Virus record (IMG/VR): IMGVR_UViG_2541047295_000015 | Location: 54,867-118,866 of that record | Length of the DNA: 64,000 nt | Reading direction: 5' to 3' (one strand) | DNA from: a virus | Lineage: Duplodnaviria > Caudoviricetes | Shown here: piece after piece, positions 1 to 64,000 of the stretch | Layout: each line of letters starts with the position of its first letter | Numbering within the stretch: position 1 is the stretch's first letter | Translations under genes and position numbers: made by a program | Notes under the pieces: model-generated | The model's database searches: none | What the model saw: only the letters and a program-made list of their open reading frames with translations | What the model was told of the DNA's origin: nothing

Positions 1-1
1 T

Positions 2-1489
2 GCAGATAGTAGTCTGGTTAAAGTATCATATGAAGCGACAAAAATATGGGAATACACAGGAAACACTAACAGTATATTATCAGTAGATGTAGATTCCGCT
101 AATAATTATTATATTGGAAGTGCTGATGAGAGTATAAAAAAATTATCTAAAAATGGATCATTAATATGGAGTTATATGGACAACATGGGTTCAGTTTATT
201 CAGTGTGTATTGATTCTAACAATAATCTAATAAGTGGTGGAAACGATAAGATTATAAGAAAGTTTAATCCTAATGGCGAGATAATCTGGAAATCTATAAG
301 CCTTTCTACTATATTTTCTTTAACAGTTAATAATGAAAATGAAATATATTGTGGATGTGATGATAAAACTATAAAAAAGATATCTCATAATGGATTAAAA
401 ATATATGAATTTATGGTACACACTAATCGAGTAGAAACTGTAACTTTAGATAGTAAAAATAACATACTAAGTGGTAGTAGTGACAATACCTTAAAAAAAT
501 TTCAACAAAATTTAGGTATTCTAGTTACAAAAGATAACCAAAGCGAAATACATAAGGTAACTAAATTAGGAACTCTTGTAGAAGAAGTATCTCCTTATCC
601 TGATAATATATGGACAACTAATCTTGATGTTGACATAATCATGTCAACATGTATAGATTTCAATGATAATATAATAAATTGTGATGGATTTGATAGATCA
701 GTAATTAAAACATCACCTTCAGGTGATCTTATCTGGAAATATAATTTTTTATTTAGTTTAGGTATATATTCAGTATGTACTAATAATGACGGTTTAGTGT
801 ACTGTGGAGGCATCAGCAATCTAATGTTTTTATCTGATCCTGATGTTGTTTCTAATGAATTGCCTTTACATTCAGATATCATTATTAGTCTAGCAATTGA
901 TAATAGTAATAATTTAATAAGTGGTAGTTATGATAATACTATTATAAAAACATCATTAGAAAGAGACGATACATTCATGAAGTCACTCTGGACATTTACA
1001 GGACATACTGATCATATTACTGTAGTTACAGTTGATTTACATGATAATGTGTATAGTGCTAGCAATGATAAAACAGTAAGAAAAATATCTTCTGATGGCG
1101 TTGAAATATGGAGATTTATAGGGCATACTGATTCTGTAAATTCAGTATGTGTAGATTCTAAATATAATGTATATAGTGCTAGTAATGATAAAACAATAAG
1201 AAAAATATCTTCTGATGGCGTTGAAATATGGAAGTTTTCAGGTCACACTGATTCTGTAAACTCTGTATGTGTAGATTCAGAGTTTAATATTTATAGTGGC
1301 GGATCTGATAGTACAATAAGAAAAATAGCCAATAATGGTGTTGAGATATGGAAATCAACATCTTTTACTAAGTCAATTAAATCAATATTATTAGATTCAT
1401 CTAATAATATTGTTATAACTTATAATCTTAATACTATAAGTAAATTGAAAAATACACATGTATTACAAAAAGTAGCTTATTATAACTAA
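2..1489 (+). CDS. WD40/beta-propeller repeat protein, probably tail/receptor-binding (5'-truncated by window edge)
   Basis: Frame is open from base 2, in frame with the 176 ORF. Repeated 'GHTDSVNSVCVDS..IYSAS.DKTIRK' WD40-like blades. Lies in the tail module. Confidence 0.75.
   Translation, partial: ADSSLVKVSYEATKIWEYTGNTNSILSVDVDSANNYYIGSADESIKKLSKNGSLIWSYMDNMGSVYSVCIDSNNNLISGGNDKIIRKFNPNGEIIWKSISLSTIFSLTVNNENEIYCGCDDKTIKKISHNGLKIYEFMVHTNRVETVTLDSKNNILSGSSDNTLKKFQQNLGILVTKDNQSEIHKVTKLGTLVEEVSPYPDNIWTTNLDVDIIMSTCIDFNDNIINCDGFDRSVIKTSPSGDLIWKYNFLFSLGIYSVCTNNDGLVYCGGISNLMFLSDPDVVSNELPLHSDIIISLAIDNSNNLISGSYDNTIIKTSLERDDTFMKSLWTFTGHTDHITVVTVDLHDNVYSASNDKTVRKISSDGVEIWRFIGHTDSVNSVCVDSKYNVYSASNDKTIRKISSDGVEIWKFSGHTDSVNSVCVDSEFNIYSGGSDSTIRKIANNGVEIWKSTSFTKSIKSILLDSSNNIVITYNLNTISKLKNTHVLQKVAYYN
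1040..1351 (+). repeat. ~120-bp tandem repeat (about 2.5-3 copies) encoding identical propeller blades
   Basis: 'aagaaaaatatcttctgatggcgttgaaatatgg' recurs at ~1078 and ~1198, with a diverged copy at ~1318. Confidence 0.85.
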
Positions 1490-1506
1490 TTTTAGGAGGA
1501 AATAGA

Positions 1507-1839
1507 ATGCAAAAATACTTAACAGGATTGGAACATAAGGAAGGTAACATTTATAAAGTGAATTTAATACATAATATGCCATTTGATAAAGTTAATGGCT
1601 TAGGAAAATCAGCTCAAGAATTGGAATTGAATGGTGTTCTAATTGACACATTAATTGAAGCTGAACATAAGGAAGGGTTTGCATCTATTATGTATGTAGA
1701 TAAGACAACAAAAGAGATTACATATGAGTATGTAGAAATACCATTGACACCAGAACAAGAAGCTCTAAAGAAAGTCAAAGAATTAGAATTAGAAAATGCT
1801 AATACAAACTACGCACTAATGATGGGAGGATTAATATAA
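1507..1839 (+). CDS. Phage tail-associated hypothetical protein (fibre chaperone-like)
   Basis: RBS AGGAGG. C-terminal coiled-coil. Lies between the fibre-like gene and XkdX. Confidence 0.55.
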   Translation: MQKYLTGLEHKEGNIYKVNLIHNMPFDKVNGLGKSAQELELNGVLIDTLIEAEHKEGFASIMYVDKTTKEITYEYVEIPLTPEQEALKKVKELELENANTNYALMMGGLI

Positions 1840-1976
1840 TGTTAGGATTTGAAAAAATAAAATACTATTATAATAATAACATGTGGACTAAAGAAATGGT
1901 TAAAAATGCAGTACTTAAAGAAAAGATAACAGCGAAGGAATATAAAGAAATAATAGGCGAGGACTATATAGCATAG
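1839..1976 (+). CDS. XkdX family protein (45 aa)
   Basis: MLGFEKIKYYYNNNMWTKEMVKNAVLKEKITAKEYKEIIGEDYIA. Overlapping TAATG stop/start. XkdX-type pattern. Absent from the ORF track. Confidence 0.8.
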   Translation: MLGFEKIKYYYNNNMWTKEMVKNAVLKEKITAKEYKEIIGEDYIA

Positions 1977-2048
1977 TTCTTTTTTTATTGAAATAAACTG
2001 AGAAGCATATTTATATGTAGTTCTTTAAATAAAAAAGAAGGTGATAAA

Positions 2049-4376
2049 TTGTTAAATGAAGATGTAGTAAAAAACATTAATAGATTAGATAAAGAGCAGG
2101 ATGACATTAATTTAGAACTTAGTAAAAAAGCAAGTAAGGAAGATTTAGAAAAAGTAATACAAAATGGTACTAATGTAGCTGTATCTAAAGATATTTCAAC
2201 AAGTGATTGGATACTAGAAGAAAGTACATATACAACTATAATTGAACATAACCTTGTAACTAGAAAAGTACTTATAAGCTTAATTGATAAAACTACTAAT
2301 AACAATGTATTTTGTTCATATAAAATTTTAGATGATAATAGGATAAAAGTTTTTAATGAAACCAATGATGAGCTTGAATGTATAGTTGTAAATGGAAACT
2401 CAGCTATAAATATGACTTCAGCAACTATTGATGATAAGAGAAGTACTGAAACAACCACTTATTCTTCTATAAAGATAGAAGCTTTATTAAAATCCTTAGA
2501 AAATAAAATTGATGATATAGAAAATCTCAAGGAAGTTGACAATATAAAATGTAGTACAGATATAGGAGAATATACTATAGAAAATAGTAAGAAAGGTTAT
2601 CTAACTAATTTTAATATAGAAGGAAAGACTCTAATTGATTTATGGGGAAAAACTAGTTCAGATTTTTCTTTATGGAAAACCACTTTTTTAGATGGAAAAA
2701 TAAACATACTAACAGAAAATGATATAAGATATTCTAATTTTTTTACTACCAATTATACTTTATATAAACCAGATACTATATATACAATAATAGTTGATGT
2801 TGATAAAAATACTTTACCTAGTACAAGTGGAATATATATTCATAGTTTAGGAGAAGAAAATTCAGTATTTATTCCTAATCTGACAAATATAGCTATATTA
2901 GGAGGAGTGATTGGGAAATTCAGATATACATTTACAACAATATCAGACTTAAGTGATTGTAATGTGGCCTTAAGGAGTGTTTTAGATAATGATACACTTG
3001 CATCTGGTTATGAAGTAAGTTTGAAAATTACCATATTAGAAGGAAATTATACAGATATTAATATAAATTACTCTAATGAACTATTAAGTGTTGGGCAAAG
3101 AGATAAAGTGGAGCTTTTAAGTTATCCATATAGTGGAATTAATATCTTTAATAAGAATGCCAATTTTAAAGATAATTATATTTTACAATATCTTAATGGA
3201 GAGGAACTTATTTCTGAGGCTAGTAATCATAAATATACATTAGACTATATAGAAATAGAACCAAATACAGAGTATACTTTTTATAATTGTAGTAGAAATA
3301 TTTGTTGGTATGATATAAATAAAAGTTTTATTCCAACACCATTAAATGAAAGAATAATAGGAGATAAAGATATTTTTTATGTTGCTAGAAGCCCTAAAAA
3401 TGCAAAGTATCTAAGAGTTACTATAATAAAAGATTTGCATGATGATGGTAATAAAACAATTATAACTAAAGGAAATAAATATGATAAAAAGAAAATTCCT
3501 TATACATTAAGAAGCTTACCAAATGGAATAAGAGATAAAATAGTCTACAAAAATGGTTCATATAAACTAATACAAAGATGTGAAGAAATAGTTTTTAATG
3601 GTAATGAAAATTGGATAGAAGTTCATGGAATGTATGAGTTTAGATTAAATTTAGATATATCTGTATTAAGATTAGATATGTCTAAGTTTGTAACTAACTT
3701 ATACAAGCAATCTCATGTAGACTATATATATAATGTTCAAACTGAATCAGCATTATCTATATCAACAGAAAATGGAATAGGTGTAATAGATATAGTAGAT
3801 ACTTCAATATCTCCTTTTAACATTGCTAACTTTAAAGAAAAATTAAAGAAAAATCCTTTGAAAATAATTTATGAATTAGAAACACCAAGAGAAATTAAAC
3901 TTAGTCTACTAAATTTGGAGCAATATGATAATCAAACTAGATTTATTTGTAACTCAGGCATTGCGATACCAAATATTAGTTTTGAAAGGACACAAAATTT
4001 AGGTAGCCATATAGAAGTTATTAGAGAGAATTTAAAATCAATAATTAAAACTGAAAGTAATATTGATTTTAAATTTATAAATGGATGGGATAAAGTGTGG
4101 CAATCAGCTACTATTACAAAGGTAGGAAAGTATTTATTTATAAACATGATTGTAACAAAAAATACATCAGCTACTGTTTTAGAAGAAGCAATAATTAAAT
4201 TACCTTTAGGAATATCAAGACAAAACTATTCTTGTCCAGTTATGAATTCTTCTTGTGAACAAGTTGACACTGTAGGGATAGCTTGTGTAAATAATACTAT
4301 ACTAATGTTAACTCCAGGTCATGATATTACGAATAAAGGAATTTTAATTAGTGTTGTTGTAAATTTGGAGGTCTAA
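2049..4376 (+). CDS. Tail fibre / receptor-binding protein
   Basis: 775 aa. 'LRSLPNGIRDKI' and 'IIYELETP' segments typical of clostridial phage tail fibres. Lies just before the lysis genes. Confidence 0.6.
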   Translation: MLNEDVVKNINRLDKEQDDINLELSKKASKEDLEKVIQNGTNVAVSKDISTSDWILEESTYTTIIEHNLVTRKVLISLIDKTTNNNVFCSYKILDDNRIKVFNETNDELECIVVNGNSAINMTSATIDDKRSTETTTYSSIKIEALLKSLENKIDDIENLKEVDNIKCSTDIGEYTIENSKKGYLTNFNIEGKTLIDLWGKTSSDFSLWKTTFLDGKINILTENDIRYSNFFTTNYTLYKPDTIYTIIVDVDKNTLPSTSGIYIHSLGEENSVFIPNLTNIAILGGVIGKFRYTFTTISDLSDCNVALRSVLDNDTLASGYEVSLKITILEGNYTDININYSNELLSVGQRDKVELLSYPYSGINIFNKNANFKDNYILQYLNGEELISEASNHKYTLDYIEIEPNTEYTFYNCSRNICWYDINKSFIPTPLNERIIGDKDIFYVARSPKNAKYLRVTIIKDLHDDGNKTIITKGNKYDKKKIPYTLRSLPNGIRDKIVYKNGSYKLIQRCEEIVFNGNENWIEVHGMYEFRLNLDISVLRLDMSKFVTNLYKQSHVDYIYNVQTESALSISTENGIGVIDIVDTSISPFNIANFKEKLKKNPLKIIYELETPREIKLSLLNLEQYDNQTRFICNSGIAIPNISFERTQNLGSHIEVIRENLKSIIKTESNIDFKFINGWDKVWQSATITKVGKYLFINMIVTKNTSATVLEEAIIKLPLGISRQNYSCPVMNSSCEQVDTVGIACVNNTILMLTPGHDITNKGILISVVVNLEV

Positions 4377-4379
4377 AGT

Positions 4380-4715
4380 ATGGATAAAATGAAATTTAAA
4401 ATAATAAAAGAGCATAATTTCTCAAAAGAAGAAATTGACAACATAGAAATTGACAATTTTTTTATTACAGGTAATGGACAATTATGGACTCCTTTAATAA
4501 GCAAAGAAGGAGAGCTAATTAAGACAGGTGAACAATCTTATAACGAATGGTTAGAATTACAAAAGAATCCACCTAATCCAGAACCATCAATTGAAGAAAT
4601 AAATGCAAATAAAATCACAGTTTTAATAGAAAATCAAAAGGAGCAAGATAATCTTTTAATAGATAATGCTTATAGAATCGCTATGTTAGAACTTAACACA
4701 AACAATGTGTTATAA
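4380..4715 (+). CDS. Tail-associated hypothetical protein
   Basis: RBS GGAGG. C-terminal coiled-coil. Same position as 1507..1839 in the first cassette. Confidence 0.55.
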   Translation: MDKMKFKIIKEHNFSKEEIDNIEIDNFFITGNGQLWTPLISKEGELIKTGEQSYNEWLELQKNPPNPEPSIEEINANKITVLIENQKEQDNLLIDNAYRIAMLELNTNNVL

Positions 4716-4741
4716 AATTATAAAAACTTGGAGGAAAGAAT

Positions 4742-4912
4742 ATGTATAATATTTTAAAAAGAATGATTGAGCAAAAGAGCTTTGATACTAAAGAGAAATT
4801 ACAAACTAAGTTGGATGTATTTTATGCTATGAATAGGATAAAAGAAAGTGAGTACACAGAGTTAACGACTTTATTAAATAAAGAAGGAACAGTAGTAGAG
4901 CCAACAATATAG
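4742..4912 (+). CDS. Small phage protein (56 aa), positional equivalent of XkdX
   Basis: RBS GGAGG. MYNILKRMIEQKSFDTKEKLQTKLDVFYAMNRIKESEYTELTTLLNKEGTVVEPTI. Confidence 0.7.
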   Translation: MYNILKRMIEQKSFDTKEKLQTKLDVFYAMNRIKESEYTELTTLLNKEGTVVEPTI

Positions 4913-4985
4913 GTTCTTTTTTTATGTTTAAATTTAGAGGGCTGACTAATCTCAGCCTTTTTATTTATTGAAAGGAGTGGTAATT

Positions 4986-5798
4986 TTGAACATAAAAACA
5001 TTAACAATCCATGCAGGTCATAATCCAGATTATAAGGTCGGCTCTGGAGCAGTAGGTAATATAAAAGAATCTACAGAGGCAAGAAATGTACTAAAATATC
5101 TAATATCTTTAACTCAAAAAGAGTGTAAAGTATATGATTGTACTTGTAATGATGGAACTTCTCAGAGTGATATATTGAATAAAATTATAGCTAAATGTAA
5201 TTCATATAACTCAGATTTAAATGTAAGTGTTCATTTTAACTCAGGTGGAGGTAGAGGTGTAGAAGTCTTAGTATATAATTTAAATGACAAAGAAACCGTT
5301 GAAATAGCTTCAAGAATTTGTGAACAAATAACAAAAACTTACCATGCTAAATGGGATAAAGCTTTTAAAAACAGAGGTGTCAAAGAAAAGAAAACTCTAG
5401 CATTTTTAAGAAGAACAAAAGCAAAATCACTTTTAGTTGAATGTTGCTTTGTAGATACAGATGATACTAAAAATTATAATGCTAAAGATATGGCCATAGA
5501 TATTGCCGAAGGAATATTTAATAAACCTATAAATCAAACACAGGAGGAAAAAATGAAATATACAATAGTTTATGAAGGAGAAGTTGATAAAGCTATAGCT
5601 AATGTAATGGCCATAAATTATAAATCTTATGAAGTCTATGTATGTGAGTTAAAAAATTACATACCTGGCCATTGTCAAAACCTTTATGTAATAGGTTCAG
5701 CCAGTGACAAAATTAAGACTAGTGAAAGATTCACTAAGTTACAAGGTGATGACAGATGGGCTACACTTTATAAAGTATTAGATTTTATAGGGAAGTAG
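4986..5798 (+). CDS. Endolysin, N-acetylmuramoyl-L-alanine amidase (Amidase_3, CD27L-like)
   Basis: HAGH, E, SVHFN and LVECCFVD amidase motifs. RBS AAAGGAG favours the TTG start at 4986. Confidence 0.9.
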   Translation: MNIKTLTIHAGHNPDYKVGSGAVGNIKESTEARNVLKYLISLTQKECKVYDCTCNDGTSQSDILNKIIAKCNSYNSDLNVSVHFNSGGGRGVEVLVYNLNDKETVEIASRICEQITKTYHAKWDKAFKNRGVKEKKTLAFLRRTKAKSLLVECCFVDTDDTKNYNAKDMAIDIAEGIFNKPINQTQEEKMKYTIVYEGEVDKAIANVMAINYKSYEVYVCELKNYIPGHCQNLYVIGSASDKIKTSERFTKLQGDDRWATLYKVLDFIGK

Positions 5799-5809
5799 GA
5801 GGTAATGAA

Positions 5810-6427
5810 TTGAATATATTAGATAAATCAACCGCAAAATTAGAACAAGTCTTTGCATATTTAGATACATTAAATAATAACTCTAATCCACCACACTATT
5901 TATGTAAGGCTATAGTACCAATAATATACAAAGAAGCAGAGAAAAAAGGTGTAAATCCAGTTATTGCAATTGCTCAAGCATTTGTAGAAACTGGATATTT
6001 TAATTTTGGTAGAGTTTTAAATCCTTCATATTGCAATGTATGTGGACTTAAAGGTAATAAAGGTGGTGGAGATTTAGACCCATCAGCTCATACAAGATTT
6101 AGTTGTTGGGAAGATGGAGTGGCAGCATTTATAGACCATCTAGCCCTATATGCTGGAGCTAAAGGTTATCCAAAATATAACGAATTAGTTGGTAAAAATG
6201 AATACAAAGTTAATGGAGTTACATTAGATCCTAGACATTTCCCATATTTACATGGAGAAGCTAAGATAGTTGAGAGTTTATCTGGTAAATGGTGTCCAGA
6301 TATGGGCTATGGTCAAAACATAATAAATATATGCAATAAGATAAATTCAATGAAAATAGAAAATAATGATATGAAGTTAGAGCAAGTAAAAATTAAAGTA
6401 AAAGAATTAAGTGACATTCTTGGATAG
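5810..6427 (+). CDS. Glucosaminidase-domain (GH73-like) lysin
   Basis: 'IAIAQAFVETG', 'NVCGLK', 'RFSCWEDGV' motifs. Confidence 0.8.
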   Translation: MNILDKSTAKLEQVFAYLDTLNNNSNPPHYLCKAIVPIIYKEAEKKGVNPVIAIAQAFVETGYFNFGRVLNPSYCNVCGLKGNKGGGDLDPSAHTRFSCWEDGVAAFIDHLALYAGAKGYPKYNELVGKNEYKVNGVTLDPRHFPYLHGEAKIVESLSGKWCPDMGYGQNIINICNKINSMKIENNDMKLEQVKIKVKELSDILG

Positions 6428-6438
6428 GAGGAAGTTAT

Positions 6439-6690
6439 ATGGATATAATGCAGTTTATACCTCAAAATTTGATAATGCTAATAGGAGGTCTTTACATATT
6501 GGGGACTTTTATAAAAGAATCAAATATTAAAAATAAATATATACCTTTTACATTATTGATTATATCAATAATAAGTAGTTGTTTATTTATGAAAGAGTTG
6601 TCAATAGAGGCTATCTTTGAAGGTATTTTATGCTGGGGAGCGTCTATAGGTATAAGTCAAATACAAGTACAAAACAAAAAGGAAAAGTAG
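6439..6690 (+). CDS. Holin
   Basis: Small multi-TM protein with 'NKYIP' motif and basic C-terminus, inside the lysis module. Confidence 0.8.
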   Translation: MDIMQFIPQNLIMLIGGLYILGTFIKESNIKNKYIPFTLLIISIISSCLFMKELSIEAIFEGILCWGASIGISQIQVQNKKEK

Positions 6691-7002
6691 ATGTTATCTA
6701 AAGAAATGATTGAATTATTAAGCCAATATGGATATACGGCTATACTATTAACGATAGTAATGTTATGGTTTGGCAGATATTTAGAAAAGAATAGACAACT
6801 AGAGCAGGATGACAGAAAAAAGGAAAGAGCTTATTTTTCAAGAGAAATTAAAGAGCAGAGAACTTTATTTGGTAATACAATAGATAAATTTGATGATAAA
6901 TTAGATAAATTTGCAGAAGCATTAAACACTAATAATAGTAGACTTGAAAGAGTTGAAACAGACATAACAGAAATAAAAGATAGATTAAAGGCTAGAGATT
7001 AA
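6691..7002 (+). CDS. BhlA/UviB-like holin
   Basis: Single N-terminal TM after 'LSQYG', followed by a coiled-coil. Confidence 0.65.
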   Translation: MLSKEMIELLSQYGYTAILLTIVMLWFGRYLEKNRQLEQDDRKKERAYFSREIKEQRTLFGNTIDKFDDKLDKFAEALNTNNSRLERVETDITEIKDRLKARD

Positions 7003-7032
7003 TTTTTCTAGTCTTTTTAAGGAAGTGAGATA

Positions 7033-7971
7033 TTGACAACATTTGAAAAGAGAAGTAAAAGAATTAAAATAGATGGAGATATAAACAAAAATAATGAGAA
7101 ATTAATAAAAGGATTTCTTCAAGCTAAGAAAATAGCTGGATTAAGCGAAAAAACTATCTATGTATATAGGTGTGATTTAAATACATGGTCTAGATATCTA
7201 CATGATGAAATGGGTGATTTACTTATTGAAGATTGTACTGAAGACGATATAATGGAGTATATTTCATTTAGGATGGAAGATAATCATGTTAATAGAATCA
7301 AAGTAATATTCTCAGGCATTTCATCTCTATATGACCATCTTAGAAGGAAAAGAATCGTAAAAGAAAATCCAGTATCACTAATAGAAAGACCTAAAAAAGG
7401 ATTACCTGTTGTAGAAAAACATTTTTTAAATATAGAACAAGTTAAAGAACTACAAGATAAATTGTCAAAACAAGATGATTTGCAATTAGAAGTTTATATA
7501 AATTTTGCTTTGTCAACTGCTGGTAGAGTTACAGCTACAAGTAATCTGACTTGGGAAAATATAGACTTTGATAATAGAGTATGTGAGAATATCAAGGAAA
7601 AAGGTGGAAAGATAGTAGATTTTTACTTTAGTGAGAAAGTAAAAGATTTATTATTAAAACTAAAAAAACTGAGAGAAGAAGAAAATATAATAAATGATTA
7701 TGTTTTTTTAGTTAGGTATGGTGGAGAATATCATAAAGCTACATCAGATGTATTAAGAAGTTGGGCTAAGAAGGCTGGTAAATTAATATATATAGATAAT
7801 TTAGCACCTCACTCATTAAGACGAAGTTTTGCAACTATAGCTAAAGCTAATAACTTACCACTTGAAGATATCTCAACTATCCTGAATCATGAATCCACTG
7901 ATACAACTAAGATATATATAAAAGAAGATAAATGTAAAATTTCTAAATCTAAAGATTTAATAGGACTATAA
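7033..7971 (+). CDS. Tyrosine recombinase (XerC/D-like)
   Basis: TAGR, K (KEKG), HSLRR, LNH and Y catalytic motifs. Confidence 0.9.
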   Translation: MTTFEKRSKRIKIDGDINKNNEKLIKGFLQAKKIAGLSEKTIYVYRCDLNTWSRYLHDEMGDLLIEDCTEDDIMEYISFRMEDNHVNRIKVIFSGISSLYDHLRRKRIVKENPVSLIERPKKGLPVVEKHFLNIEQVKELQDKLSKQDDLQLEVYINFALSTAGRVTATSNLTWENIDFDNRVCENIKEKGGKIVDFYFSEKVKDLLLKLKKLREEENIINDYVFLVRYGGEYHKATSDVLRSWAKKAGKLIYIDNLAPHSLRRSFATIAKANNLPLEDISTILNHESTDTTKIYIKEDKCKISKSKDLIGL

Positions 7972-8029
7972 AATTAAAAAGAAGTGATATTATGGCATGT
8001 AAAGGTAAGAAAAAAGGAAATAGATAATA

Positions 8030-8086
8030 ATAAGCCCTCTAGGGATTACTCTTAATTGAGTTTTCTTTAGAGGGCTTTATTTTTTT
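8030..8086. terminator. Bidirectional intrinsic terminator
   Basis: AAGCCCTCTA...TAGAGGGCTT stem with T-tract, between convergent genes. Confidence 0.7.
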
Positions 8087-8159
8087 GTCCATAATGACTT
8101 TTTATGCAAATTTTCTATATTTGTAAAATTCCATTCATTAGTATCTTACTTTATTAAAG

Positions 8160-8495
8160 TTACGTTTTTTCATTAATAATTAAACAATATTCTAAAGAAC
8201 CAATAAAACTTTCTATAGAATTAGAGTGTACTTCTTCTAGAAATCTTTTGGTTTCAAATGCTTTATATTCTCTTTCTGTTATAAGTATTGTGTAATGAGT
8301 ATATTTCTCTATTTTTTCTGCATCCAAAAAATTCTTTTTAACTAGTCGCGATAAAAGTGTTAGAGTTGTCGTTGCCTTCCAGCCCCATGCAAATTCCATA
8401 GCATTGATAACTTCTTTAGATATTACTATATCATTTATGTGCCAAATAAACTTCATAACTTTCAATTCCGCTTTTGGTATGTTTTGTATTAACAT
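8160..8495 (-). CDS. BlaI/MecI/CopY family transcriptional regulator
   Basis: 'AELKVMKFIW...W.ATTTLTLLSRLVKKNFL' signature. Confidence 0.9.
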   Translation of the reverse strand: MLIQNIPKAELKVMKFIWHINDIVISKEVINAMEFAWGWKATTTLTLLSRLVKKNFLDAEKIEKYTHYTILITEREYKAFETKRFLEEVHSNSIESFIGSLEYCLIINEKT

Positions 8496-8696
8496 ATGAA
8501 CAACCCTTTCTAATTCAAAATAAGTAACAATTAGATTTTTAATTCCCTTACAGACAAATTCTTATGAGATTAGCTATCTTATTTGCAAAAATTATTTTAG
8601 ACTTAAATGCTCTATATAAATTATTCATGTATATAGATTATTATATTATACTGTGCAAATGGTTACAATATAAAAAACAGAAAGGAGAGTATAATT

Positions 8697-9059
8697 ATGG
8701 ATGTAGATTATAAAGCATTAGGAAAAAGAATCAAAATTGCAAGAATTAAAAATGGGATAACTCAAGAATCTGTTGCTGAGGAAATAGATATAACCCCATC
8801 TCATATGAGCAATATCGAAACTGGAAAAACAAAGGTAAGTTTGTCTGTGTTAGTTAATATTGCTAATGCTCTTTCTGTTACGATAGATGAATTGTTATGT
8901 GATAATGTATTAAATTCTAAAATTATATTTGAGGGAGAAGCTAAAGAAATTTTTAATGATTGTGATGAGTATGAAGTTAGAATACTTGTTGATGTTTTAA
9001 AGTATATGAAAGAAGCTATGCGTAAAGATAGAGAAATAAGAAATCGATTTGATATGTAA
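8697..9059 (+). CDS. XRE-family HTH regulator
   Basis: 'GITQESVAE..SHMSNIETGK' HTH_3 motif. Confidence 0.9.
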   Translation: MDVDYKALGKRIKIARIKNGITQESVAEEIDITPSHMSNIETGKTKVSLSVLVNIANALSVTIDELLCDNVLNSKIIFEGEAKEIFNDCDEYEVRILVDVLKYMKEAMRKDREIRNRFDM

Positions 9060-9310
9060 AACCCAGATTTTTTAGTTAAGTATATCAAGATTATATATTA
9101 CAGTTTCAAAAATAGAAAACATATTAAAATTCTAATTTTAACTAGTCTTTAAATTCCAATTTAAGGAATAGTATATATACGATATAAAATCTATTATATC
9201 TACTCTTTCTCATGTTATGTAATTAAAAATAAGTTATTTTATGCATTACGATTTATTATATTTAATGATATAATAAGATTAAGTATGACAATGTTGAAAG
9301 GAATGATATT

Positions 9311-9526
9311 ATGAAAGAACATGAATTAGAGATAAATATCTCAATACCAATTTCTCTAGTTATTCTTTATTTAGCTATAGTCTCTATAGTAATGCTAGGT
9401 ATGTCATCTTTAAATAATTTTGCTAACATATCATCTATACCTGTAAATGCTTTAGGTTCGACAGTTGGATTTGTTATGTTTCAACTTTTAGTTAGTTTTT
9501 TTAAAAATAGAAAATCTATAGATTAA
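9311..9526 (+). CDS. Small two-TM membrane protein
   Basis: RBS AAAGGA, upstream TGnTATAAT, two hydrophobic helices. Confidence 0.6.
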   Translation: MKEHELEINISIPISLVILYLAIVSIVMLGMSSLNNFANISSIPVNALGSTVGFVMFQLLVSFFKNRKSID

Positions 9527-9583
9527 AATATTATTTACATTAAATCTTGTTTTAATATTTTTAATTTGTGGTATAATAAAAGC

Positions 9584-9710
9584 AAGGAAATATATTTTAC
9601 TTAACTTTGAGTGATGTTTCCTTCAACAAATTATTTTGAAGATTTATTTTTCTGGAACTTTATATTAAGTTCCCAACCACTCTTAGCTGCCGACTTTGAG
9701 TGGTTTTTTA
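9584..9710 (+). ncRNA. Cis-antisense antitoxin RNA of the type I TA module
   Basis: TGnTATAAT at 9569-9577. AACCACTC...GAGTGGTT+T-tract terminator at 9675-9709, antisense to the toxin 3' half. Ends are approximate. Confidence 0.7.
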
Positions 9711-9771
9711 ATCTATCATAAATCCAACAAGCGATTAAACCTGCTATAACATTCATCATTAGATTCACCAT
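9631..9771 (-). CDS. Type I toxin-antitoxin toxin (46 aa), C. difficile prophage family
   Basis: RBS GGAGGTG. MVNLMMNVIAGLIACWIYDRLKNHSKSAAKSGWELNIKFQKNKSSK: N-terminal hydrophobic helix, NHS..KSG motif, Lys-rich tail. Confidence 0.85.
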   Translation of the reverse strand: MVNLMMNVIAGLIACWIYDRLKNHSKSAAKSGWELNIKFQKNKSSK

Positions 9772-10009
9772 AAGTTTCACCTCCTTCCTAAAAGAAAGTT
9801 AAGGTGACTTTATGGAAATACCACTCTTAGATTTTCAAATATATTCCTTGCTATATTTATTATATCATAAATATTGGAAATATAAAGTTTCAAATATCAT
9901 CTAAAATCCGACCTTCTGTACGCCATTTTAAGGCTTTATAAAAAGCTCCCTTTATGTTTATAATTGAATTTATATAAAATAAAATATATACATTTACTAA
10001 TAATAATTA

Positions 10010-11125
10010 TTAATTAGCTTTAAATAAGTTTTCAGAAATTTTATCAGAAGCTTCTTTATCCATCTCTTTAAGTACATGAGAATATACATTAAGAGTAGTA
10101 TTAATATTTGAATGACCTACCCTTTCAGATATAACCTTAATTGGTACTTTAGAATTTATAAGTAAAGTAACATGTGAATGTCTTAAGTCATGGAATCTGA
10201 TATGTGGTAAATTATTATTCTCTAAAAACTTTCTAAATCTCTTACTCATAACATCTTCAGCAATTGGATTCCCTTTTCTATCAAAAAATAATAAGTTATA
10301 TTCATTTCTAATAATACTTCTTAATAATTTCTTATTCTGCTCTAATTTATAATCTTTTAGTAAATTCATAAGCTCTACTGGTGCAAATATTTTTCTAATT
10401 GAACTCTCTGTTTTTGGATCTTTAAGGATTACAGAACCATCTAATCTACTAGTTATCTTACTTACTGTTATTGTATTTTCTTCAAAATCAGTATTATCCC
10501 AAGTCAATCCTAAGACTTCCGAAAGTCTCAATCCTAGCCCTGTAGCCAGACTAATAGGTAACTCCATGTCAGTATTCTTAGCTACTTCTAATAATTTTAG
10601 CATCTGTTCTTTATCATAAATTTCATTTTTAAATTTTTTAATTCTAGGACTTTCTATACCATCTATAATATTTTCTTTTATCAGCTTAATTCTATAAGCT
10701 CTCTTTATTGCAAGTCTCAATACATTTATATGAACTTTTATTGTTTGAGGATTTAAATTACCAGCTAAATCATCTATATAATTTTGTATATGAATATTTC
10801 TTAGCTCTTGTAGACGATATCTCCCAATAGAAGGATTAATATGATTTTTACAAATGGCCATATAACCATTGTATGTGGAAGCCGATATATTATCTTTGTA
10901 CTTCTCAAGAAAATCTAATAAAAAATCAGATAGTGTTATTTCATTTGGAATAAGAAAGCTATCTTTATATATACTATCCTTAACTTCGGCCAATCGTTTG
11001 TTAGCATCTCTTTTTTTATCAAATGCTCCCATATTCTTTTGTTTTCTTTTTCCTGATTCATCATCTCTAAATTCTAAGTACACTACATAGTTTTTATTTC
11101 TTTTCCTTATAAAAGCATTCATCAT
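10010..11125 (-). CDS. Site-specific integrase (tyrosine, with N-terminal arm-binding domain)
   Basis: GLRLSE, PKT, HDLRH, VGH and Y motifs. Tn916/ICE-like N-terminus. Confidence 0.92.
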   Translation of the reverse strand: MMNAFIRKRNKNYVVYLEFRDDESGKRKQKNMGAFDKKRDANKRLAEVKDSIYKDSFLIPNEITLSDFLLDFLEKYKDNISASTYNGYMAICKNHINPSIGRYRLQELRNIHIQNYIDDLAGNLNPQTIKVHINVLRLAIKRAYRIKLIKENIIDGIESPRIKKFKNEIYDKEQMLKLLEVAKNTDMELPISLATGLGLRLSEVLGLTWDNTDFEENTITVSKITSRLDGSVILKDPKTESSIRKIFAPVELMNLLKDYKLEQNKKLLRSIIRNEYNLLFFDRKGNPIAEDVMSKRFRKFLENNNLPHIRFHDLRHSHVTLLINSKVPIKVISERVGHSNINTTLNVYSHVLKEMDKEASDKISENLFKAN

Positions 11126-11192
11126 CTTCCCTCCTATCGAAATTTATATATTTATTATATCATATAGACCCGGCAAAAAATAGTCATTTTAG

Positions 11193-11290
11193 CTGACTTT
11201 TAACTGACTTTTTTAATTATTTTATTTATATAATTATTGAAATTACTTAATTATAAAGAAATAAGACATAGAATGCATCATTCTATGCCT
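11193..11290. other. att-like recombination site 1
   Basis: Two CTGAC arm repeats 11 bp apart (11193, 11204). Core CATAGAA-N7-TTCTATG (11267-11287). Directly upstream of the integrase. Confidence 0.55.
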
Positions 11291-11697
11291 TATACTATTA
11301 GTTTGATACTTTTTTTAAATATCAAATGTAAGGCTCTCATTTTTTGAATATGTTAAATTATAAGCACTAATTTTTACAATGGCTTAAAAACGAATATAGA
11401 AGCTCAATATTATCAGATTTAAAATATTATATTGATTATTTTAATTTGATAAATATAAATCATTACATTAATTTATATTTATATATTATTTTTTTTATAT
11501 GTTTCTTGCTTTAACTTTTTATGTTATACTACTTGTATAGAATGCATTTCTTAAATTATCACTCTTAAATCTATGGCTAGTCCTTTTATATAAATCATAT
11601 TATCACTACAATATCATTTATAAAATCCTTTTGAGTTTTAGTTATAATTTCAAGAATATTCTAACTTTAATTAAATATACATTGAGGGGGAAAACAA

Positions 11698-12708
11698 ATG
11701 AAAAAAACTAAATCAAAGGTATTAAGTTTAACACTAGCAACTACTTTTCTTGTATCAACAACAGTAAATTCATATGCTGTATCTGCAAAATCTTCAGATA
11801 TGGATATGAACACTGTTGCAGATGTACTTACTGCATCAGAGGAATACAGTAATGTATTAAAAGATATTGGTATCTCAGTTGGTGAATTAAAAGATTTGAC
11901 ACCTAAAGGAAGTAATTTCATACAAAAATGTAATTCATATTTAGAAAAAAATATGGACGTCCCTAAGACTTATAGTGAAGAACCCATTAAACATACGACT
12001 AATGCAAGTCAATTATCATATGCAATGTCAGCAGCTAGAAAAAATCAAGAAGTAGGAGCACCAAAGTATAATGATGAGGTAGTATACATGTATTTATCTC
12101 ACTTTGTAGATTTTGAAGGAAATAATTATGAAGAAGGTTTATGTACATATATAACTAAATATGACAGAGAAGCTTATGACAGATATTTAAGCAGAGGTTC
12201 TGCTTTTAGAAGTGCTAATTCTATGCGTTCTGTTATAACAAATTTAATAGCATTAAAAGGTGACTTGCCTTCATTATATACAACACTTGCTAAAGAAAAA
12301 GCTTCAGTGGTTAAAACAACAACTGATATAATATCATTTGGTATAGATGTGAAATCTGTAAAATCTATGGTTGAAAATGACATGTTTGTATTTTTCAAAG
12401 ATGCCTATTCTAAACATGATACACCTGAAGCTATAATTGAAGATGTACAAGATAGTATGAAAATAAAATATAAAGACTACAATGAACAAATAGGATATAT
12501 GGTGCTTGGATTAGTGTTCTCAGCACTAACATTTACTCCTCCAGTTATGGCGATGTTAGCAGAAGTAAACTTATATAGCATGGTTATTAAAGACATATTT
12601 GATAAGGCTAATTATGCTGCACTACAATACTCTAGAAGTGCAAGAAAAGCAGAAAGATTTAACTTATGGATGGAAGAGAATGGAATGTATATGGAGAAAA
12701 AAGCATAA
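11698..12708 (+). CDS. Secreted hypothetical protein
   Basis: Sec signal peptide MKKTKSK...SYA. Hydrophobic stretch near the C-terminus. Confidence 0.6.
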   Translation: MKKTKSKVLSLTLATTFLVSTTVNSYAVSAKSSDMDMNTVADVLTASEEYSNVLKDIGISVGELKDLTPKGSNFIQKCNSYLEKNMDVPKTYSEEPIKHTTNASQLSYAMSAARKNQEVGAPKYNDEVVYMYLSHFVDFEGNNYEEGLCTYITKYDREAYDRYLSRGSAFRSANSMRSVITNLIALKGDLPSLYTTLAKEKASVVKTTTDIISFGIDVKSVKSMVENDMFVFFKDAYSKHDTPEAIIEDVQDSMKIKYKDYNEQIGYMVLGLVFSALTFTPPVMAMLAEVNLYSMVIKDIFDKANYAALQYSRSARKAERFNLWMEENGMYMEKKA

Positions 12709-12714
12709 ATACTT

Positions 12715-13272
12715 ATGTATTGTAAAAACTGTAATTTAGAATTTGATGATACTACAACTATATGTCCTAAATGTAAATCCATCTTAAAACCTAATGAAAA
12801 TATATCTCAAAGAAATTTAAAAAGTAAAATTAATGAATTTAAATTAAATAAAAAAATTAGACAAGGAAACATATTGTCAACCATAACTATTTTAACAGTA
12901 GCAATTCATGTATTTATAGACCTTTTTATGCAAATAAAAATTGAAAATTATTATGATACTTCAAACCGTTATTGCCCTTTTGCAATATCAAGTTTGGTAC
13001 TAGTACTTTCATTAAAAAGAGGAGAAAAAAGACATAGCTTTAAAAAAAACTTACTATTTATAGTTATTATGATATTAATATCTATTTTTGGAACTATTTA
13101 TTTTTCAGCACCTCTTGTAAATAGAATTTTTAACGGAAATTATTTGTTTAAAGAGTATTGGACTATATATGGAATCGGAAATTTTATAATAATTTTAGAA
13201 TGTATATTAATTATTTTTGATGACAGTTATTATTTAGCCCATATTAATAAAAAAGAAAATCCCAACAAATAA
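12715..13272 (+). CDS. Zinc-ribbon plus 4-TM membrane protein
   Basis: N-terminal CxxC-x11-CxxC, four hydrophobic helices. Coupled to the upstream gene. Confidence 0.6.
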   Translation: MYCKNCNLEFDDTTTICPKCKSILKPNENISQRNLKSKINEFKLNKKIRQGNILSTITILTVAIHVFIDLFMQIKIENYYDTSNRYCPFAISSLVLVLSLKRGEKRHSFKKNLLFIVIMILISIFGTIYFSAPLVNRIFNGNYLFKEYWTIYGIGNFIIILECILIIFDDSYYLAHINKKENPNK

Positions 13273-13332
13273 TAAAATAAGACTTTATTCTAATTAGAGT
13301 GAAGTCTTATTTTATTTCAATATATAAATGTA

Positions 13333-14091
13333 TTATTTTCTAGTATATTTGCATTTTGGAAATTCACTACAACCCCAAAATTCACCATACTGTCCTTTCC
13401 TTTTTGTCAGGTTCCCTTTTTGACATCTTGGACATTTATCTTCCTCAGTAATATTTTTTAAATTTCTAACATGCTCTCTAGTGTTTTGATTAATAGCTTT
13501 CATACAATCAAAAATTTTATCTCTGATTATTTTTATCTCCTCTCTATTAATAGTCATATCTTTGTATTTACTTATTGTACTTAATATTTCACTTTCATTT
13601 ATGACTATAACATTATTGCCATTTATAGTTACATTTTTTAAAGTAGCTTTGTCTGAAAAAACAATTATTGAATATATATTATATTCATCTCCTATTATGT
13701 TTTCTATTGCTTTGATATGAGCATAGTTTTGTCTTACTGGATTATAGAATGTATTTTTAGCCTTTCCTACAATTTGAGTCCATACTTTATCTTTATCATT
13801 TCCATAAATATAGCCACTAAAATTTTTACATTCTATAACAAATATTCCATATACAGAAATTGCAATACTATCAATTTGTGTGGTTCTATTTGAACCTGGT
13901 ATAATAATATCTTTAATTATTATGTAATCCTTGTCTAATTTGCTAAGTATAAAATCTAATCTAAGTTCTCCAAATCCACCCTTTACTTGTATCTTAGTAT
14001 CCTTCACAATATTACTAACTTCCTTTACAGTTTGACTAATTTCTTCTGACATAAATACTTTTTCAAATATTTCCTTAAACATCCTCACCAT
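13333..14091 (-). CDS. NERD nuclease domain protein with topoisomerase C4 zinc finger
   Basis: 'G..GE', 'TTQID', 'GIFVIECKN', 'NPVRQN'. C-terminal CPRC...[15 protein letters not shown]. Confidence 0.9.
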
Positions 14092-14233
14092 CTACCTTTC
14101 GACATATACTTTAATTATAGCAGCTATATATGCCTTAAGTGATAGTGTTAAACTAATTTATATTATTTAAAAAGTTACTTGAGCAAATATATAGAAAAAA
14201 TCAACTACTCTAATAAGCAGTTGATTAATTGGA

Positions 14234-15649
14234 TTATTCAGTATACGTATATTCTGATATTTCACCTGTATAAATGTTTACTAAATATGGTTTATAACCA
14301 CCTGCATTATGTTCCATACCATTCATATCTATATATGTATTAAATGGACGAACATATATTTGCGTATTATTTTCCATATACTGAGCTTCTATATGGTTTG
14401 GTAAAAATCCATGTTCTTTCATAAATAAGTCTCTTACTAAATCTTCAGCATTTTTGAATGATACCACTTTTTCCATATGTAAATCTTCATATAAAAGTTT
14501 AAACTCTGATATATTATTTTTATTTATACATAGACGTTCAGAATATTCTTGACCAGCAGATACATAACTAAAAACATAATAATAATTATTTCCATATTTA
14601 TAATTATCATCAACTAAGTATGCTCCATCGTATGGTATATTATTTATATCATCAATTTCATAACATTTATACCATTTTTTTGCTAATACTTCCGCTTCTT
14701 CAAGTCTAGTTTTTTTAACTACACCTGTGTTAATATCTCCAATTCCATTAGTAATATTTAAACATTCTTCAACTAAATCTTGTCCTACCTCTCCAAAAGT
14801 TGTAATTTTAGTTGCATTTTTTAAAATTGATTTATTGCTATTATTATCAACTATAACTACAGGATTTTTTAAAGAAGATGCTAAAAGTGCATTAGTTAAA
14901 TTTTTAGAGTTAGCTACATAAAATTCTTTAACCCCACTGTAAAATTTATCTATTATTTGTTTATTTGTATCAAATCTATCACTTCCACCTAATCTGGTAG
15001 CATTTGTATTTTTAACTACTTCATCATTTATTGATGCAGTACCACCAATAGCATATGTTTTTACTCCACTAGTTGAAAATGGAACATTCTTACCATCTGT
15101 TAATATTATTGCTGCTTTATCTCTTGCTGCTACTGAAGCTATACTTATTGCATCTGGCTCTCCTTTATATGCATTTGTCAACATAACAGTACTAACTTTT
15201 TGTTTAGAATTTATTTCTTTCGCAACATTATAACTTGTATCTATTCTGTCTTTCCCTTCTATTCTTATTACCTTAAATCCTTTAGATATAAGCATGTCCT
15301 CTACCGATTTATTTATAGATTTTCCCCCACCTATTAAATAAACTTTTTTTATTTTATTTAGTCTATTCATTGTTGCATCTGGAATACTATCATCTTCAGA
15401 CAAAAGAATTGGTGCATTTAATACTCCAGATAATCCACTTGAACTTAATCCATCTGCTATAGAGTCACTTAGATTAACAAGTATAGCAGTATCATAATTT
15501 TGTTTATCTGCTATTAAACCTGCTGTTTCATAAACTGAAGATATAGAAAATTCTTCAACTGAATCAAGTGCATAAGATTGTTTTGGAGAACTAACTATTA
15601 ACATTGTTATAACTAACCCCACTGATAATAATTTTTTTGGTAATTTCAT
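14234..15649 (-). CDS. Cell wall-binding repeat 2 (CWB2) surface protein (Cwp family)
   Basis: Signal peptide. 'ADGLS..APILL', 'G.DR.DTS' and 'RLGGSDRFDTN' CWB2 repeats. Unique C-terminal domain. Confidence 0.88.
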   Translation of the reverse strand: MKLPKKLLSVGLVITMLIVSSPKQSYALDSVEEFSISSVYETAGLIADKQNYDTAILVNLSDSIADGLSSSGLSGVLNAPILLSEDDSIPDATMNRLNKIKKVYLIGGGKSINKSVEDMLISKGFKVIRIEGKDRIDTSYNVAKEINSKQKVSTVMLTNAYKGEPDAISIASVAARDKAAIILTDGKNVPFSTSGVKTYAIGGTASINDEVVKNTNATRLGGSDRFDTNKQIIDKFYSGVKEFYVANSKNLTNALLASSLKNPVVIVDNNSNKSILKNATKITTFGEVGQDLVEECLNITNGIGDINTGVVKKTRLEEAEVLAKKWYKCYEIDDINNIPYDGAYLVDDNYKYGNNYYYVFSYVSAGQEYSERLCINKNNISEFKLLYEDLHMEKVVSFKNAEDLVRDLFMKEHGFLPNHIEAQYMENNTQIYVRPFNTYIDMNGMEHNAGGYKPYLVNIYTGEISEYTYTE

Positions 15650-15745
15650 TATAATATCCCCCTCATTTATTTAAAATAATCTTTACCTAAATAGTAATAC
15701 ATAAATACAAAAAAGTCACCTAAATTAATAGATGACTTAATCATT

Positions 15746-15919
15746 TTATGCTACTTTTTCAATGTATTTTTCATTAATAACATAAGTTTTAAACTTATGT
15801 ACTACCATAATATCCTGCATGTTTTTTAGTGTCATTATAACTCTAACACATTTATTCCTAATTTCTTTTGGTAATTCTAAGTCATTTATTAAATTTACAT
15901 AATCATCATATCTGTACAT
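15746..15919 (-). CDS. Hypothetical protein (57 aa)
   Basis: RBS GGGAGG. MYRYDDYVNLINDLELPKEIRNKCV... Absent from the ORF track. Confidence 0.55.
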   Translation of the reverse strand: MYRYDDYVNLINDLELPKEIRNKCVRVIMTLKNMQDIMVVHKFKTYVINEKYIEKVA

Positions 15920-16075
15920 TTAATATTCCTCCCAAAGTTAGTCTAGCATATATTATAGTACTCTAACTTCATTTTTTCAATAGAAAATCTTAATCCTGTA
16001 TAGATATTTTCTAAATGATATAAAGTGTGACACTTGTCATCATAGTAATAATTATATTTTTCCAATATTATATAT

Positions 16076-16612
16076 TTATTCATATTTCTTTATACCAGTA
16101 CTTCCAAATCCATCATTTCCTCTTTCAGAAATGTTCAATTCATCTACAACTTTTAAAATAGCTCTTGGTACTTGTTGAAATACACCTTGAGCTAATTTAG
16201 TATGTTTAGGAATTAAAATATCAAATTGTTCTTCATTATATGTAATTATTTTAATTTCACCTCTATAGCCTGAATCCACTGTACCAAATCTTATAGTTGG
16301 GTATACTCTATTATTTTCTTCTTCATTGAAAATAATAATATCGTTTTTTATTTTATTTCCAGTACAAGATACTTTCTCATCTTTTATATATTCTATACCA
16401 TTTAAACTTATGCCACTTCTTGGTCTAACTTGCATTTCATATCCATATGGAATTTCTAAAGCTATACCTGTAGAAATTGCTACTGCTGATTTAGCATGAA
16501 TTATTGTATCTTCTATCGTATATAAATCAATACCACTATCACCATTTTTTGCATAAGATGGGACTATTGAATTTTGACTTAATTTTTTTATTTTGATATT
16601 TATACTCATCAA
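16076..16612 (-). CDS. dut: dUTPase (trimeric)
   Basis: GDSGIDL, RPRSG, GTVDSGYRGEI, AQ and RG..GFGSTG motifs. Confidence 0.95.
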   Translation of the reverse strand: MMSINIKIKKLSQNSIVPSYAKNGDSGIDLYTIEDTIIHAKSAVAISTGIALEIPYGYEMQVRPRSGISLNGIEYIKDEKVSCTGNKIKNDIIIFNEEENNRVYPTIRFGTVDSGYRGEIKIITYNEEQFDILIPKHTKLAQGVFQQVPRAILKVVDELNISERGNDGFGSTGIKKYE

Positions 16613-16624
16613 TTACTTCTCCTT

Positions 16625-17116
16625 TTATTTAAAATTTATTTTATTTAAATGAGCTATTCCAAGAGCTATAGCATCATATATATCGCTTGTCTTTACCTTA
16701 CAATTCCTATCAATGTATTCTCCAACATCAATTATATTTTTTCTTATATATGTAGCCACTTCTTCTTTTTTAGCCTTACCATTATTCATAAGATATTTTC
16801 TAATAGAAACTGGATACATATATTCAATCTCTATATTATTTAATTTAACAGTTCTCATTATTGCTCCTAAGAGTTTTCTTAAACTAAGAATTGTTTTAGA
16901 ATTTCTGGAAGTGAATTGGTCTTCAACTAAGACTATTTGAATATTATAAGTTATAATTAGCTCTTGAATAGTATTACAGATATAGCACATTCGATCATCT
17001 TCAGACTTGAATTTATCCTTTTTGGTTGTTATTTTTCCATATTCTAATACTTTTTTATTTCTATTTATAACTGCCCATCCAGTTGAGGACATGGATACAT
17101 CTAAGGCTAAAACCAT
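16625..17116 (-). CDS. RuvC-like Holliday junction resolvase
   Basis: 'LALDVSMSSTGW', 'VED', 'G.AKKEEV', 'DIYDAIAL'. Confidence 0.85.
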   Translation of the reverse strand: MVLALDVSMSSTGWAVINRNKKVLEYGKITTKKDKFKSEDDRMCYICNTIQELIITYNIQIVLVEDQFTSRNSKTILSLRKLLGAIMRTVKLNNIEIEYMYPVSIRKYLMNNGKAKKEEVATYIRKNIIDVGEYIDRNCKVKTSDIYDAIALGIAHLNKINFK

Positions 17117-17687
17117 TCGATTCCCTCTTTCATATGTATTTTAACTTGCTCTACTGCATTAATTAGGTTAGTATTGTTTGGTATTGCAATATAATTTTCA
17201 TTATTTAGAAAGTCTTTAAATTTAAATTTATCATCTTTTAATCTTCTCTCAATTTCCTTAAAATTATCACCTCTACTAATAAGCCTTTTTCTTAATACAA
17301 TTTCATCTGTATTTATAAAAAATGGTACTAACTTAGTTTTTGTTCCCATAAAATATTTTTCTAGTGCCTTATATCCACTTGCATCTACTATAGTCAAAGC
17401 ATATTTTTTATTCTTTAATTCAGACTTATGTATACCATATAACCAAGTGCTGCCATCATGAACTATATATTTTCTCATTTCAATAAAGTTACTTTTTTCT
17501 TCCTTAAAGAAATTATTATCTACAAAATGATATGCTTTATTGATGATTTCTAAGTAATTACGAGGAGGTCTTGTTGTATGTGATATTAGAATTGGAATAT
17601 TGAATTGCTTTGAGATTTCACTTACTATACTGTCTTTGCCTGAACCTGAATATCTAAAAATACAAACATATTTTTTAATTTTTTCAT
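17107..17687 (-). pseudogene. gmk: Guanylate kinase, frameshifted at ~17654
   Basis: ATG at 17687 reads MKKLKNMFVFL. The P-loop (G)YSGSGKDS and HTTRPPR are in the frame of the 17107..17478 ORF, so one base is missing at the Gly codon. Confidence 0.75.
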
Positions 17688-17689
17688 AT

Positions 17690-18034
17690 TTATAGTTCTA
17701 CCTTACATTCAAACACATTAGGATTATCAATAATCACTTGATGAAGCCCTTTACTTAATACATCTACTAAATATTCCTCATCTTCACTCTCTATACATCT
17801 ATCTCTAAATATACAATGAAATAGCTCATGTAAAAATGTAGCTTCTTTTACTCTTTGTGATTGTAGATTATTAGATAACTTTATTGTTTCAGTTCCATAA
17901 TCTGCTAATCCATAACATAATTGATTGTTTACTAGAATAGGCTCTTCAGTCTCCTCTATTTTATAAAACAATCCCCCTACTTTTACTTCTTTTGGTATAT
18001 TCATTGAGTACTCTCCAATCTTATTAAAATTCAT
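17690..18034 (-). CDS. HExxH-motif phage protein (metallopeptidase-like)
   Basis: 'TFLHELFHCI' motif. Confidence 0.6.
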   Translation of the reverse strand: MNFNKIGEYSMNIPKEVKVGGLFYKIEETEEPILVNNQLCYGLADYGTETIKLSNNLQSQRVKEATFLHELFHCIFRDRCIESEDEEYLVDVLSKGLHQVIIDNPNVFECKVEL

Positions 18035-18037
18035 ATT

Positions 18038-18880
18038 TTATTGTGATTTAGATTTTCTAAAACCTTTATTTACATTATATTTGCAACCTTTTCCATAATG
18101 AGAACATAGGGTTTTACAAAAAAACTGATTACTTTTGTCATTATTTTTGCACCAAACACTCTCATCGTTGAAATCTAGCTGTTTTATCTGTTTAACTGTA
18201 TCAGTAACAAAGGCAATTAATTGTTGTTCTAATGCTTTAGTGTATTTAATTTTCACTATAGCTCTTTCATAATTTCTTATATTATCAATCTTATTTCTTT
18301 CAATTAATACTCCTTTTTCATTTTTAATGTACTTGCACATATCAAAAGCTACATATTCAATCATTTTATCTGGATATTTTTCTTTAAGATACATTGCGTA
18401 TAAGATAAGCTGCATTGATTTTTTAGATAAGTCTTTTTTAGAAAATTTACTACTCGATTTGTAATCTATAACATAAACTTTATTACCTATTATATAATAT
18501 AAGTCTATGTATCCCCTCATTGTAATTCCATTAATATAATACTCAAAGTATTCTTCTATACAGTATTTATCACACTCAATTGGTACAAAATATTCTAGAT
18601 AATGTAAGATACATTCTAAATAATTAATTCTTGAATTTGGTGTAGGAAAGTTGTAATCCATTAGATTTGCATATTCTATAACTTCATTATATTTTTGAAT
18701 AGCTTCTTGATTTGTCATTTTTCTTTGTTGTAATTCTTCTAGTAATCTATGTAATTCATTACCATAATAACCATAGCAATTTTGTTCTCGATCTAAATTT
18801 TTAATATATGTAAGATAATATTGAAATGGACATGTATAGAATGTATTTAATTTACTAAAACTATATAATTCTCTAGACAT
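18038..18880 (-). CDS. PD-(D/E)XK exonuclease (Cas4/AddB-like)
   Basis: 'SFSKLNTFYTCP', 'GYID', 'IDYKS', and a C-terminal Cys cluster. Confidence 0.85.
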   Translation of the reverse strand: MSRELYSFSKLNTFYTCPFQYYLTYIKNLDREQNCYGYYGNELHRLLEELQQRKMTNQEAIQKYNEVIEYANLMDYNFPTPNSRINYLECILHYLEYFVPIECDKYCIEEYFEYYINGITMRGYIDLYYIIGNKVYVIDYKSSSKFSKKDLSKKSMQLILYAMYLKEKYPDKMIEYVAFDMCKYIKNEKGVLIERNKIDNIRNYERAIVKIKYTKALEQQLIAFVTDTVKQIKQLDFNDESVWCKNNDKSNQFFCKTLCSHYGKGCKYNVNKGFRKSKSQ

Positions 18881-19225
18881 CTATTTTACCTTTCTAGTTT
18901 CCTTTTCTATCTGACTTTTAATTTCTTTATATAATTCATCAGATATGCTAGCATTTATATCTATACTTTCTTCTTTTATAGCTTCTTTGAACTTATTTAT
19001 AAATTTATTAGTTATATCAAATCCTGCCAACATCATAGAAAAGAAAATCCCCACAGAAATTATTATTTTCATTACATTTTCAAATATACAATATGAATTT
19101 AAGTAATATTCAATATTGACATTTTTTGCAAAATATACATTACAAATAAAATTAATAATTAAAAAAAGAGTTAATAAATACAATGCCCTATACTTATTAT
19201 TAATCATACTATTCATTTTTATCAC
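18881..19225 (-). CDS. Hypothetical membrane protein
   Basis: Two hydrophobic helices. In operon. Confidence 0.5.
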   Translation of the reverse strand: MIKMNSMINNKYRALYLLTLFLIINFICNVYFAKNVNIEYYLNSYCIFENVMKIIISVGIFFSMMLAGFDITNKFINKFKEAIKEESIDINASISDELYKEIKSQIEKETRKVK

Positions 19226-19454
19226 TTATCCTTCCAATTGACTTTAACTCCCAAGAATATATCATTATTTCAGATGCTTTATATCTCTTACTTGTATCTA
19301 ATTTAATGAATAGTTCTTCTACATCCTTAATTTTTCCTGTACAACATTTCATTTTTTCATCTTCATCCAACTTATACTCTATTTTTACTAAATCACCTGT
19401 ATATAATATCTCACCATTTTTTAATAATATTTCTTGCCTAACTTCTTGTATCAT
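19209..19454 (-). CDS. Hypothetical protein
   Basis: RBS GGAG. In operon. Confidence 0.55.
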   Translation of the reverse strand: MIQEVRQEILLKNGEILYTGDLVKIEYKLDEDEKMKCCTGKIKDVEELFIKLDTSKRYKASEIMIYSWELKSIGRISDKNE

Positions 19455-19487
19455 ATAATCATCTCCTATTAATATAATTTGCTATTT

Positions 19488-20558
19488 TCATTTACTAATA
19501 AAGTTATCTATATCAATCCTACTCTTTAATAATTTTTCAAATATATATTTTCCCAAATCACTAGGACTATCTTTATAATCCAATAGATTATCTTCATCCC
19601 AAATTACACTTATTTTCATCACATCCCTAATATCTTGAACTAACTTATATATCTTAGCTCTCCATGCAATATATTCTTCATCTCCTTTAATTTTAAATTG
19701 CCTATCAAAAGCTATGATTAATTCTTCAATACCTAAATCTATTAACATCTTTTTTTGCTCTCTACTAAAATTACTTCCACATATAGCTACAGAAGGATTA
19801 TTTTTATAAATAGTTGCCATCTGCAATACTGATTTTTCACCTTCAAATACTATTACTTTTTTAGCTTGTTTAATAGCTTGTTTATTTATATTTAGCCCAT
19901 ACAAGTTAAGACTTAACCTATGATTATAGCACTTATTGTCATACCATAATGGAATATATTTACCAAAACTTTTAGCTTTATCTTCATCTAAATTTCTAAC
20001 TCTAATACCAATTGGTCTACCTTTGTCATGCCAACAGAAATGTGGAATTACTATTTGATTTTCATATGGATTATAATGTATTTGATATGTTTTAAGAACT
20101 TCAAAAGATATGTTTTCATTTTCCCACTCTTCGATTGGGACTTGTTGAAAAGTTTTATATATATATGGCTTTTTAGGGGTAGGAAGTAATTCTATTTGTA
20201 TATCTCTAATATTATCTATTTGTTTTACTTTTTTCCTTATTCTAAATCCTTTTCTTAGGATTGGTTGATTTGAAATACCAAAGAAATCTTTTATTTCATT
20301 AATAGCGTCTTTAAATTCATATTTATTTATATGTATCAATAAATCTATTAAGCTACCTATATGACCACAAGAACTATAGCAATGAAATGTTTTGCTTTCT
20401 GTATAATAAAATAATTTATATGAATCACCATTATGACATAAACAAGTATTAAATATTAACTGTCTATCATTGCTTTTAGGAGATAAGTCCGAACCTAAAT
20501 ATTCCATAAAACTTATCACCTCTTCATTAGTCAAATCCTTTATTTCCATAGTCATCAC
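19488..20558 (-). CDS. DNA primase
   Basis: Zn finger (CH...FHCYSSC), TOPRIM 'VFEGEKSV', 'AFD', 'KDSPSD'. Confidence 0.88.
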   Translation of the reverse strand: MMTMEIKDLTNEEVISFMEYLGSDLSPKSNDRQLIFNTCLCHNGDSYKLFYYTESKTFHCYSSCGHIGSLIDLLIHINKYEFKDAINEIKDFFGISNQPILRKGFRIRKKVKQIDNIRDIQIELLPTPKKPYIYKTFQQVPIEEWENENISFEVLKTYQIHYNPYENQIVIPHFCWHDKGRPIGIRVRNLDEDKAKSFGKYIPLWYDNKCYNHRLSLNLYGLNINKQAIKQAKKVIVFEGEKSVLQMATIYKNNPSVAICGSNFSREQKKMLIDLGIEELIIAFDRQFKIKGDEEYIAWRAKIYKLVQDIRDVMKISVIWDEDNLLDYKDSPSDLGKYIFEKLLKSRIDIDNFISK

Positions 20559-22133
20559 CTAGTATGACAATTGTCCTCTATAGACTTTTTCACACCTTCC
20601 TATTTCTTCAAATCTACCAGTCTTACCATAAAATCTTAGTAGAATCACATCTCCATCTTGACCTCTTCTTGACTTATTTAAAAATAATAATCTGTATTCT
20701 TTTTGTAAATCTTTTATATCAAACTGAATATACTCTCTTTCAGTAGTCTTTTTTAGCTTATTATATTTTAGTCTATATGGTTTTAAAAAGAATTTTTTAT
20801 TATTTGAATCTAATTCTAAATCATTAACTACTTTTCTCATAAGCATTAATAATCCACACACATTCTTTACCGCTTTAGCTTCTGCTAAATCTGAAGCTGA
20901 TAAGTAAGAACTTTTATTCTCTTGAGCCGTTACTAATTGCATAGATAGAAGTGTTATTACATTGTATTTATTTCCAAAGTTATCTAGTAATTTAGAGTTT
21001 TCTATTAACCTTCCTGTATAATTTGCATCTGATGAATTTTCTGACTTGAATGTATCAACTGCTATTACAGTAAATCCCTCATGTGCTACAAGTTCTTTAC
21101 TTTTTCTTAATATCTCAGATATCTCAAACTCTTCCATATATATAAATTTTAAACTTGCTTCAAATCCTCTGTCTTTTAAGAACATTTCTATCTTTTCCAT
21201 AAGCTCTTCTTCAAACTCTGTGAAGTCTCCATTGTCAATTTTATTTCTATCTAAATCATGATAATTAAATATGTTGTATGCTATAAATGACACTAACATA
21301 CTTTTAAAATATTGAGATTTTTGTTCATTCGCAAATATAACTACTTTTTCACCCTGATATATCATAGCTAATATATAATTAAAGAACAATAATGTAGTTT
21401 TTCCTATTCCTGAAAATCCAGATATTATATTTATACCCCCACCTTTACCAAGTCCATTAGTTCTATTTGATAATATTGGTAAACTATATATATACTTAAG
21501 TTCTTCATTATCACTTAACCCTATTTCTTTTTCATTATATTCAAAGATGATATTATAAGACGTTCCTGCTTCAGTTTTTTGTTTTAATTTTTCTCTATCA
21601 TCTTTGGTAAGTAAAAGATTTTCTACCTTCATATTATTTTTTATGGAATTTACACTACATGAAGATATTAGACCCTCATAAAATTCTTCAACTTCTCTAC
21701 AACTCATAGATTGGAATAATTCAAATGGAATAAATTTTAATTCATTATGATCCATCTCTTTTGTTATATTAAAACCTCTTTTATCTAAAGCGATTAATAG
21801 ATTGCTTTTAGCCAAATCATCAATATATGCTGATATATTAGTTTCTTTTCCATACTCCATAGCAGATGATAAGCTATTCCAACCACCATACTTTTCATAT
21901 TCAGATTTGAGTTTATTTGAAGATACAAATTTAGCCACACTCGCTTCATCGAGTTCACTATGAGTTTTAGACATTGTTCTTCCTAATGAGAAAAAGAATT
22001 TTACTTTATCTATTATGAAGTCATTTTCACTAATTTTATATTCACTAAAAAGAGTTAATGATTTTAGCATTGTTCCTAAAACTAAAGTTTCTATAATACC
22101 TCTATCCTTTGTTATTTTTTCATATGCACTCAT
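20559..22133 (-). CDS. Replicative DnaB-like helicase
   Basis: Walker A GFSGIGKT, 'ANEQ', 'VDTFK', 'MQL', 'KSRRG'. Confidence 0.85.
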   Translation of the reverse strand: MSAYEKITKDRGIIETLVLGTMLKSLTLFSEYKISENDFIIDKVKFFFSLGRTMSKTHSELDEASVAKFVSSNKLKSEYEKYGGWNSLSSAMEYGKETNISAYIDDLAKSNLLIALDKRGFNITKEMDHNELKFIPFELFQSMSCREVEEFYEGLISSCSVNSIKNNMKVENLLLTKDDREKLKQKTEAGTSYNIIFEYNEKEIGLSDNEELKYIYSLPILSNRTNGLGKGGGINIISGFSGIGKTTLLFFNYILAMIYQGEKVVIFANEQKSQYFKSMLVSFIAYNIFNYHDLDRNKIDNGDFTEFEEELMEKIEMFLKDRGFEASLKFIYMEEFEISEILRKSKELVAHEGFTVIAVDTFKSENSSDANYTGRLIENSKLLDNFGNKYNVITLLSMQLVTAQENKSSYLSASDLAEAKAVKNVCGLLMLMRKVVNDLELDSNNKKFFLKPYRLKYNKLKKTTEREYIQFDIKDLQKEYRLLFLNKSRRGQDGDVILLRFYGKTGRFEEIGRCEKVYRGQLSY

Positions 22134-22666
22134 TAAGTCACCTCTTTAATTTTTTCAAATAAACTTTTTCTTTTATTAGTAAGTACCTTTTTCGGAGCAA
22201 TTACTTCATAATATTTTTCACTTTCTTTGTATATCTTTTCATTTTCTCTTTCATCTTTTATTTGCTTATTTCTAATTGTTATATCTCTAATACAACCTTT
22301 TAATATAGTAAATACATAGCATAATTTAGGATATTCTTCTTCTATATCTTTTCTGTAGTTAAGCAATTCTATGATTTCATCTTTTTTTTCAAGCATACAG
22401 TCATATAATTCTTCTCTTGTATAACCACTTTTTATTATCTCTTGTAACATCTTATTTTTTTGATTACTTATAACTGTATAGCCCATAATATAATCTATAC
22501 CAAGCTGACATTGTTTCCAGAAATATATGTCCTGCTGCTCTTTTCTATATTCCTGTTCATTACAGTAATATCTATTCTGCTTATTTCCACCAGATGTAAT
22601 ATGTTCTACTTTATAAGCATCTTTTGTATCTAATTTTTTCTTACAAACCTTACACTTACAATTCAA
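22133..22666 (-). CDS. Hypothetical Zn-finger replication-associated protein
   Basis: N-terminal CKVC...YYC. Coupled to the helicase. Confidence 0.55.
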   Translation of the reverse strand: MNCKCKVCKKKLDTKDAYKVEHITSGGNKQNRYYCNEQEYRKEQQDIYFWKQCQLGIDYIMGYTVISNQKNKMLQEIIKSGYTREELYDCMLEKKDEIIELLNYRKDIEEEYPKLCYVFTILKGCIRDITIRNKQIKDERENEKIYKESEKYYEVIAPKKVLTNKRKSLFEKIKEVT

Positions 22667-22728
22667 ACTTTCCCCTCCTTATGCTATGTATTTATTGCTA
22701 CCCCATTAAGAGGTAGCATTTTTTTTAC

Positions 22729-23286
22729 TTACACTCTACTTTTCTTAACTGTTGTATTTTCTTCTTCAGATTTGCCTTTTGATTTGTTTGTTAGAGAATT
22801 ACCATCATCGTCTTCCTCGAATGATAATGCTAATACTGATTGAACTGCATATCTTCTTAAGTAAGTTTCTAATGCCCCTCTAGCTTGTATATCATTAGTC
22901 TTAGCTGGTTTAAATGGTGCAGAATTTGACTCTATGTATTCTCCTGATGAATGTTTAAGTTTAGTTTTTATATAGACTTTATCATTACCTGCATCTTCTG
23001 CTGACTGCATTAGTATTAAATCATGTTTTGCTAATAAGGGATTTACTACTTTAAGAATTGTATCTAGATTTGCATATTTAGACCTAAAAAATGGATTTGT
23101 ATTGTCTTTTTGAATTGACTCTATCTCTAAATGGAAAGCTATTAATGCTTTTGTTATTTCAATTTGGCTATCACTTTCTTTTAATCCTTCTATTCTATCT
23201 GAATATAAATTTGATATATTCTTTTTTATTTCCTCATTCACTACTTTTTTAATATCATCCATAATTGTAGTTTCTTTATTTTCCAT
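22729..23286 (-). CDS. ERF-family single-strand annealing protein
   Basis: 'NPFFRSKYA.LD', 'H.SGE', 'G..ETYLRRY', 'EEDDDG'. Confidence 0.9.
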   Translation of the reverse strand: MENKETTIMDDIKKVVNEEIKKNISNLYSDRIEGLKESDSQIEITKALIAFHLEIESIQKDNTNPFFRSKYANLDTILKVVNPLLAKHDLILMQSAEDAGNDKVYIKTKLKHSSGEYIESNSAPFKPAKTNDIQARGALETYLRRYAVQSVLALSFEEDDDGNSLTNKSKGKSEEENTTVKKSRV

Positions 23287-23323
23287 TCAATCTCTCCTTT
23301 TAATAGTTTATTTAATTTATAAT

Positions 23324-24217
23324 TTAGAATGGTACATCATCATCACTTATTTCAACTGTCTTACCATTTTTATCAATATCTCTTTGTTTTTCTTTTTCAT
23401 CTTTTTCTTTTATTTTTTCTTTCATTGCTTCTATGTTTTTATCTGTAAATGGATAATTTTTATCGCTTAATATTTCATCTCCTTCTTTCAAAGGTTCGTC
23501 TCCACCTTCTATTTCTAAAAATGTAAAAGCACTTTTTTTGATTCTTGAACCGAAGCCAGCCGATTTACTTGTAATTATAGATTTTACTGTACCTTCAAGA
23601 AGACCAACATCTCCCACCTTATATAAACTTTTAAATCCTTCTATCATATCTTTGTTATGTATTCTAAACGTTAGATTGCAACCTTGCTTACCATACTTAT
23701 TAATTAGACCCTTAATCTCTAAGTACTCACCTAAGTCATCTTTTTTTTCTTCTATATTTTCAATTAATGTATATGCTCTCCAAACTTGACTTGCTTTTAT
23801 TGGTTTTACTATTTCCCCCTTGTCATCAATTGGATTACCTTTGTCATCATATTTTTCTCTGTTGCAAAAAGTCCCTGATATCTGGAATCTCTCTTTCTTT
23901 TCACCATCTTTATAGTATAAGTTATTATCTAATGAACAAACACATCTAACTATATCTCCTTTTCCATTTTCTGCTCTAGTTTTTATTTCATTAGCGATTG
24001 TCTCTATCCCTAAAAACATTTGATTTGGTGAGCCATCTGACTTAAACATTGATGTAAAGTAGTCTACATTCACTGATTCATTTGGTGCCGTTTCAACTTT
24101 TAAAGTAAATCTTATTGCTTCTTGGCCAGTTCCTTCATTCATTCTAGCTATATTTAATATATCTAAAACTTCTCCTGATACAAATACTTGATTATAGTTT
24201 ATTCTTTTTTCTGCCAT
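23324..24217 (-). CDS. Single-stranded DNA-binding protein (phage type)
   Basis: Acidic C-terminus 'DDDVPF'. Adjacent to ERF. Confidence 0.65.
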   Translation of the reverse strand: MAEKRINYNQVFVSGEVLDILNIARMNEGTGQEAIRFTLKVETAPNESVNVDYFTSMFKSDGSPNQMFLGIETIANEIKTRAENGKGDIVRCVCSLDNNLYYKDGEKKERFQISGTFCNREKYDDKGNPIDDKGEIVKPIKASQVWRAYTLIENIEEKKDDLGEYLEIKGLINKYGKQGCNLTFRIHNKDMIEGFKSLYKVGDVGLLEGTVKSIITSKSAGFGSRIKKSAFTFLEIEGGDEPLKEGDEILSDKNYPFTDKNIEAMKEKIKEKDEKEKQRDIDKNGKTVEISDDDVPF

Positions 24218-24263
24218 TTATCCTTCTCCTTTATATTTAAAATTTAATTGCTAACAAAACTTA

Positions 24264-24932
24264 TTACATCATTAAGTCTTTATATTTTGGTAATGTTTTA
24301 AAAAAATCACATAAGAATCTCCATTCTTCCATTTTATGATTTTCTCTTTGACTTATCATAGATTTTATTTGTAGATAATTTAATGTAACTCTTGCAGTTA
24401 ACATTAAACCAGATGGACAATTTGATATTATTATTTTCCAAAGATTTTCTTTTGTGGCTTCGACTTTTTCTCCATTTCTGAGAATAATATTATTAGAGTT
24501 ATTCAATTTCAATTCTTCAAAGTTATTATACTCATGAATTAACTCACTTAGAAAACTTATTGTATTTTTATCAACATATTTATTACACATATCATTAAGA
24601 TTAAATTTAGATAATCTATGCATTTTACTTTGACTTGAAACATAATCGTTATGATGATATCTGTCCCATTGTCTCCACATATATTCTGACCATTGTAAAT
24701 CCATTTGGACTATTATCCCTTTAGAAAAGCAATCATGACCTGAACCTTGTTTTGATTTGCCTAATTGATTTGCTCGTTTTAAATCTTTTTCTGAAATGTT
24801 TACTTTTTTCATATCTATTACCTGTTGTTCATACATCGGATAACCACTTGCAATTATACTTTCTTTAATTCCATAAACATACACGTTTGAAACATCAATA
24901 ATTCCTGGCATTTTTATTCCACTTACATTCAA
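24264..24932 (-). CDS. ThyX-like (flavin-dependent thymidylate synthase-related) protein
   Basis: 'GH..F', 'QWDRYH', 'SSQS.MH', 'T.NY....QR..H...EW' pattern. Confidence 0.55.
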   Translation of the reverse strand: MNVSGIKMPGIIDVSNVYVYGIKESIIASGYPMYEQQVIDMKKVNISEKDLKRANQLGKSKQGSGHDCFSKGIIVQMDLQWSEYMWRQWDRYHHNDYVSSQSKMHRLSKFNLNDMCNKYVDKNTISFLSELIHEYNNFEELKLNNSNNIILRNGEKVEATKENLWKIIISNCPSGLMLTARVTLNYLQIKSMISQRENHKMEEWRFLCDFFKTLPKYKDLMM

Positions 24933-24943
24933 TTTATCAACTC

Positions 24944-25504
24944 CTAACTTTCTACTATAATATAGCCTTCTTTGTAATGTCTTCCCATATTGTTCACCCT
25001 TTTATAATACTTATAATTATTCTCTCCATCTAATCTTGGTACAAATACATCTATAGCATTAGAGTTGCTAAAATATTTGTTAGAGCCTCTATCTTTAACA
25101 AGTTTTAAATTTCCATCAACTAATATTTTAGTTCCAAATTTAAGATGATTATTGGCCACAAAACCATATTGTAAATTTTCTCCTGTAGCCGTCACAGATC
25201 CATACTTACTATTTTCACAATTTAAAGAAGTATAATAACTTACTTCTCATGTCACAGGAATTAGTTTTTCTATTTTTATTCCTAGTTCTTTTTCTAAATT
25301 AATTCTTTTAATTTCTAATTTATATTCAGAACTATTCTTATATTTCTCCCATTCATTTTTATACATTAAATTAATATTCCTTGCTGTAACTGCCATAAGT
25401 TCCTTATTCATGTTATTATTAACAACATCTTCTGCATTGGCAAATACATGTATTGTACTACCAGCTATTAAAGCTCCTGTTATTAGCATGTTCTTACACC
25501 TCAT
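24944..25504 (-). pseudogene. Secreted 3D-domain protein interrupted by an in-frame TGA at 25247-25249
   Basis: The two track ORFs are in frame across a single TGA. Signal peptide plus 3D motifs (TATG, FGTKI, DRG, IDVFV). Confidence 0.75.
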
Positions 25505-25623
25505 AGATACCCCCTAATCATATTAAAATTATCATTTTAATCACTTTTTTATCCAACAATAATACCTTTTCTTTATTTTTACCTTCTCTATTTTATCTGT
25601 AGCTATATTGTATAATATACCTT

Positions 25624-25941
25624 CTAAGTTCTCAATAATTTTTTTACATTTTTAGAATTTATATATTTTTCTTTTAACCCTTTATTATTTCTTATATTCA
25701 TAATATCATTTATATACTGTATATCATTAGATATTCTCATCAAACTCGTAAGAAAATAAACAGAATAGCTTCTAGGAATTCTTCTCCTAATAACTAAATC
25801 TATAGCTGTTTTAGCAGCATTATAACTTTTTAAATGAGTATGACCTTCTTCAAATTTTTTATTTGTATTGTAGACAATATATCCAGTTTTAGATTTGATA
25901 ATAATATATTCTTTTTTCTCATATATTTTATTTGTATCCAT
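25624..25941 (-). CDS. Hypothetical phage protein
   Basis: ORF in operon, 'GHTHL' motif. Confidence 0.55.
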   Translation of the reverse strand: MDTNKIYEKKEYIIIKSKTGYIVYNTNKKFEEGHTHLKSYNAAKTAIDLVIRRRIPRSYSVYFLTSLMRISNDIQYINDIMNIRNNKGLKEKYINSKNVKKLLRT

Positions 25942-26240
25942 TATAAATCCTCGATTTTACGCCATATCATTTCTAACTTTCCATGTTTTCTATTTAATCT
26001 TCTTCTAATTTCATATGCAGATTTAATTTCTTCTTTTACATTTTGCCACTTCTCTAAAACTTCTTCATACTCTTTATTCTCTTTTTGCAAAAAGAGTATT
26101 TCTTCATTTAATTCATCAATTTTCATACTTAATTCTCTATTTTTTTCTAATAAATCATAGTGTCTTTGTTCATCTATAATTATTGAAATCACTACCTTCC
26201 ACCTGCCTCTTATATGCCATTTTGAGATTGTAATGTACAA
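25941..26240 (-). CDS. Hypothetical coiled-coil protein
   Basis: ORF in operon. Start uncertain. Confidence 0.45.
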   Translation of the reverse strand: MYITISKWHIRGRWKVVISIIIDEQRHYDLLEKNRELSMKIDELNEEILFLQKENKEYEEVLEKWQNVKEEIKSAYEIRRRLNRKHGKLEMIWRKIEDL

Positions 26241-26294
26241 ATATAAACAGTATTTTATACAAAGCCTTAGGAAGCCATATACGAGGTCATATTT

Positions 26295-29200
26295 TTAATT
26301 TTCTATTTTCCAATATTTTTGAATCCACCATTCTGTCTCTGTATGACTTTTAATCCATTTTCCATTTACTTTTTTACTTTTAGCTTTTTCTTTAGTTGAT
26401 TTTAAATATATTAAATCATAAATGCCAATTTTATTATCCTCGAAAATAGCTTTATTTACTTTGAAAATTTTTGTATTACCTGAATTTATATTATACAATG
26501 TGACTTTAGGAGAGTATTTAGTATCTATATCTATTACTAAACAATATCTTGGATTTGAATTACTATCTTTTATGTCACACGAACCCACAAATTCAAAATA
26601 AGCTTGTATTTTTTCATTGATTGGTATATCAGTATTTTCAATTTGACTTTCGAGATATGAACATAATTTTTTTGTATCAACTTCTTTAAATATTTTTTCT
26701 GTTTCTTTATTAGAATATTTCCTCATAATTTCCATCTTGCATGGTAAACTATCTTTTTTAAATTGTTTTTTACTATATATTGAGTTATAGATATCATAAG
26801 TTTCTAAAAGTTTGTTGGACTTTCCAAATTCCTCAAAGAAATCTAATTTAATTAGTATAGATAATTGTTTAGAGTTTATATGTCCTTGTAAGTCATTCAA
26901 TAGCTCTAAAAATGAATCATATTTATTATCTTTAAGAGAATATAGATATTCTCCTATATCAGAATTTAAAAATTTAATGGATTCAATTCCCTTGTAAATA
27001 CTATTTTTATCTCTATTAAAGAAGTATTCAGATTTTGAGAATCTAAATTTAGGATTTTCTAACTTAATACCAAAATACTTTATTTCATCTGTTAATTTTC
27101 TTGTTCTTTCTGTATCTTCATTATATAAGTTGAATGCTACAGTATAATATTCTAATGGATAATGTGACTTAAGGTATGCACAATATAAGCTGTCATATGC
27201 GTATGAAAGACTATGTGAAGCATTAAAGGAATACGAGGCGGCATCATTTACAACTTGCCATGTGTCCTCGAAATTATTTTCAGTTCCGACTTTTTTAATC
27301 CAGTTATTTTTTAGTTTAGTATGCAATTCTTTTAACTCTTTTTCTTTAAATTTCTTTTTTGCTACTTTCTTTATAATATCATAGCTCTCGGATTCCTCTA
27401 TCCCTAACCATATTAGATACTTCATTATAGACTCTTGATACATAAGGTAATGGTAACTATCCTCTAATAATATATCTAGTTCTTTAACATTAGTTGTATA
27501 TGGCTTTCTTTTAATGAAATTGTCTAATAAAGATGTGAAACCTGGTCTAATGCTCGCTACAAACGCACTTGTTTCAGCCACACTTGATATTTTGTATTTA
27601 GATGCTAGGTTTGTCGCATAGTCTGAGTCTACTTGATTTATAGTACAAGTTAATTTATTCTTGTATATCTCATAGGTTTTACTATTTAATAAACTATTCA
27701 GTTCTTCAATTGTAGGAATATTAATATTTGCTAATTCACAAGTTTTTCTGATTAGTGACCATACTTTCACTGTTAAATAATCATTTTTTAAATACTTATA
27801 CTTATCACAATAATATCCATCTATATTACAACATATCCCATCCTTAGTTTTTAATAGTCCTACTTCTTCATCTATTGGTTTATCATATATAAGCATAGAA
27901 CAGGGTGAGAAGGAAATGCTTTCTACAACTCCTACAAATACCTTTGATTCCTTTATTATATCTCTCCAAGAATCATCATTTATATATTTATCTAGGTTTT
28001 TAGCCACTTCATCATACTCTGATAATTTCATATCATTTGCTTTACACCATAATCTAAATGCTGATGCATCTTGTAACGGCTTATAACTTATCATCCAAGC
28101 ACAATTTTCTTCTCCCAGCAAGTCTCTAGTTGCTTGTATAAATGGTTCTGCATCTTCAGCATTTAAATCTATATCTGGTAAAGATTTTGCTGATAGTATT
28201 CTTTCAACACTCATAAATCTAGTAGGGAATAATGGTACTGGAGCATTTAATCTATCTATTTCAGTAAGCCCTAAAAGGTTAGTTATTATAAATGAAGGTG
28301 CTGAACCTCTCCCCGTTTTAGTAAGAAGACCATTATATTCTTGTTTGGCTCTTTGAACTATTTTATAATCTATAATAAAGTAATCCTCCATATGGGTTTC
28401 CTCTATAATATCAAATTCATATCTTATAGCATCTAAGTATTCATTCCATCTATTTTTAGATATATTTTTTCTTTTCTCTAACCATTCTTTATTTAATATC
28501 TCTTTCAGTTCTTTATTTGGATTTTTAGATATTGATGGCAACTTTATATCTTCATTTATTAATGTGATTTCTTCGCATCCATCAAATATTAGAGTATTTT
28601 TTAATGCTATTTCAACTTCTTGCCTTGTTAATACATTTTGTTTTTCATATCTTTTAAATATATCATCTGAATTTGGATAATCTAAAATAAATCCATCTTC
28701 TTCAGGATAATTTATACCTTTAGCTTTAAGAAATTTAGTTCTATATTTTGATTCTTCTGGATAAATATAATGGCTATCACTGGCATGTATTATATCTATA
28801 TTATATTTGTTACTTAACTCTAAAACATCTTTGTTATGTAAAGCTTGAGTTTTATGAGGGTGGGATTGCACTTCAAGAAAGAAATTACCTTTGAAATGAC
28901 TCTTTAGTTTTATTATTAGTTCTTCTCTATTTTCAAGTTTTAATACTCCAGCTACACATGCAGTAGTAATAACCACATCCTCTGGTTTAAATATCTCAAA
29001 TAGTATCTTTTCATCTATTCTAGGTTTATAGTAATACCCATTTGTATTAGCTAAACTTAAAGCTTTATTTATTTGCTTATAGCCACTATTATTTTTAGCA
29101 ATTATTATTAGATGATAATTTCCTCTATCTTTCTCATTTATATTATTTACATAGTAAAATTCTGCTCCAACAATCATTTTTAAATTGCTTTTATCACATA

Positions 29201-29366
29201 AAGTTTTTGCTTCATGTACATTTCCTTGATATCCATGTTCTGTTGTAAAATATGTAGTATGGCCAAGCTCTATTGCCCTATCTATATATTGTTGTGGCTT
29301 GGTAATTACATCTAAGGTTCTAATATTTGAGTATATTTTATGGCTATGATAATTATTATATCTCAA
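26295..29366 (-). CDS. dnaE: DNA polymerase III alpha subunit (family C)
   Basis: PHP domain (HSH, TEHG, SDSHY), GRGSA, PDIDL, YQE, YSFNASH. Confidence 0.92.
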   Translation of the reverse strand: MRYNNYHSHKIYSNIRTLDVITKPQQYIDRAIELGHTTYFTTEHGYQGNVHEAKTLCDKSNLKMIVGAEFYYVNNINEKDRGNYHLIIIAKNNSGYKQINKALSLANTNGYYYKPRIDEKILFEIFKPEDVVITTACVAGVLKLENREELIIKLKSHFKGNFFLEVQSHPHKTQALHNKDVLELSNKYNIDIIHASDSHYIYPEESKYRTKFLKAKGINYPEEDGFILDYPNSDDIFKRYEKQNVLTRQEVEIALKNTLIFDGCEEITLINEDIKLPSISKNPNKELKEILNKEWLEKRKNISKNRWNEYLDAIRYEFDIIEETHMEDYFIIDYKIVQRAKQEYNGLLTKTGRGSAPSFIITNLLGLTEIDRLNAPVPLFPTRFMSVERILSAKSLPDIDLNAEDAEPFIQATRDLLGEENCAWMISYKPLQDASAFRLWCKANDMKLSEYDEVAKNLDKYINDDSWRDIIKESKVFVGVVESISFSPCSMLIYDKPIDEEVGLLKTKDGICCNIDGYYCDKYKYLKNDYLTVKVWSLIRKTCELANINIPTIEELNSLLNSKTYEIYKNKLTCTINQVDSDYATNLASKYKISSVAETSAFVASIRPGFTSLLDNFIKRKPYTTNVKELDILLEDSYHYLMYQESIMKYLIWLGIEESESYDIIKKVAKKKFKEKELKELHTKLKNNWIKKVGTENNFEDTWQVVNDAASYSFNASHSLSYAYDSLYCAYLKSHYPLEYYTVAFNLYNEDTERTRKLTDEIKYFGIKLENPKFRFSKSEYFFNRDKNSIYKGIESIKFLNSDIGEYLYSLKDNKYDSFLELLNDLQGHINSKQLSILIKLDFFEEFGKSNKLLETYDIYNSIYSKKQFKKDSLPCKMEIMRKYSNKETEKIFKEVDTKKLCSYLESQIENTDIPINEKIQAYFEFVGSCDIKDSNSNPRYCLVIDIDTKYSPKVTLYNINSGNTKIFKVNKAIFEDNKIGIYDLIYLKSTKEKAKSKKVNGKWIKSHTETEWWIQKYWKIEN

Positions 29367-29588
29367 TTAATCACCTCTACCTCAAAGTCTCTTTTAAGAA
29401 ATTCTATCTCCACTTAAATATTTTAATGTTTTTTATTCTTTTTCCATTCACTAAATCTTCTATTCATTTTGAAATTTTCAAATTCATAATCTAAAAATTT
29501 CTTTTTTTTGAATTGCTCCTTTAGAAATTTATTTGTGAATTCTTTTTTAGTCAAATCAATCACCTCCAAAGAGGGAAAGATATCCCTC

Positions 29589-30092
29589 TTACTTATATAA
29601 TACTATCTGATTTTCTTTTAATGATTTTTGAACCTCTATAACTCTTTGATTTGATGAGCCTCTATATTTTAATGAAATGTCTCTTTTTGAAATGTCAAAT
29701 TTACCATCTATTAAAACATCAATATAATCTAAAAATATTTTTCTTGATAGATCTCTTAATATTTCTTCAAACAAGTAACCTGACCAAAGCCAGATATTTT
29801 TATTCGTCTCTATTTTAACTCTTTTTAAAAAATCAATTAAATCATTATCCTTTATTTGTTGCAATGGTTCTCCACCTAATATATTTAAACCTACTATATT
29901 ATCATTTTTTAGATATAAAATAATCTTATCTTCCACTTTATTAGACCATACATCTCCGTAATTAAAATCTTGTAAATCTTTATTAAAACATCCCTTACAA
30001 TTATGGGTACATCCAGATACAAAGAGTGTTGTTCTTACTCCTGGTGCATTTGATACATCAAACTTTCTTATTTCAGCATATTTCATATTCAT
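29589..30092 (-). CDS. nrdG: Anaerobic RNR activating enzyme
   Basis: GCTHNCKGCFN radical-SAM motif, GGEP, RGSSNQR. Confidence 0.95.
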   Translation of the reverse strand: MNMKYAEIRKFDVSNAPGVRTTLFVSGCTHNCKGCFNKDLQDFNYGDVWSNKVEDKIILYLKNDNIVGLNILGGEPLQQIKDNDLIDFLKRVKIETNKNIWLWSGYLFEEILRDLSRKIFLDYIDVLIDGKFDISKRDISLKYRGSSNQRVIEVQKSLKENQIVLYK

Positions 30093-30101
30093 AACCCTTT
30101 C

Positions 30102-33100
30102 TTATAAATGAAGTACTCTGTCTCCTATTTCTTGAGTACGACCTTTATTCCAAAAGTTAGTTCCTATATAACCACAAGTCCTTCTCATAACCTGCATTTC
30201 AGTCTCATCTCTATTTCCACATGATGGACAATACCAAGTTAAATTTTCATCTAGTTTTATTTCTCCAGTGTATCCACACTTATAACATATGTCTGGCTTT
30301 GTATTTATCTCTGCATATTGAATATTATGATATATGTAATTTATGATTTGTTCAACTGCTTCAAGATTTCTGCTCATATCAGGAACTTCCACATATGAAA
30401 TACATCCCCCTGAACTTATACTATGAAACTGAGATTCAAATTTTAATTTACTAAAAGCATCTATTTCTTCACAAACATGAACATGATAACTATTTGTATA
30501 ATATAATTTATCTGTTACATTTTCTATTTCCCCAAACTTTTGTTTATCTATCCTACAAAACCTATATACTAAATTTTCTGCGGGAGACCCATATAAACCA
30601 AATCCTAATTTAGTTTCCTCTTTCCATTCCTCACATTTATTTTTCATGTATTTCATAACATCTAATGCAAATTTTTCTCCTTCTTCTTCTGTATGACTTA
30701 TACCTAGCATAACTTGAACCATTTCATATATTCCTACATATCCAAGGCTTAAAGTTGAGTATCCATTTTCTAAAAGTCTATCTATCTTCTCTCCTTTTTC
30801 AAGTCTAGCTATAGCTCCATGTTGCCAATGTATAGGTGATACATCTGAGAGTGTTCCTTTTAGCATGTTATGTCTAGTTAAAAGAGCTTCTTTGCACAAT
30901 TCTAATCTTTGATCTAATATCTTCCAAAATAAATTCATATTCTTATCAGCTACTATTGCAATTTGAGGTAAATTTAAAGATATTACACCTTGATTGAATC
31001 TTCCATACCATTTATAATTTTCATTTTTATCTTTATATGTGCTAAGATGACTTCTACACCCCATAGGTGGGAATGTATTTCCTTCATAATTAGTACGCAT
31101 AATTTTAGCTGATTGATAATCCAAGTAATCCTATATTTCTATAGGCTCTGACTATATTATATTCTTATATTCTATTAACAAATATAAGAACCCTCGCACT
31201 TCCAGTCGGGATTTCCACCCATTTACCTGTACTCTACTTGCTTCTCCCCATAGATATTTCTTCTATGTTCTGCTTTCGATAGTCGATTGAGTTTTTATTG
31301 TATAAAATATCTTCCATGTATTTAAGTAAAGTCTATTTTCTTGAACTGATTGATATAATGAAGTTGATTTTCCTTCAAAATATTCGTTAGCTAATTGTAC
31401 TAAAGAGTCACACTCTATTATTGTTTTATCAAATATATTAACAGCCATAACTGGATATATGTCATCTTTGTTTTTAGCATTTATATTCATAGGAACAAAT
31501 CTAACATTCCCTATCTCATACCCTTTAGAATTATCTATCCTATCTATGCTAAGATTATTTTCTCCATATATTTTATATGATTGTTTATACTCTTCAAAGC
31601 AAAACCTAGCATATTCTGTATAGTCTTTAAATTTAAATTTACCATTATATCTTTCATAATCTTTTGAGTTTGGATTGCAGCATCTTTCTTTTGCATATCT
31701 ATAAAAACTTCTAAACTGTCTAAGATTTTTATCCCCTATTTCTTCTCTTATAATATCATTATAATATTTAGAACAAGCCTCAGTATGTAATGTTTTACCT
31801 TCATTTAGCTGTCTTCTTATAGAATTCAATATATTAGTTTTTATAGCCCCACATTCACAACATTTATAAGTACATTCATATTCATCTATACTTATTATTT
31901 CAATTCCATACTCTTGATATTTTTCTTTTAAATCTTTATACATGGTCTTATTTTTTCTCACTTTAATATCCTCCAAACTATATTTTAGAAGATATATTAC
32001 ACAATAACTTACCACAGGATTAGCATATCTAATTTTAGACTTAGCTTTCCCTGTTAGCACAATCATTCGTCATCATTTACTATGACTACTATACGTTGAT
32101 TGCACACCCTATGTTTATAGGTTCACGAGGTTATTCGAAATACATTTCTGTATTAAGTCCCAATTATCTCTTAGGAACTAACCTTTTGGTTGTGCATTCA
32201 GCAGCTAATTTTGTGATGTAGTCATATTTGCCACCTTCTAAACAATTATCCTCATCAAGAAGATAAACTAGTTTAGGGAAAGCCTCCCCTATTTCTTGTC
32301 CTTTGTAATTTTTCATTCCTTCTAATCTTTGTTTTATCATTTCCTCACAAATAAGAGCCATCTCTTCTTCGTATTCATTTCCACTTTCTACTTCAAGATA
32401 AATTGTTGCAAATGGTGCTTGCACACCCAAATTATATTTCTATAACCACAGACTATCTCTTTACCATATTAGTTAAACTAACTTAGGTAGATGGCACTTC
32501 CCATATAAGAATTTCACTTATATAGTACATTCTTCATAATCCCAAAAGGATTGTATGAATTAGTCGTTACACCTTCAAAGAAATTTCTTTCTAAGCTTGG
32601 CTCGGTATTGACATAGTTAAAATAGTTTTATAAATACTTCCATCTAAATCCTGCAAATTTCTTTCGTTGGCCTTTACAAACTTTATTTAAATTTCCACTT
32701 TTCTTTCCTTTATAAAAAATCTCTGCTTCTGCAACACTATTAAAAATTTCTCCAGTATCAATATTTTTTACAGGTATGTTTTTAATTCTACTTACTGAAT
32801 TTGGCTCTATAATCTCTCCTTTAGCATCTAGATATCTATAAATATTATTGTTCGTTGAGCCTCTTGAACCCCTACATACTGCACAAATGTGAGATAAATT
32901 AATGTTCTCTTTTAATGCACAAAGACTAGCACTTTCATATATATTTCCAGTTGTAATATTTTTAACTCTTTTAGAGGTTTTATTAAGAACTCCTTTTTTC
33001 CCATACATATGATTTAATTTGCCCATTTGAGAATTTGATATTTTCATCTTAACATCTTCAGTCAAAAACGAATTTTTCCCTCCGCCTTTTAAATTATATC

Positions 33101-34327
33101 CATTTTGAGTAGTAAGACTTTTATATTTTTTTATATAATAACTTTCTCTTTCATTTAAATCTTCAATATTAGAGGCTACATATAAAATTTCCCACTTGAA
33201 ATTTTCTTTTCCATACTTATTTATAGCATTAGAAAAAGCATACCTATATCTATACTTATAACTATTTTCATGTTGTCTTTTTCTTGTTTTTAAATCTAAT
33301 ATAGTTTGACCTATATATATTTTATTGTTTATCAAATTAGTAACTTTATATATTATCATAAAACACCTATCTTAACCTTAGTTTTCACCGATAGCAGCTT
33401 ATTTAAGCCACACCCTGTATTTACAGGTTCACCACCTCATAATCTATAATGTTTCCACTATAGACGGCCAAGTCGACCATTCGTTGTCATCAAAGTTGAA
33501 AGCTGATATCTAATCGTTTGAACTCCTGCTTTTAAATCATCTAATTTTCTATCATCAGCCAATTCTTTAGCTAAATTTTCGTCTTTATATTTATCTAAAT
33601 ATTTCTTATAGTATTTATCATATGTTTTTCTTAGATAGGGTGCTAAATGCTTTACTGTGATACTCTGCCCACCATATTGATTACTAGCAACTTGAGCCAT
33701 TATTTGAGTAGTTACAGTACAAGCAGTACTAAATGACTTTGGAGATTCTACTAATTTTTCATTTATTACTGTTCCATTATCTAACATATCTTGAATATTT
33801 ATTAAGCAACAATTAAATATTGATTGTAATGTATAATCCATGTCATGCCAGTGTATAACTCCTTCATCATGAGCTTGAACTATATGAGGTGGTATCAATT
33901 TTCTTCTAGTTATATCTTTAGAAACCTCTCCAGCAATTAAATCTCTTTGAGTTGATGCGATTATTGAATTTTTATTTGAATTTTCTCTTAAAATATCCTC
34001 ATTCGTCTTGCTTATTAAACCTAATATGCTTTCATCTGTTGTATTAATCTGTTTTTTGAACGATTGAACAGCTCTATAACCTTCATATGCTTTAGCTGTA
34101 TCTTTTTGACCATAATGTATAAGTCTATCATATACAAAATCTTCTATTTGATGAATCGTAGGAATATTTTTCTTATTATTAAATTCAAATTCAGCATCAT
34201 TTGCTATTAATTTTGAGATATCCTCTATGTAAATTCCACTTCCATTTTTCATTGCCTTTTCTATCGCAATCTGTATCTTTGTATTATCAAAAGGTACCTT
34301 GCTCCCATCCCTTTTAATTATTTCCAT
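30102..34327 (-). CDS. nrdD: Anaerobic ribonucleoside-triphosphate reductase, three exons (34327-33476, 32421-32173, 31121-30102; 706 aa spliced)
   Basis: ATP-cone N-terminus. Joins restore TTNG|QAPF and RLVP|DYQS. MGCRS and RRTCGY glycyl-radical motifs. Confidence 0.92.
31122..32172 (-). ncRNA. Group I intron 2 in nrdD
   Basis: Exon ends in U (CCT), intron ends in G. R element UCAAUCGACUA (~31278-31290) and S element AUAUAGUC (~31150). Confidence 0.88.
31263..32066 (-). CDS. Intron-encoded HNH-like homing endonuclease
   Basis: 'LSIDRIDNSKGYEIGNVRF' motif. Probable GTG start near 31961 after GGAGG. Confidence 0.75.
   Translation of the reverse strand: MIVLTGKAKSKIRYANPVVSYCVIYLLKYSLEDIKVRKNKTMYKDLKEKYQEYGIEIISIDEYECTYKCCECGAIKTNILNSIRRQLNEGKTLHTEACSKYYNDIIREEIGDKNLRQFRSFYRYAKERCCNPNSKDYERYNGKFKFKDYTEYARFCFEEYKQSYKIYGENNLSIDRIDNSKGYEIGNVRFVPMNINAKNKDDIYPVMAVNIFDKTIIECDSLVQLANEYFEGKSTSLYQSVQENRLYLNTWKIFYTIKTQSTIESRT
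32422..33475 (-). ncRNA. Group I intron 1 in nrdD
   Basis: Exon ends in U (GGT), intron ends in G. GUAACGACUA (R, ~32561-32570) and AAGAGAUAGUCU (S, ~32450-32461). Confidence 0.88.
32628..33359 (-). CDS. Intron-encoded GIY-YIG homing endonuclease with NUMOD repeats
   Basis: 'IIYKVTNLINNKIYIGQT', 'NGYN', NUMOD3/NUMOD1-like C-terminal repeats. Confidence 0.9.
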   Translation of the reverse strand: MIIYKVTNLINNKIYIGQTILDLKTRKRQHENSYKYRYRYAFSNAINKYGKENFKWEILYVASNIEDLNERESYYIKKYKSLTTQNGYNLKGGGKNSFLTEDVKMKISNSQMGKLNHMYGKKGVLNKTSKRVKNITTGNIYESASLCALKENINLSHICAVCRGSRGSTNNNIYRYLDAKGEIIEPNSVSRIKNIPVKNIDTGEIFNSVAEAEIFYKGKKSGNLNKVCKGQRKKFAGFRWKYL

Positions 34328-34616
34328 TAAATCACTCTCTTTCTAATATTTATTTTCAACCTTTAAATAATACCCTTTTTACATACATGTTATCAATAAT
34401 ATTCTGTTTCCATAAGTGGTAAATATTTGACTATATAAAAATTATATTATACTGGTAAGATTCTTTGAGTTGAAATTTGATATGTACTTGATTCTTTTCC
34501 TGTTGTAAACAATATAATTGCTAAAATAATACATAATGCTAAATAAATCACTTTTTTTATTATTTAATCCTCCTTACTTAAAAATTAATTTATAATATAT
34601 CAATATACTGAACCAT

Positions 34617-35135
34617 CTAAAAATTTATATCACTTTCCTTCAATATGTATTTATTAATTATTTTTATTATTGTAATCAGACCTTTATTAGTTATATCAAT
34701 CTTAGTTGATATTGAGTTTTTATATGAAAAAATATGAAGTAAATGTTTATTTTCACTTTTATATATTGATATTTCTGTGTCATCTACATATTTTGTAAAT
34801 TTATTTTTATTATAATTAAATCTACATATCCTTAAATAATCATCTATTTCTTTACTGATCATAAGTTCAGATTGTTTTATACACATATCTTTAAACTCAT
34901 TTTTTACTCTGTCATTTTCTTTTTTTACAATTTCTTTATATCTATTTAAATCAATTTTTTGAAAAGCTATGTCTTTTATATAGTCTTCACATTTATCTAT
35001 AAACCTCTTAAATATAGCTATTTTCATTGTTCCATTCACAAATGCAACTACTTCATTTCCTTCTTCTAGTTTTTTAATTTCTGTTCTAAAAATCATTTCC
35101 TCTTCATCTACACTAGCTACTATTATCATACTCAT
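34617..35135 (-). CDS. Hypothetical protein
   Basis: RBS GGGAG, 172 aa. Confidence 0.5.
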   Translation of the reverse strand: MSMIIVASVDEEEMIFRTEIKKLEEGNEVVAFVNGTMKIAIFKRFIDKCEDYIKDIAFQKIDLNRYKEIVKKENDRVKNEFKDMCIKQSELMISKEIDDYLRICRFNYNKNKFTKYVDDTEISIYKSENKHLLHIFSYKNSISTKIDITNKGLITIIKIINKYILKESDINF

Positions 35136-35188
35136 ATATACACTCTCCCTTCCATTGCAAAATCTACTTTATTTTTTAATTAACATTT

Positions 35189-35635
35189 TTAATGTTCCTT
35201 TATTAAACCTGGCATAATTTTATTTACAGTTTTACAAGAAATCCCTAATTTAATTGTTTTTGTAGCTATACCAATTATAAATTCTTCAAGTTCTTTATTT
35301 TTTTCTAAAAATAATTGTATTGTTTTTATATCAACATCTCTTCCAGAATTATTTTCAGATAGATAATCAATCATATCATATATGCTATATATTTTTTTAC
35401 ACTCAATATTCCCTATTTTTTTAGATAGTTTCTTTTTAGATAACCCAGTTAAAATACCTGCATCTAAAAGAAATTGTAAACAGGTTACAAACATACCATT
35501 ATTTTTATTTTTTTCTAATATATTTATTTTTTCTTTTCTGCTTGATGTACTTTTTAGTTTTTTGAAGATGTTTTTTACAAATAATGCTTCTTGCATTTTT
35601 TCCTCCTTAAATCTACTGGGTATATTATTCGTCAT
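35189..35635 (-). CDS. Stand-alone N-terminal DNA-binding domain of an ATP-dependent DNA ligase
   Basis: 'LKSTSSRKEKINILEKNKNN' and 'LGISCKTVNKIMPGLI' resemble the ends of the T4-type ligase N-domain. Confidence 0.6.
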   Translation of the reverse strand: MTNNIPSRFKEEKMQEALFVKNIFKKLKSTSSRKEKINILEKNKNNGMFVTCLQFLLDAGILTGLSKKKLSKKIGNIECKKIYSIYDMIDYLSENNSGRDVDIKTIQLFLEKNKELEEFIIGIATKTIKLGISCKTVNKIMPGLIKEH

Positions 35636-35814
35636 ATCATTTATTTTATTTACTTTTTTATTACTTGAAATTTTTATTTATACATTTCTCCACATTTTTT
35701 ACATTGATAAATAAATCCTATTTTCGTACTTAATTTAAATATATCTCCACCACATTCACATTTTTTTATTCTTATCATTTTCTTCTTCATATTTATACTC
35801 CTCAAAAGAAATTG

Positions 35815-36051
35815 TTAGCTAAATGTTGTATCTAATAATCTTGATACTTTTTTTATTTTCCAATCTACAGGCAATATTCCATTATCAATTAATTCTGATA
35901 GTAAACAATTATATTCATCAATTTTTATCATATGTCCAATTGGACAGTTTTTGCAGTGCTTAGACTTGATACAAACATATTTTATAGTATTTAAAGCAAC
36001 TATAGTATTTTTTATATCATCTTGTGTTAATTCTATTTCTTTATTATCCAT
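35815..36051 (-). CDS. Hypothetical Cys-rich protein
   Basis: RBS AAGGA. CxxCP motif. Confidence 0.5.
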   Translation of the reverse strand: MDNKEIELTQDDIKNTIVALNTIKYVCIKSKHCKNCPIGHMIKIDEYNCLLSELIDNGILPVDWKIKKVSRLLDTTFS

Positions 36052-36088
36052 TTTTCATCATTCCTTTAAATTTACTAAATTTTAATAT

Positions 36089-36313
36089 TTACAAGGCTTC
36101 TACTGCTTCTTGAAATTTTAAATCTAATACATATTTTAATAACTCTTTATCATATTTATAATTTAAATACTCATCTATAGAGGCTGTATAAGCATTTTCT
36201 TTTTTATATTTTTTTATATACCATTTTTGAAATTTAATATAATCTTGCTCTGTGAGATATTCACTTGATAAGTTCAAAAGACTTCCTTTTTTATTTAATA
36301 TTTCTCTGATCAT
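36089..36313 (-). CDS. Hypothetical protein
   Basis: RBS AGGAG. Confidence 0.5.
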   Translation of the reverse strand: MIREILNKKGSLLNLSSEYLTEQDYIKFQKWYIKKYKKENAYTASIDEYLNYKYDKELLKYVLDLKFQEAVEAL

Positions 36314-36537
36314 ATGATTCTCCTATTTTTGATATATTCATTTCATTTACTAATGAATCTTTTTATTCTGGCACTTAATCTTATTATACTTATGACATTC
36401 TATATTTTTTCTATTTGATATAATTTCCAAAGATAATTTATAAACCAAATTTTGATTTATATTTTTCAATTTTTTAAATAAAGACAACATTTTTATTAAT
36501 TCTTTATGTTTTTCATCAACCATAACTCGCCTCTTTC

Positions 36538-36660
36538 TTGACTTTGTATATTTTTATATTTACTTTGTTATAATTACATTGTATATCTTATACTGTACAA
36601 TGTCAATATGTTTTATACTTTGTTTACCTAATACACTGAATATATTGACTTTGTCAATAC
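36538..36660. promoter_or_regulatory. Divergent promoter region with repeated operator-like ACTTTGT boxes
   Basis: ACTTTGT at ~36541, 36562, 36617 and 36649, overlapping -35/-10 elements upstream of the XRE gene. Confidence 0.55.
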
Positions 36661-36664
36661 CGAA

Positions 36665-37057
36665 TTGTATAATTTAATTAATGGAGGTGATATATTGAAC
36701 ACAATGATATATAATCTAAAAAAATTAAGAAAAGAATTAGGATTATCACAAAAAGAATTTGGTGATAAATTAAAATTAACATCTGCGTCAATATCAAAAC
36801 TTGAAAATGGAGAGAGAAATATCACTGAAAGACATATTTACCAAATATGTGAGGTTTTTAATGTAAATGAAGATTGGTTACGAAATGGAAATGGAAAAAT
36901 ATTTAAAAATATAGATGATATTGAATTAGCAGCAATGATGGGTAAGACATTTTCAAGTAATGATGAATTCTTGAAAAAAGTCTTTTTAACATTTGCAGAA
37001 CTTACAGATGATGAAAGAGAAGTTGTACAAAAAATAATAAATAAACTAAGTAAATAG
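36665..37057 (+). CDS. XRE-family repressor
   Basis: 'LSQKEFG...SISKLENGER...VNEDWLRNG'. Lone plus-strand gene divergent from the replication operon. True start probably the TTG after GGAGG (~36695). Confidence 0.88.
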   Translation: MYNLINGGDILNTMIYNLKKLRKELGLSQKEFGDKLKLTSASISKLENGERNITERHIYQICEVFNVNEDWLRNGNGKIFKNIDDIELAAMMGKTFSSNDEFLKKVFLTFAELTDDEREVVQKIINKLSK

Positions 37058-37068
37058 CCCTAGAAGGG

Positions 37069-37167
37069 CTATTTTATTTTAGATATAAAACTTTTAATTA
37101 TGAGTAAAGAAGATAAATCCATTTTTTTGAGCATCTTAAGTATTTCTTCTGTAACTTGCTTTTTCAT
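37069..37167 (-). CDS. Small peptide (32 aa) convergent on the repressor
   Basis: RBS GGGGGGA. MKKQVTEEILKMLKKMDLSSLLIIKSFISKIK. Confidence 0.5.
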   Translation of the reverse strand: MKKQVTEEILKMLKKMDLSSLLIIKSFISKIK

Positions 37168-37250
37168 TAAATCCCCCCATATAATAAATAAAATAATTAT
37201 AAAGTTAATACTTTTTACCCAATCATCTCCTCACTCTATTCCCATTTCAG

Positions 37251-37262
37251 GAACATTTGTTC
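37251..37262. promoter_or_regulatory. LexA (SOS) box
   Basis: GAACATTTGTTC is a perfect GAAC-N4-GTTC. A one-mismatch copy lies at 37513-37524. Confidence 0.55.
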
Positions 37263-37544
37263 TTAAAGAAACTAAAATCCCTCAGCATTTAGTAAAATTG
37301 AAGTTATCTGCATCTGAAATGAATATTTCATATATGTATTTTTTTAATAAATACCTACTCTATTAAAGTAGATTGCTTGATTAAATAATAAGATTTTTTT
37401 TAGAAAAGTTCAATACTAAAATCGCAAATGATAACAAAAAATACAAAAATATTAATTTTTTTCCTATTTTCCTACATAATAATATTATAACTCTTTCTCT
37501 ATAAATCATCAAGAACATACATTCGATTCTTTTAAACAAATTAT

Positions 37545-38267
37545 TTACCAAATTCTATCTCTCAATATATTTGATAAATAAAATTTTAATTCTTTTGCTT
37601 TTCTAGGAGCTACCTTAATTTTTATATTATTTTCTGTTAAATATACAAAATTATAGTTCAAATTATTAACTTGTAACAAATTTATAAGATAGCTTTTGTG
37701 ACATCTAAAAAAAATCCCTTCTTTTAGCTTTTCTTCAAATATATCAAGTTTTTCATTTATTATATATTCATCTGTTTTTGTTATAACCTTTAATTTTCTT
37801 TTAACAATCTCTGCAAATAAAATATCTCTTTCTTCTATTATTATGATTTTTTTCTTTTTTTTTATATAAATAACAGCCTCTCTTTTTCTCCAATCAATAG
37901 CAAAATCAATCATTATTTTTTCAAAATTTTTGTAGTATATTGGTTTTATTAGGTATCTAAATGCATTTATTTCATATTCTTTAACAACATCTTCATTAGA
38001 TTCAGTAGTAAATATAATCTTAACATTTTTATTTCTTTTTCTAATTTCTTTTGATATTTCAAATTCATTTTTATCTTCTAAGTTTAGATCCATTAAAACT
38101 AAATCTACTTTTTTAGAATCTTTTTCTAAAAGTTCTTCTACATTTTTAAATAATAAAACTTCATATTGTTTTATTTTTATTTTCTTTAAAAAAATCTTAA
38201 TAAAGTCATGAATGATATCTCTTTGCATATCATCATTTTCACAAATAATTATTACCATAATAATCAC
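37545..38267 (-). CDS. LytTR-family response regulator (AgrA-like)
   Basis: REC domain (ICEND, LMDL, YLIKP) plus LytTR 'FFRCHKSYLINL'. Confidence 0.9.
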   Translation of the reverse strand: MIIMVIIICENDDMQRDIIHDFIKIFLKKIKIKQYEVLLFKNVEELLEKDSKKVDLVLMDLNLEDKNEFEISKEIRKRNKNVKIIFTTESNEDVVKEYEINAFRYLIKPIYYKNFEKIMIDFAIDWRKREAVIYIKKKKKIIIIEERDILFAEIVKRKLKVITKTDEYIINEKLDIFEEKLKEGIFFRCHKSYLINLLQVNNLNYNFVYLTENNIKIKVAPRKAKELKFYLSNILRDRIW

Positions 38268-38947
38268 TCCTCAAAATATATATTTAATAAATATTATATA
38301 TTTTTGATATCTGAATTTTGGTAATTATTGTAATTTGTTGTATTATAAATACTTTTTTTATCATTTTATGTCTGTAGAGCTAATTTTTATATTAATATAA
38401 TTTTGTTAATTCTTTACTTATAAATTGTCATTCAAATATAACTTTTAAGTTATTGTTATATCCTTAAAAAATAAATTGATAAATGAGCAAGAAAATTTAG
38501 AAGAGTAAAGTTGTTATTATATTTTTATAATTAGTTAAATAAATGTTAAATAGATACTGTTCATTGATTAAAACAGAAATTAATAATAACAATTAAAACA
38601 GAAATTTAAATCAATAATTAGAAAATAATAATAAGCTACTAATTATAGTAATTGCAATTAGTACAATAAAATATAAATTTTAATAATAATATGTTGTTGA
38701 TGTATTGTTGTTTTTTTAGAATAAGTTTCTTAAGAAATTGAATAATTATATATTCTTATTGGAAAATTAAGTTATTAATATGTATAAAAAACTTTCTATT
38801 GTGTATATAATTTAATTAAAATAAGCATAAAAAAATAGAGCTAATATAGATTTTACACTCTTTATAGCTCTATTTAAGTATTTTATTATTTGAATACAAA
38901 CACTAATAGGAGTAGTCAAAATCAATTTTTTTGAACTACTCCATATA

Positions 38948-40126
38948 TTAAATTGCTATTGCTAAACTTCCATTCTTATTTATGCTCTGAACAATCAATG
39001 TTCTTATAAATGCTCCTGGATTACGTATCTCATTATAGTTTGTATCTTCTTCGTCAACTGTATATTTATTAAACATATAATCTAATGCTGCTAGTACTCT
39101 ATTAACTCCATATTGTACTGCTAATCCAACTAAGTCATTTATAATAATATCTTTTTCTATTTCTAATTTATTTCTTAAATCTTCTTCAAATAAATTATAT
39201 CTATCTAAATTTAACTGAGATAATACTTTACTATAATTAGAACTCAAGGAGCATCCTGTATCATCAAAGAATTTTAATATTTTTATTCTTACAGATTCTG
39301 TATATTTCTCTGAGATGCTTTCTTTCGTCTCATAACGCTTTGTATCTATTGTATCATTACTTATATCAAATAAAGTTTTAGTGCTTCTTAGAAAGGTATC
39401 TATACGCTTGTTTGATTTCTTTATGTACTCTGGAAGTATAGAGATAAGATTATCTTTTTTAAATCGTATTCTCTTACCTAATTTACTTCCTTTAGCATCA
39501 GCCCAAACTAATTTTTTAATTTCAAGTTTTAACTCATTTACATTTTCAAAACTTAATAGGTGAGTTAAAGTATCTAATGACATAGTCAAGTAACCTTTTC
39601 CACCATCTTCTTTTTTAAGATGATTTTTGTACTCTTCATCTATGACTATATCAAATTTACCTCTTTTTATCTCTGTAGAATAAACTAATCCAACTTGTAA
39701 TAATACATTATGATTATGTCTTGCTGTAACAACAGAGATATTGCATATATCAGCTATGTTTTGAAATGATATTGATTTTCTAACATAGTTTTTATTAGAT
39801 ACTATAAAATGATATGCTAGATATTGCTTTATAGCACTCTTACTTAAAGTAATATGTTTATTTACATTAGTTACAATCTCTATTGTACCTATTTCTGTTT
39901 CTTTTTCTGTAACATAAGAAAACTCTGATATAGTGTTTAATTTAGGACAATTTGAGCAGAAGTCATTTAATTTATTACTATCAAAAGAAGGATTATTTTT
40001 TATTGCACAAGAATTACAAGCGGAATAGTCTATTTTTTCTACTTTTCTTATAGAAGTTTTAAAAACATCTAAGATATCTTTTAATTTTGATTTTGATATT
40101 CTAGCAACTGGTTTTAATTCTTGCAT
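38948..40126 (-). CDS. Replication initiator-like / wHTH protein
   Basis: RBS AGGAGG before MQELK. CxxC pairs, central HTH, C-terminal 'IRNPGAFIRTLI'. Confidence 0.45.
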   Translation of the reverse strand: MQELKPVARISKSKLKDILDVFKTSIRKVEKIDYSACNSCAIKNNPSFDSNKLNDFCSNCPKLNTISEFSYVTEKETEIGTIEIVTNVNKHITLSKSAIKQYLAYHFIVSNKNYVRKSISFQNIADICNISVVTARHNHNVLLQVGLVYSTEIKRGKFDIVIDEEYKNHLKKEDGGKGYLTMSLDTLTHLLSFENVNELKLEIKKLVWADAKGSKLGKRIRFKKDNLISILPEYIKKSNKRIDTFLRSTKTLFDISNDTIDTKRYETKESISEKYTESVRIKILKFFDDTGCSLSSNYSKVLSQLNLDRYNLFEEDLRNKLEIEKDIIINDLVGLAVQYGVNRVLAALDYMFNKYTVDEEDTNYNEIRNPGAFIRTLIVQSINKNGSLAIAI

Positions 40127-40206
40127 ATTATAATCCTCCTTTCTTAGTAATATTTCTATAAAATTATTATAACACATATGGTTACATGTTGTAAGAATGT
40201 GTAACA

Positions 40207-40473
40207 TTAGTACTCATTTTTTTTGATTTTCATGATAGTATTTCTGCCGCAGTTATACTTTTGCTCTGCTTTTCTTATACTCAATCCATTATCTAAATCA
40301 TTTTTTATTTTTTTTACCTGCTCATTATTAAATCTTTTGCTTCTCCTACCTTGCTGGACTACATAATAATTTTCATTTTCTAAAGTCTCATATTCAATTC
40401 CAGCTTTATCTAGCTTCTCTTTTTTCGAACTATCTACAATAAAGACTACTTTATCTTTATATTTAATACTCAT
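40207..40473 (-). CDS. Small HTH DNA-binding protein (paralog A)
   Basis: C-terminal 'GLSIRKAEQKYNCGRNTI'. Confidence 0.7.
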   Translation of the reverse strand: MSIKYKDKVVFIVDSSKKEKLDKAGIEYETLENENYYVVQQGRRSKRFNNEQVKKIKNDLDNGLSIRKAEQKYNCGRNTIMKIKKNEY

Positions 40474-40502
40474 ATTGTGATAACTCCTTATATAAATATG
40501 TT

Positions 40503-40889
40503 TTATTTTTGTATTAATAAATTATCTACCAAATCAATAATTAAATTAGCATTTATTAAAAAGTCTAATCCTAATAAACCATTTACTTTTTCTTCTGGGT
40601 CAATCTCTCCAAAATCTAATTTTATATTTTCAAGAGTTATATCACCACAAGCAACCTTATTAACTAATTTCCTTACTGAATATTGAACAGTCCCACCATA
40701 ACCAGAAGCCTTTACAATTGTATCATCATCATTAAATCCAATATCTGATTCCTCTAAATAAGAAGAAGATATTATAGTATGAGATGCTCCAGTATCAATG
40801 ATCATATCTTTTACAAGGATACTTTTATTTTCAATTAAGATTTCTATATCTGTATATAATAGTCCATTTTTATATTTGAAATTTTTCAT
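40503..40889 (-). CDS. Retropepsin-like aspartyl protease
   Basis: IDTGASHT and GLLGLDFL motifs. Confidence 0.88.
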   Translation of the reverse strand: MKNFKYKNGLLYTDIEILIENKSILVKDMIIDTGASHTIISSSYLEESDIGFNDDDTIVKASGYGGTVQYSVRKLVNKVACGDITLENIKLDFGEIDPEEKVNGLLGLDFLINANLIIDLVDNLLIQK

Positions 40890-40890
40890 A

Positions 40891-41145
40891 CTACAAACCT
40901 CTTCTTATACCAATATGTTTTATGATATCTATTACAAATTCTTTATTCTTGGTGTTATATACAATTTCTTTATCTTTACATCTGTTGAATTCTTTTAAAG
41001 CCTCTTTATTGTTAGGAATAACTTTTATAAGAGCTACTTCATCTACATACTCCTTTTCATTTTGTATATGCGATTCCAAAATTTCTAATTTTACAAATGA
41101 ATTAGGATATAAGTTTCTAACCTCTGACCATTTCATAGAAATCAA
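40891..41145 (-). CDS. Small partner protein of the aspartyl protease
   Basis: 'MKWSEVRNLYPNSFV'. Stop is 1 nt from the protease start. Confidence 0.6.
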   Translation of the reverse strand: MISMKWSEVRNLYPNSFVKLEILESHIQNEKEYVDEVALIKVIPNNKEALKEFNRCKDKEIVYNTKNKEFVIDIIKHIGIRRGL

Positions 41146-41204
41146 CTCCTTTATAGTATAAGAATATTATAATATTAATGAGGTAAAATGTAAATGCTAC
41201 CTCG

Positions 41205-41471
41205 CTAGTACTTATTTTGTTTTATGTCTTGTATGGTTCTTGTACTACAATTCCATTTCTCAGCACATTTTCTTAGACTCATACCATTATTTAAGTCTTT
41301 TTTTATTTTACTTACATCTTCATTATTAAATCTCTTACTTCTTCTACCTTGTGTAACGACATAATACTGCTTGTCCTTTAGGTCAATATATTTTATATTA
41401 GAGCTATCTAATTCATTTATATTCTTTTTTTCTACAAGTACGAATTCTTTATCTTTATATTTAATACTCAT
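41205..41471 (-). CDS. Small HTH DNA-binding protein (paralog B)
   Basis: Same length and clearly homologous to 40207..40473 (MSIKYKDK, QGRRSKRFNNE). Confidence 0.7.
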   Translation of the reverse strand: MSIKYKDKEFVLVEKKNINELDSSNIKYIDLKDKQYYVVTQGRRSKRFNNEDVSKIKKDLNNGMSLRKCAEKWNCSTRTIQDIKQNKY

Positions 41472-41496
41472 AATTTTCTCCTTTGAAAAATCAATA

Positions 41497-41880
41497 ATTT
41501 CAGAAGTACGGAGCTAGTATAGCCATTTTTTGGATAAAACTTTTTTACTTAGACTTATATTACCCAAAAGTTAGGTTTATGTCTATGTTTCAGAAGTACG
41601 GAGCTGGTATAGCCATTCTTATCAAATATAGTAATTGCAATGGCTTTTCAGAAGTACGGAGCTGGTATAGCCATTTTGTTGAACAGCACTATTTTCAAAG
41701 AATACAAAGATAATTTTTTGTGGTAAATGGAGATAATTAGAAACAAAAAAAATTTTTCGACATGATTTTTAAGCAAAAAAAGGCTATTTTTTGATAAGTA
41801 CGGAGCTGAGATAGCCTTTTTGCTTTTTTGAAAAATTAATAATTTGATAAGTACGGAGCTGAGATAGCCTTTTTGCTTTT
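41497..41880 (+). repeat. Five iteron-like direct repeats (putative replication origin)
   Basis: Core AAGTACGGAGCT(G/A)G(T/A)..TAGCC at ~41504, 41594, 41652, 41796 and 41849, beside the Rep-like gene. Confidence 0.8.
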
Positions 41881-41881
41881 T

Positions 41882-43423
41882 TTATTTATCAACTATATAA
41901 TCTGGTAAGGATAAAATCGTATTATTTATAAGTAATTTTCTTTTTTCGACATCCTCATAGAAGAAAACATCAAAATGCGATAATCCTCTTTTATAATCTT
42001 TTATTATAAACTGGTTTTCCTTTATTTCATTAAAACCAGCTTCAAGATAATCCATATTTTGTTTAAGAGTTTTTTTATTACTTAAGTGGACATCAAACTT
42101 TATGTCTTCTATATTATATCTAAAACTTTTATTTCTAATATTCTCACCAGATGAGATTAAAGTATATCTTTTTCCTTCTAAAAAATAAGCTAAATTAATA
42201 GATTGTACAAGTGTTAATTTTTTTAACTCATTTTTATACATTATATCTGTATTCACCTTTTCAACTTCTTTGATTAAAGACTTTGTAACTTCTATAAATT
42301 CTCTGTCATTTTCATCTTTTGAAATCATTACCCTTGAAAATAAGTTGAAACTCATTTCAGATTTTAATTCTCCAGTATCTTTGATTTGATTTACGTAAAA
42401 AGTATAATAAGGTAACTTTAACAATCTATTTCTTATATTAGTGTAATTGTTCTTACCATCAGAAAGACCTAAATATTTAATTAAGTCACCAAGATAAAAT
42501 GCAAAAGAATGCATATGGCTATAAGTATATACAAATCTTATTATTTCTAAGTCTTGTTTGTCTAGATATATTTTAGGTAATGCCTTTTTTTCTGTTTCTT
42601 GATTTATAAGTTCAAGTTTTAAATTCTCAACGACATCATCTAAAGATTGATGAAATGAAAATTCATAAGAAAAGTTGGTTTGTATTCCTAAGAAACTTTT
42701 AGCTTGATAATCTTCTGATAAATAAGAATCTTTATTTCTCTTAACATTTATATGTGTATGTTTTTTACCTTTTGTTATAGGTAAAAATATACCAGGTGCT
42801 AAATGTGGAGGAGTTTTGATTTCTATTTTATTAACATCAAAATCATATTCATTCTTTAATATTTCTGTTATACAAATAAGAATATCATGAGTAAATGCAG
42901 AAGTTATTTTACTTTCACTTAACTCTTGTAAATATGGATAATCACAGATATTATATGTGTTGTTAGAAGTCCATTTCTCTAAAAAGTCTTTTCTTGTATC
43001 TAATAACTCTTCTGGTGTTTTTACCCCAGCACTTATAATTCTGCCAGTTTTTATATACTCATTTTTAACAGTGTCTAATTCATTTTTTAAATATTTTTTA
43101 CTTTTTTTCCCTAATGAATCAAGAGCCATTTTAGCCCATCTTTGTTTTAATTTCCATGAAGACATATTCTCATAGCTTCTTAGTTTTTTAACCTCAGTAC
43201 TTGAATATATAGATTTGAATTTATCATAAATTATTTTATATAGGAATTCTTCAAATTTTAAACTTATTTCTTCAGCGGACATACCTTTCAATCTAAAAAT
43301 TTCAAAATATTTTCTTGTTATCATTTTAAATCTATCATTATCATATATAATATGATAAATTAAATTTATTTTATTTAGATCTTTCTGTTCATTACTTATG
43401 TTTTCTTTAATATCTTTGCTCAT
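41882..43423 (-). CDS. Putative replication initiator protein
   Basis: 513 aa. Rep_3-like 'LIKYLGLSDGKNNYTNIRNRLLKL' segment. Iterons immediately downstream. Confidence 0.55.
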   Translation of the reverse strand: MSKDIKENISNEQKDLNKINLIYHIIYDNDRFKMITRKYFEIFRLKGMSAEEISLKFEEFLYKIIYDKFKSIYSSTEVKKLRSYENMSSWKLKQRWAKMALDSLGKKSKKYLKNELDTVKNEYIKTGRIISAGVKTPEELLDTRKDFLEKWTSNNTYNICDYPYLQELSESKITSAFTHDILICITEILKNEYDFDVNKIEIKTPPHLAPGIFLPITKGKKHTHINVKRNKDSYLSEDYQAKSFLGIQTNFSYEFSFHQSLDDVVENLKLELINQETEKKALPKIYLDKQDLEIIRFVYTYSHMHSFAFYLGDLIKYLGLSDGKNNYTNIRNRLLKLPYYTFYVNQIKDTGELKSEMSFNLFSRVMISKDENDREFIEVTKSLIKEVEKVNTDIMYKNELKKLTLVQSINLAYFLEGKRYTLISSGENIRNKSFRYNIEDIKFDVHLSNKKTLKQNMDYLEAGFNEIKENQFIIKDYKRGLSHFDVFFYEDVEKRKLLINNTILSLPDYIVDK

Positions 43424-43427
43424 AAGG

Positions 43428-44366
43428 TTACTCCTTAATATATTTTTGCTTATAAATAGATAAAACTTCTTGTATCTTAAAATTTAATTTGTTATCTTCT
43501 TTGAACTCTTTCAAACTTTTGTTAGTCCAACAACCAGATTGAGTATATTTTTTTTCATTTACTTGCATTTGATGCATAATACCAGAAATTTTTAAGTTAG
43601 TGAAATTCAATTGTACTTTATTGTCTAAATAATCATTTATAATAAGCAATCTTTTACGAATTGTTGAATATCCTATCTCTTTTAATCCATTTCCATATCG
43701 GGCATCTGGCTTAGTTTTAATCAGATATTCCGAATTAGAATTAAATAGATAAAATTCAGCCGCATTACTATCTTGCTCTAGATATTGTTTGTATTCTTTC
43801 TGCTCTAATGTTTCTTTTGTAAAATCAGATAAGAGTTTGTCCAATTTAAACTCTGTATCCTTTAATTTTATTAACCTTTTTTCTAAATCTATGTCTTTTA
43901 TTTTTATACCCCTTATGTCTTCAGCATCTTTACCAATAAGCCCACAAAAAGCTGCATAGATAATAAATTTATCTTGTGCATTAGTCAATTTACTACATAC
44001 AGAAATAACTTCATTATGTGTAAGATATTTTGATAGGTCAAACTCAGCAACTAAATTTTTAGGTTTCGAAAAGTGAATGTCATAATTTAAAGTTTTAAAT
44101 ATTTTATTAACTTTAAAAATTATAGCCATTATAGCATTATATGTTTTATTTTCACTCATATCTTTTACAATTTTTTCTTTATCACTATCTAACATTTCAA
44201 CAACATAATCATTTTTTTTCTCAATAAGCTTTCCTTCTTTAGCAAACCAAAGTATTAATACTCTATAAACCTTTAGAACGCCAATTCTTGTTTTTTCAGC
44301 TTCATCTTGGAGTAATTCTGATAATACATTTTCATTTTTTAAATTATAATTCATATATTCAAACAT
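43428..44366 (-). CDS. MrpR/YopR-like degenerate tyrosine-recombinase-fold repressor
   Basis: 'NAQDKFIIYAAFCG..G...EDIRGIKIKDID' and 'LKISG'. Catalytic R and HxxR are absent. Confidence 0.6.
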   Translation of the reverse strand: MFEYMNYNLKNENVLSELLQDEAEKTRIGVLKVYRVLILWFAKEGKLIEKKNDYVVEMLDSDKEKIVKDMSENKTYNAIMAIIFKVNKIFKTLNYDIHFSKPKNLVAEFDLSKYLTHNEVISVCSKLTNAQDKFIIYAAFCGLIGKDAEDIRGIKIKDIDLEKRLIKLKDTEFKLDKLLSDFTKETLEQKEYKQYLEQDSNAAEFYLFNSNSEYLIKTKPDARYGNGLKEIGYSTIRKRLLIINDYLDNKVQLNFTNLKISGIMHQMQVNEKKYTQSGCWTNKSLKEFKEDNKLNFKIQEVLSIYKQKYIKE

Positions 44367-44487
44367 TCCTTTTTTTAAGTATATATACAGTATAACACAA
44401 TACCTTCTCTGCTTTAAATAAAAAATAAAAAAATAACCTCATTATTTTGAGATTATTTATATTAAAACTACAATTTTATTGTCATTT

Positions 44488-45108
44488 TTATTTATCATAC
44501 TTTTTTATGTATTCTAATAATGCCATACTCATTAAATCAGACTTATTAAACTCTCTATATTTTTCACAAAACTCATCAAATAAATTCCAAGCGTCTTTAT
44601 TTAATCTAACAGTAGTCCTTATAGCGTCTTTAGATGGTAAATCAATTTTAATTCCATCTTGTATAACTTCTATAACATTTGTATCATCTTTTTTATCAAA
44701 CCAATTCAAAACATCTTGTATCTTGTCATAGTCTTTTGCTAAAGAAATAATATTATTTTTAAATTGATTGTCAATTACTATGTTGTGACTGTTGTCATCT
44801 TCTATTGTCATATTAAATATAGTATCATTGTTACTCTGTGATTTATTATTTACTACATTTGTCATACCATTGTCACCAATAAATATATACTCATCATTTA
44901 TACGCTTATAACCTCTTTTAGTGAGATATTTTCTTATACTACTTTCAGACACGCCAAGCTCTATGGCAACTTTAGTCAAACTCTTATTATCATTTAATTT
45001 ATTATTAATATATTCAACTATATATGTTATATCATTATTTTTCAAATCGTTCCAAGTCATTCTAATCACCTCTAAATCAAGTATACTATATGAGATTACG
45101 ATTGTCAT
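44488..45108 (-). CDS. HTH plus ribbon-helix-helix DNA-binding protein
   Basis: N-terminal HTH 'SLTKVAIELGVSESSIRK'. C-terminal RHH 'RTTVRL...KSDLMSMALLEYI'. Probable start at MTW (~45060). Confidence 0.7.
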   Translation of the reverse strand: MTIVISYSILDLEVIRMTWNDLKNNDITYIVEYINNKLNDNKSLTKVAIELGVSESSIRKYLTKRGYKRINDEYIFIGDNGMTNVVNNKSQSNNDTIFNMTIEDDNSHNIVIDNQFKNNIISLAKDYDKIQDVLNWFDKKDDTNVIEVIQDGIKIDLPSKDAIRTTVRLNKDAWNLFDEFCEKYREFNKSDLMSMALLEYIKKYDK

Positions 45109-45169
45109 ACTATGTTCATCTTTTAATTCTATCTTTTATCTACATATATTTCTGGATTCTATCATTTTT

Positions 45170-45352
45170 TTACAATATTATATCTATCAAACAATAGATA
45201 ATTAAACTTAGAATACATAAAATTATCCACCCAATAAAACTCTCCTTTTTATTATCAAACATATTTAAAAACTTTAATGAGTCTTTAAATATCAAAATAG
45301 ATAATTTAATAATTATACAAATCCCTAATGAAATAAATAATATTTTAAGCAT
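45170..45352 (-). CDS. Small two-TM protein
   Basis: RBS AAGGAG, hydrophobic. Confidence 0.5.
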   Translation of the reverse strand: MLKILFISLGICIIIKLSILIFKDSLKFLNMFDNKKESFIGWIILCILSLIIYCLIDIIL

Positions 45353-45458
45353 TTTTTTCTCCTTATTAATATAGGTTATATTTAAAATTATAACTAAAAA
45401 ATATCCTAAAATATATCATATATTTTAGGACATTTTTTTAGTATTATATATTTTTAAA

Positions 45459-46079
45459 TTAATTATTTCTTAAATAAAGACCTTCAATAGAACAAATTTT
45501 TTCTATTGTATTTATAAAATCTGTACTATTCTCTATGTATATCATTACAGCCAAACTATTTATATCAAAAGATATTTTTAAATCTAATAAAAATATATTT
45601 ATAAATATCTTTTCTCTAAAGGCTAATTTCAACAATGAATTAATAGCAAAATAATCATTTTTAATATCTTTAAATTGAAATAGGTTATTCTTAATAATTT
45701 TTAAATTTTCAATATCTTCTTCTGCTATTACATCTTCAATATTTTCACACTCTTTTTTATAATCAATATAATTTGTACTTATAATAATATCGTTACTATA
45801 GTTAAGTAATAATAGTGTTGTTTTTAAAAATTTATATTCTTCAAAAAGATAGTTAGATTTGTCAGAATATAAATCAAAAAAGATTTCTAAAACATTATGT
45901 GGAGAATCTACATTCATTCTTTTAGGGAATCTATCTATAAATTTAATATTTTTTTCCAATAAATCTGGTGACATAAGTTCAGTATCTATCCATAATGAAT
46001 GTTCTTCTATGTTCTCAGCACAGTCACTACTTATAATTAAATTTTTAAAATGCTTATGTATTTTTTTTTCTAAATCCAC
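45459..46079 (-). CDS. Putative immunity protein
   Basis: Acidic cytoplasmic protein whose start overlaps the toxin stop. Confidence 0.5.
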   Translation of the reverse strand: MDLEKKIHKHFKNLIISSDCAENIEEHSLWIDTELMSPDLLEKNIKFIDRFPKRMNVDSPHNVLEIFFDLYSDKSNYLFEEYKFLKTTLLLLNYSNDIIISTNYIDYKKECENIEDVIAEEDIENLKIIKNNLFQFKDIKNDYFAINSLLKLAFREKIFINIFLLDLKISFDINSLAVMIYIENSTDFINTIEKICSIEGLYLRNN

Positions 46080-46588
46080 TACTTACCAACAACCCTTCCT
46101 TCAGAATCTAATGAACCAATTCTATTACCTTTTTTATCTTTTAATTTCCACTTGCTACCTTTATGACCATCTCTATCTGGGTCTATTTTCCAACCTGTTT
46201 TTGAATTTTCTCTAACTCCATTTTTCAATCTTTTATCAAACTTCCCAATGCCAACTGTTCCATCTGCATCCTTTAGCTTCTGTGGTATCTTTTTCCACGC
46301 GTTGTCAATTTCATTTGCAGTACTTTTTGATACACGATATATATCATATATTGTAAGTCCTGTAGCAGCAGTTATTCCTAAAGCAGCAAAAACTGATGGA
46401 GCTATTGCTATAGCAGGAATAGCAAAGATTATTCTTTCTTGAGGATTGTTAGATTGTTCCTCTTGAATTTCTTGTTGGCTTGTATAATTATCTTCGTCTA
46501 GTGCATATGTGGTTCTCATCAAAGGTATACCCAACATTATAGCTGTTAGAGCAATAGCAATTGATTTTTTTAAGTTTTTTAATTTCAT
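46079..46588 (-). CDS. Secreted polymorphic toxin-like protein (Ntox21-like RNase C-terminus)
   Basis: Signal peptide, Ala/Gly hydrophobic helix, then 'DRDGHKGSKWKL...RIGSLD..G'. Confidence 0.6.
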   Translation of the reverse strand: MKLKNLKKSIAIALTAIMLGIPLMRTTYALDEDNYTSQQEIQEEQSNNPQERIIFAIPAIAIAPSVFAALGITAATGLTIYDIYRVSKSTANEIDNAWKKIPQKLKDADGTVGIGKFDKRLKNGVRENSKTGWKIDPDRDGHKGSKWKLKDKKGNRIGSLDSEGRVVGK

Positions 46589-46679
46589 AAAACAACCTCC
46601 TTATATATTCAACTTTAAATATATAACGAATGGAAATTGCATTTTTGGACACTTATTCATAATAATTTAAAAATATGGA

Positions 46680-47057
46680 TTAACCTCTTTGATGATATTC
46701 TCTCCAATCAAAATTATCACCTTCTTTTTTTAGCCACCAATAATCTTCATGTGAACAACCATGACATTTTTTACATATCTCCCAAGGGTCATAAAAATCT
46801 AATCCAAGACCTTCTAGTATACTATTTAACCCATGTCTTTCTTCTGGCATGACTCTATCACCTATAAAATCTCTTATATTCTTATCATTAGGTTGATAAT
46901 CAAGCATTAAATCTGTGTAGTCATATAGTAGTGGTGGCAAATAATTTATATTATCTACTGTATCATACAATTTAAAACTAAATTTATCTTTATCTTCATC
47001 ATAAATAAAATCACCTATGGGAATATCTTTAAACATTAGTGTATATTTGTCTAACAT
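46680..47057 (-). CDS. HipA N-terminal-domain-like protein
   Basis: RBS AGGAGG before MLDKY. 'DIPIG.F.Y', 'DRVMPEER', 'G.S.EDYWW' pattern. Confidence 0.5.
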   Translation of the reverse strand: MLDKYTLMFKDIPIGDFIYDEDKDKFSFKLYDTVDNINYLPPLLYDYTDLMLDYQPNDKNIRDFIGDRVMPEERHGLNSILEGLGLDFYDPWEICKKCHGCSHEDYWWLKKEGDNFDWREYHQRG

Positions 47058-47076
47058 AATATAATTCCTCCTACAA

Positions 47077-47799
47077 TTAAAAATTCCACAAATCTTTATT
47101 TCTTTCTTTGTAGTCATCTAAACTTTCAAAATATTGTTCTAGAGGTTTATAATATTCATTATAGCAACCTTTTAAAGCCTGTCTATAATCATCTACAGTA
47201 TCACTTGATACTATAACTAATTTCAAATTATTCTCAAGTATTTGTTTAAGTAATAGAAATCTTCCTATTCTTCCATTACCATCTTGAAAAGGATGAATGA
47301 TTTCAAATTTATAATGAAATTCTGCTAAATCTTTTAATGTAATATCTTTTAGATTATTATACCATTCAAGAAGTTCTAATATCTTTGCTTCTACTTCAAA
47401 TGGCTGAGCTAATACACTATTAGTTCCTATTATTCTATTTGGTATTTTTTTATATACACCAGATAGTCCCATATTATGGATACTTGAGTTGTACATAAGT
47501 TGACGATGTAAATCTTTTATATATTTTTCTGTCAAACATTCTCCTAAAGTATCTATTACAGTTTCAAATACATAACTTGAATTTACTGTTGTTATAACAT
47601 CATCTAAAGTATGGTCACCTTTTACAATGTTGTACTCAATCAAATCTTGTAAACTTTCACTTGTAAATGTACTTCCTTCTATCTTATTTGAATGAAATAA
47701 AAAGTTATGTCTTAAGTCTTTATATAAAGAGTTTGGTATGTTTTTAGTATATTTTAATTTTTCTATAAATTTATTTTCAATCAATATATTCATCTCCAT
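47077..47799 (-). CDS. Fic-domain protein (AMPylase)
   Basis: Canonical HPFQDGNGRIGR. N-terminal 'HSNKIEGS' inhibitory-type motif. Confidence 0.92.
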   Translation of the reverse strand: MEMNILIENKFIEKLKYTKNIPNSLYKDLRHNFLFHSNKIEGSTFTSESLQDLIEYNIVKGDHTLDDVITTVNSSYVFETVIDTLGECLTEKYIKDLHRQLMYNSSIHNMGLSGVYKKIPNRIIGTNSVLAQPFEVEAKILELLEWYNNLKDITLKDLAEFHYKFEIIHPFQDGNGRIGRFLLLKQILENNLKLVIVSSDTVDDYRQALKGCYNEYYKPLEQYFESLDDYKERNKDLWNF

Positions 47800-47932
47800 T
47801 TTTAACTTTATTTTATATTAATAATATTAGCAAAAAGTATTATCTTTTACACTATCTTTTGAACTTTATTTGTTAATAATGATATTTAATTGAGAAAAGA
47901 ATGTTATCATAATTCTCTTCTCAATTATTTAG

Positions 47933-48049
47933 TTACATTGTAAAACCTTTAAATTTACCAGCTTTAATAATGAATGACAATCCCATTGTATGCCATCTAA
48001 AAGCATCATATAGACTTATAGTATGTATATCTTTTATATAATATATCAT
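47933..48049 (-). CDS. Small hypothetical protein (38 aa)
   Basis: RBS GGAG. MIYYIKDIHTISLYDAFRWHTMGLSFIIKAGKFKGFTM. Confidence 0.45.
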   Translation of the reverse strand: MIYYIKDIHTISLYDAFRWHTMGLSFIIKAGKFKGFTM

Positions 48050-48070
48050 AATAATCTCCAATCATTATTC

Positions 48071-48877
48071 TTATATATTTTTAACTTTTTGAAACATATA
48101 TATTTCATTGCTTAAATCATAATTAGGTTCCCAATTTTCTATGAATTTAATTGCATTGTCATAGTTCTTTTTAGCAGTGTTTTTATAGCTATTAACACCC
48201 AATTTTTTTCTATAATCTTTCCATAGTGAAAAGTATGCTCTTTTTCTTAATTTAGCATCTTCATAAGCTGAAAAATTTAAACATTGATATACTTGTATTA
48301 CTCTTCTATTTACCAAACTTCTAATAGTTTCTTGTTGATTGTAGTCTATGGTAGAAAAATCATATAGGACATTAACTTTTTCTTCTAACTCCTGTTGACC
48401 AGACTCAAGTTCCGTTTGTCTTTGTTCTAGTTTGATTATAACTTTTAACTCTGGAGATAAGTTTTCAAAAGGGTCATTTAACTTTTCTCTCATACTAAAA
48501 TATTCATCCATTATTTTATCATGAATCTCCCAAGCTAAATCAGTATCCATTATCTTAATTAATTTTGAATATCCTCTTTCAGATAATAAAAATATATTAT
48601 CAGCTTGAGTTATGGATTGCTTGGCATAACCTAATTCTAGCAACGTGTCCGTCTCAAGGACACGTTTAATATCTATATAATCTATGTCATCTTTGAATCT
48701 TTTTATATTGTCTTTTATTCTCTCTCTTATTTTTCTATTAGGCTGATTATGTATTTCAGCTATAGTCTTATCTGACATACATTTTTTATCTTCACCAAAG
48801 CCACCTTCTATAATAGGTATTTCTAAATCCATAAACGTTTGTTTTCCTTTGATTTTTAATCTATTCACTTGTTCCAT
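48071..48877 (-). CDS. Phage antirepressor (ORF6N plus ORF6C domains)
   Basis: 'IEGGFGEDKK...IAEIH', 'LLSERGYSKL', C-terminal 'GVNSYKN.....AI.FI..W'. Confidence 0.85.
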   Translation of the reverse strand: MEQVNRLKIKGKQTFMDLEIPIIEGGFGEDKKCMSDKTIAEIHNQPNRKIRERIKDNIKRFKDDIDYIDIKRVLETDTLLELGYAKQSITQADNIFLLSERGYSKLIKIMDTDLAWEIHDKIMDEYFSMREKLNDPFENLSPELKVIIKLEQRQTELESGQQELEEKVNVLYDFSTIDYNQQETIRSLVNRRVIQVYQCLNFSAYEDAKLRKRAYFSLWKDYRKKLGVNSYKNTAKKNYDNAIKFIENWEPNYDLSNEIYMFQKVKNI

Positions 48878-48989
48878 CTCCCCTTTTAAAGTTAAATTAT
48901 GTGATGTAGTTATTTTAAATTTTTAAATAGTAACTACACTTTTCTAATATTGAATTGCAATTTAATTTTAAAATTGATATAATAACTTT

Positions 48990-49052
48990 GAATTTGTTAA
49001 TGTATCAATTTTTTAGGAATTCTATACTTGCGAGGTACAGAATTCCTTTTTA
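48990..49052 (+). ncRNA. Putative ~60-nt antisense sRNA upstream of the antirepressor
   Basis: TTGCAA(48955)-17-TATAAT(48978) with TG extension. GGAATTCT...AGAATTCC+T-tract terminator at ~49016-49052. Confidence 0.55.
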
Positions 49053-49089
49053 CATTCATTAAGTATTATCATAATATCTAACCATGTTT

Positions 49090-49335
49090 TCATCTCCTTT
49101 CGCTATTTACCATGTTCTTTAAAATATTTAAATTATCATATACATATTTAATACCATTTAAAAATTGAGTTTGTTGTTTTATATATCTTCTTATATCTCT
49201 ACTCTTTGGATATTTGACCAATAAGTCCTTAAATTTTTCAATCATTTCACTTCTTGCATCAATATCATTTTCTATATATTCTAATTGATTTAATATAGAT
49301 AACTTATCATTATTATTCACTTGCAACACCTCCAT
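49090..49335 (-). CDS. Hypothetical protein
   Basis: ORF in operon. Confidence 0.5.
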   Translation of the reverse strand: MEVLQVNNNDKLSILNQLEYIENDIDARSEMIEKFKDLLVKYPKSRDIRRYIKQQTQFLNGIKYVYDNLNILKNMVNSERR

Positions 49336-49827
49336 CTAACAATATATAAGAATATTCTACATAAGTGTTAACACAATTGCTTAAATCGGTTTTACTATCT
49401 AATGTTAAATACCAATCACCCATACAAGAAGGATAAAAATAATATTTATTATCCTGTTTTATATAAACAATTGAACTTCCATCGATTAGAAACACTTTAA
49501 TGTTTCCATTGTCATTTAACTGTTAACTATATATACATCACTTGGATGACTTACATTACTTGATAACTCTTTATAAGTCTCTACTGCGTTATCTAAATCT
49601 TTTTTATTATCAAAGCTATAGTTCCAGTCACTTAGACAAACTGGATAGAAATTATAAACTTGCTCTTTAGTATCATATAGAATTATACTTTCATCTTCTA
49701 AAACTATATCTGTAGGCTCTACATAAAAATTATCTAATTCAGCAGCCTTAACTTTTGTTGCTCCTGCAACTCCAACAATAATTAAACCCAATACTATTCC
49801 CATAATCATACTTTTTAAATTTTTCAT
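49313..49827 (-). pseudogene. Secreted/membrane two-repeat protein split by a frameshift near 49516
   Basis: Both fragments carry the 'Y.FYP.C..DW...D.K.DL.N.V.TY' repeat. The alternative frame reads LNDNGNIKVFLIDG across the junction. Confidence 0.6.
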
Positions 49828-50315
49828 CTTTACATCCTCCTAGTTTAATAATTACGAACTCATACAAGCCATTGTAAGCTATTTAAAAATCATCTTAAGG
49901 ATTTATAACTTTTAATTTTTATACTCTTTAAAATCTTTTTATCAAATCACTATCATTATCAATTGATTTCTAGTATTATGTCTATAATGATAGCAGTTTG
50001 ATAAACTGTTTATCTTATTAAAATCATTCTTTTAATTACATCTTCATAAAGATAAAATCAAGTATCAAAATTAAACTATCTATATACTTTTTTATTTCTT
50101 TCTATTTCAAGTCAAATATATCTGTATTATCAATTTTGTAATATAATTTATCTAGTTGATATTCTGTAACTTCATCTATTTTATTCTGATAATGTTTTTC
50201 TTAAATCTTTGACATATCCTTTGAATTCTCTTAAGTTACTTGTTTCAAGTGATACATTAATGCCTTTAGCCTTATTTATTAACATTTTAACTCCTTCTAT
50301 AAAGTAATTATTTTA

Positions 50316-50552
50316 TTAATATATTTTAATGTCTTCAATGTTATTCTGAGTGTTATAATATATAATTTCATTCCCTAGCAACAAGCTTTTTCCATTTTTA
50401 AATAGCATATATTTGTCATTACCTTCTACATATACATTATGTGTCTTTTGCCCTGTAACATCACTTGAATTTATAACCTTCTCTACATTTGATACTATTA
50501 TTGTCATTGTAGTTAACACAAGTATTCCTAATATTTTTAATGATTTTTTCAT
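50316..50552 (-). CDS. Small secreted/membrane hypothetical protein
   Basis: RBS GGGGG, signal-like N-terminus. Confidence 0.5.
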   Translation of the reverse strand: MKKSLKILGILVLTTMTIIVSNVEKVINSSDVTGQKTHNVYVEGNDKYMLFKNGKSLLLGNEIIYYNTQNNIEDIKIY

Positions 50553-50859
50553 ATTATTACCCCCTATAATTTATTAGCCTGTTTCAATAATTCTAATTGA
50601 TTGATGTTTCCATACTTTAATAAAATACTTTCTGTATTACTCCAATAACTACTATCTAAATCCTTTCTAAACAACAATTTTATCTTAGTTATTAATTTTT
50701 TCATGATTTATTCCCCTTTTAATTATTCGCTTATTTAATATGGTAAAAACGGCGAGTTATATTTTGTTATTATTCCCTCTTGTACTTTTCTTGATTTTAT
50801 TATATTACATATTCGCCAATAATACAATATGTTTTTGTAGATATTTTATTAAAAAATTT

Positions 50860-51057
50860 TTACATTTCTATTTCTAACAACTCAGATGGTTCTATATCTA
50901 ATACAAAGCAAATCTTTTCAAACTCACTAATTGTAAACTCTCTATGTCCATTTTCTTTTTTTGAATATGTTTTAAAAGTTATTCCTATAGCAGTACTTAA
51001 TTGTTGTTGTGTAAACTTCTTTTCTACTCTTAACTCTTTAAGTCTAGCTAAATTCAT
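50860..51057 (-). CDS. Small XRE HTH protein
   Basis: RBS GGAGG before MNLARLKELR. 'TYSKKENGHREF'. Confidence 0.85.
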   Translation of the reverse strand: MNLARLKELRVEKKFTQQQLSTAIGITFKTYSKKENGHREFTISEFEKICFVLDIEPSELLEIEM

Positions 51058-51154
51058 GTCATACCTCCTAGTAATATTATTATAGAATAATAATATCACA
51101 TTAAAGAGTTATAGAAAAGACACTCAATAATTCAAGTGTCTTTTTATGTACTAC

Positions 51155-51550
51155 TTATTTAATTGATTTAAGTTTTTCTATATCAGACCAATTTTTAGAT
51201 GTTATAATTTGTGTTGCATTTAAATCTTGTTTAATCTCTGATATATCACCTTGAATATGTAATATATCAAAAGACATTTTGTCATGTTCTGCTTTGCTTA
51301 CATCTGCTTTATGTTCTAGTGCTTTAAGAATTTGAGTATTCTCGTTTAATTGAGATTCTACTATATCAAGTCTGTTGTTAGTTTCAACTTGTCCAGTTTT
51401 TAAGTCTTTAATATCATGTTCCATGCCATCAAGTCTAGTATTAATTCCTTTGATTTCACCTTGTATCCCTTTGATGCTACCTTGCATTTCTTTGATACTG
51501 CCTTGCATTTCTTGTAATAATTCTAGTATCTTATTTTCCATCACGACCAC
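51155..51550 (-). CDS. Coiled-coil protein with 21-bp internal repeats
   Basis: (EMQGSIK)n heptads. C-terminal 'NWSDIEKLK'. Confidence 0.7.
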   Translation of the reverse strand: MVVMENKILELLQEMQGSIKEMQGSIKGIQGEIKGINTRLDGMEHDIKDLKTGQVETNNRLDIVESQLNENTQILKALEHKADVSKAEHDKMSFDILHIQGDISEIKQDLNATQIITSKNWSDIEKLKSIK

Positions 51551-51752
51551 GCTCCTTTTATTATTATAACATAATTCTAAGTACTATATTCAAGTACTTA
51601 ATAAAACAATCCGTAAATTATTTTACTAAATACTTGATGTGTTTTTGATAATGCAGTACTTAACAACTGCTATGTCATATTAAGTTTTTAATGCGCATTT
51701 TATGGTCGATTTTACGACTTTTATTTTTAAACTTTCTCCTTTCTATGTTTTA

Positions 51753-51781
51753 ATTATATAATAACGGTCGCTATTTGTCAA
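51753..51781 (-). promoter_or_regulatory. Consensus sigmaA promoter with GTCG-N6-CGAC operator-like sites
   Basis: TTGACA(51781-76)-17-TATAAT(51758-53). GTCGATTTTACGAC at 51705-18 and CGATTTTACGAC at 51782-93. Confidence 0.7.
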
Positions 51782-51809
51782 CGATTTTACGACCGGCATT
51801 ATATAAAAA

Positions 51810-52013
51810 TTATTCTTTTTCTTTTATGTCTAGTAATTCCAAAGGATTAATATTTAAAAAATTAATAATATTTTCTAATTCCTCAACTTTAAATTTTCTT
51901 TTACCAGATTCTTTGTCTTTGTATGTTGTGGTTGCTAAACCGATATAAGTAGCAAATTGTTGCATACTATAACCATGTTCTTCTCTTAATTCTTTTAATT
52001 TATCAAGTTTCAT
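51810..52013 (-). CDS. Small XRE HTH protein
   Basis: 'KLKELRE...YKDKESGKRKF'. Confidence 0.85.
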   Translation of the reverse strand: MKLDKLKELREEHGYSMQQFATYIGLATTTYKDKESGKRKFKVEELENIINFLNINPLELLDIKEKE

Positions 52014-52254
52014 TTTATCACTCCTTTTTACTACATATATTATATAATATTTTAAGAATAGTATTTTGTCAAATTTGACAATATTGTAAGAATAAACAAA
52101 TTACTATAAATTAGAATTATATATTTTAGCTTATTTTTCATATTCGATTCTAAAAACTAAATGTATGAACAAGGCGAGTGTATTGGAACGTGCTTAGAAT
52201 GGATTTAAATGGCTTGTACAATATATTGTTGTAATAAAATAGACTAGTTATAAA

Positions 52255-52461
52255 CTAGTCCATTTTTCTATGTGGTTCTAATAATTCATTTGCATTTATA
52301 TCTAAATAATATAGTATTTGTTCTAGTTCCTCTACTGAAAAATCTCTATGACCATTTTCCTTATAAGCATATGCTCTTATGCTCATACCCATTTTAGTAC
52401 TTAATGTTTGTTGAGTATAACCTTTTTGTTCTCTTAACTCTTTTAACTTATTAAGTTTCAT
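52255..52461 (-). CDS. Small XRE HTH protein (cassette 1 regulator)
   Basis: 'KLKELREQKGYTQQ...YKENGHRDF'. Confidence 0.85.
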   Translation of the reverse strand: MKLNKLKELREQKGYTQQTLSTKMGMSIRAYAYKENGHRDFSVEELEQILYYLDINANELLEPHRKMD

Positions 52462-52508
52462 TATATCACCTCTTGTACTTTTAATATTGGGTGTGTTACA
52501 ATATACCT

Positions 52509-52686
52509 ATAATATACTACTTATAAGTATATTGTATCTTGTTATTAGTTATTAATCATGTTCATTAATATGTATAACAAGCCTATAAATGAGATTAAAG
52601 CAAAAACTATTTGTTCAGCCGATTTAATCATCTGAACTACGAGCTTTTCAAGTTGTGCGACCAACTCGATTAGCTCTTTTATTTTG
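52509..52686 (+). ncRNA. Putative cis-antisense RNA, cassette 1
   Basis: TGnTACAAT at 52494-52502. GAGCT...AGCTC+TTTTATTTT terminator-like stem at 52641-52686. Confidence 0.55.
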
Positions 52687-52700
52687 TCTTTGGTTATCAT
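52545..52700 (-). CDS. Small membrane peptide, cassette 1 (51 aa, type I toxin-like)
   Basis: RBS GGGGGTG. MITKDKIKELIELVAQLEKLVVQMIKSAEQIVFALISFIGLLYILMNMINN. Promoter TTGCAT(52786-81)-17-TATAAT(52763-58). Confidence 0.75.
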   Translation of the reverse strand: MITKDKIKELIELVAQLEKLVVQMIKSAEQIVFALISFIGLLYILMNMINN

Positions 52701-52801
52701 TTAAGACACCCCCAATATTAAATTGTATAAGGTAGTGTTAAGTACTACCTTAATTATATTATACTATTATGAGTAAAAATATGCAAGTAAAAAGTTGCTT
52801 A

Positions 52802-53116
52802 TTATTCAAAACCTTTAAGTTCAAGAAGTTCCTTCCAATTATTTATAATTATACTTTCTAAAATAGATAACTTATTATTGAATTTATTTGTATTACTTTC
52901 CATTTTTAATATAGCCGTTTCAACTGATTTCATACTAATACTATCATCTGAATTACTAGTACTTTGAACAAGCTTCAATAAGTCAATTTGATTTACTATT
53001 TTATCTTGATTACTTTTTAATTCAATAATATCCGTACTTATTTTATTTTGTGAAGTTTTAATTTCTTTAATATCAGTTTTTAATTCTTCTAATAAATTGA
53101 TTATACCAGTATCCAT
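52802..53116 (-). CDS. Coiled-coil protein (paralog of 51155..51550)
   Basis: Heptads. C-terminal 'NNWKELLELK'. Confidence 0.65.
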   Translation of the reverse strand: MDTGIINLLEELKTDIKEIKTSQNKISTDIIELKSNQDKIVNQIDLLKLVQSTSNSDDSISMKSVETAILKMESNTNKFNNKLSILESIIINNWKELLELKGFE

Positions 53117-53244
53117 AGTTAACCCTCTTTTCTGTATATTTTAGTTATGTTTTAATATTATAACATGGATTCCTGTGGGTAACTTATACAAAAAAAGAAC
53201 TACTATATGTCAAGTAGTTCTTTAAAATTTATTAAAAATCTATT

Positions 53245-53433
53245 CTAATCAAGTAATTCTAAAGGGTTTATCTCTAAATATTTATATATCTTTTCAAATT
53301 CTTCAATCGTAAATGATGTTTTCCCATTTTCTTTATTCTGATAAGTTCTTTCTTTTATTCCTAACATTTGGCTCATATCATATTGTGTAATTTTCTTAGA
53401 TGTTCTTAAATCTTTTAACTTATTAATTTTCAT
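53245..53433 (-). CDS. Small XRE HTH protein (cassette 2 regulator)
   Basis: 'KLKDLR...TYQNKENGKTSF'. Confidence 0.85.
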   Translation of the reverse strand: MKINKLKDLRTSKKITQYDMSQMLGIKERTYQNKENGKTSFTIEEFEKIYKYLEINPLELLD

Positions 53434-53451
53434 ATTATCACCTCATTAATT

Positions 53452-53553
53452 TTAAAAATAAACAATATAGATTGCTTTTAATGCAAAATATAAGAAGAAT
53501 AATAAGCCTAATACTTTTACTATTTGTACTGTAGTTTTAATGTGTTGATTCAT
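53452..53553 (-). CDS. Hydrophobic peptide, cassette 2 (33 aa)
   Basis: RBS GAGGTG. MNQHIKTTVQIVKVLGLLFFLYFALKAIYIVYF. Confidence 0.6.
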   Translation of the reverse strand: MNQHIKTTVQIVKVLGLLFFLYFALKAIYIVYF

Positions 53554-53600
53554 TAAATCACCTCATTTACTTTTAATATTAGGTGTGTTACAATATATCC

Positions 53601-53785
53601 ATAATAATATTACTATGGATATATTGTAAGATTACTTTACTAAGTTTATTTTAGTATGTAGTTTAGTATAGTAATCCAGCCAAACAAAGAAACTAAGGCA
53701 ATAAATATTGTTTCAAGTGATTTAATCACTTGTACTATGAGCTTTTCAAGTTGGTGACACAACTCGATAAGCTCTTTTATTTTGT
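53601..53785 (+). ncRNA. Putative cis-antisense RNA, cassette 2
   Basis: TTTACT(53566)-17-TACAAT(53589) with TG. GAGCTT...AAGCTC+TTTTATTTT at 53739-53785. Confidence 0.55.
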
Positions 53786-53801
53786 CTTTGGTTAATTTCA
53801 T
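53646..53801 (-). CDS. Small membrane peptide, cassette 2 (51 aa, type I toxin-like)
   Basis: RBS GGGAGGTG. MKLTKDKIKELIELCHQLEKLIVQVIKSLETIFIALVSLFGWITILNYILK. Promoter TTGACT(53888-83)-17-TATAAT(53865-60). Confidence 0.78.
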   Translation of the reverse strand: MKLTKDKIKELIELCHQLEKLIVQVIKSLETIFIALVSLFGWITILNYILK

Positions 53802-53950
53802 TAGGCACACCTCCCTAATATTAAATTGTATAGATAAGATTAATTCTTATCTTAAGTCTATTATAATACACGAAATAAAATTAGTCAATATAAAAATACG
53901 AATTAAGTATAAAAATAGACTAGATTTATTTCAATCTAGTCTATCAATAA

Positions 53951-54151
53951 TTAAAGTTCATTGTCTGTGAACTCATCATATTTTTTAATTGTTATAGTTT
54001 GATTATGTTCATCATATTCAACTACAACAGTCTTGTCGTCTTGAGTTAATCCCATATCACGAACCCACGTAATAGGTAGACTTATCCTTGTATATGTTGA
54101 ACCTGCCCCACCTTTTGCAAATGATATGTTTAATTTTCTTTTATTATCCAT
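53951..54151 (-). CDS. AbrB/MazE/SpoVT-fold DNA-binding protein (cassette 3 regulator)
   Basis: 'GS..TRISLPITWVRDMGLTQDDKTVVV.....ITIKK'. Confidence 0.8.
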   Translation of the reverse strand: MDNKRKLNISFAKGGAGSTYTRISLPITWVRDMGLTQDDKTVVVEYDEHNQTITIKKYDEFTDNEL

Positions 54152-54167
54152 TTTAAAAACTCCTTTA

Positions 54168-54272
54168 TTATTTATTTATTTTAATGAATATATATATAAT
54201 TAATATTAAAAATATAATTTTTATTAATAACTTTGTAATATTTAGAAAAAGCTTTAATATTTTATTTTTCAT
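54168..54272 (-). CDS. Hydrophobic peptide, cassette 3 (34 aa)
   Basis: MKNKILKLFLNITKLLIKIIFLILIIYIFIKINK. Same position as 53452..53553. Weak RBS. Confidence 0.45.
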   Translation of the reverse strand: MKNKILKLFLNITKLLIKIIFLILIIYIFIKINK

Positions 54273-54307
54273 TGTATAATTAGTCACAAAAATGATATAA
54301 TTTAGTT

Positions 54308-54473
54308 ACTAGAAGGTAGGTAGGAACTACCTTCTAGTAAAGTATTAAAATAGATTATTTAATATTGTTATTAATAACCCTATTTTAACAAGAAGTTTAA
54401 TAGTTAAATTAACCATTTTATTAAGCTTCTCGATTAAGTTGTTAAGTTCGTCAAGTTCCTTGACGAACTTTTC
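54308..54473 (+). ncRNA. Putative cis-antisense RNA, cassette 3
   Basis: TGnTATAAT at 54293-54301. 5' hairpin TACTAGAAGGTAG/CTACCTTCTAGTA. AAGTTCGTCAAG/CTTGACGAACTT stem with T-tract at ~54445-54473. Confidence 0.55.
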
Positions 54474-54488
54474 AAGTTTTTGTGACAT
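54345..54488 (-). CDS. Small amphipathic/membrane peptide, cassette 3 (47 aa)
   Basis: RBS GGAGGTG. MSQKLEKFVKELDELNNLIEKLNKMVNLTIKLLVKIGLLITILNNLF. Promoter TTGACT(54538-33)-17-TATAAT(54515-10). Confidence 0.72.
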   Translation of the reverse strand: MSQKLEKFVKELDELNNLIEKLNKMVNLTIKLLVKIGLLITILNNLF

Positions 54489-54777
54489 CTCATCACCTCC
54501 TATAATTATATTATACATAGCATGATGCTATAAGTCAATAGAAAAATGGAAAATAAAGTTAATTTTTTATTTCTTCTTATTATATTTATAATTTCAATCA
54601 TTGTAATATTATAAAAATTCTATTCATTAAAAAATATTGTTTATCATGGTTATTAAAAAGGCTTACCTATCCATAATTAAAAAATTTATAAAGTGACTGA
54701 AAAGGATAATTATAAAAAATAAAACATTCAATTATACAATGCAACAGTATTAGAATATGGCATAATTATATTCTTAA

Positions 54778-54873
54778 CTGACGTATTGCTGACAAAAATA
54801 TGAAAAATATCGTTAAAATCATTGAAAATACTGGGTTTTGTAAAAATAGGCATAGAATAGTTTGTTTTATGCT
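54778..54873. other. att-like recombination site 2
   Basis: CTGAC x2 11 bp apart (54778, 54789), ATTGAAA at +43, core CATAGAA-N7-TTTTATG (54851-54871). Same layout as site 1. Confidence 0.5.
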
Positions 54874-55380
54874 ATATATAATAGTGTTGCTTAAAAGTTT
54901 AGTGAAAAGTAATACTTTATTTAAAAAAATAATATTTATATGATTTTAATTAATAAAGTAAAGTAAAAATAGCATAGGGGTATTTTTAGGAAAGGCTTTG
55001 TGTTGTCAGTGAAAATTTTCGACTAGTTCTTTCATTTCCACATTTAAATATTTATATAAATTACAGACGACTTTACAGAATAAATGACTCCATAGATTTC
55101 ATGCAAAATTAAAACACATAAAATCTTTTTATTGAAACTTTTTATTCTAAAATTAAGTTTTAATATAGAAAATATAAAATAAAAATGTATGTATTGATTA
55201 TTATAAAAACTACTAGAATAAATAAAAATAATATTATAAGTAATAACTTTAGATATACAGGATAATTTACTCTACTATATCAAAGTATTGTCTGTAAGAA
55301 AATGAATTTCAAAAGAGTATTAAAAGTTTACTATTACATTGTAAATAATCATGAAAAATAGACTTAAATACTATGAAAAA

Positions 55381-55500
55381 AATAAACTATATTTAAACTA
55401 AAAACAAGTTAAATATAAACTAATAAAAGTTTATGTAAATGTAATAGTGTATATTTAAACTAAAAATGAATTAAAATAAGTTCTAATTTAAACTTAAAAA
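55381..55500 (+). repeat. parC-like centromere repeats
   Basis: ATTTAAACT(A/T)AAAA-type repeats at ~55391, 55413, 55453 and 55486, upstream of parM. Confidence 0.6.
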
Positions 55501-55606
55501 CAAAAAATGTCAATTTATAGTTGAATTTTTGTTTATAATTAATTCAAATATTAATTAATTATATGATATAATATAATTAGCAAATATTTACTTAGGAGGA
55601 ATTAAA

Positions 55607-56521
55607 ATGGAAGAAAATTACCAAGTTATAGGGTTAGATATAGGAAGAGGTTATGTAAAAGGATTTAGTAAGTATAATGGTATGGTTAAAGAATGTTTAT
55701 TTAAATCTGTATTTGGTGATGGCAGAAATATAGATTTTGAAAAATATACAGACCCTATATATATAGATTTTGAAAGTGTTAGTTACTTTGTAGGATCTCT
55801 AGCAGAAAAAGAAAGTATAACTCCTATTAGAAATTCTGATGATTCAAAAACATCTTTTACAATGAGAATATTAGTTGCAGCCGCTCTTAATGAAATAGCT
55901 GTAGCCGATGAAGTAAAAATAATGATGGGTGTTCCATATAAATCATTTAGAAAAACTACATTAAAAGAAGTAATAGATACATATAAAGGTAAAACATTTA
56001 AAGTAAAAGATAAAATAAAAGGTGGACACAAAGAAATAAAAATATCTGATATATCAATTTTTAGAGAAGGAGATGCTGCACTATTTCATACATTAGAAGG
56101 AAAAGTAAATGAAGATAAAGCTGTTGGTATGGTTTCTATAGGTTTTAGAAGTACTGAAATGTCTTTCTTTGAAAAAGGTTTTGTATTTAACGATAAACTA
56201 TCTGATACATTAGAAGCTGGAAATCAAGATGCATTAACAATGGTTCAGAAGCAACTAAAGGATAGAGGCATAATAAGAGAACTTAATGAAATAGATAGTT
56301 CTAATGATTATGATGAACTTAAAAAGGTTGCTTATATAATGGCTTCTGAAAGCACTGCTCAAAGAATTGCCTCTAAATGGAAGAACATTGATGAAATGGA
56401 TGTATATGTATCTGGTGGTACTGCATTGCATATGAAATTTGATAATAGATTTAAAGTATCTGAAGATGCTCAAATGGCAACTTCTAAAGGCTTATTTGAA
56501 GTGGGTATCGAACAATTCTAG
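55607..56521 (+). CDS. ParM/StbA actin-like partition ATPase
   Basis: 'GLDIGRGYVK', 'EGDAA', 'SIGFRSTE', 'SGGTA' actin-fold motifs. Confidence 0.9.
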   Translation: MEENYQVIGLDIGRGYVKGFSKYNGMVKECLFKSVFGDGRNIDFEKYTDPIYIDFESVSYFVGSLAEKESITPIRNSDDSKTSFTMRILVAAALNEIAVADEVKIMMGVPYKSFRKTTLKEVIDTYKGKTFKVKDKIKGGHKEIKISDISIFREGDAALFHTLEGKVNEDKAVGMVSIGFRSTEMSFFEKGFVFNDKLSDTLEAGNQDALTMVQKQLKDRGIIRELNEIDSSNDYDELKKVAYIMASESTAQRIASKWKNIDEMDVYVSGGTALHMKFDNRFKVSEDAQMATSKGLFEVGIEQF

Positions 56522-56534
56522 GAGTGATATAAAT

Positions 56535-56804
56535 ATGAAGAAATCATCTAGCTTTTATTTGGAAGAAGATATATTTGATGAAATAGAAAGATATCAGAAT
56601 GATAGAAAAATAAGTAGTAGAAACACAGCTTTAGAAAGAATTATATTAGAATGGAAAAATTTATTAGAAGAAAATAAATTATTAAAACAATGTTTAGGCA
56701 ATAGTACATTTAAAGATAATAAAGAAATTTCAATTACAGAAGAGAAAATTATAAAAAAAGAAAATCCAATTATTAAAAATATATTTAATAATATGCCAGA
56801 TTAA
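56535..56804 (+). CDS. ParR-like RHH adaptor
   Basis: RBS GGAG before MKKSSSFYLEEDIFDEIE...SRNTALERII. Follows parM. Confidence 0.75.
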   Translation: MKKSSSFYLEEDIFDEIERYQNDRKISSRNTALERIILEWKNLLEENKLLKQCLGNSTFKDNKEISITEEKIIKKENPIIKNIFNNMPD

Positions 56805-56993
56805 TGACAAATATCTGCTCTTTAATTTAAGGAGTAGATATTTAACAAGACACTTGAGAACGGAGAGTTTATATGTTATAATGAAAATATACTATAAACA
56901 AAGATATTATTATTCATAAAGCTTTAATTTATAATAATTTTAACATAGTTTTATATAAACATTGTATTAGATTAATAAATAAAGAGGAAGGGT

Positions 56994-57935
56994 GTGATAC
57001 TTATAAATAAAGGTAATGAATTTGTAAAAAGTGTAATTGTAACAGACAATAGAACTGGAGAAATAGTGGAACATCGAGGAATGAAAAGAGGCGAAATAGT
57101 CGAGATTAACAAAAGAAAAGTATGTTTTACACCAGAACAAAAAGCTATTATGAATAATAAAAAAGAATTACCATCTCACAATTTTAAGCTAGGGGGCTTT
57201 GTATTCTGTGCTTATGTGAAAAATGAATTGTTATTTAATGAAATAAGTATAAGTAGAGCAAATATCAGTAGATTAATATATCTTACAACATATTTAAATT
57301 ACAATACAGGAGAAGAAAACTTATTAGTGAAATATTCTAAATATAAAGAAATAGTCCCTATAGATAGAAAGAATATGAGAGAAATATTAAATCTTAAAGA
57401 CAGAGCATTTAGAGAGTTTCTAACAGATGTAAAGAAAAACAATTTATTATATGAAAGTAATGGAAAATTTTATATAAGTACAGAGTATTTTACAAAAGGC
57501 ATTTCTAAATTTAAAGATAAAGACTATACAAGAATATATATAAACACAAGTAGGTTCCTCTATGAACACAGCACTCCAAGACAACATAAACAATTAAGCT
57601 ATATATATCAACTCATACCATATATACATTTCGAAAGTAATATATTATGTTTAAATCCAAATGAATTAGATATATCAAAATTAGAAAAAATGAGTTTACA
57701 CACAATTTGTGAATTATTAAATGTTAGTACAATAAAACAAGACATGAATAGATTTAAAAAAGAATTGCTAAAATTTTATATAAAGTTAGATGAAAATAGG
57801 TTTTATGTTTTTAAATATGTAATAGTAGAAGGAACTTATAAAAGTGTGGATTACTTTATTATAAATCCTTATGTTGTTTGGAGAGGTAATAATTTAAACA
57901 TTGCTAAAAGAGCAATTAATTTATGCTTTTTCTAA
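56994..57935 (+). CDS. Hypothetical replication/DNA-binding protein
   Basis: 313 aa with two wHTH-like repeats ending 'FYISTEYF' and 'FIINPYV'. Confidence 0.5.
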   Translation: MILINKGNEFVKSVIVTDNRTGEIVEHRGMKRGEIVEINKRKVCFTPEQKAIMNNKKELPSHNFKLGGFVFCAYVKNELLFNEISISRANISRLIYLTTYLNYNTGEENLLVKYSKYKEIVPIDRKNMREILNLKDRAFREFLTDVKKNNLLYESNGKFYISTEYFTKGISKFKDKDYTRIYINTSRFLYEHSTPRQHKQLSYIYQLIPYIHFESNILCLNPNELDISKLEKMSLHTICELLNVSTIKQDMNRFKKELLKFYIKLDENRFYVFKYVIVEGTYKSVDYFIINPYVVWRGNNLNIAKRAINLCFF

Positions 57936-58114
57936 ATAAGTTTCTAAGATATAAGAGGTAATAAACCTTAAAAAATTGAAAAAGTTCAGTAAAAACAGCT
58001 GAAAAATAAAATTTATAGGTGGCATAGAAATGTGACTAAAATACAAAAAACTGGCATAAAAATGTTACTTATAGATAATAACATTTAATATTGTTAGCAA
58101 GATAAAGGTGAAAT

Positions 58115-58363
58115 ATGGAAAAAGAAGAATTAAAGGTAATATACTTAGAAGATTTATGTGAGATAGAAAAAACAAGTATACATAGAAATACATATCAGAT
58201 TTTTGATGAAGAATATGAAGGTGAAATAGATAGATACTATGAATTAAGCCAAAAATCTTCATATGAAATAATTAATAGAAAACACAAAGAAGATTTCAAA
58301 GATGAGTTATGGGATTATGATGATACAAATTATAATGACAGATTACAAGGAAGGGAGATATAA
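58115..58363 (+). CDS. Acidic hypothetical protein
   Basis: RBS AAGGTG. Confidence 0.5.
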   Translation: MEKEELKVIYLEDLCEIEKTSIHRNTYQIFDEEYEGEIDRYYELSQKSSYEIINRKHKEDFKDELWDYDDTNYNDRLQGREI

Positions 58364-58371
58364 TCTTTTTA

Positions 58372-59811
58372 ATGTACAATAATAACAATTTTTATGAAAA
58401 TATAAATGGTAGATATGTTCAAGATTACATAAAGAATTTGGATTATAGTATAGGTGATTGTGAAGATAGAATTACGTATGTAGAAGAAATATTAGAAATT
58501 AAACATACTTGGTTTGAAGAAGTAAGTAGAAATTATACAGATAAATACTATAATTCTGTTTCAAAAAGAAACGAAGAGGTTATTACAAAAGTAAAGTATC
58601 AAGAGAAAAAACAGTTTAATAATGAATTTTGGGAAGAAATATTTGAACAAACTTCAGATAGCCCTTTAAATAAAGATGGTATATATTATGTAGACAAAAA
58701 TGGTGAAGAAGTAGCAATGGAGTATAAGAGATTTATTAAGTGGTGTAAATTAAAAGATATAAGTCCAACTGAATATGTAGGTGCAGTTAATCCATTTAGT
58801 AGTAGTGAAGGAACATGGGATTATAACAATAATGATACTTCTAAAGTTAAATTAATATTAAATAAAAATGATAGCACATATTCAACATCAAATATAGCTA
58901 AAAGCTTAGAAATATTAGCTAGTTACATATTAGCAGTAGATGATAAAAGTAAAGAAACTAAAATAAAAATGTACAATTCAAAAGAACTTTTCAAAAGAGC
59001 ATGTCAAGAAGAGGCTCTTCTAAATAAAATAGCTACAGTCAATGGTGAAAATACATATTCAAAAGCTTCAAATAAAGATGAACTCAAAGAAGATAATTCA
59101 TTTGCAATTTTCCAGATACCCAAAAACTATAAAAAAATAAAAGATATTAAAATAAAATCTAAAGATATTAAAAAATATCCTATGTTAAAAATGTATTCAG
59201 ATACTTATGAATGGTATAAAAGCAAATATAAGGAACTAGGATATAGAGAATTAAATAAGGAAGACTTGAAGATAAAAAGGGTAGTTAGAAAGAATTTGAA
59301 ATTATTAAAAAATGACATGATTGATGCTAAAAATTCAATAGAAAGACCTATTGTTTGGAAGGCACCATTAAAAGACTCTGGTAACCCTGATTGGAATTAT
59401 TTAAATATGTTTGATAAAACCCATGTCAAAGAACTTTTAAGAGTTCAGAAAGGAAATGATTTACAGGATGATTTATCATGTATTGTTATGGATTTAAATA
59501 ACATTATTTCCAAGATTGAATTTACTAAAATACAAATAGATATATTAAGCATGTATAGGAGAGATAAATCTTTGGAGTATATTTCTGATATTATGAATAT
59601 AACTTCTCCAGCAGTAAGCAAACAAATTGATAAAATAGTAAATAAAATAATTAGTACTTATGAAAAAGAGTATGAAGAAAATTACTATTATATGTCTGTT
59701 TGCAAAGGAAAGTACAAGAAGTGTAGCAGATGTGGGGAAATCAAATTATTATCTAAATTCGATAAGAATGGGAAAAAAGGATATAGGTCAAACTGTAAGA
59801 GTTGCAACTAG
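58372..59811 (+). CDS. Large regulator with sigma-region-4-like HTH and C-terminal Zn finger
   Basis: 'SLEYISDIMNITSPAVSKQID'. CSRC...CKSC. Confidence 0.55.
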   Translation: MYNNNNFYENINGRYVQDYIKNLDYSIGDCEDRITYVEEILEIKHTWFEEVSRNYTDKYYNSVSKRNEEVITKVKYQEKKQFNNEFWEEIFEQTSDSPLNKDGIYYVDKNGEEVAMEYKRFIKWCKLKDISPTEYVGAVNPFSSSEGTWDYNNNDTSKVKLILNKNDSTYSTSNIAKSLEILASYILAVDDKSKETKIKMYNSKELFKRACQEEALLNKIATVNGENTYSKASNKDELKEDNSFAIFQIPKNYKKIKDIKIKSKDIKKYPMLKMYSDTYEWYKSKYKELGYRELNKEDLKIKRVVRKNLKLLKNDMIDAKNSIERPIVWKAPLKDSGNPDWNYLNMFDKTHVKELLRVQKGNDLQDDLSCIVMDLNNIISKIEFTKIQIDILSMYRRDKSLEYISDIMNITSPAVSKQIDKIVNKIISTYEKEYEENYYYMSVCKGKYKKCSRCGEIKLLSKFDKNGKKGYRSNCKSCN

Positions 59812-59929
59812 TTGGTGGGGAAAAGTGGTTAAGAAAATGCTTGTTTAAAACATATTAATAGTGTAAGGGGATAAAAATAAGACCTCTTATTATCAAATGA
59901 AAATTACATGAAAAAGGGAGATTGGAAAT

Positions 59930-60208
59930 ATGAAGACTAAAGAATTTATAAAAATAATAGCAGATGGGCTAGAGATATCACAGATAAAAGCAAGAGAAAT
60001 ACTTGATGTGATAGAAGAAAAAAGAAATGAAGTATTAAAAAGCGGTGATGAGTTGACTCTTATGGGAGTAAAATATTTAACTAAGGTACAAAAAGGTAGA
60101 GAGGGTGAAATAACCCTTGAAAATGGAACTAAAAAGCTTTGGAAATCAGAAGATAAGATAATACCTAAATTAAAAGCAGTTAAATCCTTAAAAGATGCAG
60201 TAAAATAA
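59930..60208 (+). CDS. HU family DNA-binding protein
   Basis: MKTKEFIK..A, 'REG', 'PKLKAVKSLKDAVK'. Confidence 0.8.
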   Translation: MKTKEFIKIIADGLEISQIKAREILDVIEEKRNEVLKSGDELTLMGVKYLTKVQKGREGEITLENGTKKLWKSEDKIIPKLKAVKSLKDAVK

Positions 60209-60367
60209 TGTATAGTACTATATATACTTGATATAATAGGAGTTAGAGACTTATCTAGCTCCTTAATTTAAATAATTTTTATAATTGATTTAAACGCTGG
60301 GAAATAAATAATTCCCAGTAGACTTTATAATAAAAACATATAAAAAATAAATTTAAGGAAGATATTT

Positions 60368-60553
60368 ATGAAAAATAATAAAGGAACTGTTTTAGAAAAA
60401 TGTGAAATAGTAAAAGAAGAAGATGGAACAATAAAGATTGTAGAACATTTAAAAGACGGAGATCATGAAGTATTACTTAGTGATATTTTAGATAAATATG
60501 CTGGTGATACAGATTTAAATATAACAATTAGATTAAGTGAAACAATAGTCTAA
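60368..60553 (+). CDS. YonK-like small protein
   Basis: 'IVEHLKDG....LSDILDKY'. SPbeta-like synteny after HU. Confidence 0.5.
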   Translation: MKNNKGTVLEKCEIVKEEDGTIKIVEHLKDGDHEVLLSDILDKYAGDTDLNITIRLSETIV

Positions 60554-60633
60554 GATTAGTATCTTAGACTATTTATTTTTTTACTAATATATTGATAATG
60601 ATATTTATTTAATAAAATAGGGAGATATTAAAT

Positions 60634-61833
60634 ATGGAAGATATATTAAAGAGAAAAGAAAAAGAGACATTAGAAGATTATAGATTCAGAATTAGACTAG
60701 CAAAAGTTAATAAAGAAGTAGATTTAGATTGGGGTGAAATAGTTGAACTATTGGGTTTAGAATGTTCACCAGATCATTGTAGAAAAATCTCATATGGTTT
60801 AAAAGAGGCGCATGATTATATTAATTCAAACATTCCAAAATATTTTAATGAAGAAAAGTTAAATGATATAGAAGAAAAGATATTAGAATTAAAAAAGATT
60901 AGAGTACAAATATCTGATGAAAGAGCTTTAGTTAATAGAAAAATAAGGGAATATTCAAGGCTAGATAGTATAATTAATTTATTTAATAAAAAAATAAATG
61001 AGAAATCACATTATAAGCCACTTTTAGAAACTTATAATTACAAAAGATATGAGCCTTTAAATCAAGAAGCTATTATTCTTATTTCTGATATTCATTATGG
61101 ATTGGAAGTAATTAATTCATTTAATAGATATAATACTAAAATATTTAAAGTACGAATAAATTATTTGAAAAGTAGGATTGTAGAATATTGTGAACTTCAT
61201 AAAATTAAGAGATTGCATATAATGCTACTTGGAGACTTAATTTCTGGTCATATACATAATTCTATAAGATTAGAAAATAGAGAGAATATAGTTGAACAAA
61301 TTATAGAAGTATCTGAAATACTCAGTGACTTTATATATGAGCTATCTCAGAGAATTGATGAAGTTGTAGTTTATTCAGTAGGAGGAAATCATGATAGAGT
61401 TCTTCCAAAGAAAGATGAAAATTTAGATAAAGATAATTTTACACTATTAATAGATGAATACATAAAATTAAGAATTAATAATATAAATAATGTTATATTT
61501 CAAAACAATGTACAAGACAATGATATAATAATAGCCAAAATATGTGGAAATACATGTCTAGGAGTCCATGGAGATAAAGATAAAATATCAACTGCAATTC
61601 CTAAGCTTACATCTCTAATAAAAGTCATTCCTGATTATATCTTCATGGCTCATCTACATAATTGTAAAGAAGATAGTTTTGGAGAAAGTGAAATATGTGT
61701 AAATGGAAGTTTCTGCGGAACAGATACATACGCTAAAAATCTAAGATTAAGTTCATATGCAATGCAAAAATTTATGATATTTAATGAAAATGGAAGATTG
61801 TGTACTTATAATATAAATTTAAGTAAACTATAA
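60634..61833 (+). CDS. Metallophosphoesterase
   Basis: SDIH, GD, GNHD, HGD and AHLH motifs. Confidence 0.88.
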   Translation: MEDILKRKEKETLEDYRFRIRLAKVNKEVDLDWGEIVELLGLECSPDHCRKISYGLKEAHDYINSNIPKYFNEEKLNDIEEKILELKKIRVQISDERALVNRKIREYSRLDSIINLFNKKINEKSHYKPLLETYNYKRYEPLNQEAIILISDIHYGLEVINSFNRYNTKIFKVRINYLKSRIVEYCELHKIKRLHIMLLGDLISGHIHNSIRLENRENIVEQIIEVSEILSDFIYELSQRIDEVVVYSVGGNHDRVLPKKDENLDKDNFTLLIDEYIKLRINNINNVIFQNNVQDNDIIIAKICGNTCLGVHGDKDKISTAIPKLTSLIKVIPDYIFMAHLHNCKEDSFGESEICVNGSFCGTDTYAKNLRLSSYAMQKFMIFNENGRLCTYNINLSKL

Positions 61834-61964
61834 ACTATTTATTAAGAGCTGAGTTAAGTTTATAGTTGTAGACTTATCTCAGCTCTTAATTGAACTGAAT
61901 CTCCCTATTAACCACTAGGGAGTTAATTCTCTAGTGGTTTTTTTTATGGTGGTGATAATAATAT

Positions 61965-62792
61965 ATGGCAGTAAATAAGAAAAAATGTTCTTGCTGTAAA
62001 CAAGAAAAATATGAAGAAAGATATTTCTGGAAAAGTTATAGTTATATATATTTAGATAGTGGAAGATTACCTGTGTGCAAAGAATGTTTTAAAAACATCT
62101 TTGATAGACTAGAAAATAAATATAATAGCAATATAAAAGCATTAAAACATACATGTCTTAATTTTGATATTTATTTTGATGATAAGTTAGCAAGTGAATT
62201 GAGAAATAAAAAAATTGAAGATTTTATTGATGAATATATGAAGATTATTAATCGAAATTCAAGATATCGAGGAAAGACATCAATTGATAATTCTATAGAA
62301 GATAAGATTAATTGTGCTTTTGAAGCAAATGAAGTAAAAATAAACAATGATATGGTTGAAAGATGGGGAGCTGGGCTAAGAGAAGAAGATTATATGTTCT
62401 TAGAAAATAAGTTTAATGAGTTTTCTACTGCATATCAATGTAAAAGACCTGCTGAAAAGATGCTATTAGAACAAATATCTAAATGTTTATTAAGAAGTGA
62501 TGAGGCACTAAGAAATGGTGATGCTACAGGATTTGAGAAAATGAATACCTTAATATCAAAACTTATGAATGATGCAAATATAAAGCCTATTCAAGAAGCA
62601 AGTTTAGCGGAAAATGAAACTATTACATGGGGTACATGGATTGATAAGATAGAGAATTATAGACCTATAGGAGAGCCTTCAGAGCAATTTAAAGATGTAG
62701 ATAAAATAAAAACATATATTAATAAGTGGTTTATAGGGCAAATGAGAAAAGTATTTGACTTAGCCAGTGAGGACAATCCAAATGACAACTAA
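61965..62792 (+). CDS. Zn-finger protein preceding terminase (possible small terminase)
   Basis: CSCC...CKEC. Overlaps the terminase start. Confidence 0.45.
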   Translation: MAVNKKKCSCCKQEKYEERYFWKSYSYIYLDSGRLPVCKECFKNIFDRLENKYNSNIKALKHTCLNFDIYFDDKLASELRNKKIEDFIDEYMKIINRNSRYRGKTSIDNSIEDKINCAFEANEVKINNDMVERWGAGLREEDYMFLENKFNEFSTAYQCKRPAEKMLLEQISKCLLRSDEALRNGDATGFEKMNTLISKLMNDANIKPIQEASLAENETITWGTWIDKIENYRPIGEPSEQFKDVDKIKTYINKWFIGQMRKVFDLASEDNPNDN

Positions 62793-63552
62793 AACTAGAA
62801 AGTTAGATAATCATGAGATTAATTCAGATAAAACTAAAGCTTTTGAAGAAGGTATAATTGAATGGACTAAGTTCTATAGAGAAAATCCTCATAGATTTTG
62901 TATAGATTATTTTGGACTCAATTTGTATTTAGTTCAAAGCATTTTAATATATATGTTTGACAAAGTTAACTATGCAATGCTTATATGTGCTAGAGGATTT
63001 GCAAAGAGTTGGATTGCTGCCGTATATGCATGTTGTAGGGCTGTTTTATACCCAAATTCTAAAATTGGTATAGCTGCATTTACTAAATCGCAGGCAGAAC
63101 TTATTATAAGAGAAAAGATAGAAAAAGAATTAGTAAAACAATCTCCTATGTTAGCTAGAGAGATTAAAAAGATAGAATATAATAATAAATTTTCTAAAGT
63201 AACATTTCACAATGGAAGTACTATAGAAGCTATAGTCTCAAATGAGCAATCAAGAGGTTTCCGTTTCAATATTCTTATTGTAGATGAGTTTAGATTGGTA
63301 AAAAAAGAGATACAAGATAGAATTCTTAAACCATTTCTAAATGTAAGTAGAAATTTGAAGTTTAAAAAAGATGGAAAATATGAAGATTATCCTCCAGAAC
63401 CTAATAAAGAATTGTACTTAAGTAGTGCATGGTTTAGGATGCATGAAGCATATGATAAATTTAAATTGTATGTGAAAGATATGATAGATGGTAGAGATAA
63501 ATTTGTACTTAATTGTAATTATAAACTTTCTCTTCATCATGGGATACTTGAT
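62782..63552 (+). CDS. Terminase large subunit, 5' exon (interrupted by IStron)
   Basis: 'ARGFAKS' Walker A, 'RGFRFNILIVDEF' Walker B, 'YLSSA'. The nuclease domain is missing at the insertion point. Confidence 0.85.
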
Positions 63553-64000
63553 TAAAAAATAGCTACGCACACTTGTGACTTTAGTCGTGAGTTAGTAGCT
63601 AAAATAGTCAGCATATAGGGAAACTTATATGTAGAGATAGGATATAACCTATCCAATACTACCTGAATTGCTGGAAACCCCTAAAGCTAACCAAACTAAA
63701 ACACAAGGATGAAATAAACCTAAGTGTGAAAGTTACGAAAGTAGAAAAAATTGGTTAGATAGTATAAGGTTAAACCCTAAGTACTTTAAAATGGGCAATC
63801 AGCAGGTAAGCTCCGAATAGGAGAAACTTCAACGACTATTCCTCTTGAGGGAAGTACACTACAAGCTATTGGTAGTGGAAGTGGGTAGACCTTAACGATA
63901 AGCGAAGGATAAGATATAGTCTGTGCTTCATGAAATGTAAGAAGTTCATAAGAGAACTGCATAGGTAGTAGCGAACTTATGTGAACGACAACCTCAAAAA
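63553..64000 (+). mobile_element. CdISt1-like IStron, group I intron part (continues beyond window)
   Basis: Begins right after TTGAT (63548-52). IS605-type left-end hairpin (GTGACTTTAGTCGTG). Group I P/Q/R/S elements AATTGCTGGAAA, AATCAGCAG, TCAACGACTA, AAGATATAGTCT. Confidence 0.82.

Follow-up and report, generated by a model that had tools for sequence, protein, structure and literature searches.

The window, by which we mean the whole 64-kb stretch of DNA analysed, belongs to a phiCD211-like Clostridioides phage-plasmid. Three tandem minus-strand units adjoin parM in it, and the cassettes of relatives likewise lie beside parM. An analogous cassette of phiCD38-2 has parA and the published type I toxin gp33 as neighbours. 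The cassettes are about 0.6-0.9 kb long, and a literature search found no published description of them. The following peptide genes were located in the three units:

52545..52700, minus strand: pepA1, 51 aa, tail-anchored, phrog_7712
53646..53801, minus strand: pepA2, 51 aa, phrog_7712
54345..54488, minus strand: pepA3, 47 aa, architecture like that of pepA1 and pepA2
53452..53553, minus strand: pepB2, 33-aa membrane peptide with a strong SD
54168..54272, minus strand: pepB3, putative 34-aa hydrophobic ORF without an SD

The frames of pepA1, pepA2 and pepA3 were open, each preceded by a strong SD. Their C-terminal 17 residues reached the hydropathy of a membrane segment (KD 1.9-2.4) and their N-termini were amphipathic and charged, in agreement with an earlier note on this DNA, which had described 47-51 aa peptides of this layout. 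pepA1 and pepA2 were paralogs, as had been proposed: they shared 60% identity, and both matched the profile of phrog_7712, a phage peptide family of unknown function (4e-12 and 4e-17, respectively). pepA3 did not match this profile, and its homology to pepA1 and pepA2 was unsupported (hhalign E 0.028); the similarity claimed for it was one of architecture alone. A second peptide had been assigned to two units. This held for pepB2, which was conserved in four other lineages (62-86%), and was doubtful for pepB3, which lacked an SD. Most of the peptides had indeed been missed by annotation, except that the phiCD211 record annotates its own copy as a hypothetical protein. Comparison of diverged lineages indicated coding selection on pepA, with a dN/dS of about 0.2-0.5 and a dS of 0.8-2 in the C-terminal half. 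Over the N-terminal hairpin region dS dropped to 0.2-0.6, indicating an overlapping constraint at the nucleotide level.

Hydrophobic or membrane peptides of less than 60 aa with their own SD are a generic mark of type I toxin-antitoxin (TA) loci, and such ORFs are present here. The window also contains a canonical type I TA copy (about 9560-9790, with an extended -10 antitoxin promoter at 9569), whose toxin (9631-9771) matched NF047374 (CD_typeI_toxin) with an E of 5e-12 and 46 bits, short of the 60 bits that the model requires. With this toxin as the control, none of pepA1-3 and pepB2-3 matched NF047374. The C. difficile type I toxins have an N-terminal hydrophobic helix and a Lys-rich C-terminal tail (PMC7699646), whereas the hydrophobic segment of pepA1-3 is C-terminal. 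The absent match and the reversed topology upheld the earlier view of a family distinct from the type I toxins known in C. difficile. The peptides matched no toxin family and had no match in Pfam or PADLOC; neither pepA nor pepB matched PF10779 (XhlA) or holin families. The coiled-coil proteins neighbouring the cassettes gave only weak XhlA/holin-like matches (E 0.03).

The promoters, regulators and ends of the units were as follows:

52758..52786, minus strand: unit 1 sigmaA promoter, -35 at 52781-52786, 17-nt spacer, -10 at 52758-52763
53860..53888, minus strand: unit 2 sigmaA promoter, TTGACT-17-TATAAT
54510..54538, minus strand: unit 3 sigmaA promoter, whose spacer contains a 15-nt palindrome (54517-54531)
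52255..52461, minus strand: XRE1, 68 aa, HTH_3
53245..53433, minus strand: XRE2, 62 aa
53951..54151, minus strand: AbrB/MazE-like protein, 66 aa, phrog_2329
52242..52260, no strand assigned: hairpin resembling a terminator, end of unit 1
53194..53223, no strand assigned: hairpin resembling a bidirectional terminator, end of unit 2
53914..53945, minus strand: end of unit 3, intrinsic terminator

All three sense promoters were near-consensus (TTGCAT/TTGACT-17-TATAAT), with the 17-bp spacer that had been reported. The assignment of an XRE regulator to two units and of AbrB to one was also borne out. XRE1 and XRE2 matched HTH_3 (E 1e-10 and 9e-10) and resembled the control proteins of R-M systems (E 5e-7); the AbrB/MazE-like protein matched phrog_2329 (2e-19) and, below Pfam's cut-off, PF04014 (E 8e-4). 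Some records label the AbrB homolog PemI. The unit 1 promoter contains direct repeats common to every cassette with that XRE class, and XRE1 is likely the autorepressor of unit 1. The type of promoter/operator followed the XRE class, not the type of peptide. Between unit 2 and the cassette of pCD1602_4, peptide A was 98% and peptide B 86% identical; the promoters differed and the XREs were only 52% identical. A homologous cassette in another genus carried AbrB in place of an XRE. These comparisons show that the regulator is swappable, as the earlier note had held, and that the promoter/operator is exchanged along with the XRE, independently of the peptide.

The acr-aca operons and the R-M operons controlled by C proteins likewise combine a strong, operator-bearing promoter with a small HTH autoregulator at the end, which is exchanged together with that operator. 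The cassettes differ from both in that their products are membrane peptides and that they contain RNA-level locks. The units could be read as anti-defence operons of the acr-aca kind, with an operator-bearing promoter, small effectors and shut-off by a terminal Aca-like HTH protein; the order promoter, small ORFs, small HTH, terminator and the co-variation of operator and regulator fit such operons (PMC10732046). We consider this reading very improbable: the effectors here are peptides anchored in the membrane instead of soluble inhibitors, they have no PADLOC or Pfam match, and acr operons feature neither sequestration of the SD nor an antisense promoter. It is likewise very improbable that the units are type II-like TA systems with the toxin gene first, in which the XRE or AbrB/MazE-like protein neutralises the peptide and represses the operon. 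XRE and AbrB/MazE are classic DNA-binding folds of antitoxins, toxin-first operons with an XRE antitoxin are known (HigBA, MqsRA), and the PemI label points the same way. However, the XREs (62-68 aa) are practically the HTH domain alone, and no specific pairing was found, near-identical peptides (98%) standing beside XREs of 52% identity and AbrB serving in another genus.

Folding of the sense transcript revealed the following elements:

52728..52752, minus strand: unit 1 peptide mRNA, 5'-terminal hairpin
52707..52722, minus strand: unit 1 SD and long-range closing helix, 5' arm
52497..52536, minus strand: unit 1 3' hairpin, without a U-run after it
52480..52496, minus strand: unit 1 anti-SD (closing helix, 3' arm), overlapping the antisense promoter spacer
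53832..53852, minus strand: unit 2 5'-terminal hairpin
53808..53825, minus strand: unit 2 SD and 5' arm of the closing helix
53589..53628, minus strand: unit 2 3' hairpin; compared with unit 1, it shows compensatory changes
53572..53588, minus strand: unit 2 anti-SD
54477..54486, minus strand: unit 3 closing helix, 5' arm, codons 2-4
54283..54292, minus strand: unit 3 closing helix, 3' arm, abutting the antisense -10
54309..54337, minus strand: unit 3 3' hairpin; the antisense RNA would have it as its 5' hairpin

A long-range helix pairs the ribosome-binding region of the peptide with the segment just past the 3' hairpin; this hairpin, described earlier for each unit, was present in all three and is non-terminating for the sense transcript. 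The sense RNAs folded much more stably than shuffled sequences, with z scores of -9.6, -9.7 and -8.9 (units 1, 2 and 3). RNAalifold, unprompted, returned the helix between the 5'UTR/SD and the post-hairpin segment with two compensatory pairs (by alignment rows, GC in 6 and AU in 5; UA in 9 and CG in 2). Overall, 99.5% of the cells were paired, versus 33-42% when the partners were shifted by 1-3 columns. One-sided changes all yielded G.U pairs, and only on the sense strand. In the unit 1 5' hairpin the stem letters varied by lineage, with a perfect stem kept in each. Closing helices of unrelated sequence occurred in unit 3, in its ES-S-0173-01 relative and in phiCD38-2 gp32 (13 nt, perfect). 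The regulator's own SD was unpaired in the folded mRNA. Overlooked by the earlier note, the covarying long-range helix that hides the ribosome-binding region was the strongest RNA signal.

Type I TA loci are marked by sequestration of the SD through 5'-3' pairing, a stable toxin mRNA and a labile antisense RNA (PMC5416894, PMC6563280). A highly structured mRNA with a sequestered SD was found here in silico, with covariation. The fold resembles that of hok/sok (plasmid R1) and aapA1/IsoA1 (Helicobacter pylori), whose full-length mRNA is compact and inert, a 3' segment pairing with the 5' initiation region, whose activation requires 3' processing and whose antisense RNA is labile (PMC5416894). 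Those systems belong to other phyla and encode unrelated peptides; moreover, the 3' arm of the cassettes lies within a polycistronic transcript, before the SD of the next gene, and not at the mRNA 3' end, and their predicted antisense RNA would span the ORF instead of the 5' leader. There is also a likeness to tisB/istR-1 of E. coli, in which a type I toxin with an inert primary transcript is controlled by the protein repressor LexA and an RNA antitoxin. LexA, however, is a global regulator of the host, not encoded by the cassette, and the antitoxin is divergent and does not overlap the ORF.

On the opposite strand, we located the following features:

52494..52502, plus strand: unit 1 antisense extended -10 (TGTTACAAT)
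53586..53594, plus strand: unit 2 antisense extended -10
54293..54301, plus strand: unit 3 antisense extended -10 (TGATATAAT)
52641..52691, plus strand: unit 1 in-ORF hairpin (52641-52676) and T-run (52677-52691), predicted antisense terminator
53739..53789, plus strand: unit 2 in-ORF hairpin and T-run, predicted antisense terminator
54444..54484, plus strand: unit 3 in-ORF 12-bp hairpin and T-rich tail, predicted antisense terminator
52509..52691, plus strand: predicted antisense RNA 1, about 180 nt
53601..53789, plus strand: predicted antisense RNA 2, about 190 nt

The extended -10 motifs started exactly where the earlier note had placed them, and all other features that it listed lay at its coordinates or a few bases away. 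The stem and T-tract were present inside each peptide ORF; the predicted antisense RNAs would be about 175-190 nt. The canonical TA at 9.6 kb has a like antisense geometry, as stated before. The plus strand of the window has only 21 extended -10 motifs, the antitoxin promoter of this TA among them; the antitoxin terminator has an energy of -12.5 kcal/mol, versus -14.7 to -16.6 kcal/mol for the plus-strand in-ORF stems. The in-ORF hairpin and T-run of unit 1 were invariant across lineages and fall in the half of the gene with depressed synonymous change.

These features might be by-products, the sense mRNA structure alone being functional and the look-alikes arising from AT-rich sequence and palindromic hairpins. 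The antisense -10 of units 1 and 2 is complementary to a hairpin arm and the promoter spacer coincides with the anti-SD, and sense-RNA pairing also explains every base of the conserved antisense-promoter block. Because this block doubles as the 3' arm of the helix, its conservation alone is no proof of a promoter. The G.U pairs also favour the sense strand. The in-ORF hairpin is stabler on the sense strand (-18.1 vs -14.7 kcal/mol), a sense G.U pair being an antisense mismatch. However, the T-run after the in-ORF stem was always on the antisense strand and never on the sense strand. The antisense promoter was unchanged in 11/11 aligned copies while the opposite hairpin arm tolerated change; the invariant arm is the one containing the antisense -10. 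In addition, an extended -10 recurred at the same relative place in about eight diverged or sequence-unrelated cassettes with unrelated hairpins and closing helices (units 1/2 and unit 3, three more from ES-S-0173-01, two from another genus, phiCD38-2 and phiCD24-1). As background, an extended -10 occurs about once per kb on each strand, so that 8/8 would arise by chance with a rough probability of about 1e-8. A by-product origin therefore seems improbable to us.

Antisense wiring like that predicted here is known from the C. difficile prophage type I TA loci (CD2517.1-RCd8, CD0977.1-RCd11 and relatives; NF047374). They are multi-copy phage or plasmid loci for a small membrane peptide, with a convergent antisense gene whose extended -10 lies just beyond the toxin stop and whose terminator lies within the ORF. 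The cassettes are unrelated to them in sequence, place the membrane segment C-terminally behind a charged amphipathic N-terminus, add a co-oriented second peptide and a DNA-binding regulator with no terminator between, and lock the SD by a long-range helix. Type I TAs of C. difficile phages confer stability on plasmids, and their maintenance role for mobile elements is proven (PMC7699646). A polycistronic type I TA with two toxins, yonT-yoyJ/SR6, exists in the Bacillus subtilis prophage SPbeta, where the toxin gene comes first, a weaker second toxin peptide follows and one antisense RNA lies between them (PMC5848175). That locus has no regulator gene, its peptides are unrelated, and SR6 overlaps the 3' end of the toxin and the 5' end of the second gene.

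We consider it about an even chance (probability roughly 0.5) that the units are type I TA-like addiction or defence modules with three locks. Each unit would be a self-repressed mini-operon restraining a small tail-anchored membrane peptide. The co-variation of regulator and operator suggests the first lock, in which the last gene (XRE or AbrB) would repress the strong sigmaA promoter through a regulator-specific operator. As the second lock, the sense transcript would pass the 3' hairpin, and the segment just behind it pairs with the ribosome-binding region, as the compensatory changes show in silico; the full-length mRNA would be compact, translationally shut and probably long-lived. The third lock would be the predicted antisense RNA of about 180 nt, starting from the opposite-strand extended -10 next to or overlapping the fold-back segment, spanning nearly all of the peptide ORF and ending at the hairpin and T-run in the N-terminal codons. 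Upon loss of the element or shut-off of transcription, the repressor and the antisense RNA would decay, the stable mRNA would be processed and the SD freed, and the peptide, together with peptide B in cassettes that have it, would harm the membrane. Against the TA reading, the XRE/AbrB gene is co-oriented with no terminator after the 3' hairpin, so that a simple two-component locus was not found, and the peptides have no toxin-family match and reverse the topology known from C. difficile type I toxins. A type I TA locus normally stands alone, without a co-transcribed regulator.

Alternatively, the units may be regulated moron or exclusion cassettes whose non-lethal membrane effectors serve, for example, superinfection exclusion, modulation of host membrane proteins or lysis-lysogeny timing, the RNA fold and any antisense transcription merely adjusting dosage relative to the regulator. 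The cassettes are part of an array of small XRE units within the early/regulatory region, their number per phage varies from 1 to 6 or more, the peptide topology differs from that of known type I toxins, and the regulator's free SD would allow the operon mainly to serve regulator production. Still, we regard this alternative as unlikely. Triple repression of one 50-aa peptide, kept in sequence-unrelated cassettes, is typical of harmful products; partition-gene neighbours in two unrelated phage-plasmid types suggest a maintenance role; and the peptides have no similarity to known exclusion proteins.

Under the TA reading, an RNA-locked peptide with its own repressor resembles the usual bacterial handling of a harmful peptide; here the antisense RNA and the harm are predicted. 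We tentatively suggest that the cassettes may form an undescribed hybrid TA class of phage-plasmids of Clostridioides and relatives, combining a swappable, self-encoded XRE/AbrB repressor, mRNA fold-back and a cis-antisense RNA as independent locks on a tail-anchored membrane peptide, which a second peptide often accompanies. In such a class the antisense promoter would share its DNA with the fold-back 3' arm, physically coupling sense read-through to antisense initiation. Since most such peptides are missed by standard annotation, the class is probably under-counted. A cassette would be an unusually wired, compact natural case of one toxic gene controlled by transcription, mRNA folding and antisense RNA, with a regulator that moves with its operator as one module. 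Large phage-plasmids of the phiCD211 and phiCD38-2 types are common in C. difficile, and their stability has been explained only in part. If the membrane peptides form a new, modular family under RNA control beside partition genes, they would widen the type I TA repertoire of this pathogen, a repertoire already in use as a counter-selection tool (PMC7699646).

All elements that the earlier note had listed for the three tandem minus-strand cassettes (units 1, 2 and 3, approximately 52255-54540) were present, and their coordinates were confirmed in the window. The promoters of units 2 and 3 each differed from the sigma-70 consensus at one position of 12, and that of unit 1 was TTGCAT-17-TATAAT. 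The first membrane peptides of the units (pepA1, pepA2 and pepA3) each had a strong Shine-Dalgarno (SD) sequence, an amphipathic N-terminal half and a C-terminal stretch with the hydropathy of a membrane segment. pepA1 and pepA2 were assigned to phrog_7712, a family without known function. Homology of pepA3 to them was rejected (hhalign E 0.028); the likeness of the third peptide was limited to architecture, as the note had described it. Between diverged lineages, the C-terminal half of pepA showed dN/dS of 0.2-0.5 with synonymous sites near saturation (dS 0.8-2), indicating that pepA is genuinely protein-coding. Over the N-terminal half, dS was lowered to 0.2-0.6, which fits an overlapping nucleic-acid element. 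With a probability of about 0.5, we read the cassettes as toxin modules held by three locks: autorepression by the regulator, an mRNA fold-back that hides the SD (a closing helix whose 3' arm is an anti-SD), and a predicted antisense RNA.

Copies of the pepA1/2 cassette came from the window itself, from three phage records and IMG/VR, and from a metagenome and the genome of a congener; 11 representatives of about six lineages (65-90% identical) were aligned. On the sense strand, the following pieces were conserved:

(a) the promoter
(b) extreme 5' end of the mRNA, a hairpin with a lineage-specific stem sequence that always pairs perfectly
(c) an invariant single-stranded stretch leading into the SD
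(d) codons 9-22, an invariant hairpin
(e) 3' of the stop codon, a 15-bp hairpin in which two pairs had changed in a compensatory way and three changes were one-sided
(f) an invariant block, about 30 nt long, that reaches the SD of the following gene

Covariation in hairpin (b) was judged by eye and not counted; in the MAFFT alignment, this hairpin is shifted by one column between lineages. Blocks (c) and (f) were complementary, and RNAalifold paired them without a hint over 12 columns, with two covarying pairs among the 11 rows (GC 6/AU 5 and UA 9/CG 2). The whole predicted structure, for which related sequences provide a modest number of compensatory events, had 99.5% of cells paired. Shifting the partners by 1-3 columns lowered this to 33-42%, and no shuffle attained the observed covariation score. 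Minimum-energy folds of units 1 and 2 closed the whole ORF within the helix (z -9.6 and -9.7); in unit 1, the (c):(f) pairing extended into the SD itself.

The one-sided changes in the 3' hairpin gave G.U every time, which pairs only in the sense RNA, indicating that selection acts on this hairpin in its sense-RNA form and not as an antisense or DNA element. It was not followed by a U-run, and the anti-SD was located behind it; therefore, the sense transcript must continue towards the second small peptide gene (pepB) or the XRE gene. The SD of that next gene was left unpaired in the fold. The presence or absence of pepB changed exactly at the start codon behind the conserved SD (52462-52470 and 53434-53442; columns 375-385 of alignment A2). 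The same leader serves pepB or XRE directly, so the indel junction falls inside a conserved leader.

The closing helix appears to be a principle rather than one sequence. In unit 3, codons 2-4 were predicted to pair with a 10-nt segment 190 nt downstream, abutting the antisense -10 (z -8.9). A relative of unit 3 in phage ES-S-0173-01 kept both helix arms and the in-ORF stem (z -9.7), with the rest of the peptide diverged to 62% identity. In gp32 of phage phiCD38-2, codons 3-8 had a 13-nt perfect complement, which lies between the 3' hairpin on one side and the antisense -10 on the other.

The last gene of each unit encodes the regulator. Two were XRE proteins consisting of a bare HTH_3 domain (62-68 aa), and the third was an AbrB/MazE-like protein of 66 aa, for which a word-indexed search returned close relatives only. 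A homolog with 50% identity in Fusobacterium phage phiFN37 (OR492271.1, 8786-8944) is labelled 'toxin SymE', and the phiCD38-2-type AbrB homolog is labelled 'PemI' in one C. difficile plasmid record. A Pfam scan of the window's AbrB-like protein found no model match behind either name, and its identity as a SymE-type toxin was rejected.

The XRE proteins fell into four classes (36-53% identical between classes), each paired with its own repeats or palindrome in the promoter spacer. AbrB cassettes carried a palindrome in the spacer in unit 3 (54517-54531), in phiCD38-2 and in G101, a genome of another genus in the same family, whose pepA-homolog cassette had one of 17 nt. The swappable regulator proposed earlier was borne out by the comparison of unit 2 with a pCD1602_4 cassette, in which the XRE class had been exchanged together with the promoter around a near-identical pepA (pepA 98% and pepB 86% alike). 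Regulator and operator thus appear to form a swappable module, and their co-variation is best read as autorepression. The swap argues against a specific fit between peptide and regulator proteins, and a type II-like pair is the least probable of the readings that we considered. An acr-aca-like operon is also highly improbable.

For the third lock, the C. difficile type I TA at 9.6 kb had rightly been taken as an internal reference. Its toxin (9631-9771, minus strand, 46 aa) matched NF047374, the NCBIfam model of C. difficile type I toxins, at E 5e-12 and 46 bits, under the model's cut-off of 60 bits. Within this locus (9560-9790), a plus-strand extended -10, TGGTATAAT, at 9569 faces the toxin, and the terminator lies inside the toxin ORF (approximately 9675-9710). 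A 71-aa two-helix membrane ORF was located just upstream of the toxin, at 9311-9526.

On the plus strand of the pepA1/2 cassette, block (f) and a hairpin arm formed an extended -10 promoter motif, TGTTACAAT, with a weak -35. A T-run of 4+4 followed the in-ORF hairpin on the plus strand only, and the in-ORF stem energies were -14.7 to -16.6 kcal/mol, compared with -12.5 for the canonical antitoxin terminator in the window. The antisense features could be by-products of the sense RNA: the stem was stronger on the sense strand (-18.1 kcal/mol), and in units 1 and 2 the motifs alone do not prove a promoter, as each conserved base there is also explained by pairing in the sense RNA. However, of the two hairpin arms, the one that makes up the antisense -10 was invariant in all 11 rows, whereas the other carried A-to-G in the phiCD211 lineage, and the same geometry (a tail-anchored peptide followed by a strong hairpin and by an extended -10 on the opposite strand that faces back towards the peptide gene) recurred in cassettes unrelated in sequence:

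unit 3 of the window and its relative in ES-S-0173-01
ES-S-0173-01, 2090-2690, 2770-3372 and 4150-4821, three more cassettes
G101, 270-1400, two tandem cassettes with AbrB last
phiCD38-2, 1340-1971, gp32 (42 aa), an unannotated 53-aa two-helix ORF and gp31 (AbrB-like)
phiCD24-1, a further recurrence

The peptides of the three further ES-S-0173-01 cassettes were unrelated in sequence and had a basic N-terminus and a C-terminal membrane segment; a second hydrophobic ORF and then AbrB or XRE followed, and each cassette had the post-peptide hairpin and the opposite-strand -10. One G101 cassette encoded a clear pepA homolog (39 aa), then a pepB-like ORF and AbrB; its in-ORF hairpin was kept with altered inner pairs, as was the antisense T-run. 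The phiCD38-2 cassette contained the antisense TGTTATAAT and was flanked by parA and by gp33, a published type I toxin. The homology check proposed in the earlier note thus found the antisense -10 geometry kept in diverged and unrelated cassettes, including those of another genus. The window contains about 1 relaxed extended -10 motif per kb on each strand. At that rate, eight independent cassettes would all have one on the right strand within a 100-nt slot by chance with a probability of roughly 1e-8; this is optimistic, since such motifs are more frequent in intergenic DNA. The invariant -10 arm and the recurring geometry tip the balance towards a putative antisense promoter. We regard the by-product explanation, which concerns one lock only, as improbable; it overlaps the other readings, and the probabilities are not meant to total 1.

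The peptide family was narrow, with 3 clusters in a word-indexed protein search and 6 matches in a protein search of 1.84 billion representatives. When 112 genomes from the taxonomic family were searched in six frames, it was limited to the own genome and one congener, apart from a single convincing distant copy (G101). The metagenome scan gave 2 loci, both of phiCD211 type, and in the host genome the family was confined to the window's contig. ESM Atlas look-alikes of pepA2 (scores <=0.83) were uninformative, an Rfam scan of the whole window matched zero families, and our literature search found no paper that describes the cassette class. The pepA of one comparison sequence (L005, 1501-1653) was a mosaic of a unit-2/phiCD211-type N-terminal half and a unit-1-type C-terminal half, which suggests recombination within the conserved hairpin.

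All matches to the 3.4 kb around units 1-3 were to large phage-plasmids of Clostridioides resembling phiCD211/phiCDIF1296T (pCD1602_4, 95%; ES-S-0173-01, 91%; phiCD211, 80% over parts). A ParM partition gene at 55607 diverges from the minus-strand units, and the C. difficile plasmid p840101_2 carried one cassette, also adjoining ParM/StbA. A plus-strand extended -10, TGATATAAT, at 55564-55572, 35 nt 5' of the parM start, is probably the promoter of the partition operon, diverging from unit 3. Two minus-strand coiled-coil paralogs (51155-51550 and 52802-53116) belonged to phrog_5553 and had weak XhlA-like N-termini; one precedes a mini-XRE, and the other lies between units 2 and 1 with its own extended -10 promoter near 53165.

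Like type I TA systems, the cassettes have a very stable, closed mRNA (by predicted fold) encoding a small membrane peptide and a predicted opposing RNA gene, occur in multiple copies, and are carried on a plasmid-like element next to partition genes. A prophage type I locus that is polycistronic and encodes two peptides has a precedent in yonT-yoyJ/SR6 of SPbeta (PMC5848175). Unlike known type I systems, they have a different peptide family and a reversed topology, encode their own exchangeable repressor, place the 3' arm of the closing helix inside the operon, where it shares its DNA with the predicted antisense promoter, and are tandemly repeated. A non-lethal regulated effector or switch cassette is possible but unlikely. 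From these likenesses and four differences, we therefore class the proposed three-lock module as one that works like a type I TA; the cassettes lie outside the known C. difficile toxin family and depart from the stand-alone type I definition.
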